DNA from: Eledone cirrhosa
Taxonomy: Eukaryota
Assembly: GCA_964016885.1 (NCBI GenBank)
Contig: OZ024741.1
Coordinates: 182,218,001 to 182,282,000, forward strand
Length of the DNA stretch: 64,000 bases
Reading direction: 5' to 3'
Shown here: positions 1 through 64,000 of the stretch, one piece after another
Numbering within the stretch: the stretch's first letter is position 1
How the letters are laid out: each line of letters starts with the position of its first letter
Notes under the pieces: model-generated
Told to the model about the DNA's origin: nothing
What the model saw: only the letters and a program-made list of their open reading frames with translations
The model's database searches: none
Program-made: the position numbers and the translations under genes

Positions 1-664
1 ATTTCGTTCAGAGAATGATAGATGGTGGAAGAAAGTGAGAGAGAGATATATAGAGGAGGAATCGACACCAGTACTGGACGGATACTCTTTTATCAATTTT
101 GAAAGAATGAAAGGAAAGTTGACCTCGGTGGAATTTGAACTGAAAGAGCCGACGAATACGACATTATGTCCGACATTCCAACGTGTCTGACAATTCGCCG
201 GCAAGGTGCACAAGAATTGCTATAATATGAATCATAGAACTTTGTTCAATTTCCCTTGAGAACATTTGACAATAGTTATAGCGATTTCGATTAAATTTAG
301 CCAAGTCAAAATCGTGATGTTGTAATTACTGAGCACTCACTTACTTTGAAAGAGATAATAACAAAAACAGTGACGTCTGTTTTCGTAAGTAAAATTAATT
401 ATTCAGAAACGTGCTCATGGTCCCATATACGTGTGAAAATACTGGAACTCACAAATGCATATTGAAATAAAGATTAATGAATTAACACAGGCATTCAAAA
501 ACATACCTCTCTACACGTGTTCATTACTTCCTGTTTGTATCAAACCTTTCATTTATGTCCCAGAACCTCCAAACCAAAGCTGGTAGCTGAATTTCATAAA
601 TAAACAATAGCACAAAGTATAAACAAAATAACGAATTGTGTTAAAACATAAGCTCCATTGAAAA

Positions 665-702
<38 letters not shown>

Positions 703-784
703 AAGTAAGAAGCGCGGGACTGCGTAGGGTTTATAATTTTTTATCCCCTTAGTAAAATAAGTTGGATTACTTTGAATAAATAAT

Positions 785-896
785 TGTTTCTACTTTTGGC
801 AAAGGCCAGCAATTATCCAAGTGTATTACTGGTACTTTATTTTATCGACCCCGTAAGGATGAAAGGCAAAGTTAACCTCGGCAGGATTTGAGGTTA
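785..896 (-). mobile_element. 5'-truncated tRNA-derived SINE (dominant family) with 16-bp target-site duplication
   Basis: Family body GCCTTTCATCCTTACGGGGTCGATAAAATAAAGTACCAG on the minus strand; ACTTTGAATAAATAAT repeated at 769-784 and 897-912. Confidence 0.85.
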
Positions 897-1492
897 ACTT
901 TGAATAAATAATGAATGAATATTACATAATTTATCTACTAAATTTCGTGGCTGTTCATTAAATATATTCTATTACTTATTTAAAGATTCACTTCTTTAAC
1001 ATTTTCAAATGTCAACACTTCCGGTTAGTGATCGTTTAAATAAATATTCATATATTTCCGTCACTAATTTTTTCCGAATGCAGTTTATATATAATACCAT
1101 CTTTTTTTAATGTATCATGGATTACGTTACTGATTACATAAGACAGTGTAACACAGTTTTCATTCAATTTCTGTGTATATTGTCAATTACGATTTTATTT
1201 GATGTATCATATCTACATGCATATATACTTGCGTATAATATCAATATACACACTAGGGTTTTTCAGCTAGTATATATAATGTATGGTGTATGTGTGTGTG
1301 TTAAGAGAGAGAGAATAGAAAAAATAGAAAATGACACGAGTGTTATATACATCACGTCGATTCTAATTGAAAAATGTTTAAAATAGCAAGTAACTGAATT
1401 TGAAAAAAAAAAAAATGAATTGTAGAATGCAGCTTTGAAAAATAGCGTAATCCACTTCATTTATCTAGATCTGGTGAGACTGATCGAAGCAA

Positions 1493-1683
1493 TAATTGTT
1501 TCTACTATTGGCACAAGGCCAGCAAATTACTCAGTACATTACTGGTACTTTATTTTATCGACCCCGTAAGGATGAAAGGCAAAGTTAACCTCGGCGGGAT
1601 TTGAACTCAGAATGGCAAGGGCCGTAACTCTATGCGTCAAAGCATGGCATCCGACCCTCTACCGATACTGCCAATCCACCGTT
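1493..1683 (-). mobile_element. Full-length tRNA-derived SINE (dominant family)
   Basis: Minus strand has A-box-like TGGCAGTATCGGTAGA, B-box GAGTTCAAATCCC, the conserved central domain and an (ATT)n tail; many near-identical copies in the window. Confidence 0.9.
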
Positions 1684-1890
1684 CCAAGCAATAATGAGTT
1701 TGCGGATCACTGCTTTGTTGTTTGTGAGACTAGTGGCGTCACTGGGGAATTCGAGGATGCGTGGGGTGAGGTTCGTACCGAGTGACACTATATGAAATTG
1801 TGACATATAAAACATTACAATGGATTCTGTAGGGTCTGGTATTAGAGGAAATCCATGGAAGGGTATTAGAGAGACATGTTCATTAAAAGC

Positions 1891-1944
1891 AACGTGTACA
1901 ACGTGTACAACGTGTACAACGTGTACAACGTGTACAACGTGTAC
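1891..1944. repeat. 9-bp tandem repeat (AACGTGTAC) x6
   Basis: Directly visible. Confidence 0.95.
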
Positions 1945-3333
1945 ATACGTTTACATATACGCATACATTGACTCACGCATTTATAAATCCCTTGAACTGT
2001 TTTGACTAAAAATATTATTTTCCCTTTATTAATGAACGACTTGAATTCTGAAAAGAAGAATATAAATAGATTTCAAAGAACACAGACACACACACACATA
2101 CATACCACGTGCGTTTATTTTTTACATTCGTGTTACATTCTGTTACTCTCCGTCTTGGTGCAAATTAACATGTCAACAGAACATCCAGCCTCGTTTTCCT
2201 CCTGCCAGAAGATAAAAGATATGGCTGTCTTTGTTGATATATCAATAAGTACAATCAGTTTACCTACAAAGATAACACAATCACTGAGAAATGCACTCTT
2301 TTGTTAATGATAGGTAAAGTGAATTACGCTGACAAATTGTCAACGTGTCTTGACATGTACTTAAACAACATACAATACACAAAAATAATTTTTTGGAAGC
2401 TAATATTTAATTTAATAGATTTTACGCATAAGAGACCTAACGTTTCGAGCACTATAATCGTTTGTATTTGCAAAATTCCAGATTTAGTATCGTATAGATA
2501 ACTAGGGTACAATATTTATAGAAATGTTTGTGTTATCTTGATATCGTTTAATGGATTAATGCTTTGGGGGTATATCATATTGCTTCTTAAATAACGTTTT
2601 GAAAGTTGCTAGAATTCTAAGATATCAGGTCCCTTCAACTAGTTCATAAATCATTCAAAATGTATGATATATCTTACACTTAGGCTTGTACAGCAGTTTC
2701 TTTCAATATTTAATTCTTTCCTTCACATGTTTTTTACTGTGATCTGATCATTGAGGAACTGTGGTCTTCAAGTGATATTTTCGTGTCCATATTTCTTTTT
2801 CGTTGTTAGAATATTTCATATTACTAGAAACTTTGTGCGTGGCTTTTCTTTGCTCTTCAGAGGGAAAACTATGAACAGTTAGCAAAGGACTGCCGCAGAA
2901 AAGAATTAAGGACCAAGTGCTTACCGGTCGAGGCGGTCAGTCGAAGGCCGTTCGTTCCCTTAGTAAGGTCAAGATACTCTGAACATTACGTGAGTGAGCA
3001 GAAAATGAGCTAGCTATGAAAAACAACGTGAAAGCAGCAGAGAATGAATCTAGATGGCTCTCGTTAAAAAGAGGTCATCTGGATGAAGATGTAGTGTATG
3101 TTGTAAGACGGAGAAAACTAATTGACTTCAAGATACTTTGATTATATATTCATGGACCTCATTCCTAGATGTACGACGAACAAATTACTAGAACATTAAT
3201 GTACGGACTTTCTTCTGTTAATTACAACTGTATCAGGCATTCAGCTTTTCTAAATACTAACCGACACCAAGGTTTAATAAGAAACAACCACCAAATATTA
3301 AAGATCAATATAATATTTTAAAGTTTATATATA

Positions 3334-3633
3334 CATTTTCTCTTCGTATTCGCGGGGGGTTACGTTCCTAGAGCACCCGTGAAGAGTGAAAAACCGTGAA
3401 TATTGTACGTGGTACATAAAAATTGCTATAAACGTCAAAACATAACCTAAAATATAGGTCGGCAGATACGGTGTATTGCTATTAATAATATAGCGTTAAA
3501 AAGCGTGAAAATATATATATTGCCACGAAAAAAAGATACCGGGAATATGCGATGGTTTCCATGAACAATTACTATTTAGGTTCTAAGGAAAATCCCGCGA
3601 ATAACCGGGACCGCGAATGCCGGGGGTACAATG
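3334..3633. mobile_element. Tigger/pogo-like MITE remnant
   Basis: TA-flanked imperfect TIRs (TACATTTTCTCTTCGTATTCGCGG ... CCGCGAATGCCGGGGGTACAATGTA) and internal CCGCGAA/CCGTGAA repeats. Confidence 0.6.
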
Positions 3634-3635
3634 TA

Positions 3636-4907
3636 TCTATATCTATATATCTATACTAATAAAGCTGTATGCAACAAACTTTTCGCCAAACGGCTGAACC
3701 AAACGGCACCAAATTTGCACCATAGATGTAATTTTTTCCAAGTAAGAAAATGAGGGTATTTTTGTCTACTAAATTTTCTTAAAAGATTAAAGATATTATT
3801 TAAATATTCACTTCTTTAAAATTTTCAAATGTCAACACTTCCGGTTATACGACATTCCTCTCTCTTTCTTAGTTTGTCTTTTTAGATAGATACATGGCTA
3901 TAACGTTGCACGCTTATAATATGTCTCTGTATGTCTGGCTTTCTGCATTATTACAGCATTCCTTTATACGAATATATACGTATATATACATTCATAAACA
4001 TGTTATTTACAGTTGTATAAAAAAGAAGTATAATTGTTTCTACTTTTGGCACAAGGCCAGCAATTATTTCAGTACATTACTGGTACTTTATTATATATAA
4101 TATATATAATACGACATTCCTCTCACTTTCTTACTCTGTCTTTTTAGATAGATACATAGCTATAACGCTGCACGCTATTAATATCTGTCTGCCTGTCTGC
4201 ATTGACTTCGCTTCTAACCAACTTTTAATTAATTATATATATATAATTATATATTCGTGTACTTATTTTCAACAGTAATACTATACTATATGTATTTAAC
4301 AGTCATACTATACTATATATTTTCAACAGTAATACTATACTATATGTATTTAACACTCATACTATACTATATATTTTCAACAGTAATACTATGCTATATA
4401 TTTTCAACAGTAATACTGTACTATACTATATAGTTTCAACAGTAATATTATAGTATATACTTTCAACAGTAATACTGTCTTATACTTTATATTTTCAACA
4501 GTAATACTATACTATATATTTTCAACAGTAATACTGTACTATACTATATAGTTTCAACAGTAATATTATAGTATATACTTTCAACAGTAATACTGTCTTA
4601 TACTTTATATTTTCAACAGTAATACTATACTATATATTTCAACAGTAATACTATACCATATATGTTCAACAGTAATACTATATTATATGTTTTCAACAGT
4701 AATACTGTACTATATATTTTCAACAGTAATACTGTACTATACTATATATTTTCAACAGTAATACTGTAGTATATATTTTTAACAGTAATACTATACTATA
4801 CTATACTGTACTATACTATACTATACTATATATTTTGAACAGTAATACTATACTACACAGACGGCTTGTTGTCAGTTTATCCAAGCGAAGCTAGGTACGT
4901 CAGCTAT
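3636..4907 (+). mobile_element. Non-autonomous Helitron-like element with internal minisatellite
   Basis: 5' A|TCTAT...CTATACTAATAAA; degenerate 3' hairpin CCAAGCGAAGCTAGG followed by CAGCTAT (CTAG-like end); shares internal segments with the 5403-6129 element and with 930-1030. Confidence 0.6.
4255..4853. repeat. Minisatellite, ~26-31-bp unit TATATTTTCAACAGTAATACTATAC
   Basis: About 20 adjacent variant units with no unique spacers. Confidence 0.9.
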
Positions 4908-5085
4908 ATATATATATATATCTGTATGCCGTAGAACACGCCAATGGTAGCCGGGCACCAGCCGGACGAACCAGCTAGTATATATATATATATATATATA
5001 TATGCACAAATAAAAGATTAACAAACGACCGAAACGCCAAAAACGGAATTCAACGTCACCATCTCCGCCACCACCACTGTTTTCT

Positions 5086-5178
<93 letters not shown>

Positions 5179-5402
5179 ACACACACTTTTACTATTCTCT
5201 TTCGACAGTATGAAATGTGATCGAAGATTTAAAAAGTAACTCGCCTTTTAGTTTTCTCTCACTCTCTCTCTCCCTCGCCCGCGGGTTTATCACACACTTT
5301 CCAAATAGACGTAAAATTGAAAATTAAAATATTTCATCGTACACACAGCGTGACCGATTTTTTACACCACACGTAATCTGTTATTAGCACTTTAATATAA
5401 TA

Positions 5403-6129
<727 letters not shown>

Positions 6130-6427
6130 TAAGGTTACGGCATCACATAAAAGGTCTCGCAGTCATACAGATTCTTTAAAACATTTATTCATATCTAAGT
6201 TAGCATACTTTCAATAATTCATGACACATGGTTTAGATATGTAAAAAACATAATCATGTAGGTGCAGCTATAGATGTGTGGTTAAGACGTTTCCTGTTTC
6301 AAATCCGCTAAGAGCCAACTTAGGCATGTGTCTTTACCATAGCTTCGTATTGACGAATACTTTGATATTTGGGGATAGATTTTCGCTGAAAGAAACTATG
6401 TAGAGGCCGGCTGTACACACACACACG

Positions 6428-6576
<149 letters not shown>

Positions 6577-6705
6577 TTATATATATATATATTTATATAT
6601 ATATGCATATATGTGTGTCTATCGTTGTTGTGGTATAAACATAGCCACTGCATATGGTTGTTTTTCTTGATGTCACGCTTTTTAACTGTTGTATTTTACT
6701 CTGTC

Positions 6706-6782
<77 letters not shown>

Positions 6783-7459
6783 GTTTATGTTTATATCTAT
6801 ATAAAATCATGTGTTAGTTCCATAACATATCGATTTGACGAACATGCCGAGCGTTAAAATAATTACCCAACTGAAATATGTACGAAAGTTGATGTCATCA
6901 ACTGAAACATTTGAATGACAGCAGCCCAATGACTGAAACCCGTAAAAGAATATAAGTATAAAAGTCAAGGTCAATGGATAGCATGCATACCATTCTGTTC
7001 AAAATAGACACGTTTACCGTCTACCTAGGAGGGTGGTTCTCACGGTGCATTTGAGAACAAGTAAAAATGTTTTGATGACGTTTACACCTCAATTTGAAAA
7101 TTTATTTAATGAGGTATTTATATATATATAGCATAGTATAAAGTAGAAATATAGACAATTAAAAATCTAGAAAAAGTATTTGTACTACCTTTTTCATTCA
7201 ATAAATGTAGCAAAGTTATCAATACGAAGCTCATGCTTGATGTTATGTATTTTTATTATTAACTTTTCTTTTTGCAACGTTTTCATTCTTCGCGTTGTTT
7301 ACCTATTTGACAGTTATATAGGAACTTTATTACGAATTTCAGTATTTGTTTTTCATATTTCGAAATAGAATCTTGGTCTTTCACGGCGTACGGCTTAGAA
7401 ACCAATACACTGGAAGGGAAAAGAAATCCATCGGGGCCAGCGCGTGGGCCCCCATTTGT

Positions 7460-7675
7460 AATTTCTAGTATAGGCACAAGGCCAGTAATTTGGGGGAGGG
7501 AAATATCGATTAAATCGACCTCAGTACGTTATTGGTGCTTTATTTTATCGACCCTGTAAGGATGAAAGGCAAAGTTAACCTCGGCAGGATTTGAAATCAG
7601 ACCGTAAAGGGACGTAACTCTATGCTGCAAAGCATGGGGTCCGACTCTCTACCGATACTGCCAGTCCACCGCCCT
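7460..7675 (-). mobile_element. Full-length tRNA-derived SINE (dominant family)
   Basis: Same A/B boxes and body as 1493-1683. Confidence 0.9.
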
Positions 7676-8399
7676 CCATTGCTCATTATAGTGAGAGATG
7701 GGGGAGAGCGGGAGAGACGGAGGCAGTTGGAGTGTGTGTTTGGTAGTTTTGTGTTTTGACCCGGTGTAGGTGATGTATGTGTTTCACGGACACTCACTCA
7801 TGACAGATCGTAGGTATTTGTTAAAACACCAATCGTCCTTTCCCCGTGTTGAGTATTGCCTTGTATTTGTTGGGGCGACTGCTTATAATTTTCATAATTT
7901 TATGTACATCTGAGCGAAAGGCTTCAGTCTACTTCGTATATATGGAATCAAACATCGATTTATAGGAAAGAATAGTAATATCAGCCCTCTTCCACTCGGT
8001 AGTTTTCAGCCAGATCATATTTATGGATCATATGTTGAAACTCTCAGAAGCCGAGCCCGGGTGCAAATATGCGGTCTACGTCATACGGGATGGTGTGAGG
8101 AAGCCAGCTTGGTAGAATGCGGGATCAGTGCCTGAGTATTTATCACCCTATGTTAGCTCTAGAATGAGCGTTCCTTTTCTCCATTGTGATCTCCATTCTC
8201 TAGAGTTTATCTACGCCAAATCACGTGACACTACAAAACACCATACGACCCTCTGTTGCTTTGGATACTTCCACAACTTTGCGACGTAGCAAAGATATTT
8301 ATTGATTTATTTACTAATCGCAGTAAATTCTTATATATATATGTAAGTAAATTAAACAAATTTGTATAAAAACGCTGTTCCTTGAAGATTCAGTAATTC

Positions 8400-8552
8400 G
8401 TCTCTCTGATGACTGCGGTTAAGATAGATGCTAGACGAGCAAAACCTGCTGGTGAGACAAGACGTCATCACCGGTTTGGCTTAGGATCGTAACAGGTGTA
8501 GGAAAACTGTAGTTGTCTGCGCTGAAACCGAAAGATGATGATAATGATGATA
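8400..8552 (+). mobile_element. Probable RTE-type LINE 3' end with (GAT)n tail
   Basis: Reads like an RTE C-terminus (LA*DRNRCRKTVVVC) followed by GATGATGATAATGATGA. Confidence 0.4.
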
Positions 8553-8925
8553 TGTAGTTTACTGAGACCTATGAGGGAAGATTCGTAAGAGTGCAGGAAT
8601 AAACACTTTGGGGAAAATCGCCAAGATTTCTATTGATGAAAGCAGTGGAACATATCTAATATATCAGATACGATGTCGGTTATCGATAAACAACATAACC
8701 AGTTGATTAAAAGTACAAACAACGTAGTCAACAACATTTATAAATCTAGCTTTATCGCAAGATCTTTGACGTCATCACAAGAAAGCAATTGTATAGATTT
8801 TCCTTTTTATCTAAAAATATTTTCGAAATACTAACATTATAAAATCTGATACTCACATACATTATATTACATACCGACTCTTCTATACACACACCCATAA
8901 ATCCTATTTTTCTCACTCTCTCTAT

Positions 8926-9016
<91 letters not shown>

Positions 9017-9087
9017 ATAAATGAAACAAATAAAACACAAGAGGCAAAATTAGAGTTATATTAGGTTCACGCATGGATATATAAATA

Positions 9088-9236
<149 letters not shown>

Positions 9237-9547
9237 TAGATAGATAGAGAGAGAGCGAGAGAGAGAGAGAGAGAGAGCGATAGATAGAGAGAGGGGTCGA
9301 GAGATGAAAATGGAGAAAAGAAGAAGGAATAGGATGAGAGTCTGCAAGCGAAAAACGAAGATAATACTAAACACGCGGTGTAGAATTTATGCATATGCCT
9401 ATATATATATATATATACTAAAAATTTGATCGTTACCTTCAGTTTCACAATCTGCCGTCTTTCAGGCAAAAATTACCGGGCGGGAAACTCAGATTAACGG
9501 CCAATTACAATATATATAGATATACATATATATATATACACATATAC

Positions 9548-9652
<105 letters not shown>

Positions 9653-9731
9653 TATATATATATACACACACACACACACATATATATACACACACACACA
9701 TATATATACACACACACATACACATATATAT

Positions 9732-9769
<38 letters not shown>

Positions 9770-10374
9770 TTCGTTTCTGAATTTGGCAACATGACCCTCC
9801 CAAAGTATAACAATATATATATATATATATATATGAAGAAAGATGGCCTGAGAAAGAGTGAGAGAGTGAAAGCGAGAAGGAGAGAGTGAAAGGGAAAGGG
9901 AGGGAGGGAGAGTGAGAGGGAGAAAGGGGGCGCACTCTCAAACAAATAAAAAGCCCACACACTTACCACAATACCACTGAATTACCCGCATCCTCAGCCT
10001 TCAATACTTCATAAACATTCTCACTAAATCATGAAAACAACCATACATGCATGTCCAGATATCCCTATTTGATGTCACACTTCTGATAATATCCCGCTCG
10101 TTTCTTTTCTGATGATGGTCTAATGTCCAAAGCATAAAAGATACGTCTTTTTTATTGCTTTACCTGCGTGTTAAACTAGGAACTTTCTCTTAATTTGACC
10201 CCCATGGCTGTTATATATTTTTTAAATATTTATAGTTTTTGATAGTAGACCTTACATTACATATACACAAACATATATGTGTATATGCATACATATATAT
10301 ATAATCATACGCATATACATACATATGCGTATTTACATATATATATATATATAGAGAGAGAGAGAAAGGTGTGT

Positions 10375-10446
<72 letters not shown>

Positions 10447-10448
10447 TA

Positions 10449-11308
10449 CGAGGTGTGTCAGAAAAGTTCCAGGACTGATGTCACAAAAGATTTATTTCAA
10501 ACCCAAACTTCACACTAAGAGTTTTCTCCTTCAAAGTAATCCCTCTGGAGTATGTAACTGTAATCTTAGCTCTCTGCAGCGATCAAACTTTTTTTTTCAT
10601 AATTTTATATACATGTCCTCTGTTTCAGGTCGTCAAGCACAGAGCAACGAAAAAACTTGAAAGCTCCGTCAGAAGCACTGGCATTGCTGTAGCAAGTGTA
10701 TGGAGATGAGACGATGTCACGCCCACGTGGTTTTGAGTGGTGCAAGAGGTTTAAAGAAGGACGCGAGGACGTGGAAGATGACCCCAGGAGCGGAAGGCCC
10801 TCAACACCCAGGACTGAGGTCAACGTTGAGCGCGTCTGGCAGATGGTACGTAGCGATCGTCGGCTGACTGTTCGACTGATGGCAAATGAGCTGGGCATGA
10901 ATCGGGACAGCGTCTGGAAGATTCTCACTGAAGATTTGGACATGCGGAAATCTGCGCGAAAATGGTGCCAAAACTGCTGAACGATGACCAGAAAGGTCGA
11001 CGCATGCCAGTGTGCCAGGACATCCTCGAGCGTCTTGAAACCAAACCAGACTTGTTAGGGACAGTCATCACCGGTGATGTGTCATGGATCTTCGAGTACG
11101 ATCCGACATCAAAAAGGCCGTGACGACGGAACTGTGGAGGATCCAGGAAGAATCCATCAAGGAGTGCATGCAAGCGTGGCAGAAAAGGATGGTAAAGTGC
11201 ATTAGGCTCCAGGGGGATTACTTTGAAGGAGAAAACTCTTAGTGTGAAGTTTGGGTTGGAAATAAATCTTTTGTGACACCAATCCGGGAACTTTTCTGAC
11301 CCACTTCG
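10449..11308 (+). mobile_element. Internally deleted mariner DNA transposon with ~100-bp inverted ends
   Basis: TA TSDs at 10447 and 11309; inverted repeats 10449-10550 / 11207-11308; mariner transposase remnants inside. Confidence 0.92.
10640..11242 (+). pseudogene. Mariner transposase pseudogene (frameshifts, central deletion)
   Basis: FEWCKRFKEGREDVEDDPRSGRPST HTH region, MVPKLL (WVPHEL-like) motif, VITGDVSWIFEYDP first catalytic D, C-terminal QGDYFEG. Confidence 0.9.
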
Positions 11309-11586
11309 TATATGTATGTGTGTCTGTGTCTGTGTATACACCAGCATCAACAATTTTCCAAGAGATAGCAACATGAATGGACCTGTTATTTTTCGCTAAA
11401 AATTGTTTTCCGCCCTGCCCGTCTCTTTAATCTTTCTTTAATTTCTCATTCTATTTTATGATGAAGGACTAGCGTCCGAAACGATAAGACTGTTTTCCTA
11501 TTATATCAAGTATAAAACTAATAATATATTTCTTCATTGTACTGTGTAGTTTGCTTTGTTATTTCTATTTGCCTTTTGCATATATA

Positions 11587-11651
<65 letters not shown>

Positions 11652-12240
11652 AGAGGAATATAATCCAATCTCTAATTAGAGTAGAGATAGATATATAAGA
11701 TTTAACTGTCAGCTGTAAGATCCAGCATATAGCGCAATGATTATTTATGCAATACTAATAAGCGTTGCAATATAAGCAAGGTTAGTGCTTGTAAAGGGAT
11801 AGTGACGCATATTGATTAACGGTCAAATTACTGCCGCTTGAATTTGAAATCCCTACTCAACGCATTCGGGCACCAGAAACATTTGTAAGTGAATAAGCTT
11901 TTTAATGAGTGCTTTTTGATACTCCTGCTATTAATTTTGTATATATATATGTGTATGTGTGTGTGTGTGTATTTTATATTCATGTAGCTGTTTAGTTTTG
12001 ATGTATTTGTTTACGTTTTAAATATCTGTGCATTTCCTTATTTCATTTTCATATTGCAAGACAAAATGGACAAATTATTTTCAATATGAATACAAAATAT
12101 ATAAACAATCGAATCATAAAGGTATAAGTCAGTTATTTCATACCATCAAAATTAGTCTTACCATAACTAATCCACTGACATGGAGAATAAACTATATCTG
12201 GCTTTGTGGGTATTCGCTTTTTAATTTCTGAGTACAACGT

Positions 12241-12984
<744 letters not shown>

Positions 12985-13004
12985 CAATTTACCAAGGGGA
13001 ATCA

Positions 13005-13042
13005 TGTCCTGATGAAACCATTAAGTTCGAAATGTATAGACA
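13005..13042 (+). ncRNA. Minimal type I hammerhead motif
   Basis: TGTC-CTGATGA-AACCATTAAGTTC-GAAA-TGTA-TA-GACA; stem II register imperfect. Confidence 0.6.
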
Positions 13043-13228
13043 ATTATCCTCTGCTGGTTCTGCTGGAATTCGCTAGGCCGCGCTAGCCGTCATCCTTCTA
13101 TCCACACCTGGGCTTTCAAAATGTTTATTTATTAAACACACCGCATGTCTTTAGACATACGAAATTCACATACATACATATATATATATATATACGGTAA
13201 CAAGACTCACTATTCAGCATTAATAAAA

Positions 13229-13282
<54 letters not shown>

Positions 13283-13335
13283 TATGTATACGTACTAAGA
13301 GTGAGAAATGAAATTTCGTTTCATTTTTTACATTT

Positions 13336-13372
<37 letters not shown>

Positions 13373-14202
13373 CATATAGTGCAAGGAAACGACAAACAGA
13401 AGTACAAAATGTCTTATTAGTTCGATGTGTCGGGCTTTAGCCCTTCTTCAGAATGGAGTACAAAAATAGAGACAGGATCACAATGGATAGATACAGAAAA
13501 TTAAAGGTAGTCTAAGTGAAGTAAAAAAAAAAAACGAAAATAAAGAGAGTAAAGAAGACACTCCGTTAGGTAGTCGTAGTAACGATTTTTTGGAACAGAA
13601 AGTGAAGTGTGTATGTATTAGTGTTGGTATTATGTGTGAGTGTATCTGTATGTTTAAACGTGTGTGTTTTTATAAGGTTTATTGTGTAAAGTATTAAAGT
13701 AATGTGTGTTATATCCAGAGTAACAAGACTCACTAGAATTAATATGTATATATGTGTGTGTATGAGTATTTATTCGTGTGTATAATATGTGTGAACGCAC
13801 GTGGGTGTAAAAGATTTTCGCATGTATTTGTAGGCATACATCGAGACCATTTATCTATTCATGTGTTGTTTTATTTTTAATCAACAAAATATTGCACACC
13901 CTAAGCAATAACCAAATAACAACCATAACAACATGAGACTTTACTCATTCAGCAACTACTAAACACTAAACCTTTATTGATTTTTACGAACGAAAATCGA
14001 TAATACTAGTAGAGGTCGTATTAAAATCTAAACTTCTTTTATTAGAATTCCCCTCTTTTAGGCTTATATTGATTTCTAATATAGGCACAAGGCCTCTTGC
14101 AGTATCATGTTAATCGACAGTGGAATAGAAAGCAGCGAGAGTTTTATTTTTTAAATTTTCCCTTCCTAATTATATAATTTTCATTATAATAACGTAGACG
14201 AG

Positions 14203-14378
14203 GGCGGTGGATTGGCAGTCCCTTTACCTTCTGAGTTCAAATCCTGCCGAGGCTAGCTTTGTCTTTCATCCTTATGTAGTCGATAAAATAAAGTACCAGT
14301 AATGCACTGGAGGCGATTTAATCGACATTCCCTTTCCCCGAAAGGTGTTGGCCTTATGCCTAAATCAAAAACAATCAT
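14203..14378 (+). mobile_element. tRNA-derived SINE (dominant family, internally deleted)
   Basis: GGCGGTGGATTGGCAG ... GAGTTCAAATCC ... GTCGATAAAATAAAGTACCAG. Confidence 0.8.
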
Positions 14379-14534
14379 AATAACGTAGATACAGCAAGGT
14401 CCAATGGTTAAGAAGTTTGCTTCGGAATCAAGTGGTCCCGCGTTCAATCTCACTGCTTGGCATCATAAAGCGACATTTACTTACGAGAGCCACGGGTCTA
14501 TCCAAGACTTGTAAATAAAACTGGATAGACGCCA

Positions 14535-14665
14535 ACTGTTTGATAGAGTGCGTAACTGGGAGATCAGAGAGTCACTCCAGATAGAGCCGCTACTTCTCCG
14601 AATTGAAAGATCACAGCTCCGAAACTATGGGCATGGGGTTAGAATGTTTCAGGAACGAATCGCAT
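14535..14665 (+). pseudogene. RTE-clade LINE C-terminal fragment
   Basis: DRVRNWEIRESLQIEPLLLRIERSQLRNYGHGVRM. Confidence 0.75.
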
Positions 14666-14674
14666 TCCTGAGGC

Positions 14675-14753
<79 letters not shown>

Positions 14754-14835
14754 GTTATTCCGGGTTGAATCGGAGGTAATCACAGTAAGTAAGGTACTCA
14801 ATACATAGCAGAGTATAAAAGTTTTAATATAGATG

Positions 14836-14886
14836 AGATTCTACAGGACTAAAACTGTTTCATTCTTTAGAAGTCATCAGGAATCT
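14836..14886 (-). ncRNA. Type I hammerhead ribozyme (family A, inverted copy)
   Basis: Reverse complement of 15117-15167 with one loop change. Confidence 0.8.
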
Positions 14887-15116
14887 GGCTTTCCAAAAAT
14901 AAATGTTGTGGTATTTATATCTTTTCAGGTGGTAGGAGAGGGTGGGGAGTGGTATGGGTAGAGGTTGAAAGAAAAGGGAATTCATTAAAAGCTAAAAGAA
15001 TTAGCTTTTAATGAATTCCCTTTTCTTTCAACCAATGACCTCCACCCATACCACTCCCCACCCACTCCTACCACATGAAAAGATATAAATACCACAACAT
15101 TTATTTTTGGAAAGCC

Positions 15117-15167
15117 AGATTCCTGATGACTTCTAAAGAATGAAACAGTTCTAGTCCTGTAGAATCT
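15117..15167 (+). ncRNA. Type I hammerhead ribozyme (family A)
   Basis: AGATTC-CTGATGA-CTTCTAAAGAAT-GAAA-CAG-TTCTAGTC-CTG-TA-GAATCT: 6-bp stem I, full core, GUA cleavage triplet. Confidence 0.85.
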
Positions 15168-15324
15168 CATATATATATATATATATATATAAAATAATGA
15201 ATAAACAAAGAAACAGTTCCTTATATTAAAAATTCATCATTTTACAATCGTTTCTAGGATATATATGTTAGTGTTGGTATGCATATCCTATAGAGCTATG
15301 TGAAATTTTTTTTTTTTTTTTTAT

Positions 15325-15360
<36 letters not shown>

Positions 15361-15399
15361 CATATTAATATGATTGATTGAATATGTTAAATGGATAAA

Positions 15400-16030
15400 A
15401 TTTCTAAGAGAAATCAAGTAAAGAAATTTACATTTTCCCGAAACATTACAAAACTGTTGGTGTTTAGATCAAGGATCGGCAAGCCACAGGACGCAGTTAC
15501 AGTTCAGTTCACCCGGTACATGACCTCCCGTGAATATTTGACATTCCATACTAGCAAGGTCAACCCTTTCGGAAATATTTGTCGCATAACAACAACAATA
15601 CACAAGAAACATAATCTTTAAACATTGCCTAGATAGATGCAATAACACTTTGCTAAACTGCGTCTATTGTTTAGAGAATCAATTGCACATGCGGGGGGGG
15701 GGGGGGGATTATATCGTTTCTAGCAAACACCAATTATATCACAGCGTATCGAAACATGTTTAAAGCAACATCATCCAGCGCAGTGTTCCAGCAAAGAGAA
15801 TTATTAGGAGGAACTCTATCAACATATCGCTTCGTGGAACACACAGATACCGTAAATCTCCTGGTTGCCAAATCCCACTTCATTAAATAGATAAAGCCCA
15901 CCCTGAAATGCTGGAGTGCACAAGAAACATATATTGCATCTCCTGACTATGAGAATGCCCGCCTCAACAACTTTCCCAGATAAAAAAAACATACATGTCT
16001 GATGATGGATTTTAAATCTGAATGTTCTAT
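15400..16030 (+). pseudogene. Highly decayed Penelope-like element ending in a degenerate HHR
   Basis: YLTFHT..PFGNICRI thumb-like and RFVEH GIY-YIG-like patches; CTGATGA-T-GGAT-TTTAA-ATCT-GAA at ~15999. Confidence 0.4.
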
Positions 16031-16076
16031 TGTGTGTTTATCTATCTATCCTCGATTTTATCAATTTTACTGAAAT

Positions 16077-16262
16077 TTATTTAACTTAGCTGCACTGTCT
16101 ATCTATCAATCTATCTATCTATTTAACTTAGCTGCACTATCTATCTATCAATCTATCTATCTATTTAACTTAGCTGCACTGTCTATCTATCAATCTATCT
16201 ATCTATTTAACTTAGCTGCACTGTCTATCTATCAATCTATCTATCTATTTAACTTAGCTGCA

Positions 16263-16331
<69 letters not shown>
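16077..16331. repeat. ~42-bp tandem repeat x5 decaying into (TATC)n
   Basis: Unit TATTTAACTTAGCTGCACTGTCTATCTATCAATCTATCTATC. Confidence 0.9.
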
Positions 16332-16904
16332 GAACAATCAATTACCACTGTACATAGAACTGACCGACCTTACTTACAATAATTTATTCAGCAAGAAAGA
16401 AAGTATTGAAGATACAGTAGATGAAAGACAGGAATAAAAAGAAAGAAAGAAATACATGAAATAGAAAGAAAAAAAATCATTAAAATCCTAGCTTTGCTGC
16501 AAATATCCAAGTAAACAAGCAAGTAAACAAATAACCAACATAAAGTGCTCTTAGTACAGTGAATGACGTGTTGCTGCACTGTTTGTCTTCTAACATAACT
16601 GTGACGTCAGACAGGAGAAATTCCCCCCGCTTGTATTATATAGTTATAACGAATAGACGTAATAAGACAAAAAACAATGGAAGGAGGAGGTGATTAATGA
16701 GAAGGTGGAGGTGATTAATGAGAAGGTGGAGAGCGGGGAGGAGGAGGAGGAGGAGGAGGAGATCGTTGGATTTCTAATATTTGTAGGTTGTTTGCTATTT
16801 CGAAAATCTTGTTCACCTGCCAGGATGTATTGATGACGTAGATTCATTGAATGCATATGCCGGCACGAGTGCTTGTATGTGTGTATGTGTGTGTGTGTGA
16901 GAGA

Positions 16905-17033
<129 letters not shown>

Positions 17034-17554
17034 GGCGTGTAGAAGTATAGTGCAGAGTGTGTTTAGTTTGTCTTTCAGTATGTATTCTTGTAACTAGAGA
17101 GTGCTTATGCGTATATATATATATATATGTTTATTATATAAAACATCTTCTAACTCAGTATTTGCTTTATGTATTGAATATATGACGTACATATGTATGT
17201 ATTTCTGTGTGCCTACGTCTACTTGAGGAGTTCGTCTGCATTATGCACGTAAATGTTAGAAGAGGAAGTTTTACAATTTCAGATTCTTTCCTGTAACATC
17301 TTATGAATGGATCTTCCGTACTATTGTCTATGTATAAATCTGTATTTAAGTTTATGTGAGAATTTTTTGAGACGAGAAGTGTTGTGTTTTACTTTAAATC
17401 CATGTTAGCTGTTACATGCAGACATCGAAATACCGATATGCAAATAAAATTGCTACCGAAGAAGCTGCAGACTACCATCCCACGGACCAAAATCCCTTCT
17501 TTCTATCTTTCTTTCTCACACACATATCCACACACACATACACACATACACACA

Positions 17555-17598
<44 letters not shown>

Positions 17599-17757
17599 GT
17601 GCACTAGCAGCCCGAGGTGTTTCTCATTTTTTCAATTTATAGGGAACTTTGTATTTTCTAGCATGTTTACATGCATATACATTAGATATGTGTATGTTAT
17701 ATTTATATAAACATTGGTGCCATCTCGATTTCCAATTCTGTATTTATAGAGATATAA

Positions 17758-17832
<75 letters not shown>

Positions 17833-17836
<4 letters not shown>

Positions 17837-18356
17837 TTAAGTCGTTTGGAACCCTCGACAATGCAAATGGGTAAATCTCCGGGTAACAAGGTCCGGTGGT
17901 GGAGAGAGAGATGTAAGTGGGTGTACGTTGAGATGCGTGGTGTGTATAACATGTGTGAGATGTGTAGAATGGAGGGAAGAGTATAAAGGATAAAAATAAA
18001 AATAAAAATAAAAATAAAAATAACAACACAAGAGAGAGTTACCTTGGGAGAGATTTAATAGTCCCTATATATTTCGGATTCACATCCATCAACTGGGGGT
18101 TTTTTTCCGGGGTGGGGGAAAAGGTTGTCTGTCGGACAACTCGGAACGCGTCTTTCGCTGTTTGTTGATTTTACATCTCACACATGTTATACACACCACG
18201 CATCTCAACGTACGTACACCCACTTACATCTCTCTCTCCACCACCGGACCTTGTTACCCGGAGATTTACCCATTTGCATTGTCGAGGCTTCCAAACGACT
18301 TAAAGATATTTACTTATTGTTCCACAATGCTTCAAGCAAACTTCAATACTCTCTTA
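17833..18356. mobile_element. Fold-back element in (TA)n with a degenerate HHR in the spacer
   Basis: Arms 17833-17963 / 18173-18308, tail to 18356; minus strand 18061-18098 reads CCCAGTTGAT-GGAT-GTGA-ATCC-GAAA-TATA-TA-GGG. Confidence 0.75.
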
Positions 18357-18370
18357 TATATATATATATA

Positions 18371-18994
18371 TATATGAATGTATATATAGTTTATTTTGCA
18401 ATACACTGTATACTTAATTAAAAGCATTTTGAAGACCTTACGCTATTGTTTTATAGTAGTGACAGTCTCACTTACTTTAAATTTTCACCAAACAGGGGAG
18501 ATAAAGCTGACAGAGCTCTGTTTCGTACTTTTTGGTACTTATCAAAGCTAAGTGCTCCACCTGTTTGCTGAAAATCATGAATGTTTGATTCTTATAGAAT
18601 TCTAGTAATAATCAGGAACTGATTATACAGAGCGGTTGCCGGTCAAGCAGAAATTGAAAATTGGAATTGGTGCTCTGAAATAGCGATATATATATGAATG
18701 TATATATAGTGTATTTTACAGTTCCTGATTATTACTAGAATTCTATAAGAATCAAACATTCATGATTTTCAGCAAACAGGTGGAGTACTTAGCTTTGATA
18801 AGTACCATAAAGTAGGAAACAGAGCTCTGTCAGCTTTATCTCCCCTGTTTGCTGAAAATTTAAAGTAAGTGAGACTGTCACTACTCTAAAACAATAGCGT
18901 AAGGTCTTCGAAATGCTTTTAATTAAGCATACAGTGTATTGTAAAATGCACTATATATAAATTCATATATATATCGCTATTTCAGATCACCAAT

Positions 18995-19000
<6 letters not shown>
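18371..19000. mobile_element. Fold-back, partially tandem HHR element (320-nt unit)
   Basis: Arms 18371-18621 / 18719-18970; direct repeat 18371 vs 18691; flanked by (TA)n. Confidence 0.85.
18505..18549 (-). ncRNA. Type I hammerhead, U3-A8 core variant
   Basis: AGCT-TTGATAA-GTAC-CAAAAA-GTAC-GAAA-CAGAGCTCTG-TC-AGCT; partner copy at 18791-18835 on +. Confidence 0.8.
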
Positions 19001-19057
<57 letters not shown>

Positions 19058-19255
19058 GTATGAAAAAGATTATCCGATGTTTACATTTATTACAAATACC
19101 CAGTATGTAAACAAACATATAAAAATGTATAAAAGTAATAAAAAAGGGAATAAAACTTTATATTCAAACATGCATTGTACAAGTTACAGCATGACTATAT
19201 GGTCATTTGTTTACAAAAATATAGATTTATGGAATATATCCTTTCCAATACTCCC

Positions 19256-19410
<155 letters not shown>

Positions 19411-19449
19411 GTATATATACATACATATATATATACTTGTATATCGTTG

Positions 19450-20428
19450 TGAGACTGCTGACTTGGCTTCATCAAACACAAAGCCAAAGTCAGTCAAATC
19501 AATATTCGCGACCACAACAAATAAAGGACTCTGGGTGGCCACCACTGACAACCGAAATGACAGACCAACGCTATTACTAAATATGAGAGGGCTGGTAATA
19601 CCGACCGACATAAGTAAGATTCCCTACCTAAGAAACCTAGCCACAAGCAATAAAGCAATTTGCATGGCACTAACTGAAACTCACCTGAGTACTCTCATAA
19701 CAGATGTGGAAATATACATGCCAAAGTATAGTTGAATTGCTTTGTACACCCGTGAAGATGTTACACTATTATTACTCTTGTCACATTCCAACTCTGTCTG
19801 TAACACCAGCGATATTCTAGAACCATAAGATAGTAGAACTAGTATGTACAGACCAAGGAAGACTGCAGATATGGAGCCGACAGGAAACACTCGGTCTCTA
19901 TCTAGCTTAAACTTCCACAAAGCTAACTGGAAAAAGATTCAGGAGGAGATCCTGAAGCAAAACTGAACCGAGAGTCTCTCTATGGAAGATGTCAACATAC
20001 AACTTGAGCAATTCATGGAAATAATACAAGCCATATACTCCCCTGAAGAGAAAGGCCAAGAGACACAAAAAATATTATTTCCAGAGACTGGAGAATCCTT
20101 ATGAGAAGGAGAACGAAGATCTCAAACTGGATACATATGCAAGTAAAGAATAAGAAGGAATCCTTTTGAAGCAGACACTGTTTCAAATTGAAAATGAAAT
20201 CAAAGACTCTCAGGAAAAGGAGAGGGCAGAAAGAGAAGCCAGAGATATAGAAAACACAAAGAGAAACTGTAAGGCCTTCTTTAAATTTGCAAAACAGACC
20301 ACCTCGGTACATTACGGGATAGGGCCACTTATCTATAAAAGTGATTCAGTGACCACAGACCCCCAATGGATCAGTGAGGTACTGAACGAGCAATATAAAA
20401 GTCTTCTCACACCTCCAATGTATACGTA
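19450..20428 (+). pseudogene. CR1-group LINE ORF2 remnant (APE endonuclease and linker)
   Basis: LLNMRGL...MALTETHL endonuclease start, NFHKANW, KRNCKAFFKFAK..IGPL..EVLNEQYKS; stops and deletions. Confidence 0.75.
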
Positions 20429-20575
20429 AGATCCAGGATTTTACGCAACTAGGGCATTGACATATATATATAGTGTTTCTTTTTTGCAACAATAAAACTT
20501 TGAAGGGATATCACCAGTCCGACCTCCAGTTATTTTAATCAAATTAATATATATAACAGGTGGATTCCCGATATA

Positions 20576-20748
20576 TATCTGCTGGTGATCACAGTTAAAA
20601 TAGGTACTCAATGCGTTACTAGAGTATAAGCATCTTTATTTTATTATAGAAATGACATCTACCGGACTAAATCTGTTTCATTCGTAAGAAATCATGATTT
20701 CTTACGAATGGAACACTTCTAGACCTCTAGATGTCATTTCTATAATAA
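20576..20748. mobile_element. Family A fold-back element, hairpin centred inside the HHR core
   Basis: Imperfect palindrome 20641-20748 centred on ATCA|TGAT (20694/20695); tail homologous to 14770-14830. Confidence 0.75.
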
Positions 20749-20824
20749 TAATAATTATTATTATTATTATATTTCTGGCAATATTATGACAACATGACCC
20801 TCCCCAAATATAAAAATAAATAAT

Positions 20825-20931
<107 letters not shown>

Positions 20932-21647
20932 GAGCGGCATAGAAAATTGAGGCGAGCTGGTAAAAACGTTGATTGGTTCTATCAAGTTGGACCTTCAGCT
21001 AATATCTGGTCTTCTCACATGTGGTACCTGCAGTTAGAATCAAATTTAAGCCAATATCTGCGTGGGATGTCTATCATCTCCGAGTATGGACGGCCTTAGT
21101 ACTCGAAGATCTGGAGGCATTGGCTGGAATCGGCTCAACCTATCCTGGGTGAACGCCGACACAAGTACAATAAGAACCAGTACTTGATTTGTACTTTTTT
21201 TTCATCCACTGAGAAGAATAAAAGGCAAAATTGATTTTAGCAAGATTTCAAATCAGAACGTAAAGAGCCAAAATAAATGCTGCCTGGCATTTTGTCCGAC
21301 ACTGTAATGATTCTGCAAACCCATGAATTTTGGCATAATAAAAATGACTTATACTTTGTACTTCAGAACCTCTATTTAAAATAGATTGTGGAGCATGTTT
21401 TAATTTAGAATCTTAATAAGGAAAGACAGCTTAAATTGTTACATGGAAAATTCTCTCTATAAAGCTGTTCATTTAAAATTCAGATACGCGAATTTTGTTC
21501 CTGACAAATGTAAGTTCTAAAACGCATACAAATACACATACATGCACACACACACAAGCGCGCGCGCACACACGCACACGCACACACAGACACACACACA
21601 CACATATATACACACACACAACACATATATATATATATATATATATA

Positions 21648-21960
21648 TGATGGCTGCCCCCCTCGTTATCGAGTATGGCCATTGCACGATATACCATTAT
21701 TAATAATTATTAATTAATTCTATCGTGCAATGCCTGTGCGTGAAGGTATTTTTAAAAGTGAGGATAGGCTGTGCACTGAGCCAATCCCACTCTCTGAGCG
21801 CCAGTAGCTATAACCCGAAAAGAAGAAAAGATCAACATCATCGGTAACTACTGAGCCGCATGTTTTATATCAGAGTTATGCCAGTTTCCTGAGTTGCCTT
21901 CTCCTAGAAGAATGCCATGACAAAAGCTAGGGGTCCTTCACTCCCAGTGGTTTAACAGCG
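21648..21960 (-). mobile_element. RTE-derived SINE / non-autonomous element
   Basis: Closely similar opposite-orientation copy at 58507-58843; ends TGGCCATACTCGATAACGAGGGGGGCAGCCATCAT, shared with the RTE end at 58320-58370. Confidence 0.75.
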
Positions 21961-22183
21961 CGGTACATGTGTATATACATATTTATACACTTTTGGATGG
22001 CCGTTGACTCTTATGAGTTCTTCCGCCCTTTGTCAGGTTTTGTTTTTTTTCCTGCAGGGAGTCCAAAATCACCCTCTTCACCAAGCCAACTGGGTTGGGC
22101 TGCCGGTTTAGTCGCCGGCGACCCGACCATGCGACCGGTTGTACTATATATATATAGACATACACACACACACATATATATAT

Positions 22184-22245
<62 letters not shown>

Positions 22246-24734
22246 GAGAGAAAGAGAGAGATGCAATATCTATAAATCTTTAAACAAGTCATATTACAGG
22301 TGATCATTAGAAAGAACTCGTTTGTTGTAAACATTATTCTATATATCAAAAGGACACTGTTATAGCTGGATGGTTGAGATGCCTGCTCCCCAATCCTGTC
22401 GTTCTAGTTCGATCCCCTTGTATGAACCTTTCACAAGTGTCTTTACTATCACCCCTTGACCGACCCAAGTCTTGAGAGGGAAATATGGTATACGTATGGT
22501 GTGCGGAAGCACATTAGATGGGTTGTAGCTGTAATTCAAAGGGTCATCCTTGACACACATTGTATCACACAAATTCGGTTTGGGAATTACGTTAAAGGGG
22601 CTTGTTTCTGGGTGTAACTAGCTACAAGCACGTTAATTTCACGAAAAAAACTGCTTTGTCGATACAACTGGTACACTCATCGTCGAAACCGATAGAGGTC
22701 CATTTATCTTTTAATTTTCGATGCCTAAAATATACATCAGTATGAGTGTGAAAGCTCGTCAGGTGAATTGCACTTATAATTCCAAGGTCCAGCCGTGACA
22801 CGTTATGTCACTGTGTCTAGGCTTGGGAATTACGTTAAGAATACATGTATTGGTGGATTACACAACCTCTTTCACGCTAATTCACGTGAAGGCTCTTCGT
22901 CGAATCTGACGGAGGATCCATCATCATCATCTATTAACAACTATACAGTAATGTTTTCTAACAATGACACAACATCATACATTATTTGGAAGGTGTTAAG
23001 TATTCGATATAGTTATTTCCCAGTGTATGACCGGTACTTGTTCTATTAACTTTGGGTGGGTGTATGGAACGTATAATGACGTAAATATATGCTTCGGCCA
23101 TTCTATTACACTTGGCAATTCTAAAATGATTCTTTCAATAGCAAATCTGTTACAGTAGTGAGTAGGTCAGGATAAGCAGATTCTATTATAATGCCACGAC
23201 TGCTGTAGCTACGAGCAAGATCTGAAGTTCAGATTATGTTAGAGTAACGAACTCATTGTCTTAGCAACTATCAATTAGGTAGAGAAAGATACGGTGCGTT
23301 TCGTTTCTGAAGTAGAAATTGGGAAAATGTTATAAATGCATTCGTTAATGTCAATCCTTGCTGAACTATTCTATAACGAACTGAAGATCAAGCAAGTATT
23401 TCGTTATTGCTGGAAATCAGGCAAGCAGATCAGAGCAAGAGGTTAACATAGAATCTCTCAATGACCAGTTAAAACCATTTCATTTACGCCAGTAATGCTC
23501 TTAGAAACGATCTGAACTTTACAATTTCTCACTTTCCCCTCTCCTCATTAAATAGATGTTATTGTACCTCGCCAGAAGAAGAAAACGTTATTTTTGGATC
23601 AAAGAATACTTGAGTAAGTAGAAATCTAAGCTAACTTCCATTTAATTAACTGCAAGATAACATAGTTAATACATCCAGCCAATAATTTGAAATCAATTGA
23701 AATTGCTCCTGTAATAAAAAAAAAAATAAAATAAATAAAAATGTCATGAGCATTAATAACTATTGTAAGGGGAGACAAGGGAGAGAACTCTGAAATTTAA
23801 ATTCATTAAAAATGCAGTTATACAAAAATTAGTAAAATTGATCTTTGATCTGTGACAACTCTGGATATATTACTGGACTGCCTCAGCGAAGTATGATCTG
23901 ATACATATTTAGCAGATCTCCCGAATAATTAGAGGATATAGTTTACGTGTGAAAATATTTCAATTACTGGAGAATTTCGAATAATTACGTTGGACAATAT
24001 CCAGACTTTCGTATTGCTTAAAGAATGTGTAGTTAAATGTGACCTTAGGTATTAAGACAAAACCAATTTGTAACGGATCCAAACTAAAAAGAAGAAAACC
24101 AATTTTTCACGAATTGAAACTAAAGAGAAGAAAACTCAGTATGTAAGACAGTAGCTACTCTTTCGGATTATGTTAGTATATCAGGTAAAATGTCCTTAGC
24201 TTCTGATGGAGTCGTAGGGGCACCATCCTGTCACGACGTGTCTTGGGCATTTTAAACCTGATTTTATTCCTCTCCAGGTAGGGACACAGCCAATCTCCTT
24301 CAGATAAAATGTCGGCCATGCTAGTAGTCTAGTTTATTTATCGACCTCAAAGGGATGAAATCCAAAGTTGACCTCGGCAGAATTTGAACTCAAATTGCAG
24401 TTAGCCTAAACAAATAACGAAGCATTTTTAATCCGAAGCCCTAACTACTTCGCCAAATCAGTGGAATATATTTTGTGCAGTGGGCAATAAATGCCGTGAA
24501 GAAAAGTCAACATTTTCTGAAAGAATAACTTGCTCATTTCGACAACTATATTTAGTTAAGACCATTTAAGACGATCGAGCTTTTGTTTGGCATGAAACCT
24601 TAACTATATGCAGCCCTAATCCCACTTCTCAGCTCAATCTATGTGGTTTACTCTTATTTGTTCTGTGTACTGAATTTTGAAGCGTGCTTTAATACATTGC
24701 GTTGCATTTTCATCCCGCCTCCCATTTATTATAT

Positions 24735-24887
<153 letters not shown>

Positions 24888-24989
24888 ACATTTATATGAC
24901 ACGTTTGCATTGTATGTATAGGCCCTCTGGCTTGTGAAGAAATGATTAGTATTTTTCATTAGTTTATTCATTACTTTTTCACTCAGAAT

Positions 24990-25930
24990 TATTTCCTTGA
25001 TGTTCTGTCGGTATTGGTTTGCTAAATATCGAGCTGAATCATATCGCTGTAACTAACACCTTTGTTCTTGTTGCGCTAAGCAAATGTGCGTTCTATACAA
25101 TCAGGAAATTCACCTCCCTATCTAACAGCTTTCAGATAACTATTCATTTAAATTTTTTACCATAGGCTTCTATTACAATTGGGATAATAAGTTTACGGCA
25201 ATGCCAAATTCTCTGCACTTCGTATATCAGATCCTCGTAATTTTCTATCTTCTCCAGTTTTTTGCCACTCTATTATCAAACGCCTAAACAACATCAGTTA
25301 GTCAACATATTCTTCCTCTTTCCTGAGTTTTATAATAACTGGGAGGGGGCGAGTGTACTATTTGTCTGTCCGTTTCGACCTTGGTATATAAGAGAACCTT
25401 TACGTAGCTGTTTTCAAGGAAATGTTCTTCTTTGTTGTCAAACCACTTTTTCACATGTTCAACTTCAAACTTATTCGCCAAATTTGTCATGTCTTCAGTT
25501 CTTATAATCAAATTTGCAGCTTTGTGATGCTTCCAGTTCGTCTAATCTTTTTGAGCTAGGATCGTACCTTCAGACAGTGCATGCACCACCGTCTCTTCTC
25601 TGTCTCCCATACTTATATTATTTCTAATGTATCTTGTTTTGGTTGCATGAACTTGCTCAGCTACGATTAAGCGCCTTGTCCTTTTCTTCAGAACTCCCTT
25701 CTTTAACCACAAGCTTTTCTGTTGACAACTTTGGTTTCTAGTTCTGAGGATGTCATTTTTTTCTTCCTTCACTCAATAGAACCTATCCTCGCACTACTTT
25801 AAAAAAAAACATATCGGTGTCGACAACATTCTTCTTCGAACTCTCTACCACTAACCCCACACACTCTTCTAGAATTATCAGTCTTCATCTTCCCCCTGTT
25901 TTAATGAAATATAACCTATCATCATCTGCC
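24990..25930 (-). pseudogene. R4/Dong-like (RLE) non-LTR retrotransposon C-terminal remnant
   Basis: LIVAEQVHATKTR, EETVVHALSEG..LAQKD (decayed CCHC knuckle), LENSYVKVL..VETDRQI, IIPIVIEAYG. Confidence 0.7.
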
Positions 25931-26002
25931 AGTTATTGTAAGACTCTGTATATGAGACAGAGGTTTGAAGGCAAGTCTATGGGTAGGGCAGTATTGAGAT
26001 CT

Positions 26003-26077
<75 letters not shown>

Positions 26078-26429
26078 AAAAGCAGTTTTGAAAATTAGGC
26101 TGTATGACTTACAATGATAATATCATTACAACAAACACGTGGAATATATACAGGAAACAGAAACTTCGGAATTGACAAGCACATGGATAATTCCTGCTCA
26201 TCTGGTTGATCATGATAGTTTCGGAAGCTTATGATGTTTTTCAGTTAAACGGAAGAGAACCACAGATAGATAATGTACACATATATATTTCATCTGGAAA
26301 TTCCATCTATACATCTAGAACCGCTTCATTCGTTCGAAATCGGCATGATGATTTCAATCGATGCAACAGTTGCAGTTCTGTAGAAGCTATTTATGTCTTT
26401 GAAATGTATATGATGTGTGTGTGTGTGTG

Positions 26430-26481
<52 letters not shown>

Positions 26482-26484
<3 letters not shown>

Positions 26485-26677
26485 CAAAGGAATTGTGGTA
26501 AGGAACCAGATGCACCATAACGCACCAGAGTACTCAATACTTAGGGTAGTAGAGTGGGAAATAGGAAAAAGTATGACCCCGACGGCAGAGTTCAAGCCGT
26601 TTCGACGGCTATTTCTGAATATAATCCAGAAATAGCCGTAGAAACGGCTTGAGCTCGGGGTCATACTTTTTCCTATT
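26482..26677. mobile_element. Fold-back element with half hammerhead
   Basis: Tail 26482-26559, arms 26560-26617 / 26627-26677; minus strand GAAA-CGGC-TTGAACTCT-GCCG-TC is a perfect stem III with GUC. Confidence 0.7.
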
Positions 26678-26721
<44 letters not shown>

Positions 26722-27487
26722 ATGTGTATCTTTGCGCGTGTGTGTGACTTACTTGTAAGACAGTGAACAATATAGGTTTGATAATTCTCTGCATGCATGG
26801 CCCGTGCGGTGTTAGACCTTTTTTCTACAAACTTTACTGTCATAAACAGATATTGTTTGCATTGTAATCAAGCATCTATTTATAATCAAAAGATACCATA
26901 ATACGTTCTCTAACTCATAGGATTGCTTGAATGCGTGAATAGAATACCATAATATTTTGCACTTAGAAAATATTAGCCAACATCTATATAGCCGTATATT
27001 CTTTCAATGGGAATATTCTTTTTTAAAATCTGGATATAGAAACATGATACTTTTGCTCTAAGCCGATGCAGTGGAGTATGACTTATGTAATTAATAATAT
27101 TAGCTATGGTCGGTCGTCCATAAAGTAACGGGCAAGAACAAGGGTATGTTCAGTAAACTTTCAATAAAGCCTGCTTTGCTTAGTTACTTATTTTCTTTGA
27201 TAGATAGACAGATAGATAGGTAGATAGATAGGAACGTGGGTAGGTGGGTAGGTAGGTAGGTAGGTAGGTAGGTAGGTAGGTAGGTAGGTAGGTAGATAGC
27301 TAGATAGATATATTTCTTTATTTGCCACAAGGGCGCACAAGACAGAGGGACAATACAATGACATATGCCGGGGATTTTATATACAATCGTGTAAAAAAAT
27401 AAATAAATATATAGATAGGAAGGTGGGTAGGTAGGTAGGTAGGTAGGTAGGTAGGTAGGTAGGTAGGTAGGTAGGTAGGTAGGTATG

Positions 27488-30277
27488 TTTCTTTATTAGC
27501 CACAGGGGCACAAAAGAAGGGGACAAATACAAAGGGGGAAGTTTACATACAATAAAAACGTGTAAAATATTATCACAAATGCAATTTAAATATTAGTCGA
27601 TTTTCCCCAATAGGGGGAGACATTTCATATGGGTAACACATACCCCCGAAAAAAATGTGCAACCCTCATCTTCAGGAGTACGAAGAGTTTGTACTCCCTT
27701 CCCCTCCTCCTCTTTTTCCTCAACCTACAGGCTGATATAGAAAGAAGGCCCATTCACTCGGGCCATTCTCTCCACTTTCACCCACCTTTCATAAAACTTG
27801 CTGGGATACAGCACCTCTCTCTCCATCCTGATTCTTCTTCCAACGTGGTATTTGAAAAAAAGAATCAGTTGTTGGTCGGAGAGAAAGGTGTGTGACCTCA
27901 GCTCTTTCAACCTTGTCCACCATACAACCTCTTTCGCCATAGCTATCACACAAAGGAAAACCGCTCTTCCTTCGTTTTTGAAGGAGGGTGGCGGTTTGAT
28001 CATGACAATGGACCCGGTGGTCAACCGGATTGGTCCCACCCGCGACAATAGTCGTTCTACATAGCCCCACAGGTCGGTGACGCCCGGGCAGTGTATGAAT
28101 TCGTGCGCGATGGTTTCTTCGTCTCGCACGCACCTTGGACAGATCTTTTTTGCAGGGTCCCTGCCCGGGCGCTCATGTCTGTCGAGCTTGTCTCGAACTG
28201 GTAGAGCTCCTCGGTAGCACTGCCAGGCCAGGGACATTTGAAAGTTGTCCATCGTTCCCGGGCGGAAGGTCCTACCGAACAGACTGGCCAGTTCGTCTTC
28301 CTCTACGCCCAGAGTTTCACCGAGCACGTCGTCGCACTTGCTGCGGATCAACCCTCTATAGAATGACGAAGTGGCGTCTCCACTGATCGCCGGCTCCGCC
28401 TGCCAGAGGGCTGTGAGCGCCTGAGCACATTCGATGTGCCAGTCGCCCATTTTCCTCGGTCTTTGCTTGACCCAGGACTGCAGCTCGGTCAGCGAGACGA
28501 GCCGTGGGAAGGAATACGTAGAGATGCCGCAACCTGAGCGCGTGTTTGCGCATCGTCAGCCACGGCAACCCCAGCCCTCCGTTGGAAGGGCGTTGGCAGC
28601 AGATGGGTCTTCTCACCAAAGGAGCCCGCCTCTTCCAAAGGAATTGGAAGAGCGCACTCTCCATTTTGGCGAGCGTTTTGGCTGGACAAGGCACGATGGT
28701 CAAGCGGTAGTAGATGACGGACGCTATAAAAGCGTTCGCCACCTCCGCTCGAACTTTCAAGGATAGTTTGCACTCGGCCCACTTCTGGGTGAGTGCAAAC
28801 ACCTTGGCCGACACCTCGTTCCAGTTCTTCTCAACCTGGAGGTCCGGACAAAACCAGACCCCGAGCAGCTTTACTGGTCCTTCCGTCCAGCGTCCGACGA
28901 CGCCATCGGAAGGCATCGGTTTGCCTCTCCACGATCCGAGTTGCAAACCGATGGACTTGTCCCGGTTCAGCTTCGCTCCTGTGAACCTTTCGTATTCCTT
29001 CAGTAAGGTGCCGACTTCCTCGATTTGGGAGGCGCTCGACACCATCACTGTCACGTCGTCGGCGTAGGCCGACGCCGCTTTCCGCAGTCCCGGTTCCAGA
29101 GGGATGCCCTGCAATAGCTCCAACCTCCGCAGTAGTGGCTCGAGAGTCAATACGTACAGAAGGGAGGAGAGAGGGAATCCCTGTCGAATGGATCGCGTGA
29201 TATGGAACGGCTCCGAGAGGTAGCCGTTCACCTTATCCCTTCAGCAGATGTTGCTGTTATGCATTGCAGAAATCCAGCCCCTGAACACGGGTCCGAAGCC
29301 TGCCGCCTCGAGCACCGCATCCAGATAACGATGGTCAACCCTATCGAAAGCCTTAGACTGATCCAAGTTGATCAGGGCCCCACCGAAGCCGGGTTTACAC
29401 TCTACCCTCTCTATGATGTATCGCATGAGGTGGAGGTTGTCGTGTATGGACCTGGTCGGGATTGCGCATGTCTGCGCTTCTCCCACCAGGTTCTCGACGA
29501 CAAGCGCCAGCCTCTTTGCCAACACCTTGGCCAAAATCTGTAACTCTGTGTTTAGCAGAGTTATGGGCCGGAAGTTGCCTATGTCATCCCCCTTATTCTC
29601 GTCCTTCCTGATTAGTGTGACTACGCCCCCGGTTACAGAACTGGGAATTCTCCCGTTCTGTTGCCAGTTGCAGTAGACCGCTTCCAGGAGACCGGAGAAT
29701 AAGTCCGGCATTGCTACGTAAAATTCGTAGGGTAGACCGTCGAGACCTGGAGATTTGCGTTTGCCGCATTGGCTCAGCGCGTCCCTTATCTCAGCGGCTG
29801 AAATCGGCTTTTCGCAGAACCTTGCCTCGCTGTCCGAGAGGTATGGACCGAAATCCATAGCCCCTCCCGGCGCGTCGCCTTGCCCGAACAGCTGAGCAAA
29901 GTGCCGCTGAAAGTCCGCACACATCTGCTTCGGCTCACGTATCACGCGTCCGTTTTTGTCCTTTAAAGACCGAATCGTGGACTTGTTGCCACTTTTTGCC
30001 TCCGTCACTCGGGCCCAGCTAACAGCTTTGGCTCCCTCGTTTCCCAGAGCACGTATTTTGCTTCTGACAACGCAGCCCTCGTGCTTTGCGTCGAAGAACT
30101 GGTCCAAGGCCGTTCTCGTTGCTGCACGCTGACTACGTTGCCACTTCTAATTGCCTCTTCTACTTTATCTATCTGTTCTTTCTCGGTTCTATTTCTATCT
30201 AACGCTAATTCTTTACTAAAAACTAACGAGTCTAATCTAACTGCCCTCTTGAGGGAGTACCACCATCTGTTGTTGAC
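27488..30277 (-). mobile_element. 5'-truncated Tx1/L1-clade LINE
   Basis: GC-rich, nearly continuous ORF2; short 3' UTR with AATAAA; abuts (ACCT)n. Confidence 0.9.
27725..30270 (-). pseudogene. LINE ORF2 (reverse transcriptase + CCHC zinc knuckle), frameshifted
   Basis: KSPGLDGLPYEFY, NFRPITLLNTE, LDQSKAFDRVDH, IRQGFPLS, AYADDV, CPRC..ETIAHEFIHC across ORFs 29241-30107, 28356-29231 and 27725-28450. Confidence 0.93.
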
Positions 30278-30284
30278 AGATATG

Positions 30285-30664
30285 TTTCTTTATTAGCCAC
30301 AGTGGCACAAAAGAAGGGGACAAATACAAAGGGGGAAGTTTACATACAATAAAAACGTATAAAATACTATCACAAATGCAATTTAAAAAAACAATCGATT
30401 TTCCCCAATAGGGGGAGACATTACATATGGCTAACACATACCCCCGAAAAAATGTGCAACCCTCATCTCCAGGAGTACGAAGAGTGAGTACCCCTTTCCT
30501 CTCTTCCTCCTTTTCCTCAGCCTACAGGCTGATATAGAGGGAAGGCCCATTTACTCGAGCTATTCTCGCCACTTTCGCCACTAAAATATTATTTATTTTA
30601 ATTTTTTTAGTTCTTTTTCCCATAAAACTTCCATAAAACCTTTCATAAAACTTGCTGGGGATAG
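30285..30664 (-). mobile_element. Second, short 3'-end copy of the same Tx1-like LINE
   Basis: 30285-30580 closely matches 27488-27780; 30641-30664 matches 27787-27808. Confidence 0.9.
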
Positions 30665-31032
30665 ATGTTAATATGTTTTCAATTATATTTCCATTTATTT
30701 TACACTTGCATTAATCAAGTTCTATTGAAGTAGATTTAAAAGAATAAAAGTAAAATATCTAATTATCTTATGTGAATGTGAGCGGAGATGTTTGTTTATA
30801 ACCAACAATGAAATAGTCATTTCTATGAAACAGCAGTATTCATAGTAGGGGGAAAGAGTGTTGCTTCAACGCATTCAAATATCCTCAGTTTTATGTAGAT
30901 AGGTGATAGAATCTTATTGTTCGTGAATACACTTTTATCTATTAATATAATTTTAGATGAGTTTTCTTTGATTGTCCCTCTTCCATACAACGTTAAAATT
31001 ATTATTCTCACTGAATTAAATTAAATATCGAA

Positions 31033-31122
<90 letters not shown>

Positions 31123-31151
31123 GTACATATGCATATATATGTATATATATA

Positions 31152-31185
<34 letters not shown>

Positions 31186-31313
31186 TATATATATATATAT
31201 ATGCATATATATATATATATATGTATATGTACATATGCATATATATGTATATATATATGCATATATATATATGTATATGTACATATGCATATATATGTAT
31301 ATATGCATATATA

Positions 31314-32141
31314 TACAGTAGTATGTATATATATATATATATACATACATGCACACACACATATATATGTACGTATGGATATACCGAACATTTATTATAA
31401 TGCTCGGTGTGTTTGTAAACAAACATCCCGAATTAAGCCGTACAGTGTTTAGCAACCATCGTTGCCCTTTTGTTCAACACTGACAAAGGAACGATGTACT
31501 AGTTTCAAGCTTATTAGCTATCGTCAGCACCGTATACTTTCCTGCCAGATGATTGAACGTCTGAAAGTATATACTTTCCTTATGCATATTAACGGCTGAG
31601 CAGCCTAATTTGCATATTGAGTGAGGTAATCGGCCGTATGTATATATATATATACATACTACTGTACGTCTGTATACATATATGTATGTACGTATACATA
31701 CTTATATTTAAGTAACAGCCGTACTAAGTGTGAGAAATGAAATTTCGTTTCATTTTTTCCGTTTATCGTTTTCGGTGCGCCCCGCCGATTAACTCACTCG
31801 ATATGCAAATTAGGCTGCTCAGCCGTTAATATGCATAAGGAAAGTATATACTTTCAGACGTTCAATCATCTGGCAGGAAGGTATACGGTGCTCACGATAG
31901 CTTATAAGCTTGAAACTAGTACATCGTTCCTTTCTCAGTGTTGAATAAAAGGGCAACGATGGTTGCTAGACACTGTACGGCTTAATTCGGGATGTTTGTT
32001 TACAAACACACCGAGCATTATAATAAATGTTCGGTAAATCCATACGTACATATATATATATATGTGTGCATGTATGTATATATATATACATACTACTGTA
32101 CGTCTGCAATCGTATATGTATGTACGTATACATACTTATAT
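31314..32141. mobile_element. Fold-back, partially tandem HHR element (434-nt unit)
   Basis: Arms 31314-31634 / 31784-32100; direct repeat 31636-31707 vs 32072-32141. Confidence 0.85.
31491..31533 (-). ncRNA. Minimal type I hammerhead with palindromic stem III
   Basis: ACGGTG-CTGACGA-T-AGCT-AATA-AGCT-T-GAAA-CTAG-TA-CATCGT; the + arm copy has a CTCACGA core mutation. Confidence 0.85.
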
Positions 32142-32157
32142 ATCTATATATTATATA

Positions 32158-32190
32158 CTAGCAATGTATCCCGGCGTTGCACGGGTAAGA
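32158..32190 (-). mobile_element. Helitron 3' terminus
   Basis: A|CTAG followed by CCCGGCGTTGCACGGG hairpin; extent of the element to the right not defined. Confidence 0.6.
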
Positions 32191-32834
32191 ACTTTGGCAA
32201 TAGCACCTCCAATGAGAAACGTTTATTTGGGAATGCTTGTTAAAATCTCACGAAAATATACCGACAGGAAATTTGTTTTATTTGGAGAAAATTAAGAAGT
32301 TGAAAGTACAGTTTAGCTATCTACGTGCATTGTTCATAGAAATATTCTTTTCATACTCCTCTGATTTGGCCTTTTGGAGTAAATGTGAAAGAGAAAGTCA
32401 CAGGTTAAGTAGGCAGAAGGTTCCAGTGTCATAGCAGTCAAGCGTAGGCTACTTACCTCAAAAGTTCCACTAAGTTACTCTTTCTCTCCATCCCTCTCGG
32501 TGCAGTCCCTTGCGCTATTTCTCGCGTGGGCCTGGTGTAGATTTGCACCCGATCCATCTACCCGATGCACATGTCGGCTTTGTACGGCTTTTGGAGGAAG
32601 GAGTGATCAGCAGTACGTTGTTCGGTATTATTACGAAAAGGTGTAGCAGAGAATCCCGGGCGAACTAACAGCTCGGGAGGAAACTGCTTACCTCGCAGAT
32701 TCATTCGCAATCGCTCTTGTTTTACTTGGTATTTGTTGGTCTACAGTTAGATGATGGCGCACAAAGGGTTAATGTTTATTGACAAGAAGTTTTTTGAATA
32801 ATAAAAGACGGGTTAAAGCGACCTACAATGTACT

Positions 32835-32887
<53 letters not shown>

Positions 32888-32915
32888 ATGTATGCATATA
32901 TATATATATATATAT

Positions 32916-33169
32916 TTAGTTAAGAACTCACGGTAGTCTTTTACAATTAAATAGCTCTAAGAAAAAAGCTTTTCCGAGCCGTACAATATAATTGAATAAA
33001 CAAGAAAGATGAACACTAATATAAACATACAATGTGTTCGAATGGTAAGGACCAAATTTGGTAGGGTGGAAAATGTGCTGTAGTTAGTATTTTTTCAACC
33101 TAGCAAATTTTGTCCTTACGATTCGAACACATGTATGTTTATATTAGTGTTCATCTTTCTTGTTTATTC

Positions 33170-33177
<8 letters not shown>
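32916..33177. repeat. Fold-back inverted repeat with one-sided tail in (TA)n
   Basis: Arms 32987-33073 / 33090-33177; no HHR core recognised. Confidence 0.8.
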
Positions 33178-33227
<50 letters not shown>

Positions 33228-33246
33228 GTTTGTGTGTGTGTGTATG

Positions 33247-33301
<55 letters not shown>

Positions 33302-33336
33302 ATGTACATATATTTTTATGTGTATATTTATATATA

Positions 33337-33393
<57 letters not shown>

Positions 33394-33405
33394 ATATATG
33401 TGTGT

Positions 33406-33632
33406 GTGAAGGCGCATGGCTTAGTGGTTAGAGCATTTGGCTTGCAATCGAAAGGTTGTGAGTTAAATTCTCGGACCGGATGATGTGTTGTTTCCTTGAG
33501 CAAGACACGTTGTTCCAGTTTACTCAGCTGTAGAAATGAGTACCGGCCACCCGCCCAGCCAGTGGGATGGTGTAATCTTATGGCTAAAACAGCACGACGG
33601 GCTGTGACCAGCGGCGCCGATCGGTCAAGGTG
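33406..33632 (+). mobile_element. tRNA-derived SINE (second family)
   Basis: TGGCTTAGTGGTTAGAGC A box, B-box-like GAGTTAAATTC, CCTTGAGCAAGACAC core; relatives at 60338, 63223 and 62880-62998 (minus). Confidence 0.8.
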
Positions 33633-34028
33633 ATATATATATATGTGTGTATATATGTGTGTGTATATGTATATATGTGTATATATATATATATGTATAT
33701 ATAAGTATATATGTATATATGAGTGTGTGTGTGTGTGTGTCTGAATGTAGCGAAGATAATACGACAGCAATGACGTGTTCGTCTGAATGTCGTAATGCAG
33801 ACACCAGACATAGAGACAGATATTATAAGGGATCGACAGAGATCGATAACCGGCGCCTAACAACACCCATTTAACAACAGAAACATCGAAAATTAAAAGC
33901 TGCAGTTAATATCTTTAGACCGCAAGGAATATATAAATGGAAGTTTAAAGTAGAGTAGAAATGTGGACTTATATAGACTTTGCAAAAATGAGGAAACACA
34001 CACACACACACACAGTCAACTACAGTTT

Positions 34029-34121
<93 letters not shown>

Positions 34122-34211
34122 TATGCATATATATATATATATATATATAAAATATTAAAAAAATAATGAATAAAACAATGAAACAGTTCCTTATATTAAA
34201 CAAAAAAATTC

Positions 34212-34360
34212 ATTATTTAACGATCGTTTCTAGGATATATATGTGTTAGAATTGGCATGTATATTCAACAGATCTATGTACAAAATTATACAAAATTATA
34301 CAAACTATCAAAATTAAATATACATACCAAACACATATATATGCCGTCTTCAGAAATAAT
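34212..34360 (-). ncRNA. Type I hammerhead with ~115-nt stem II
   Basis: ATTATTT-CTGAAGA-C-GG[ATATATATGTGTT..TGGTATGTATAT...ATATACATGCCA..AACACATATATAT]CC-TA-GAAA-CGATCG-TT-AAATAAT. Confidence 0.75.
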
Positions 34361-34410
34361 CGTAAACTCTTGGTAGATTTATCTACATATATATATATAT
34401 ATATATTTTC

Positions 34411-35210
34411 ATGTTAAGTCCCTCTACACAGTATTCACCCACGCCGACGGCCTACGTGCCCTCCGGCACTACCTCGACCTTCGCCCTTCCTCCATCCCCT
34501 CTACCCCCACCCTCCTTCGCCTCGCCGAGCTGGTCCTCACCCTTAACTGCTTCTCCTTCTCGGTTGAGTTTTACCAACAGGTCAATGGGCCCAAACTAAG
34601 CCAACCTTTTCGTTGCCCAGTACACCGGCCCCACGCCCGAACTGTACAGTCGTTACATCGATGACTGCATCGGAGCCACGAGCCTCACCCGAGCACAGCT
34701 CGACTCCTTTCCTCCCTTCTGCTCCTTCCACCCCTCCCTCCACTTCACCACCTCTATCTCCACCACCCACGTCCATTTCTTGGACATCTCCGTCGCCATC
34801 GACCCCTCCCACCGCCTTCTCGTCACCTCCGTCTTCTTCAAACCCACCGACTTCCACTCCTACCTCGACTTCACCTCCTCCCACCCTACACACATCAAAC
34901 ACTCCATTCCCTACTCCTAACTCCTCCGGATCCGCCGCCTCTGCAGCCGAGATCTGACTTCGAGTCACAGGCCCTTTCTCTAGTCAGCCATTTCCCAGGC
35001 CCTTTCTCTAGTCAGCTATTTCAACATCGTCTAGGGATCGGTTCACGGAGCACCTCCGTCTTGGCAGGAGTTCCCCCATCGCCCGCCACTTTGGTTTCCC
35101 TGGACATTCCGCCCACCACCTCACAGTCTGTGGCCTAATCCAATGCCATGGGACCCCTCGCTCGCCACCCGCCTCACGGTCGAGCAACACACCATCTTCA
35201 CCCTACGGAC
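34411..35210 (+). pseudogene. Penelope-like element RT + GIY-YIG endonuclease remnant (Neptune-like)
   Basis: LLRLAELVLTLNCFSF, MGPN*ANLFV, YSRYIDDCI (YIDD 34654-34665), FHPSLHFT, VHFLDI, KPTDFHSYLDFTSSHP..K.SIPYS*LLRIRRLCS, LGDRFTEHLR, PIARHF. Confidence 0.9.
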
Positions 35211-36130
35211 CCCCCCCCCCCCCGGCCTGAACTCCCCACCCCTCTTCCTTTAGCATTCGGCCGTCCCCCCCACACACACATCCCCTACTAACACCACTAA
35301 CACACTCCCCAGTTTCACCGTCCCCTCCACTCCCAGCCTTCCCCCACCCTCTTCGCCCACCCACATCTAATAATACTAACAGCCCCACCCCCTGGCCCAC
35401 CCCACAACTAATAATACTAACATCCCCACCCCTCCCCCTATCACCCGCGCACCCACACCCTCAACACGCACACACACACACCTGTACATATATACACGCA
35501 CTCACACTATTCACAGACCCTACTACCACCATTAACCCCCACCCACACATCCACATCTGACCACCCCACCACTAATATTACTACCCCCCCCCCACAAATC
35601 TTTCCCCACACCACACACACACGAACACACAACATCACACATACACTCACCCACACTTACGTACACACCGATACACCACCCACTCCACACACAAACTACC
35701 ACCACTAACCCCACTCACACACCCGCATTCAACCCCTCCCCCCACCACCAGTAATACCAACACCCACTCTACCACACACACACACACACACATAAACACT
35801 TACACTATTTTCGCACCACGCAACCATACATCCACACCACATATAAACACACACACACACACACACACGTGCGTATCCCCTCATACACAGACTCAGCCTC
35901 CGGACTCTGCACGCCTCCTCTCCCCCACCCCCTCTGACCCCTCTCCATCCACAAGCACACACCGGTTTCACTATTAGCCGAACATCGAACCTCGTTCTTC
36001 CCCCAACTCTCATTCACATCCACACACACACACACACATACACCTACACACATACACACACACCACCTTCAGCCCTCCCCACTCGAACCCCCACCCCCGT
36101 CTCCCTCTCCCCTCCCCCACGCCTCAAATC
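35210..36130 (+). repeat. C/CA-rich low-complexity 3' region of the PLE
   Basis: ~900 bp strongly G-depleted on +, between the PLE ORF and its HHR. Confidence 0.7.
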
Positions 36131-36274
36131 CCTTCACCACTTGTTTCTTATTATTTTTAATTTTTTTACTCTCCAAAAAAATTCTTTATCCTCCGGTTGG
36201 TTTCTCCCCCCCCCCCCTTTAAAATAATTTGTTTACTCCCCCACACACCCTCGAAACTCTCTACCTGCCACTTT

Positions 36275-36310
36275 TCTCCTGATGAAGGGCTTAGCCGGAA
36301 ACGTCGTCCC
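36275..36310 (+). ncRNA. PLE-terminal minimal hammerhead motif (stem I decayed)
   Basis: CTGATGA-A-GGGC-TTA-GCCG-GAAA-CG-TC, same strand and downstream of the PLE ORF. Confidence 0.6.
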
Positions 36311-36339
36311 CCACCCCCCACTCTCAAGCGTGAAACTAA

Positions 36340-36511
36340 TAATTGTTTCTACTTTAGGCACAAGGCCATCAATTATCCAGTATATTATTGGTACTTTATT
36401 TTATCGACCCCGTAAGGATGAAAGGCAAAGTCAACCTCGGTGGGATTTGAACTCAGATCGTAAAGGGACGTAACTATGCTGGAAAGAATGGCGTCCGACC
36501 CTCTACCGATT
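36340..36511 (-). mobile_element. tRNA-derived SINE (dominant family)
   Basis: Family match. Confidence 0.88.
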
Positions 36512-36582
36512 AACATTTGTACTGCCTCTTCGCTTCCACGTTTTGTTGTTTTCTGTTTACTGTCTCAACTTTAAAATATATA

Positions 36583-36615
<33 letters not shown>

Positions 36616-36624
36616 TATATATAG

Positions 36625-36673
<49 letters not shown>

Positions 36674-36755
36674 TAAGTTTATCCCGGGTTCAATCGGTGG
36701 TAACCACAGTAAGTTACTCAATACAAAGCAGCGTATAAATAGTTAATATAGAAAT

Positions 36756-36806
36756 GACTTCAACAGGACTAGAACTGTTTCAGTCGGGACAAATCATCAG
36801 GAAGCC
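36756..36806 (-). ncRNA. Family A hammerhead, diverged copy
   Basis: GGCTTC-CTGATGA-TTTGTCCCGACT-GAAA-CAG-TTCTAGTC-CTG-TT-GAAGTC; family A tail at 36674-36755. Confidence 0.7.
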
Positions 36807-36809
36807 CAG

Positions 36810-37820
36810 GCTTCGTTCGGTGCATCAAGCAGTAAGTCCTCGCCAACGGTCACGATCAGCGGTGGCTTTTTCCTGTCCGTGCCAAGTGATGTTGGCTGCT
36901 ATCAGGTCTTTTCGGAAGGTTCGTTACCAGGTGATCCTGGGGCAACCCCGCCTCCATTTTGCGCCAGGTGGAGTCCAGTTCATCGCTGTTTTCGAGTGTC
37001 GTTCGTCGGGCAGGGGCAGAATATGGCTAGCCAGGTTGCACCGGCACCCTCAGCCCGATCTTTTCTGCGCTCTCTTGTAGGGATGTTGTTAGGCCTTGCA
37101 GATCTGCACTGTCTACAGCGATCAAAGCGTATAGAGACATTGGCGCAGCAATAAGATGACCATCGATTCTATACTCCTGCACAACCTTCCACAACATGTC
37201 CCAAGGAACGCGGTCATATGCTTTTTCAAGGTCGAGAAAACAAGAATATGCCTATGGCATTACTTCCATGATTTCTCGAATACCTGCCGCAGTGTGAATA
37301 TTTGCTCGGCTGTGCTGCGTTCGAGTCGAAAACCGCACTGATCATCAGCTAGCTTGGACTCAACAATCTCCCCACATCTCTTTGCCAGACACTTAGCACA
37401 GACTTTACTCTGGGGAGGCTTAACAAGTAGATCCCTCTGCAATTGGAACAATCTCTCTTGTCTCCTTTTTTTGAAAATTGGGAGTATCATTCTCGATTGC
37501 CTTTGCTTAGGTGCCTTTCCAGGGATCCAAGTCACCCAGCGCACACGAGTCAGCCAGAGAATACATTCTCTATTTAAGGCGTTTAACATCTCGGGCCGGA
37601 TTTCGTCTTCCCCTGCGGACTTGCCACATTTGAGTTCTTTAACTGCTCTTGTGACCTCACCCTCAGAGAGCTTAGTCACCGCTCACTGATGAACCTCGTG
37701 TACATGAGATGCTGCTGTTGTGATCGGGTTTAGGAGATTAGCAAAGTATTCATTCCATCTCACGACGAAGCACCTTTCTGAAGAGAGGAGCACCCCAGAC
37801 GCGTTTCTGATATTACAGTA
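36810..37820 (-). pseudogene. RTE-clade LINE RT remnant
   Basis: LKCGKSAGEDEIRPEML, ILPIFKK, DDQCGFR..RSTAEQIFTLRQ, FLDLEKAYDRVP. Confidence 0.88.
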
Positions 37821-37829
37821 CTAATAGAA

Positions 37830-38340
37830 TGATCGTTGATGACTCTACGGAGGCTAACAGATATTCTACTAAATTTCTGAACTCACACCTTCCGGGATGC
37901 CGCCTTACAAACTCCAGCTAAAAGCAGGTTCAATAATAATGCTTCCCTGGTATATATCAATCCAGAACGGTTTATGCAATGACACAATACGAGAAGTAGT
38001 GGGATTGCACCAACATTCCATCGAAGCTTTTCATATCAATGCTCTATTGATGGACAGGCGTGCTTTGATCCCAAGGCCAAAGTTAGCGCCCAAAAGAGCC
38101 CAATTACCAGTAAGACTATGACCAGTAATGCTATAACAATCAACAAGGGCCAGGGTCAAACACACGATAAAGTATATCTCTTCTTTCCTAAACTAGTATT
38201 TAGCCATAGGAAATTGTATGTCGCTTTTTCAGGAGTATGCAGACAGATGTAAAAATTGAAGCTTTGAACACGGATAAGCAAAGGAAGCAAGGTAATAAAA
38301 CTGTGACAAAGAACATCGTATGCAAAGATAATTCTGAGTT
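37830..38340 (+). pseudogene. Helitron Pif1-like helicase C-terminal remnant
   Basis: KFLNS..SGMPPYKLQLKAGSIIML..NGLCN, LIPRPKLAP, AITINKGQGQT, VFSH..LYVAFS. Confidence 0.88.
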
Positions 38341-38412
38341 AAGAGTTTCAAGCTGCAATGGAATTGAAACTAATCGTAATCTCTATATCGTTTTGTGTAA
38401 ATTAGTTGTATA

Positions 38413-38484
38413 CTAGCAGATGGCCCGGAGTTGCTCGGGATTTGCTCTAGGGTTCTTATATATTTGATATATATTTATCCTTAT

Positions 38485-38537
<53 letters not shown>

Positions 38538-38668
38538 TAACAGATTAAAGTTTAAGCATAAATCGCTGGTTTCACCCTTAACGGGATCTTCTGAAACTAA
38601 AAGAATCAATCTGTGAATGCAGAAGTAAATATTTCGAAAAACGTGTTACACTATATATATATACATAC

Positions 38669-38717
<49 letters not shown>

Positions 38718-38815
38718 TATATATATACATATATACACACACACACACATACAGCGTCATAATGTCGTAATGCAGATTGCCAGACATACAGACAGATATT
38801 ATAAGGGCGCAAAGT
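38413..38815 (-). mobile_element. Non-autonomous Helitron, 3' part (same family as 5403-6129)
   Basis: Collinear with 5403-5895, including the hairpin and CTAG end. Confidence 0.85.
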
Positions 38816-38829
38816 CCGTTGTATATATA

Positions 38830-41810
38830 GGCCTGCAATTTTGGAGGAGGGAAATTCAATTATATAGACCCTTTATTTGACAGGTACTTTGTTTTTATCA
38901 AACCTAGAAGCATAAAATGTGGGATTTGAACTCAGAACGTAAAGAGCAGGATCAAATACCACAATATATTTTATCCGATGTTCTAACGATCCACTACCCT
39001 TATAATGTATATATAACATAACGTAAATGATCTAGAACATTCTGTATAATGTATATATGATGTAATGTAATGGTGTAAGTTGGCAATCTAAACTATGAAA
39101 ACGAGATTAAAATCGGCTACACTTAAATCGAATACCAGATATGGATGGCAAAAGTAAATATAACAATGTTTTCCTAGATGTGAAAGATACATGACAATTA
39201 AACACACCGGGCTCTACTCTTTGATTGATATGATAACATTACATAACTAACGAACATCACAGTAAAGACAAGAAATAAAACAAACACAACTAGATACAAT
39301 AAAAATAACTTCCATATCGTCTTAAAATGAATATAACCACCAACAACAATCATGATTTCTAATCTAGACTCAAGGCCGGAATTTTGTTGGGTGGGGAAAT
39401 CTGATTATATAGACCCAGTATATGACTAGTTCTTTTTTATCGGCCCTGAAAAAATGAACGGCAAAGTTGAGCTCGGCAAGGTATGAATTCAGACCGTAAA
39501 GAGTCAGATCAACTACTAAAAAGTATTCTGTCCGACTAACTAACGATTTTGCCAAACCGCCACCAACAATAACAATTGATTCTACATTTGGCATAACTCC
39601 AGCAATTTAAAAAGAAAGGAAGAGTCGATTACACTGACTCGGTGGTTTAGTGATAGTTTATTTTATCCTACCCGCAAGGGTAAAAGCCAGAACTAACCCT
39701 GGCGGGATTTGAACTCAGGAAGTAAAAGACTAAGTTCAAATCGGCCGGTTCATTATGTTATTATTGAATCCCGCCGAGGTTAGCGTTGCTTTTCATCCTT
39801 GCGAGGTCGATAAAAAAAGAAGCACCAGTATTGCACTCGGGTCGATTTAATCGATTTTTCCCTTCCCGCAAAATTGCTGGCCTTGTGCCTATAGTAGAAA
39901 TAATTGTTTCTACTTTAGGCACAAGGCCAGCAATTATCCCAGTGTATTACTGGTGCTTTATTTTATCGACCCCGTAAGGATGAAAGGCAAAGTCAACCTC
40001 GGCGGGATTTGAACTCAGATCGTAAAGGGACGTAACTATGCTGGAAAGCATGGCGTCCGACCCTCTACCGATAGTAGAAATAATAATGATTATTATTATT
40101 TCTAATAGAGGCACAAAGCCAAAAATTTGAAAGGAGGGGTTAGGGTTTGATTGAAATCGGTGGGATTTGAATTCAGAAATTAAAAAGACGGAAAAAATTA
40201 TGCAAGGTATTATTTTGTCCGAAGTTCCACAGGGTTTGCTAACAGTGAAACAAGGCCAGGAATTTATGAAAAGAGAAAATGGATTATATCAACCTTAGTA
40301 CTTAAGTGGTACTTTATTTTATCAGCTCCGGAAGAATGACAGGTAAAGTTAATCTCGACTGGATTTGAATGCAGAATGTAGGTCGCCGCAACGAAATACT
40401 GGAAAGTATTTCATCCGACACACTACCTATTCTGCTAGTCCACTGTCATAATGATGGTAATAATAATTGTTTCTACTGTTGGCACAAGGCCAGCAATTAT
40501 CCCAATGCATTACTGGTACTTTATCTTATCGACCTCGTATGGATGAAAGGCAAAGTTAACCTCGGCGGGATTTGAGCTCAGATCATAAAGAGCCGTAACT
40601 CTATGCTGCAAAGCATGGCGTCCGACCCTCTACCGATACTGCTAATCCAGATGGTAATAATAATGGTTTCTGATTTAGTTACAAGGCCAACTATTTTGGC
40701 AGAGGGGAAAGTCGATTAAATCAACCACATTGCCTTACTGGTGCTATATTTTATCAACCACGTAAGGAAGAAAGACAAAGCTAACCTCGTGGGTTTTGAA
40801 ATCAAAAGAACAGTAAATGATGGTAATAATAATGGTTTCTGATTTAGGCACAAGGCCAGACATTTTGGGGGAGGGGAAGGTCGATTAAATCGACCCTAGT
40901 GCGTGACTGGTTCTTTATTTTATCGACCCCGTAAGGATGAAAGGCAAAGTTAACCTCGGCGGGATTTAAACTCAGACCGTAAAGGACCGTAACTCTATGT
41001 TGCAATGCATGGCATCCAACTCTCTATCCATACTGCCGATCCACCGGTGATAATAATGGTTTCTTATATAGGCACAAGGCCAGCAATTTTAGGGAACGGG
41101 AAAGTCGATTAAATAGACCCCAGTGTGGATGAAAGGCAAAGTTAACCTCGGTGGGATTTGAACTCAGATCATAAAGGGCCGTAACTCTATGCTGCAAAGC
41201 ATGGCGTCCGACCCTCTCCCAATAATAATGACAGTTATTATAGATAACCCTATGAAAATTCTACGACTTCAAAACAGCCTAGTATACTTCAGAGCAAATA
41301 ATTTGATAATGAAAGAGATTGAAATATATTGTTTCGTTTCTCTCAAGTTGGTCGTATTACGTTATAATTCTAATGAATAGTATGTAATTACATGTTACTT
41401 TTCATTTGTGACATGTATTTGTGACTTACGTATCTTCATATTAACACCATCATTTAACACACACATACACCTCCATTAACCAACACTCCTTCCGATAACG
41501 CCACAACTTTAACATTTATTACAGTACTCAATACATCACATATGTGTTGGTTTGTGTGCGCATTTGAACGTTTCCTCTCATTGCTGCCACCTTCCTTTCG
41601 ATAAACATCACTCTTTCTTGACCCAGTATGTGACTGGTACTCCGTAAGGATCAAAGGCAAAGTTAACCTCGGCTGGATATGAACACAGATCATAGAGGGC
41701 CGGAACTTTATGCTGCAAAGCATGGTGTCCCACCCTCTACCGATGCTGATAATCCATCGCCCTCATTTTGTATAATAATTGTTTCTACTTTAGGCACAAG
41801 GCCAGTCATT
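38830..41810 (-). mobile_element. Stack of about 14 dominant-family SINE copies and fragments
   Basis: Repeated GCACAAGGCCAG...TTTATCGACCCC...GGCAAAGTTAACCTCGGCGGGATTTGAACTCAG units; one + copy at ~39765-39900. Confidence 0.88.
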
Positions 41811-42320
41811 TTGTATAATAATAATAACAGTAATAAGAGATATAGGTGTTTGTGTGGGGGAGTATGTGAGGGCGTGTGTAACATTATGTGATATCTGTGT
41901 TTTCCTTTAGGGTATTCGATGCACAGAAAAAGGAGATTCCAGCTTTGAAATCTGTAAATTTAAAACAAAAACAAACATTATAAAGCGTTCTCAGTAGCAA
42001 ACAAGATAAAGTGGTTCGTAAATCTTGCTACTTTTATATTGAAGAATAAAACAAAATCGGTAGCATTTAAACTAACTTGAAGCTCTTGGGATGTAAAGCA
42101 AAGGTGCCTCGAGATTTCACATCCTTTCGACAAGGCACATAGCAAATAATTTATCTAATCTTTTCATGTACGTTTAAGTTTATTTTAAGATTTGGGTTAA
42201 ACATGTTTAAATTGCTATTCTTACATTTTGTTTTGTGCACACTAAACTATAATGTAGTGACTGATTGTTTTATGACACTGTATATTAGAATGGCTCTATT
42301 ACAAATGGAGAAGTGTGTGT

Positions 42321-42405
<85 letters not shown>

Positions 42406-43964
42406 CTACATGTTTTATTCAGTAGACTGCAACCATTGAGGGGGCACCAACCTAAAGACAATTAGTCAATACCACTCTGTCAAATGCCTTTACCTTACCT
42501 TCAAGCCAACCAACCCAAGCCTTGTGAATGGAATTGGGTAAACGGAAACTGTATGGAAAATAATCTGATAGATTGTTTCTGTATTTCAATGCTCCAGCCT
42601 GGTCATATATTGTGTAACACCGATTCGGTTTTGAAGCTATCTTAAAAGGACACGTGTCTGTGAAATACACAACGACCTGCACGTTAATATAAGTTAATAG
42701 ACGTTTGGTTGACTGAACTAAATGGTCGTCATCGACACCGATAGAGGCTCTATCATATAATAATTCTCTTTAACATTGGAGGGAGAAAGTCGATTATATC
42801 GACCCCGGGAAGGATGAAATCGTCGGCGGGATTCTAAGTCAGGACGAAGAAACTTGTAACTAAATGCTGCAAAGCATTTTGTTCAACACTCTACCGATAC
42901 TGGCAATCAACGGCCCTCAATCCATCATAGAATATTACAAAGTAATATGTACAGACCTGCAAACCTCTAAAAACTCAAACGGGGAGTACCATGAGAAAAG
43001 ATGCCTCAAAATGGAGAGAATGAGGCAAAATGGGATTTTACATAATGAAAGCTATACGCATTTTCACAAAAGCGGAGAGACAGGGAGAAATGAGCCAAAA
43101 CGGTAAGATCTCCCTGTCGGACGTGGAGAGTTGACAGGTTTGATGTGTGTCGAGTTTGAATCTACATATCGATCTTAATGGTTTGGTGACGATAATGGTG
43201 GATGCAGTGTGTTAAATTGTAAATAGATCCTTTCTTGTTAAACAATCTAGTCTAAATGAAGAGAAGAGATCCACTGTGGAATATATGAAATATTTATTAG
43301 AGGAGTTGTGGGTTGTTGAAACTTAATTGTTGATGAAAAGTCCCAAGTAAAAAAAAAGGAAATTTACAGCTCACACCTATGTAGGTTTAATTGACTTCTT
43401 ACGACATTGTGTCGCATAGGAGATTTCTCGATTATTTGAATCATAGGGGTCCAATCTTATGAAAATCACTAAAAAATGAAGTTTTTTGCTCAAAGACACA
43501 ACAGCATGCCAAGCATTCTGGGAATCGATCCCACGAACTTATGACTGTGAATCAAACTCCCTAAATACAGGGCCACGCGCCACCACCCCACAAATTTCCC
43601 AAGAGCTGTAAGTTTGTTTTGCTTTTTTTTCTCTTTTCTGTTATATTCACTTTGTTTCAGACACCTTTTTGTTTATAGAAATGAAATATGTAGCATGCAT
43701 TGCTACTCATATAGATCTGAGACTACCATAAACCAGTTAATAGAAATATTGGCGGTTGCTATGCTGGTTGCCATTTTGATCTTCGAATGCTGCTTTGTCA
43801 CTGTGAAACTAAATAAATCTATTCAATTCTCTCGATGTCTAACAGAGCATTCATTTTCCACTACCAGCCTAATGGGCGGTCGTCTTCATTTTACTCTTGT
43901 TTCATTTCATACGCGACCCGCTTCACAGTTGCAATGGAAATTTATAAATGTTGTTTTTTTGCAT

Positions 43965-44055
<91 letters not shown>

Positions 44056-44091
44056 CACACACACACACACGTGCACACACACACAAACACA

Positions 44092-44153
<62 letters not shown>

Positions 44154-44198
44154 CTCTCTCTCTATCTCTCTCTCTCGCGCGCGCGCTATCTATCTATC

Positions 44199-46704
44199 TT
44201 TAACGAATGGTAATAATGTAAAGTTAGAATGGTTATATATGGTTATTTGTTGATGTGGTTATAACAAAGTTGTTAGATGAAATAACTATAATAAGTATAA
44301 ATGTAATAACGAGAATATAATGAATGTAATAATAATTGATTTGGTTATATATAGTTTACTTCCCGTGAATCAATTAAAAAGTACATATAAAACCAAGAGT
44401 TGTTAACGTTGTTATTGTTTCTGATGTGACGCTTTTGTAGTCTGTTGTTGTTGTTGGTGGTGTGAAAGCAGCGAGCGACAGATAATTGTTGTTGTTGTTG
44501 GAATTTGGAGACCGTGGTAGTAGTTGTGAGACCGTGTTAGTAAGAGAGAGAGAGATATGGTATGTATATCTCTGAATGGTCTGTAGTAACTGTGAACTGC
44601 CGTGGCCTGCATACAGCGGTGAATCTTCCACATTTGTGTTCTGTAGTAGTAAGGTTCCAATCGCTCTGGGTGTATCTGTAGACCTCATGGGGTCTGTTGA
44701 ATAGTGGTGAATCTTTACATAGCTTGTTCTGTAGTGGGGTGCTCCGATGTCTCTGTGCTTGATAGCTTGATACAGGCTCTATATATAGCTGTCACTTCCT
44801 GTCCCCCAACCTGAGGGGGATAGCCCACGCATGAACTTGTTAACACAATAAATGTGGTGACTTAAAATTTGATCTTTAGGTATCACCCAAAGTTCAAGGC
44901 GCGGACAGATTTCGCTACATTAGTACCCAGATCGATGCTAGAGCAGCGATTGATTATAAAAGGTGTAGCGGAATCTGATTCCTAGAAACGTGTCCCAAAA
45001 CACACAAAATGTGGGTACTGCGCCCGCACTTCGAGTGTAGAGAAATTTGGAGAGAGAAAAAAAAATAGTATAACTGAGTATGCATGTGTGTGTGTGTAAC
45101 ATTTAGAAGGAACTGTAAAAATACAAAGTTGTGATCATGTATTTCGAACTGTTGTGTATGGATGGATGGGTTACGGTATCGGATTACGATATGACAACAC
45201 AGAGGACTATTTCTCTCGATGTATCATCACACGTAAGATTCTATTCAGTGAGTCGAGGTTTATGCTATGGCATGAGTGTGTGCAATTTTGAGTTGCCTGC
45301 TCAGTGAGTTGAGCAATTAAGTAACCGTGGTTTGATTATCATGTGTTAAATAACTATTGTCGAACCTTGACCAATTGAATCTCGATGTATTATCATACGT
45401 AAGATTCTCTTCCCGTGAGTCGCGGTTTATGCTATGACATGAGTGTGTGCTCAGTGAGTCGAGCTAAAAGTAACCGTTGGCTGATTATGATTGTGTTTCA
45501 TAGCTTTCGCCGTACCTTGACCAGTCGAAAAGTGATCCCGCAGAGACCCAACCGAATCCAGAATATACCACAGACAAAAACATGTTGGTGTGTGACAAGG
45601 AAAATGATGTGTGTTTGATGTAAAACGTGTTATTAATACAGGCATATAATACAGTAAAACGAATAATAAAAATATATATATATAAATGACATTCATATAT
45701 AACCTGTAAAAAAAATAAAAAATAAAAATATTTTTTATAATTGTTCTTTTAAAAAAAAAAAGTTCGATTTTCTCTTCCCAATGTGATGGTTTTCTTGCTA
45801 GGAAGCTTGTAGTATTGTTTATTGTAGGTTATGAAGCAAGTGAAGTGTTTGGTAGCTGTATATTGCTGAGGTTGGCAAATAAAGCCATGATCAGATCAAA
45901 TAGGCTGCGTGTTATATTAATTTTATTTTAAATACCACTTCGTTATTGTTTTTTTTTTTTTTTTAAAACGTCAGGTCACCAATTTAACGGATGTAATAAT
46001 GTAAAGTTAGAATGGTTATATATGGTTATTTGTTGATGTGATTATAAAAAAGTTGTTAGATGAAATAACTATAATAATAAGTATAAATGTAATAACGAGA
46101 ATATAAGGAATGTAATAATAATTGATTTGGTTATATATAGTTTCACTTCACGTGAATCAATTAAAAAGTACATATAAAACAGTTACCAAGAGTTGTTAAC
46201 GTTGTTATTGTTTCTGATGTGAGGCTGCTGTAGTCTGTTGTTGTTGTTGGTGGTGTGAAAGCAGCGAGCGACAGATAATTGTTGTTGTTGGAATTTGGTG
46301 ACCGTGGTAGTAGTTGTGAGACCGTGTTAGTAAGAGAGAGAGAGATATGGTATGTATATCTCTGAATGGTCTGTAGTAACTGTGAACTGCCGTGGCCTGC
46401 ATACAGCGGTGAATCTTCCACATTTGTGTTCTGTAGTAGTAAGGTTCCAATCGCTCTGGGTGTATCTGTAGACCTCATGGGGTCTGTTGAATAGTGGTGA
46501 ATCTTTATATAGCTTGTTCTGTAGTGGGGTGCTCCGATGTCTCTTGATAGCTTGATACAGGCTCTATATATAGCTGTCACTTCCTGTCCCCCAACCTGAG
46601 GGGGACAGCCCACGCATGAACTTGTTAACATAATAAATGTGGTGACCTAAAATTTGATCTTTAGGTATCACCCAAAGTTCAAGGCGCAGACAGATTTCGC
46701 TACA

Positions 46705-46705
<1 letters not shown>
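44199..46705 (+). mobile_element. Non-autonomous LTR-like element (two ~720-bp direct repeats) in (TATC)n
   Basis: 44199-44920 closely matches 45983-46705; TGTA...TACA ends on the right copy; TATA-like and AATAAA motifs inside; ~1.06-kb non-coding interior. Confidence 0.75.
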
Positions 46706-46747
<42 letters not shown>

Positions 46748-47479
46748 TTGTCTGTCTCAGTGACATCATTCATAATAGTTATTTTATTCCACACTCACTG
46801 AGTTTCTGTAGCTTATAACAGACGACTTTTGTGCGCACGAAAGTTCTACGTAGGACATCGTTTAACTATTTCGCTTTACTTTAAAATATTGTATTACGGT
46901 GTCTTTGAGAATCCATTATCTTATCCTAATGTTTATATTTCGGATTCGAGTTTGTTACTATTGGTGCTGGACTAAATGTGCTCTGCCCGGTGTTGTAAGA
47001 AAATTATTTAACAAAGTGATATGATGCTTTCTTTTGGCAATGCAGATCATTGCTGGAGTAATATCAAATTAATGAAATCGATCGCTTTTACTGTGTTTAT
47101 TGTGTTGCCAAATTGTTGAAACATAAAATCGACTTCAGTAGAAATTGAAACCAAATAAAACTGAAATTCGTAGATCATACATGTAAAGTTGCACATCATA
47201 AGAGATTTCTCAGGTGTGTTTTTTTTATGGTTTTTGTTTTTCTAATGATGAAATGCCCCAGGGCTATCATGAAAAGCAGCGTAAAATAGAGTGTTTTCCT
47301 CAATAATACAACACTCCAACTGATCCAAGAATTATACCCCACGACCTTATGATACTGGGCCCATTACACTAACTACGAGGTCACGAATTTCACAGAAAGA
47401 TTTGGATTTAAAGTAATCTAACTACCGTTTATTCTCAAATTTAAGTAGGGAATATTTTCGAAAATACAACACACATACG

Positions 47480-47517
<38 letters not shown>

Positions 47518-47707
47518 TTAATGTGAAACGATTTAAACATTGTCTTTATGAAATCATTGAGATTTTTAAAGGAAACTGTAAAGATTCTCGAGTATTTTGA
47601 TTAACATGAAAAGCAACCTATCACTTTTGAGATTTAGTTTTCGAAACTAAGCCTCATAGTCAAATTAATACAATTACAGCAGTGTATATAGAATCCGAAC
47701 TTCAACC

Positions 47708-47925
<218 letters not shown>

Positions 47926-48524
47926 CTGTCTGTCTGTCTGTCTATGTCTGTCTGTGTGTCTGTGTCTGTGTCTGTGTCTGTGTGTGTCTGTCTGTCTGTG
48001 TGCTGCGTGTGCATGTATACATATTTTAAACACATCATTCTTTGCTATATATCATATTTACTAAAGCCTTAACATATTGATATCCTGCACACCGTTCATT
48101 ATGTTAGAAATGCCGTGCCGTGTGTGTGTGCGACGAATGGTTGGAGTTGAAAGAGAATGCTTTTAAGATATGGCTTTGATCTCCTCTCTTTACAACAGCC
48201 ATGCTTTTCATTCAGTACTTTCGTTCTTGTTGTTTTTGATTTTTGTCTCGTTAACAGTTAGCAGCCATTGAAGTCGGTGAATGACTTGAAAGTAACAAGA
48301 TAAAAGAATATTCCACTGAGAAACTCCAGACAATTATTCTTTTATTCTTTTACTGGTTTCAGTCATTAGACTGCGGTCAAACTGGAGCTCGAACATCGAG
48401 GTACTTAGTAGATCACATTGGTCCCAGTAAATTTTTGAAGTCTGATACTTATTTTCTCGATTTCATTTTGTCAGAACAGTAATTTACGGGATAGACACAG
48501 TCGGAAACACAGAGGAGCACGCGA

Positions 48525-48557
<33 letters not shown>

Positions 48558-49059
48558 TATATATATATATATATATATATATGATCATCATCATCATCGC
48601 CCGTGTGAACGTGGGTCCGTTTTGTATTAAAAAATTAGAAAACGAACACCCACAAAACTATATATTCATTACATTACCGGACGAGTAATGCTAGAAAAGG
48701 TTTTGCTTTAAAAAGCAAGCATTATATTTTAATATAGTTGTTTATATTTAGTTGTTTATATAACTGAGAGAACTGGAAATAGAGAAAGAGATAGTGAACG
48801 AAAGAACATATTCGCTCACATACACTCTCTTTTCTTCTCTTCCACCCATTATCCCCACTCAATCTCTGATTTGGAGCAATTCCTTACGCTTTCATTAAAA
48901 AACATTTCATTAAAAAAGGGGACACTCTACGCACATAGGTATGTACGTAAATATGTATGGTTGCGAGGTGGGGATGCACACGTTATACCATTTTTGCTCG
49001 CTCACACGCACGCACACATACATATTAAACTATATATATTTTCGTGTCATCATATTCCT

Positions 49060-49610
49060 TTTGGTTAGTCTGGACGGAAAGGGGTATACCTAAGACACTT
49101 GCAGGTCCTCTTAAGCCAATGTAGGCTATGAGAGGAGGAGTGCTGAATGAGGTGAAAGTGTGTGAAAGTTGAACGAGGTCAGCTAGTTCCAAGTATCAGA
49201 GGCCATTATAATATCAGTTTAAAAGGTAGCTAGAAGAGACAGAACATCTATAAGCCAGAGACCGAAATGTGTCTGTCAGTGACTGTAAGCCAATCTGACG
49301 AATGACCTTTTTCTGGATGCGGTCTAGTATGTTTGTGTCCGTGGCAGCAGAACCACCCCAGATGTGTGAGCAACACTCCATTATGAGTTTTACTTGAGCT
49401 TTGTAAAGTATCAGGAGTTAAATACTGAAGTAATTTCTAGCTCTGAAGAGAAGAGCGACTCCATTAGATACAGCTTTAGCTCTGTTTAGGATGTGAGTTC
49501 AAATTGAAAAATCTTTAGTGAGAGCAGAGGTTAGCATTTAAAGAGAACGTAAAGACCCTAACTGCGTGCTGCCGTGTTTATGGGCGGTGAGGTACGATGA
49601 TGGTTTAGTT
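49060..49610 (-). pseudogene. CR1/Jockey-group LINE C-terminal remnant
   Basis: LFRARNYFS..LLILYKAQVKLIMECCSHIWGG...LDRIQKKVIR. Confidence 0.75.
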
Positions 49611-49827
49611 CTATACAGATACATTCAACAAAAGAGCAATAACAATAAAAATTAATCATATCTTTCACTGATTAGGTTTCAGTCATTTGACCTGACTGCG
49701 GTTATATTGGAGTAACGTCTTAAAGATTTTTCAGTGACTAGATCGATCTCAGTATTTATTTCCATCTATTATTTATTTCCACCTCTACAAGATAAAATGA
49801 ATAACACTTGCATGGACACACTGCATA

Positions 49828-49897
<70 letters not shown>

Positions 49898-50183
49898 CAC
49901 ACACACACATATACACTGAATATCAGTATATGATTTTGCAGGGTTGCAGTAATTTTCCAGGAAATTATGCTGCATACGAGTCATCCTCAAGAACATCAGG
50001 TACTCCTGTTTGTATGCATATATATTGTAATTTGAAGCATTTTAAACAGAATAACTGTTGTTAATCAATACAGAACAACAACAATGGTTTACATTTTCAT
50101 ATTGTATTTCCATATTTTGGGCTTAAAAGACCCTTATCTGAAAATGTTGAACAAGGTAATTCCCTTCTGTACTCATCAAAATA

Positions 50184-50367
50184 ATTGTTTCTACATTTGG
50201 CACAAGGCCAGCAAATAGCCAGTGCATTACTGGTACTTTCTTTTATCGACCCCGTAAGGATGAAAGGCAAAGTCAACCTCGGCGGGATTTGAACTCAGAT
50301 CGTAAAGGGACGTAACTATGCTGGAAAGCATGGCGTCCGACCCTCTACCGATACTGCCAATCCACCG
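50184..50367 (-). mobile_element. Full-length young SINE with TSD
   Basis: Family match; TCAAAATAAT on both sides (50176, 50368). Confidence 0.9.
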
Positions 50368-52664
50368 TCAAAATAATAAAAGCAGTTATTTTTCAAATGC
50401 TACCATATGGGTGTTGGGTTATCATAGTCGAAGTAGTAGCATTAAATCAGTAGCATTATTAGCTCAGTTCATGTCGTTTTAGTTAATAGATGGATTTGAT
50501 ATATTAGTCAGGATGGCTTCTTTAATAATTACATCTCCGATATTCCACGCTTTGATAAGAACCGTGATATACCAGTTATGACATCTTTTCAGAAGGGCTT
50601 TCTTTTTTTTTTCTTTTTTTTAATGGAAGATGCATTTGTACAACTGTGCTCTTAAATACGTATGCGCAGATGCAAGTTGTGCTGCCGGGGAAAGATCCAC
50701 AACATTTATTACAAACTATACAGTATATTACGTAAGTCTCTAAACATTCATCCACAATGTTGATGAAGTACTTGACTAATGGGCAAATATTACTGCTGCG
50801 TGTAGGCCAAGCCTGAGACGGGCATTTCTTAGTGAAGGCTCAGAGCGTGTCAGTTGTATAGTTAAAACCTATCTACAGATCACTTGACGGGATGCAGTAG
50901 TTGTTCTATCATTGAAATGCGTCTGGCTCAAAAAGCAAGCTTTTTATCGGACGCATGGACCTTCTTTGTGTTTATATTATCAAGCCAGCGCCTAACAAAG
51001 AATGTTACGTAGCAAGCTATACATTAATACGCTTTGAAATTGTTTGGTGTTATCAGCTCTGCCTCATGCTTCACTGTAACTGTTTTATATGTGTGATATT
51101 ATATTATTTCTTATAGATAGATCGGATCTGTAATGTTCAAATAGAGACCATAGATAGTGTTGTAACTTTGCTGTAGAAGTTATTAACGCGACATTTTAAA
51201 GCTATGTCAAATGCGATGTTATTGGACGCGATAAGATGTGTGTGTGTGTTGTTTCCTCCTCAAATTCAACATTATCAAACTCGCCAACGTCAATCTGTAT
51301 TGTTTACGTCATCAACTGCAACTTCGCCATTCTCTTCGAGTTTTCTAAACTAAAATGTTGTGTTTATCAGTGGTGTTGTTCATCACTCATGATAGTCAAA
51401 GGAATAGAATTTCAAATGAAATTAAAAGAGTCAAATTATGATGCCGGTCGTACTGTAACTGAAATTGCCTCAATCATAGCTATTCATGGGACGAGTGTTC
51501 AAACATTTACACAAATATTCAAACAGGGAGGCAGTATGGAACAAAAGAATTGAGGTTCTCGAAACACTACAATTTCGAGTGAAGTAAAAAAAAATTGATA
51601 TAACTTTTTAAATCTTGTCCGACATGGGCTTTTTTAATTTTTTTTTTAGGATTTTAAAGTGTTGATAAATGCTTTAAAATTCTCCATTACATATTCAAGA
51701 TGTGTAAAGTGATTTGTGAAAAAAGTTTCACTTCAGAGAACATTACACGGAAAATACGTTATGCCAGAGAATTTCAAGATCTTTTGACAGAAATGTTTAA
51801 TGATGGGGTTGGGTTGAAAATTTGAACGAAATCTAACTGTGGATAAGTTTGAACGAAATCTAACATCGGTGAATGTCTTGTGAAGTGAGTGACAGAATTG
51901 TATTCCCAGAATGTAGGTGTCTATATGTTGTGCTATGAAAACAAATTGGAACATCTACGATAAACAGAGAACTGGTGACTTCAATTACTTACGCCTTTAC
52001 GATTACATCGACGCATTTCTTAATTGGATCGGAGAAAAACGATGAAAAATGTACAAAATATATGTATAAATTACGATAAAGTAAGGTGCAACAATTTTCA
52101 CCATACAAAACTTGCAATTCTTAAAGCACTCTAATGCTTACCTTATATTACAATTTCACGAAAGGTAATCACTGGAGTCAATGTCTGGTCATAAAAAAAA
52201 TCGCTTCATCCTAGTGACATTACGAAATAAAACCTGATTATGACGTAATCGAAACTAATGATAACGAATTTGAGATTAACGTTGACAACAGTGATGTTAT
52301 AAATGTCAAATTTAAAGAGAAACTGCACCAATCTGGATATAAATATACGCATTTTTAGAAATACGATTTTACCTGTAAATATATAAACGGATGAAAACAT
52401 TTAATCGATTTTCGAACCGAGTTGGGGCTTCATTAGAAGGTGTGTATATTATCTAATCAACCACAAGGAAACATCTATTTCATGTTCATATATATATATG
52501 TATATATATATATGTGTATATGTGTATATATATATATATGTGTGTGTGTATGTATATATATATATGTGTGTGTGTGTGCGTATGTATATATATGTGTATA
52601 TATATATATGTGTGCATATATATATATGTGTATGTGTATATATATGTATGTGTATATCTATATA

Positions 52665-52720
<56 letters not shown>

Positions 52721-52822
52721 AATAATGAGTCAAAACATAGCAAATATGCTTAGAATTTTATGTTTCTCAATGAGTAAGCTCACAAGACTTTGTCTAGAGC
52801 CATAATAAATCCAATGAAAAAG

Positions 52823-52948
52823 ATATATGTATATATATAGAGAGAGAGAGAAAGAGCCATATATCGTACAAGAAACACGGTATATCGTATATATACAATA
52901 TACTTGTACGATATACGGCTCTTTCTCTCTCTATATATATACATATAT
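52823..52948. repeat. Short fold-back inverted repeat
   Basis: Arms 52823-52872 / 52903-52948. Confidence 0.75.
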
Positions 52949-53003
52949 CATCTTTCTCATTTGGTCATATATACACACATACATACACACCTGTATATGT
53001 ATT

Positions 53004-53087
<84 letters not shown>

Positions 53088-53261
53088 TATATGAAACGAA
53101 AGGAGCTGTGTGGTTACTAAAAACAAGGTTTGGGATGGTGGTTAGGACAGAACAGGAGGAGAAAGGAAGAAAGGAGTTTCCATCGTCAGCTGTAAATGTA
53201 TCCCGATCCGATGTTTCGGCGCTGAATTACAGGACATCGGTGTAGTTCGGGTGCGCATACA

Positions 53262-53300
<39 letters not shown>

Positions 53301-53301
<1 letters not shown>

Positions 53302-53493
53302 TTTTAATATAGATGAGATTCTACAGGACTAGAACTGTTTCATTCTTTAGAAATCATCAGGAATCCTGATGATTTCTAAAGAATGAAACAGTTCTAGTCC
53401 TGTATAGTCTCATCTATATTAAAACTTTTATACTCTGCAATGTATTGAGTACCTTACTTACTGTGGTTACCTCCGATTCAACCCGGAATAACG
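53301..53493. mobile_element. Family A fold-back mini-element (two back-to-back hammerheads)
   Basis: Palindrome 53301-53425 centred at 53363, tail to 53493, (TA)n flanks. Confidence 0.88.
53316..53366 (-). ncRNA. Type I hammerhead ribozyme (family A)
   Basis: GGATTC-CTGATGA-TTTCTAAAGAAT-GAAA-CAG-TTCTAGTC-CTG-TA-GAATCT. Confidence 0.82.
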
Positions 53494-53921
53494 TATATAT
53501 ATATAAATATATATATATACAGTATATATATTGAAAAGGCTTAAACAAGGAAGCATTTTGTCTCGTGTATTACCCTTCAGGGTACATTCTGACTAAACAC
53601 ACGAAGATAAGTATGCACTGACATTTAAAAACACATTATCATTATATATATATATATACTGAAAAGAAAAAGAAGACTATATATATATTTACGCGTATAT
53701 CAGTGTTTGTGTGTGTGAGTTGTTGAGTCACTGCATAAGTACGTGCGTGTTTGGCATATTCATCTCTTTTGTCCACAGCTGCTCTTTCGCCTTTGTTTTC
53801 GCTACCATCTTTGATCAAACCTCTCGCACACATATATACAACGACCTACCTTCTTTCAGCAACCATATATACATATATGTATATGCATATAATCTACATG
53901 TATACATACATACATACATAT

Positions 53922-55119
<1,198 letters not shown>

Positions 55120-55570
55120 TTATCTCTGATCATGAATCAAACGACGTTTCCACATCACTATGCTACAATCAACAATGAAGTTCTAATCAATATACTGGAA
55201 AGTTGCCTTTCTCTTATAGTAATTTGCAATTCAGAACGTTTCATCAGTGTCAGCTTATCTTCCGATAGGTCTATATTTTGCATTTCTGCATTCACATCCT
55301 CATTCCCAACTCCTTTCACATACCTTACTCCCCACAGCTCACGTATTTCACCACCTTGCCACCACACACATGAACGCTTCGACTCACATTCTTACATACA
55401 CTCAACTTTTCACAATTAAGACATAGAATGTTATGAAAATGAAGATCGAATAAATAAACTAATGCATACGCATATGTATTAGTATCAGAGTCATATATGA
55501 AGGCATCACATGCCTTATGTTTGTGCTTCTAATTTATGTATGTGTATATGTATAAATATATATATATATA

Positions 55571-55788
55571 TATAATAAAGAATTCATATCTAGTAACATA
55601 TATATACATACAGATGCATATCAATGCTAGCAAATATATAGGTTTTGTCTTAATAACAGTGTGGTTCAATGCATGGGGTTGCAGAACAATAATATAAGAG
55701 ACGTAAAATAAGAAAATTATAAAATTAACTTACTTACTAAAATATTTTAGTAAGTAAGTTAATTTTATAATTTTCTTATTTTACGTCT

Positions 55789-55795
<7 letters not shown>
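55571..55795. mobile_element. Truncated fold-back copy of the 60901-61575 family
   Basis: Inverted homology to 61410-61575; perfect palindrome 55692-55795 centred at 55743/55744. Confidence 0.8.
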
Positions 55796-55833
<38 letters not shown>

Positions 55834-55952
55834 GTTTTCTCCCGTTCTTTGCCAGGGAACGGTTCCACGAACCAAAGTATCGTCTTCCTGTCCTCCTCCG
55901 GTTGCAACGTTTTTTTAAATATTCACTTCTGCGTTCACAGATTGGCTTTGTT

Positions 55953-56003
55953 AGTTTCAGAAGATCCCGTTAAGGGTGAAAGCAGCGATTCTTTGCTTAA
56001 ACT
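55953..56003 (+). ncRNA. Hammerhead-like fold with U4A core change
   Basis: AGTTT-CAGAAGA-T-CCC-GTTAA-GGG-T-GAAA-GCA..TGC-TT-AAACT; copies inside Helitrons at ~5589-5640 and ~38548-38598. Confidence 0.55.
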
Positions 56004-56014
56004 TTAATCTGTTA

Positions 56015-56048
<34 letters not shown>

Positions 56049-56175
56049 ACACATACACAAATATATGTATAACGGGTGCAGGTATGCCTGTGGTTTTAAT
56101 AAGTTCGCTTCACAACCATGTGGTACTGTATCCAATCCTACCATATTCATATATATATATATATATATATATATA

Positions 56176-56568
56176 GGCACAAGGCCACCAATTTGGGGAG
56201 GAGGAGAAATTCGATTAAATGGACTCCAGTGCGTGACTGGTATTTTATTTTATCGACCCCGTAAGGATGAATGGCAAAGTTAACCGCGGCGGGATTTGAA
56301 CTCAGATCATAAAGGGCCGTAACTCTATGCTGCAAAGCATGGTGTCCGACTCTCTACCGATACTGCCAATCCACCACCCTCATAAAATAATTGTTTCTAC
56401 TTTTGGCACAAGGCCAGCAGTTATTCCATTGGATTACTGGTACTTAATTTTATCGACACCGTAAGGATGAAAGGTAAAGTTAACCCCGACGGGGTTTGAA
56501 CTCACACTACAAAGGGCCGTAACTCGATACTGCTTAGAATGGCGTCCGACTCTATCATTACTGCCAGT
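56176..56568 (-). mobile_element. Two tandem dominant-family SINEs
   Basis: 56176-56377 and 56388-56568. Confidence 0.88.
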
Positions 56569-56659
56569 CAATATTAATAATAATATATAAAGCGAACAAA
56601 GAATCAGTGTTGCATGATTGCATATTTCATTACTTATGTTTCTCTGTCGATCAGCTTGA

Positions 56660-56663
56660 TATG

Positions 56664-56697
<34 letters not shown>

Positions 56698-56726
56698 TGT
56701 ATGTATGTATGTGTGTGTATGTATGC

Positions 56727-56761
<35 letters not shown>

Positions 56762-56932
56762 TGTATGTATGTATGTATGTGTGTGTGTGTATGTATGTAT
56801 GTGTGTATGTGTGTATGTATGTATGTATGTATGTATGTATGTATGTATGTATGTATGTATGTATGTATGCATATGTATGTATGTATGTATGTATGTATGT
56901 GTATGTATGTATGTATGTGTATGTATGTATGC

Positions 56933-56963
<31 letters not shown>

Positions 56964-57501
56964 TGTATGTATGTGTGTATGTATGTATGCATGTATCTAT
57001 GTATGTATGTGTATGTATGTATGTATGTATGTATGTATGTATGTATGTGTATGTATGTATGCATATGTATGTATGTATGTATGTATGTATGTGTGTGTGT
57101 ATGTATGTATGTATGTATGTATGTATGTATGTATGTATGTATGTATGTATGTTTTCTCCTTCTCTTAATTTCGAGTATATTTTTTTGACCGGCCACCTTC
57201 CTGGTGGCAAGGTTCTAAAAGAAAAGAAATTGTCATCCCTTGAATCGCAAGAATGTTTTGCAAATGTATGTATGTATGTATGTATGTATGTATGTATGTA
57301 TGTATGTGTATGTATGTATGTATGTATGTATGTATGTATGTATGTATATATGTATGTGTATGTATGTATGTATGTATGTAAGTATGTATGTATGTATGTA
57401 TGTATGTATGTATGTATGTGTGTGTATGTATGTATGTATGTATGTATGTATGTGTATGTATGTATGTATGTATGTATGTATGTATGTGTATGTATGTATG
57501 C

Positions 57502-57532
<31 letters not shown>

Positions 57533-57552
57533 TGTGTGTATGTATGTATGTA

Positions 57553-57583
<31 letters not shown>

Positions 57584-57644
57584 ATATGTGTGTATGTATG
57601 TATGTGTATGTATGTATGTATGTATGTATGTATGTATGTGTGTA

Positions 57645-57675
<31 letters not shown>

Positions 57676-57705
57676 ATGTATGTATGTATGTATGTATGTA
57701 TGTAT
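56660..57705. repeat. (TATG)n satellite interrupted by a unique 57151-57263 segment
   Basis: Directly visible. Confidence 0.95.
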
Positions 57706-57852
57706 GCAGGAGGGCTCAAGCGACATGCAAAAGTACACGAACTCCAACCACAGCCGACTATTCCCAGTAAATGTTTTGGTTGCCGACTCTGTGCAAGACA
57801 TTTTAGATCATTGACTGGGCTAAAAAGCCACATTCGATCGCAGCGCTGTTAG
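57706..57852 (+). pseudogene. RTE (BovB-like) LINE C-terminus with C2H2 finger
   Basis: CRLCARHFRSLTGLKSHIRSQRC*; probable 3' end at 58320-58370 after an inserted SINE. Confidence 0.65.
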
Positions 57853-57961
57853 TTGCTATCGTGTGTGTGTGTGTGTGTAGATATGCTTATGTGTGTGCGT
57901 GTGTGTGTATATATATATGTATATTATTATTGTTGTTGTCGTTATTATTATTGTTGTTATT

Positions 57962-58170
57962 GTGGATTGGTAGTATCGGTAGAGGGCCGGACGCCATGCT
58001 TTGACGGAAAGAGTTACGGCCCATTCCATTCTGAGTTCAAATCCCGCCGAGGTTAACTTTGCCTTTCATCCTTACGGGGTCGATAAAATAAAGTACCAGT
58101 AATGCACTGGGATAGTTGCTGGCCTTGTGCCAAAAGTAGAAACAATTATTATTATTATTATTATTATTGT
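57962..58170 (+). mobile_element. Full-length dominant-family SINE with (ATT)n tail
   Basis: A box, B box, body and tail on the + strand. Confidence 0.9.
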
Positions 58171-58240
58171 TATTAATGTATGTGTGTGTATATGTGTGTG
58201 TGAGTGTGTGTGTGTGTGTGTGTGGGTGTATATGTGTATG

Positions 58241-58288
<48 letters not shown>

Positions 58289-58506
58289 TAAATTTATTAT
58301 TATTATTTTTTTTTTTCTTTCTCCTCGTCCAATGGCCATACTCGATAACGAGGGGGGCAGCCATCATCATGTATGTATGTATGTATGTATGTATATATAT
58401 ATGTATGTATGTATGTATGTGTATGTATGTATGCATATGTATGTATGTATGTATGTATATGTGTATATTCATGGGTGCATGTGTAGGTATATGCGCGGGG
58501 ACATAG

Positions 58507-58843
58507 AAATAGTCGGGCTGGACACCCGATCGCGAGGTTAAACCACTGGGAGTGAAGAACCCCTAGCCTTTGTCAGGGCATCCTTCTAGGAGAAGGCAAC
58601 TCAGGAAACTGGGATAACTCCGATATAAAACCTGCGGCTCAGTAGTTACCGATGATGTTGATCTCTTCTTCTTTTCGGGTTATAGCTACTGTCGCTCAGA
58701 GAGTGGGATTGGCTCAGTGCACACTCTATCCTCACTTTAAAAAAAGTCTTCATAGACAGGTATTGCACGATAGCATTCATTAATAATTATTAATAATGGT
58801 ATATAGTGCATGGCCATACTCGATAACGAGGGGGCAGCCATCA
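58507..58843 (+). mobile_element. RTE-derived SINE (copy of 21648-21960)
   Basis: Inverted homology to 21648-21960. Confidence 0.75.
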
Positions 58844-58844
58844 C

Positions 58845-58891
<47 letters not shown>

Positions 58892-59057
58892 ATGGTGCGC
58901 ACTAAGCAGCCGATGTATGTGATAAAGTTATATTTGTATATATTCAGTATAAAGGTAATCAAGATTGCGCAAATGTATGTATGTATTTACACATTTTTAG
59001 TATATACACATATGAACATTTCGAATATACGTATTTCCTGGTAGATTGAAAATACAC

Positions 59058-59106
59058 ATACCTTCTGATGAAAACTGAACTAGGTTCGAAAATTGATTAA
59101 AGGTAT
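59058..59106 (+). ncRNA. Type I hammerhead inside an older fold-back element
   Basis: ATACCTT-CTGATGA-A-AACT-GAACTA-GGTT-C-GAAA-ATTGAT-TA-AAGGTAT; imperfect arms 58926-59006 / 59161-59244. Confidence 0.8.
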
Positions 59107-59497
59107 TTATCATTTTTCAAAGTTACAAGGAAATACTTACATTTCGCATGTTTATACCTCTATATACTAAAAATGTGTAAATATATATGTACACATTTAC
59201 ACAGTCACTGTTGATTCTATACTGTGTATATACAAATATAACTTGCCTTTAAGCCAAATTTGGGAATGCAACGGACATATTTCGAACTTATTAGATTTCC
59301 TGAAAAGAGCTTATTCGCTTAGCATGTAGGCTAGACTAGAATATAGTCAAATATATAGGAAATGAGAAAGAAATTATTCGGTGATTATAAAATCGTTAAT
59401 TAAAATAGTGGTACGTGTATATTATGGCTACAGGTAACAGCAACAAGAAGTCTATAAAGGTTTTTCACGGCCCATGTTCTTCCGTGCTGCTGCTGCT

Positions 59498-59559
<62 letters not shown>

Positions 59560-59674
59560 ATATATATATATACATATATATGTGTATGTGTGTGTCTGAT
59601 GGTAGCTAACATGCTTCCATAGGCGGTATTCTATATATATACATATATATTCTCTCTCTCTCTATATATATATA

Positions 59675-59740
<66 letters not shown>

Positions 59741-59798
59741 TCTCTCTCTATATATATATACTCTATATATATATATATATATATATACTCTCTCTCTT

Positions 59799-59821
<23 letters not shown>

Positions 59822-59829
<8 letters not shown>

Positions 59830-60252
59830 AGATCAAAAGATGGTTAAAGGAGTTCAATATATTTTATTATGCGCATTTCAAAAGCAAACATCATCAAACA
59901 ATAATATTTGTGTTTTCATCAGATAAAACAGGAGAACATGATATGAAGGCTAAAAAAAAAAACACTTGTTGATAGTGCAGTTTTAAATCAACATATGTTG
60001 ATTTAAAACTGCACTATCAACAAGTGTTTTTTTTTTAGCCTTCATATCATGTTCTCCTGTTTTATCTGATGAAAACACAAATATTATTGTTTGATGATGT
60101 TTGTTTTTGAAATGCGCATAATAAAATATATTGAACTCCTTTAACCATCTTTTGATCTTATATTATGCATACTCCAGTCCCACAAACTGTAGAGTGCTTC
60201 TTATCCGATATGTGCATTGCTTTATTGTACTACAATAAAACTCACCTCCTAC

Positions 60253-60256
<4 letters not shown>
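59822..60256. mobile_element. Near-perfect 345-bp palindrome with one-sided tail in (TA)n
   Basis: Centre 59994/59995, no spacer; decayed HHR TTGATGA...GAAA-TGCGCA-TA at ~60087-60124. Confidence 0.85.
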
Positions 60257-60289
<33 letters not shown>

Positions 60290-60296
60290 TCTCTCT

Positions 60297-60337
<41 letters not shown>

Positions 60338-60460
60338 GTGAAGGCGTGTGGCTGAGTGGTTAGAGAATTGGATTCGCAATCGTAAGGTTGTGAGTTCGAT
60401 TCCTGGACCAGGCGATGCGTTATGTCCTTGAGCAAGACACTTTATTTCACGTTGCTCCTT
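60338..60460 (+). mobile_element. tRNA-derived SINE head (second family)
   Basis: TGGCTGAGTGGTTAGAG, GAGTTCGATTCC; homology with 63223-63420 extends to ~60540. Confidence 0.85.
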
Positions 60461-60556
60461 CTACCTGAAGTTGCGACCGATAGATAGTATTAGCAATTGG
60501 AAAGACCAACGGAAACATTGTTCCCTCGGTATCGATTTGACGAAAGTCGATCGTTC

Positions 60557-60602
<46 letters not shown>

Positions 60603-60667
60603 CATATATATATTTAAATATATATATATATATAAATATATATATATATAAATATATATATATAAAT

Positions 60668-60698
<31 letters not shown>

Positions 60699-60792
60699 AA
60701 TATATATAAATATATATATATATATTTAAATATATATATATTTATATATATGTATTTATATATATATATGTATTTATATATATATATGTATT

Positions 60793-60823
<31 letters not shown>

Positions 60824-60863
60824 ATTTATATATATATATATTTATATATATATATATTTATAT

Positions 60864-60900
<37 letters not shown>

Positions 60901-60903
<3 letters not shown>

Positions 60904-61575
60904 GAAAGACGTAAATAAGAAAGTTATGAAAATTGACTTATTTACTAAAATTTCACTCCAACTAATTAGTTTCTGTAAGGGGATATAATTACAGTTATGT
61001 AATACCTGCAGAGAAGCCTTACGTCATCAGGTAGTCTATTCTCAGCTAAGCCACCAGGCAATGCGGGGACACTGGAAGCTTATATAACAATAATTCAGTG
61101 GATGGAAAAAAGCGAAAAAATCGAACGGTACTAGATTCTAAGCCACTGAAAAATTCGCTGCCTTCTTGCCCCACTCCAAGCTGGTTAACCTCAGTGTCAC
61201 GTGATTAATTCTTTTGAATTTGCCACTTGACCAAGAAGGCAGCGAATTTTTCAGTGGCTTAGAATCTAGCCCCGTTCGATAAGCTTCCAGTGTCCCCGCA
61301 TTGCCTGGTGGCTTAGCTGAGAATAGACTTCCTGATGACGTAAGGCTTCTCTACAGGTATTACATAACTGTATTTATCCCCTTACAGAAACTAATTAGTT
61401 GGAGTGAAATTTTAGTAACTAAGTCAATTTTCATAACTTTCTTATTTACGTCTTTCATATAATTGTTCTGCATTCCCCTGCATAGAACTACAACGTTACT
61501 AAGACAAAACATATATATCTGCTAGCGTAGGTATGCATCTGTATACATATGTCGGTAGATATATTAATTCTTTAT
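60901..61575. mobile_element. Fold-back PLE-type mini-element in (TA)n
   Basis: Arms 60901-61168 / 61232-61459, tail 61460-61575. Confidence 0.85.
61327..61405 (+). ncRNA. Type I hammerhead with extended stem II
   Basis: ACTTC-CTGATGA-C-GTAAGG..TACAG/CTGTA..CCTTAC-A-GAAA-CTAATTAG-TT-GGAGT; inverted copy at 60955-61035. Confidence 0.8.
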
Positions 61576-61582
61576 ATATATA

Positions 61583-61629
<47 letters not shown>

Positions 61630-63222
61630 GTGTGTGTGTTTGTTCTTAATCACTGTAAAATTTATTTCAATAGTTCAGAAATTAATATTTATCATTGCCA
61701 AAAATATATGCAAACATCTGTATAGTTGCGAGGCTCGTGCACAGCTGGCCATAGACTGATGCCAGACATAAAATGGAAGCCTCCATCAAATTTAGTAATT
61801 TACCCTGGACAAAATGAAATGCAGACCTTATTTCAAACTGCTTGTTTCTGCTCGTTTAGCAATTATTTATTAATCAGGGCTAGATCGATACATAACATAT
61901 AGCGCATATGTTATACTTACAAATAACAGAACGTTAAAAAAGCTAGGACAATGTATCTACCCCCACTCCTACACCTTTGCTTGTAACAAAAGGAGTAGGC
62001 CCCCTCAAAATCGTAGGCTCATACCAAATGGCCTACATGAACCAATCTGCTTAGGCCTGATTGTTATATTAAATTATTAGCATAGGGACGACCTCTTTGG
62101 TATGAATTGAGAGACATTCAGGTGCTTTTTCTAGCGGATCGGGTGACTATGTAGAAGCTTTCGTTTGGTTGTAGAACATGTAACCTCATGCATATATGTA
62201 TGTGTGAGTGTGTGTGTTGGGTGGTATATGTAAGGATGGATTTCTCTGTCTTCTGAGACTGTCCATTTCCTGTGTTTTATAATAGTCACTGATAGCATCA
62301 GCTGTCAGATATTTTTACATTATTCCGCGAAATATTGTAAACCGACGCCAAGCATCTTGGAATTAGAACAAACCAATATCTTGTCATTGACACAGCACAT
62401 GTATCAAAAGAATAATGGAGTTATTGCCAAAACGTAACTCATAGATATATTTATATGGTGCCGAAAGAAGAAGAAAGAAGCACCTGACCAATATGAGGTG
62501 TCTACGATTTCGTATGAAGAGCTCACGCGGTAAACACTTCTCGTCATTAACTATGCTTATGCTATACAGGAAGACATGACTATTACACACGCAAAAATGT
62601 CTATCTCATTTATAAATCTGAGACCGTCTAACTGTAAAAGTATTTTTTTTTTTTTTATATATCAATGGTTTAATTACTAGATCTCGGTTCCGACGACGAG
62701 TGTTCCAGCTGTTCGAACAATAAAAAAGCCTGCGCGTGAAGTTAGCGTGCAAATTGCTGAGTATTTCACAGATATTTTTACCCAATAACGCTGTTCTCAG
62801 GGAGATTCAGCATGACATAATGTGTGATAAGGCTGACCCTTTGAACTTCAGGTAAAACACATTTTTTTCCAGCCGAGTGGACTGGAGGAACGTGAAACAA
62901 AGTGTTTTGCTAAAACCCACAACATGCTGCCAGGGTTCAAACTCATGACCTAACAACAGGGAGCCCAACGCCCTAACCACTAAAACTCGTGCTTTCACAA
63001 TATGTTAATAATGGTTTCGGATTTAGGCACAAAACCAGCAATTTGAGGGTTAGAGAAAAGTGGAATAAATTGACACCAGTATTCTACTGGTACTATTTTA
63101 TTGATCGAGGAAGGAGGAAAGACACAGTTGATCATGCTATGATTTGAAACAATGTTTTTTATAATATTAAGTGAAAATATCTACATTTCTAACAACATAA
63201 TATGATCAATATATATATATTA

Positions 63223-63420
63223 AGTGAAGGCGCGTGGCTGAGTGGTTAGAGAATTGGTTTCGTAATCGTGATATCGATTCCCGGACCGGCGATGCGTTAT
63301 GTTCTTGAGCAAGACAGTTTATTTCAAGTTGCTCCTTGTCTGGATTTGCGACCGACAGATAATATTAATAATTGGAAAGACCAAGGGAAACATTGTTTCC
63401 TCGGTCCGATTTGATGAGCT
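63223..63420 (+). mobile_element. tRNA-derived SINE (second family)
   Basis: Matches 60338-60540. Confidence 0.8.
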
Positions 63421-64000
63421 CCACCCCAATCGTTAAGCGAATGAGGTCTGGGATCTTGTCGATGGACTGTCGATACATATATATATATATATATATATAT
63501 GTACATATATATATACCGATTAAAGTAAATTGTAAAACGCATTATCTTATTGGGTTTTATTTTTACTTCAATATATTGAAGGCTAGATCTTGTTTTTGTT
63601 TCATTCCAATTCGACCTTGATCAACCTAGCAAAACTAGAATAAAAACAAAATAAAAGTAGACTTATCTAAAATTAAATTATTCAATCCATGCTTTTTTTT
63701 AACGATAGCAGCATTTGTTCGAGATAAAATTCGGCTGCTATTGCTAGCAAGTGGAGCAATCACATAGAGACTCCTTCGTTAATTCACAAAATCCTCCTCT
63801 GCGGCTGGTTGAGTCAATTGTTTGTTGAACTGAAGCCGAAAGGACGATGACTCGTATTGTGTAACTTGTGAGTTTTGTTTGTAACTAAGTTACATTACTC
63901 TTAAACTGAAAACCAACTAACTAAATACATATCATACGTGATATTTCTTTCTACCAGAATCGACAAGGGAAGCACTGTATAAGTGATGAGTGCTTTGTTC

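Follow-up and report, generated by a model that had tools for sequence, protein, structure and literature searches.

What process leaves a 320-nt sequence partly repeated head to tail, partly facing an inverted copy of itself and with both outer ends embedded in runs of TA? The question is posed by a locus of Eledone cirrhosa that lies in the window analysed here, the whole stretch of 64,000 nucleotides taken from contig OZ024741.1 (forward-strand positions 182,218,001 to 182,282,000) of the 3.0 Gb host assembly GCA_964016885.1. Coordinates refer to the window, and positions within the repeat unit are numbered on the minus strand from m1 (18690) to m320 (18371). The region 18355-19053 is laid out as follows:

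18355..18370, no strand: left (TA)n target tract, common to the end of a neighbouring inverted element
18371..18690, minus strand: full 320-nt monomer, m1-320, whose 3' end enters (TA)n (the 'TA end')
18691..18720, minus strand: m291-320, the 5'-truncated end of the preceding unit, with the end-to-start junction at 18691/18690
18719..18969, plus strand: inverted plus arm, m70-320, joining the minus arm over the 2-base overlap 18719-18720
18970..19000, plus strand: 31-nt 'tail', m1-31, in which the plus arm runs through the junction to a second fixed 3' end
19001..19053, no strand: right (TA)n target tract

The inverted repeat occupies 18366-19000, with arms of 256 nt that are 96% complementary. 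Its minus or TA arm reads m291-320 and then m1-320 from 18720 down to 18371 (350 nt), and its plus or tail arm consists of m70-320 followed by m1-31 (282 nt). A preliminary description of this DNA had reported an end-to-start junction with a 320-bp period, and both are confirmed, the coordinates having been off by 1-2 bases only: 58 of the 61 bases of the junction segment 18660-18720 are identical to the reverse complement of 18940-19000, 18366-18400 agrees with 18686-18720 at 33 of 35, and the period is 320. The 60-nt terminus named at that time is made up of 30 nt of unit end and 31 nt of unit start. The two arms differ at 11 of 251 sites. As both ends of the locus fall inside (TA)n, any target-site duplication is hidden. 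The unit lacks open reading frames of 120 aa or more, the sole overlapping frame starting at 18945 and crossing the TA tract, and the list of open reading frames contains no RT or GIY-YIG frame in the unit or the locus.

Several neighbours of the locus deserve mention in their own right. Immediately left of it, at 17835-18352, another inverted element is arranged head to head (arms 17823-17963 and 18173-18317). One of its arms stops at (TA)n and the second extends about 35 nt beyond, which repeats the TA-plus-extension pattern of the locus; related copies are found in loci L243 and L028, and a motif scan detected no hammerhead in it. On the minus strand, 27725-30146 holds GC-rich broken RT frames of what is presumably a LINE-like element. 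At 33417-33474 on the plus strand, a tRNA match of 29.4 bits, weak and right at the gathering threshold, is possibly the head of a tRNA-derived SINE, and a 27-nt AT-rich minisatellite occurs at about 4400-4730 and again at L161:1000-1900.

A dispersed family of short units

The locus is an ordinary copy of its family, one of at least 3,200 units of a non-coding 320-nt repeat with a type I hammerhead motif. An internal 26-mer has 3,206 exact matches in the genome, and a 28-mer that spans the junction has 1,349 (689+660); both figures are lower bounds, and the reversed controls returned 0. A DNA search of the host assembly yielded 1,964 candidates, 40 of which were scored, with top identities of 96-98%, and full units 95-98% identical to the locus monomer occur at 30 genomic loci. 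Among 30 retrieved junction rows, some of them belonging to the same insertion, 27 carry at least 30 nt of unit end directly upstream.

The architecture of the insertions was surveyed in a near-unbiased sample of 62 loci on contig C1, comprising 67 insertions and 105 arms. Fifty-nine loci were taken in the order of the 26-mer list after removal of duplicates and of loci already retrieved; the other 3 were chosen by hand from the junction 28-mer matches because they were clustered. One sampled locus, L159, is represented by two near-identical copies and counted twice. Another 41 loci, drawn from the DNA search and from the junction 28-mer matches, form a set in which full units or junctions are over-represented.

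In the C1 sample the m320-to-m1 junction is read through in 57 of 67 insertions, and together with the genome-wide count this removes the preliminary description's caveat that it might be peculiar to one locus. Head-to-head inversion is seen in 39 of the 67 and a single arm in 26. The 3' ends form two peaks, one at about m310-320 (the TA end) and one at m26-43 with its mode at m31 (the tail, about 31-34 nt), and the 5' ends are scattered from m21 to m279. A (TA)3 motif lies within 14 bases of 82 of 97 TA or tail ends. Arms measure from 42 to more than 700 nt, inversion centres differ at every locus and commonly show overlaps of 1-6 bases, and no conserved ORF-like sequence was found 5' of the free ends in the sampled insertions. 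Most copies are dispersed insertions of 0.3-2.7 units. Long arrays are rare, and include L157 (C1:93.46 Mb) with 14 units and L160 (C1:82.39 Mb) with about 17. The median private change within a locus is about 2%, which indicates that the insertions are fairly young.

Two sister families accompany the family of the locus, designated A. Family B has a unit of 315 nt that is about 75-78% identical and bears a C3-G8 core; family C is about 84% identical and has a U3-A8 core, as in family A. Both share the tandem, inverted and tail habit of A, and a unit of 315-320 nt with the same tail is kept across all three. Partial tandems, 5' inversion and a one-sided tail of 30-40 bp are described as hallmarks of Penelope-like elements, PLEs (PMC8557442). 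The preliminary description overlooked that the architecture of the locus is this standard Penelope-like one. Judged by its insertion signature, the family is a non-autonomous PLE and represents a new family of a known kind, the non-LTR retrozymes. No published description of the 320-nt family was found in the literature searched, and it may already bear a Repbase or Dfam name.

The hammerhead and its predicted fold

The RNA features of the monomer are these:

18505..18549, minus strand: type I hammerhead, its stems drawn by eye and supported by covariation and RNAalifold
18549-18546 with 18508-18505, minus strand: hammerhead stem I
18545-18539, minus strand: hammerhead core UUGAUAA, with U3-A8
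18538-18525, minus strand: stem II, with GAAA at 18524-18521
18520-18511, minus strand: palindromic stem III
18481..18575, minus strand: long distal helix between m116-129 and m197-210, which closes the ribozyme domain; 9 of its 14 pairs are changed on both sides in at least one sequence
18514..18549, minus strand: alternative helix predicted between m142-148 and m171-177, in which the core would be locked away and cleavage prevented

Self-cleavage is predicted between 18509 and 18508, after m182. The locus has one hammerhead in each arm, on opposite strands; in that of the plus arm (about 18791-18835), C166G breaks the first pair of stem II.

At gathering thresholds Rfam recognizes no hammerhead in the window, the best match being HH9 at 20.7 bits (E 0.036) against a gathering score of 52. 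The motif is nevertheless backed because its helices covary. In a set of 28 natural units (18 from family A, 4 from C and 6 from B) RNAalifold recovers stems I-III, and 93% of the cells of a 40-pair structure can pair, compared with 31-45% in slid controls. Both sides have changed at 21 of the 40 pairs, a value reached by 0 of 500 shuffles; the shuffles ignore relatedness, which inflates such counts, and the changes come from three families plus subfamilies. The two-sided changes include stem II, the 3-8 pair, the palindrome of stem III and the 14-bp distal helix, and U3-A8 is exchanged for C3-G8 between families. Together with the tandem unit found throughout the family, this covariation supports the earlier proposal of a 320-nt hammerhead-bearing monomer of the non-LTR retrozyme kind. 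Assignment to the LTR retrozymes was rejected, as the hammerhead is of type I, open at stem I, and the unit repeats in tandem with no flanking LTRs. Dimeric PLE hammerheads are reportedly the subject of a 2017 paper. The U3-A8 variant is already known from PLE hammerheads (PMC4209133).

Folded as a circle, the unit reaches -69.9 kcal/mol, with z scores of -4.8 for the sense and -2.9 for the antisense strand (150 shuffles). The minimum-energy fold does not form the active hammerhead, and the core is not significantly more conserved than the rest of the unit in the C1 sample (departures of 4.9% versus 8.5%, Mann-Whitney p 0.20). A 7-bp helix pairs the 5' strand of stem I and the start of the core with the 5' strand of stem III. 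Its mean pair probability is at least 0.66 in 21 of the 28 circularly folded units, and 2 of its 7 pairs show two-sided changes, part of which follows from stem I and the palindrome. Folding without tertiary contacts predicts that this helix would act as an off-switch on the hammerhead.

Hammerhead-like motifs of other families are also present. C3-G8 versions lie in the window at 14880(-)/15123(+), 53360(-)/53366(+) and 31527(-), the first two pairs standing back to back on opposite strands, and the genome seems to hold several more such families. A different hammerhead tandem repeat at L171:7668-8662, whose motifs are spaced at 511 and 483 nt, is probably a further retrozyme family.

Copying and integration

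The best explanation of the locus, held at a probability of about 0.75, is that a non-LTR retrozyme was inserted by the reverse transcriptase and GIY-YIG nuclease of a PLE, which would have made two cDNAs on uncut RNA. Tandem loci would be transcribed as multimers, in which the ribozyme is predicted to remain mostly in the blocked fold and to cut only sometimes; the products of cutting would be some linear monomers, which may be ligated into circles. The enzyme of an autonomous PLE would then cut both strands of a (TA)n tract and take head-to-tail or circular RNA as its template. The protein, probably of Neptune type, may work as a pair, with the TA site as the start of one cDNA and the tail site as that of the other. 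Both cDNAs would stop at variable points and be joined 5' to 5' by microhomology, giving rise to the inverted repeat.

The state of the template is documented by the arms themselves. In the C1 sample, 83 of 105 arms span the predicted cut site and 15 of 105 span at least two, and there is no general accumulation of 5' ends at the cut (7 of 154 versus 5.9 expected; p 0.38 for all loci, p 0.11 for the C1 sample). Since most arms cross the cut and 5' ends are not in excess there, a cut linear monomer is not the main template. In five loci with unrelated flanks, both arms start at m183, the first base after the predicted cut. Equivalent both-arm starts number 0 at m142, where the 4-nt palindrome is the same as at the cut, 0 at m163, which has a different 4-nt palindrome, and 2 and 2 at two 10-nt palindromes; every control was run with one exact 20-mer, in one case a CpG-containing one, and the cut-site loci are few. 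The five insertions anchored at m183 look like a footprint of self-cleavage, which would mean that a minority of templates is cut.

Whether the uncut template is a circle or a linear multimer appears to have more than one answer. At L047 (1403-2030; C1:56.078 Mb) a 163-nt unit without the hammerhead, formed by m238-320 and m1-82, is repeated 3.6 times in an array that has the usual tail end and whose 5' end falls within the unit. The deletion junction has 3 exact matches in the assembly, all at C1:56.078 Mb, and the repetition of so singular a unit favours a circle as template; the array is joined head to head to a 5'-truncated PLE of the L171 family. The units of L157 are mostly star-like, with 1.5 shared of about 21 private changes per pair, and share more with each other than do units of different arrays (1.5 versus 0.5 changes per pair). 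L160 contains higher-order duplicated units with up to 14 shared changes per pair, which points to later duplication at the DNA level. In 34 cases, a variant is shared by all the copies that its locus contains. At 13 sites in 10 loci, a variant occurs in two copies and the majority base in another, compared with about 4 expected from double hits and reversions; the 13 are what is left of 19 rows once 6 from L057, which represents two separate insertions, are subtracted, and later gene conversion could have added to them. At the present locus m293 is T in the tail arm and in the upstream partial unit, and C at the TA arm's own end, a private variant that hints at a linear multimer with non-identical units. 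Such heterogeneity favours linear multimers, for which the long genomic arrays are possible sources. For the template of this locus the comparison of units places a linear multimer slightly ahead of a monomer circle, and across the family both are likely to be in use. The claim that the locus was copied from a circular or multimeric template is supported in either case: the template was uncut, as arms extend across the cut site, and the genome has arrays of 14 and about 17 units. At L057 (1660-1979, 2647-2799) two neighbouring insertions share five rare variants, which suggests local copying of one to the other or a single source.

The pairing of ends is a further line of evidence. Among 58 two-arm inversions, 49 combine a TA end with a tail end, 2 have two TA ends, none has two tail ends and 7 have one odd end; by our own arithmetic, independent choice of ends would leave about half of the 51 fully classed inversions mixed. 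At a 3% threshold, rare variant calls are shared by inverted arms in 15% of cases and between loci in 0.3%, so that one template lineage served both arms of an insertion, a result that fits fold-back as well as paired priming. The literature consulted yielded no account of the end-pairing rule or of twin priming in PLEs. The purified anole PLE protein is described as cutting and extending both target strands, starting at two internal RNA positions, one on either side of the tail, and using uncut RNA, hammerhead cleavage being dispensable (PMC11167929). Paired priming at two fixed sites of the retrozyme RNA would match this behaviour in vitro.

The preliminary description had the locus fold back after being copied, a step that is not supported in that form. 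In its developed form, reverse transcriptase rolls round a 320-nt circular RNA, the cDNA snaps back and copies itself, and a nuclease trims the tail from one end. Several observations suit such a course: the private deletion junction recurs in four successive 163-nt units of L047, the 14-unit array is mostly star-like, 34 variants are uniform within their loci, fold-backs of 12-40 nt are present at some centres, and the tail has been ascribed to nuclease resolution (PMC8557442). A simple fold-back, however, requires one arm to be contained within the other, and the two arms of this locus are not nested in this way; the 282-nt tail arm is too short to have templated the 350-nt TA arm, which in turn lacks the tail. 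Of 53 inversions in the wider set (arms shorter than 40 nt kept), 32 have the longer reach in the TA arm, 18 in the tail arm and 3 in neither; trimming would thus need to affect sometimes one arm and sometimes the other, but in no case both or neither. The lengths of the two arms show no correlation (rho -0.21, p 0.14), nor do they add up to a value linked to 320. Moreover, the mixed-variant sites exceed expectation (13 versus about 4), and a single circle would not produce the m293 pattern. Paired priming accounts for the pairing of ends better and more simply than plain fold-back does; fold-back combined with the trimming of exactly one end is an option as well, and on balance an unlikely one.

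Much less probable still is the view that the units are solo pLTR remnants of an autonomous PLE, with tandems arising by later duplication of DNA. The higher-order duplications of L160 would suit it, and local amplification from pLTRs has been proposed elsewhere (10.64898/2026.07.22.740005). The sequence upstream of a unit is, however, another unit with scattered truncation in 57 of 67 dispersed insertions, not the conserved ORF-like sequence that was sought 5' of the free ends; the unit is absent from the PLEs sampled at 90 loci, and three sister families have kept a unit of 315-320 nt with its tail. These observations largely refute the proposal. A TA-inserting MITE or fold-back DNA element carrying a hammerhead-like string by chance is highly improbable: long inverted arms of high complementarity at a TA target would be expected of one, but arm lengths and centres vary, fixed terminal inverted repeats are missing, 26 of 67 insertions consist of one arm only, the ends correspond to two distinct positions in the unit, and the covariation points to an RNA stage. 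A local rearrangement or assembly artefact has next to no probability, for while no public contig spans the inversion centre of the locus by at least 31 letters on each side (contigs of four runs of one study), as expected for a high-copy repeat, the junction 28-mer recurs throughout the genome and arms that differ from each other at 11 sites are not expected of a chimeric read.

Two cDNAs primed on uncut RNA thus remain the preferred reading. A fuller version is tentative and would be the less probable outcome: that a paired enzyme primes both strands at two fixed RNA sites, each strand at its own, and can roll round a circle, including the ribozyme-less one of 163 nt, that the conserved blocking helix is an off-switch silencing the hammerhead in the circle, and that the rare cut-anchored insertions show the ribozyme firing.

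A probable Penelope-like partner and comparison with known systems

A PLE partner is suggested by the insertion signature, and the genome holds candidates in abundance. It contains 10,597 GIY-YIG candidates, 150 of which were scored, and among them are long RT plus GIY-YIG frames, several with RT scores just under the Pfam cut-off. Several PLE frames carry a CxxC motif before the nuclease, a feature described for the Neptune and Nematis clades (PMC8557442), and a Neptune-type partner is provisionally indicated. Copies of these PLEs terminate in (TA)n and contain hammerheads; for the L161 and L164 families, two 3' ends are seen. With the monomer and the family B unit as queries, no pLTR sharing the 320-nt unit was found among 90 GIY-YIG loci, 89 of them with a PLE nuclease match; these were drawn from the 150 scored candidates, a selection that leaves out families with an N-terminal nuclease or weak Pfam scores.

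Matches to the unit beside PLEs were considered as pLTRs and rejected, all of them being separate retrozyme insertions. Chimeric junctions between retrozyme and PLE occur at L262:3087-3397, L157:5118-5864 and L261:3632-5711 and involve three PLE families (L164, L171 and L161). Their reading as co-insertions was set aside, as several families are implicated and the L164 arm postdates the retrozyme arm: in the L164-type chimera the nearest identities are 99.6% for the PLE arm and 96.8% for the retrozyme arm. They are probably nested later insertions, with target deletion as an option. The distal end of the L161 family shares its last 7 bases with the retrozyme tail end, a weak lead in view of the AT-rich ends expected. 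A separate observation concerns L161:2700-8000, a young and nearly full PLE with a 938-aa RT plus GIY-YIG frame, whose copies are 97-99% alike; each of its pLTRs contains a U3-A8 hammerhead, and its two 3' ends are separated by about 60 nt.

The dependence of retrozymes on PLEs in animals has so far been argued from co-occurrence and pLTR similarity, and both the origin of PLE inversions and tails and the use of a circle as template are still questions in the field. Thousands of fairly young insertions derived from a single short unit make both matters countable, and a countable record of the likely copying mechanism is what this family adds. The rule of one TA end and one tail end, the twin arms anchored at m183 and the repeated deletion unit each yield a clear-cut expectation that the in vitro assay already established for PLEs could address. 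If paired priming, the circle and the off-switch were all to prove true, the family would constitute a fossil record of Penelope integration on retrozyme RNA.

Among known systems, the closest in composition are the metazoan non-LTR retrozymes of coral, mussel and axolotl/newt satellite 2 (PMC7229834). As described there, they are likewise non-coding tandem units of 150-450 nt, each with a single type I hammerhead whose stem III and loop are palindromic; they are AT-rich, present in thousands of copies, predicted to fold well as circles and hosted by genomes that contain PLEs. The Eledone family differs in consisting mostly of dispersed head-to-head insertions with a tail, arrays being rare, and in the U3-A8 core of families A and C. 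A predicted monomer fold that blocks the ribozyme is shared, among the animals covered by that source, with some mussel retrozymes only.

In the manner of insertion the closest parallel is offered by the EN+ PLEs such as Neptune and Poseidon (PMC8557442, PMC11167929, PMC4209133). The accounts given there include 5' truncation, partial tandems, an inverted 5'-truncated copy, a one-sided tail of 30-40 nt, microsatellite or AT-rich targets, two 3' end sites and a hammerhead, the U3-A8 variant among them. In contrast to these elements, the family has neither an RT nor a GIY-YIG frame, its whole unit measures 320 nt, and it shows no homology to the sampled autonomous pLTRs.

The Xenopus retrozymes derived from PLE pLTRs (10.64898/2026.07.22.740005) are also proposed to be non-autonomous PLE derivatives and occur as monomers, dimers and multimers. 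There the case is built on co-occurrence and pLTR homology in vertebrates, whereas here it is built on the insertion signature, pLTR homology not having been found. The non-autonomous Chlamys elements, for example MRC1 (PMC8557442), resemble the family as non-autonomous PLEs with multicopy head-to-tail insertions. They are described, however, as generally sharing 3' sequence with an autonomous family and as belonging to a green-lineage clade with an N-terminal nuclease. The plant LTR retrozymes (PMC7229834, 10.64898/2026.07.22.740005), finally, are non-autonomous and hammerhead-bearing and have a circular RNA stage, which is proposed here, but differ in their type III hammerheads located in LTRs, their PBS and PPT, their 4-bp duplications and their dependence on Gypsy elements.

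What the first reader, a model, noticed from the sequence alone, without database searches (positions are those of the whole stretch)
31314..32141. Second circularly permuted ribozyme unit, 434 nt
The + strand 31636-32141 starts and ends with the same ~70 nt (CATACTACTGTACGTC at 31655 and 32089), i.e. about 1.16 monomers, preceded by a 320-bp inverted arm with an intact HHR. Its 6-nt palindromic stem III (ACTAGT) is of the type reported to need dimerisation, which fits a multimeric RNA. A related fragment lies at 13281-13330.
Basis: partly seen in the sequence, partly recalled or inferred. Interest (0 to 1): 0.8.

Follow-up and report, generated by a model that had tools for sequence, protein, structure and literature searches.

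The report
Dead retrozyme copy, Penelope-type insertion
This is one decayed copy of an abundant 434-base non-coding repeat that carries a self-cutting (hammerhead) RNA motif and is likely pasted into new sites by Penelope-like jumping genes, so it is a new example of the known animal "retrozymes" and not a new kind of element.

Summary
The anatomy is real: a 506-nt forward copy (31636-32141, period 434, 72-nt end repeat, 66/72 identical) and a 322-nt inverted arm (31314-31635), set in (TA)n. So a closed ~434-nt non-coding unit exists as a large family. Corrections: the forward copy's hammerhead has a private G5C core change (about 99% of laid depth or reads have G). The only intact core is in the arm, on the opposite strand, and is predicted to be paired away in any read-through RNA. 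This locus cannot release a unit-length RNA. The layout (inverted 5' copy, partial tandem, ~40-nt one-sided tail, (TA)n target) is the published signature of Penelope-like element (PLE) insertion. Family 3' ends pile up at three fixed sites, two in predicted hairpin loops, like the internal RT starts of a PLE in vitro. Best reading: a non-LTR retrozyme mobilised by a PLE from an uncut multimer or a circle. Cleavage, expression and circularity are untested. New member of a known kind; interest 0.4.

The parts
31036..31313 (.). left (TA)n-rich target array
   Evidence: array 31036-31347, period 2; its inner part may hold a decayed inverted tail, test inconclusive
31314..31635 (-). inverted 5'-truncated copy (arm), mirror of 32100-31783
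   Evidence: C31635 mirrors the family allele G at 31783, leaving a 1-nt microhomology at the inversion point
31491..31533 (-). type I hammerhead with complete core; predicted cut between 31497 and 31496
   Evidence: numbering
31636..31707 (+). first copy of the 72-nt end repeat; carries the family allele at the site where the second copy differs
31688..31724 (+). predicted hairpin 1, spanning the head-to-tail junction; family 3' end T1 (31707 = 32141) falls in its loop 31705-31708
   Evidence: fold; joints and the 32144 C>A row
31734..31756 (+). predicted hairpin 2; family 3' end T2 (31744/31745) falls in its loop 31744-31746
   Evidence: fold; loose ends, 15,123 + 10,643 reads, agreement 0.34
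31708..32141 (+). one full 434-nt period, non-coding, 36% GC
   Evidence: longest Met-ORF 60 codons on +, 55 on -
31885..31927 (+). type I hammerhead with private G5C change at 31893; predicted inactive
32072..32141 (+). second copy of the end repeat; 32101-32141 is a 41-nt extension absent from the arm (PLE-type tail)
32142..32155 (.). right AT-rich target remnant, followed by an unrelated repeat end
   Evidence: rows 32144-32185
13273..13337 (+). second, stump-sized insertion of the same family: inverted T1 end (13280-13295), 5-nt microhomology, forward piece equal to 31720-31766 ending at family 3' end T3, in (TA)n
   Evidence: the T3 end recurs in 50 contigs of X1 and 4 of X7

Best explanation
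This is a decayed insertion of an abundant, non-coding, ~434-nt hammerhead-bearing repeat unit (a non-LTR retrozyme) that was likely copied into a (TA)n array by the reverse transcriptase and endonuclease of a Penelope-like element. Shown: the closed unit, the family-wide G at core position 5, fixed 3' ends, the inverted-arm plus tail layout, and this copy's G5C change. Inferred mechanism: source loci with two or more units are transcribed, and their hammerheads would pair through the palindromic stem III and cut out monomers that may be circularised. A PLE protein would nick (TA)n DNA and start cDNA inside the RNA at hairpin loops. One cDNA ran 506 nt (1.17 units, through the uncut ribozyme site). 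A second, primed from the other target strand, ran 322 nt, and the two joined head to head. The copy has since decayed. It has one ribozyme per strand, so it cannot release a monomer, and any read-through RNA is predicted to fold into a ~320-bp hairpin that buries the motif.
For: Junction shared: 32141>31708 in 12 contigs of X1, 939+516 reads from 121 starts in X21, 1 contig of X4 (another organism label), 0 in X7. A variant junction has 23,200+107 reads from 109 starts. Overlapping diverged contigs bridge 31708-32031 (table 8). Family size: 10,742, 129 and 109 contigs laid, and 84,844 of 12,467,656 RAD read records. G at 31893: 702,472 of 703,875 depth (X1), 1,580 of 1,583 (X7), 7,590 of 7,670 and 10,146 of 10,418 reads (X21), 518 of 518 (X4). 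Fixed 3' ends at 32141, 31744/45 and 31766, the first two in predicted loops (31685-31770 z -3.3, 1 of 300 shuffles as stable). The 13.3-kb stump ends exactly at 31766. PLE layout as published: PMC8557442, PMC3846280; internal RT starts in a stem-loop define the tail: PMC11167929. Hammerhead geometry is the canonical retrozyme type, with precedents for the 1-bp palindromic stem III and the U-U base of stem II in axolotl retrozymes (PMC7229834). A double hammerhead is predicted at -19.0 kcal/mol against -17.4 for two blocked monomers. Hairpin burial: 40 and 41 of 43 ribozyme positions pair with the mirror arm at P>0.9.
Against: No array with two ribozyme-bearing units was seen: no genome is held and the listed contig pieces are short, so the junction reads could all come from partial tandems. 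No homology to a PLE terminal repeat was found; only the window could be searched. The G10.1-C11.1 pair is absent, and in X1 most depth at 31888 (359,621 of 612,513) reads T, which turns a stem I G-U into U-U unless its partner also changes in a row not shown. The predicted dimer minimum-energy fold (-20.8) is an inactive form, below the double hammerhead. T3 and the arm's end are not in stable predicted loops, and AT-rich microhomology with the target could alone explain where ends appear. 32035-32097 was skipped by the read tool. X1 may be the window's own source, RAD coverage is uneven, and 652 loose-end rows were not shown, so a branch into a longer element is not excluded. In the 2026 preprint only 1 of 9 tested retrozyme dimers cleaved in vitro.
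Confidence: 0.72

Rival explanations
1. The sequence is only the terminal repeat region of an autonomous PLE, truncated at insertion; the 434-nt period arises copy by copy and no independent small element exists.
For: Arm, tail, (TA)n target and hammerhead are all features of truncated PLE copies. Most hammerheads in animal genomes were reported as single motifs probably from truncated PLEs, some in opposite-strand pairs 100-700 bp apart (PMC4209133). Only 24 of 676 loose-end rows were shown.
Against: The same junction recurs in many reads and in two organism labels, a predicted hairpin spans it, and diverged contigs run unbroken through 31766-31790. No shown high-agreement loose end inside the unit leads to unrelated sequence; those at 31856, 31950 and 31974 read as subfamily variants of the unit (my comparison by eye).
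Confidence: 0.13
2. The unit is a hammerhead-bearing satellite or dispersed repeat amplified at the DNA level (unequal crossover or extrachromosomal DNA circles), with no RNA intermediate now.
For: The 2026 preprint proposes local tandem amplification of a PLE end as the origin of retrozymes.
Against: Fixed 3' ends running into diverse flanks, inverted arms at both window copies and (TA)n targets fit target-primed reverse transcription.
Confidence: 0.07
3. The family moves as a PLE passenger from linear read-through or multimeric transcripts, and the hammerhead is a vestige that rarely cuts, so no circle is involved.
For: In vitro, the anole PLE used uncut RNA as its main template and ribozyme mutants inserted normally (PMC11167929). 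Both cDNAs here cross the cut site without a scar. The predicted monomer fold is blocked (-8.7 versus -6.5).
Against: G5 is near-invariant among copies that differ at many other sites, while the free position N7 varies (31895 C>T), which suggests selection on the core; 52 difference rows were not shown. This rival overlaps the best explanation in everything but the template.
Confidence: 0.08

Closest known systems
Metazoan non-LTR retrozymes (Cervera and de la Pena 2020, PMC7229834: passages and sections 14, 15, 17 read; Li, Clavereau and Pollet, bioRxiv 2026.07.22.740005: parts 1-3 of 5 read)
   Same: Short non-coding unit with a canonical type I hammerhead, low GC, strong predicted self-pairing, head-to-tail junction, high copy number; 1-bp palindromic stem III as in axolotl Amex1 and U-U at the base of stem II as in Amex2.
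   Different: 434 nt is just above the 170-400 nt of the 2020 paper (inside the 51-972 bp of the preprint). This locus is a dispersed 1.17-mer with an inverted arm, not a multimer. No RNA was seen. The preprint's main text has no occurrence of 'tail' and 'inverted' only in a reference title.
Insertion architecture of endonuclease-bearing Penelope-like elements (Arkhipova et al. 2013, PMC3846280, passages; Craig et al. 2021, PMC8557442, passages; Frangieh et al. 2024, PMC11167929, parts 1-2 of 4)
   Same: Partial tandem, adjacent inverted 5'-truncated copy, 30-40-bp one-sided tail, (TA)n target without a visible duplication, ends at internal stem-loop sites.
   Different: No RT-endonuclease ORF; the repeated unit is 434 nt instead of kilobases; the hammerhead has the canonical 6-bp/4-bp stems, not the long helix II of minimal PLE hammerheads (PMC4209133, parts 1-2 of 4).
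Non-autonomous Chlamys elements such as MRC1 (PMC8557442, passage)
   Same: Non-autonomous PLE passengers with pseudo-LTRs and head-to-tail insertions.
   Different: Green algal; Chlamys elements mostly lack canonical hammerheads.

Membership tests
Type I hammerhead ribozyme | Core C3-U4-G5-A6-N7-G8-A9, G12-A13-A14-A15.1, U16.1-H17 | tested here: met
   Arm copy complete; G at position 5 in about 99% of laid family depth or reads
Type I hammerhead ribozyme | Same core in the forward copy of this locus | tested here: not met
   C at G5, 31893
Type I hammerhead ribozyme | Stem I about 6 bp, stem II about 4 bp, short stem III with palindromic loop | tested here: met
   6 bp with one G-U, 4 bp, one A-U pair plus palindromic tetraloop; a common family variant weakens stem I
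Type I hammerhead ribozyme | G10.1-C11.1 pair at the base of stem II | tested here: not met
   U-U; same deviation reported for the cleaving axolotl Amex2 motif
Type I hammerhead ribozyme | Match to an Rfam hammerhead model | tested here: not met
   No hammerhead family among 1 hit or 89 hits
Type I hammerhead ribozyme | Self-cleavage | not testable with these tools
   Only folding energies
Non-LTR retrozyme | Small non-coding low-GC unit with head-to-tail junction shared by copies | tested here: met
   434 nt, 36% GC, longest Met-ORF 60 codons; shared junction
Non-LTR retrozyme | Highly self-paired unit | tested here: met
   z -4.9 without the microsatellite; 2 of 37 control tiles scored lower, median -0.4; circular fold z -8.6, likely inflated by AT repeats
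Non-LTR retrozyme | At least two consecutive hammerhead-bearing units somewhere in the genome | tested here: inconclusive
   Not at this locus; no genome held; listed contig pieces too short
Non-LTR retrozyme | Expression as monomeric circular RNA | not testable with these tools
   No suitable RNA reads were available to lay
PLE-type insertion | Partial tandem with adjacent inverted 5'-truncated copy | tested here: met
   second case at 13273-13337
PLE-type insertion | 30-40-bp tail at one end only; discrete 3' ends | tested here: met
   41-nt extension here; family ends T1 and T2 are 37-38 nt apart
PLE-type insertion | (TA)n target bias | tested here: met
   Both window copies; loose ends into (AT)n at 31766 and 32151
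Autonomous PLE | ORF with reverse transcriptase and GIY-YIG endonuclease | tested here: not met
   No ORF over 60 codons in the unit
Non-autonomous derivative of a given PLE | Sequence homology to that PLE's terminal repeat | tested here: inconclusive
   No match within the 64-kb window; no genome or repeat library to search

The most novel reading that the evidence does not exclude
The family is a genuine small circular RNA replicon whose thousands of dispersed copies record, at their ends, a PLE enzyme starting inside hairpin loops of the circle and rolling past one full turn. That would be insertion-level proof that Penelope-like elements mobilise animal retrozymes through circular RNA, which the papers read here argue only from co-occurrence and phylogeny.
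Probability: 0.35. Interest if true: 0.65.

Novelty: new member of a known kind. Interest (0 to 1): 0.4.

Why it matters
Who mobilises animal retrozymes, and whether the template is a circle, is proposed but unproven in the papers read. This family joins a retrozyme-sized closed unit to every published PLE insertion mark and has enough dispersed copies for a statistical test on one assembly. It also offers a 434-nt minimal substrate for PLE reverse transcription in vitro. The locus itself is a dead copy with no sign of a host function.

Tried and rejected
No whole genome is held, so copies could not be aligned end to end. No RNA holder listed; this says nothing on expression. Exact-motif scans found 0 matches in metagenome and viral contigs. 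Rfam: no hammerhead hit; the 89 low matches are mostly AT-rich microRNA models, all below gathering. Whether the left flank is a decayed inverted tail: score 41, tied with the best unrelated array among 63 loci (828 tiles), inconclusive. Summed contig depth was not used as copy number. The four clustered differences between the two end repeats are private to the second copy, so they do not show a two-unit template. A conserved host ribozyme gene was rejected: private substitutions in both halves and loss of G5. An assembly artefact was rejected: arm and forward copy differ at 9 of 266 bases. Earlier scan notes by sequence and place: none. Paper searches found no description of this family in listings or passages read; Repbase and Dfam could not be searched and no supplements were read, so it may already be deposited.

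Full report
Observation. The forward segment 31636-32141 begins and ends with a 72-column repeat, 66 identical, at period 434, i.e. 1.17 units. It is preceded by an inverted arm, 31314-31635, that mirrors 32100-31783 with 9 substitutions in 266 non-microsatellite bases. Both sit in AT-dinucleotide DNA. The window is animal-type, microsatellite-rich DNA; a resemblance to octopus genomes is recalled and was not tested. The fragment at 13273-13337 matches 31703-31766 at 56 of 65.

The ribozyme. Numbering each base gives a type I hammerhead with a 6-bp stem I, a 4-bp stem II above a U-U pair, and a stem III of one A-U pair closed by a palindromic tetraloop. The arm copy (minus strand, 31533-31491) has the whole core. 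The forward copy has C at G5 (31893), which by established hammerhead chemistry is expected to inactivate it. Rfam does not detect either copy. The geometry is that of canonical metazoan hammerheads, which need a second copy to cut well (PMC4209133). Both weak features have precedents in axolotl retrozymes that cut better as dimers (PMC7229834). Folding agrees only modestly: the monomer prefers a blocked fold (-8.7 against -6.5), a double hammerhead scores -19.0 against -17.4 for two monomers, but an inactive dimer scores -20.8.

The family. No genome was held, so I laid 4 of 23 listed runs on 31708-32200 at 82% likeness: three contig sets (X1, X7, X4) and one RAD-seq read set (X21). Laid were 10,742, 129 and 109 contigs and 84,844 of 12,467,656 read records. 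Position 31893 reads G in 702,472 of 703,875 depth (X1), 1,580 of 1,583 (X7), 7,590 of 7,670 and 10,146 of 10,418 reads (X21) and 518 of 518 (X4). The G5C change is therefore private to this copy, as are the changes at 31783, 31903, 31934, 31946 and the cluster 32107-32112. The free core position N7 varies in a subfamily. A common variant at 31888 would weaken stem I. Forty difference rows were shown and 52 were not.

The unit is closed. The joint 32141>31708 occurs in 12 contigs of X1, 939+516 reads from 121 starts in X21, 1 contig of X4 (a different organism label) and none of X7. A variant with 10 letters between 32135 and 31708 has 23,200+107 reads from 109 starts, and X7 has one contig at 32134>31708. 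Overlapping diverged contigs bridge 31708-32031; 32035-32097 was skipped by the tool but is continuous in both halves of this locus. A predicted hairpin spans the junction (31688-31724). The unit is 36% GC, has no Met-ORF over 60 codons, and is more structured than shuffles (z -4.9; 2 of 37 control tiles were lower). Limits: X1 may be the window's source, RAD coverage is uneven, summed depth is no copy number, and 652 loose-end rows were not shown.

Ends. Copies stop at fixed places. T1 is at 32141, followed by (AT)n: 220,643 of 226,244 depth reads A at 32144 in X1. T2 is at 31744/31745, where 15,123 + 10,643 reads run into sequence with agreement 0.34, i.e. diverse flanks. T3 is at 31766, followed by (AT)n in 50 contigs of X1 and 4 of X7. 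T1 and T2 lie in the loops of two predicted hairpins and are 37-38 nt apart; T3 is not in a stable loop. The 13.3-kb stump ends exactly at T3, starts with an inverted T1 end, and joins the two through 5 nt that form the outer stem of hairpin 1. In the main copy the arm stops 41 nt short of T1, and the inversion point has 1 nt of microhomology once the family allele at 31783 is used. Arm and forward copy agree at 15 of the 19 polymorphic sites checked, and the other 4 are the forward copy's private changes. That fits one insertion event, though these alleles are linked.

Comparison. Craig et al. describe partial tandems, an adjacent inverted 5'-truncated copy, a 30-40-bp tail at one end, and (TA)n targets as PLE hallmarks (PMC8557442, passages); Arkhipova et al. 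show the same (PMC3846280, passages). Frangieh et al. showed in vitro that a PLE starts reverse transcription at two internal sites in a stem-loop, that the tail is the stretch between them, that AT-rich DNA is cut, and that ribozyme cleavage is not needed (PMC11167929). Cervera and de la Pena proposed more-than-unit reverse transcription of circles, and a 2026 preprint argues that retrozymes are non-autonomous PLE derivatives from co-occurrence and phylogeny. The layout is common in this window: I picked 13 fold-back insertions from a self-comparison; 10 abut a (TA)6+ run within 5 nt at one end, partly by construction since such runs were masked, and 5 hold hammerhead-like cores.

Mechanism. 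Shown: closed unit, G5 retained family-wide, fixed ends, inverted-arm layout, decay of this copy. Inferred: transcription of multi-unit source loci, dimer cleavage, possible circularisation, PLE-driven priming from both strands of a (TA)n target, internal starts at hairpin loops, and head-to-head joining of two cDNAs. The 506-nt piece crosses the cut site and exceeds one unit, so its template was an uncut multimer or a circle; this locus cannot tell which. The locus is a dead end: one ribozyme per strand, the forward one G5C, and 40-41 of 43 ribozyme positions predicted paired with the mirror arm in a read-through RNA of either strand.

Verdict. The element is best filed as a new non-LTR retrozyme family carried by a PLE, with membership incomplete because no dimer locus and no RNA were seen. 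Eight paper searches showed no description of this family; repeat libraries and supplements were not seen and may hold it. Earlier scan notes on other genomes reach similar PLE readings; they are unchecked and are not counted as support. Interest 0.4.

Noticed in passing
window 12406-12788, 14753-15323, 18375-18965, 26560-26677, 32991-33172, 53301-53493, 55697-55790, 59825-60255, 60904-61456: Further fold-back insertions beside (TA)n, usually with an extension on one side; those at 14.8, 53.3 and 59.8 kb carry hammerhead-like cores on both arms. They are other families with the same PLE-type layout.
   Followed up: partly
window 34600-34917 (+) and 36279 (+): Broken reverse-transcriptase fragment whose motifs I recall as PLE-type, with a hammerhead-like core 1.4 kb downstream. 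Pfam gave 0 families; Atlas feature hits scored 0.96, one cluster set with PF26215 in 79% of members. No sequence match to the 434-nt unit.
   Followed up: partly
window 32152-32190 (-): GC-rich hairpin followed by CTAG, recalled as a Helitron 3' end; it is a separate repeat family, with 4,764 reads continuing into a different shared sequence behind 32185.
   Followed up: no
window 27486-30579 (-): LINE-type reverse transcriptase ORF pieces (RVT_1, E 2e-12 and 2.8e-10) flanked by a 298-bp direct repeat at 27486-27782 and 30283-30579, 91% identical. Tiles at 28701 and 29401 fold far better than shuffles (z -8.9, -7.5). A long direct repeat around a LINE-like ORF is unexplained.
   Followed up: no
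window 33406-33525, 60337-60543, 63223-63417: tRNA-derived SINE-like heads; the first just reaches the Rfam tRNA score.
   Followed up: no
   Followed up: no
window 44199-44919 and 45983-46704: 731-column direct repeat, 95% identical.
   Followed up: no
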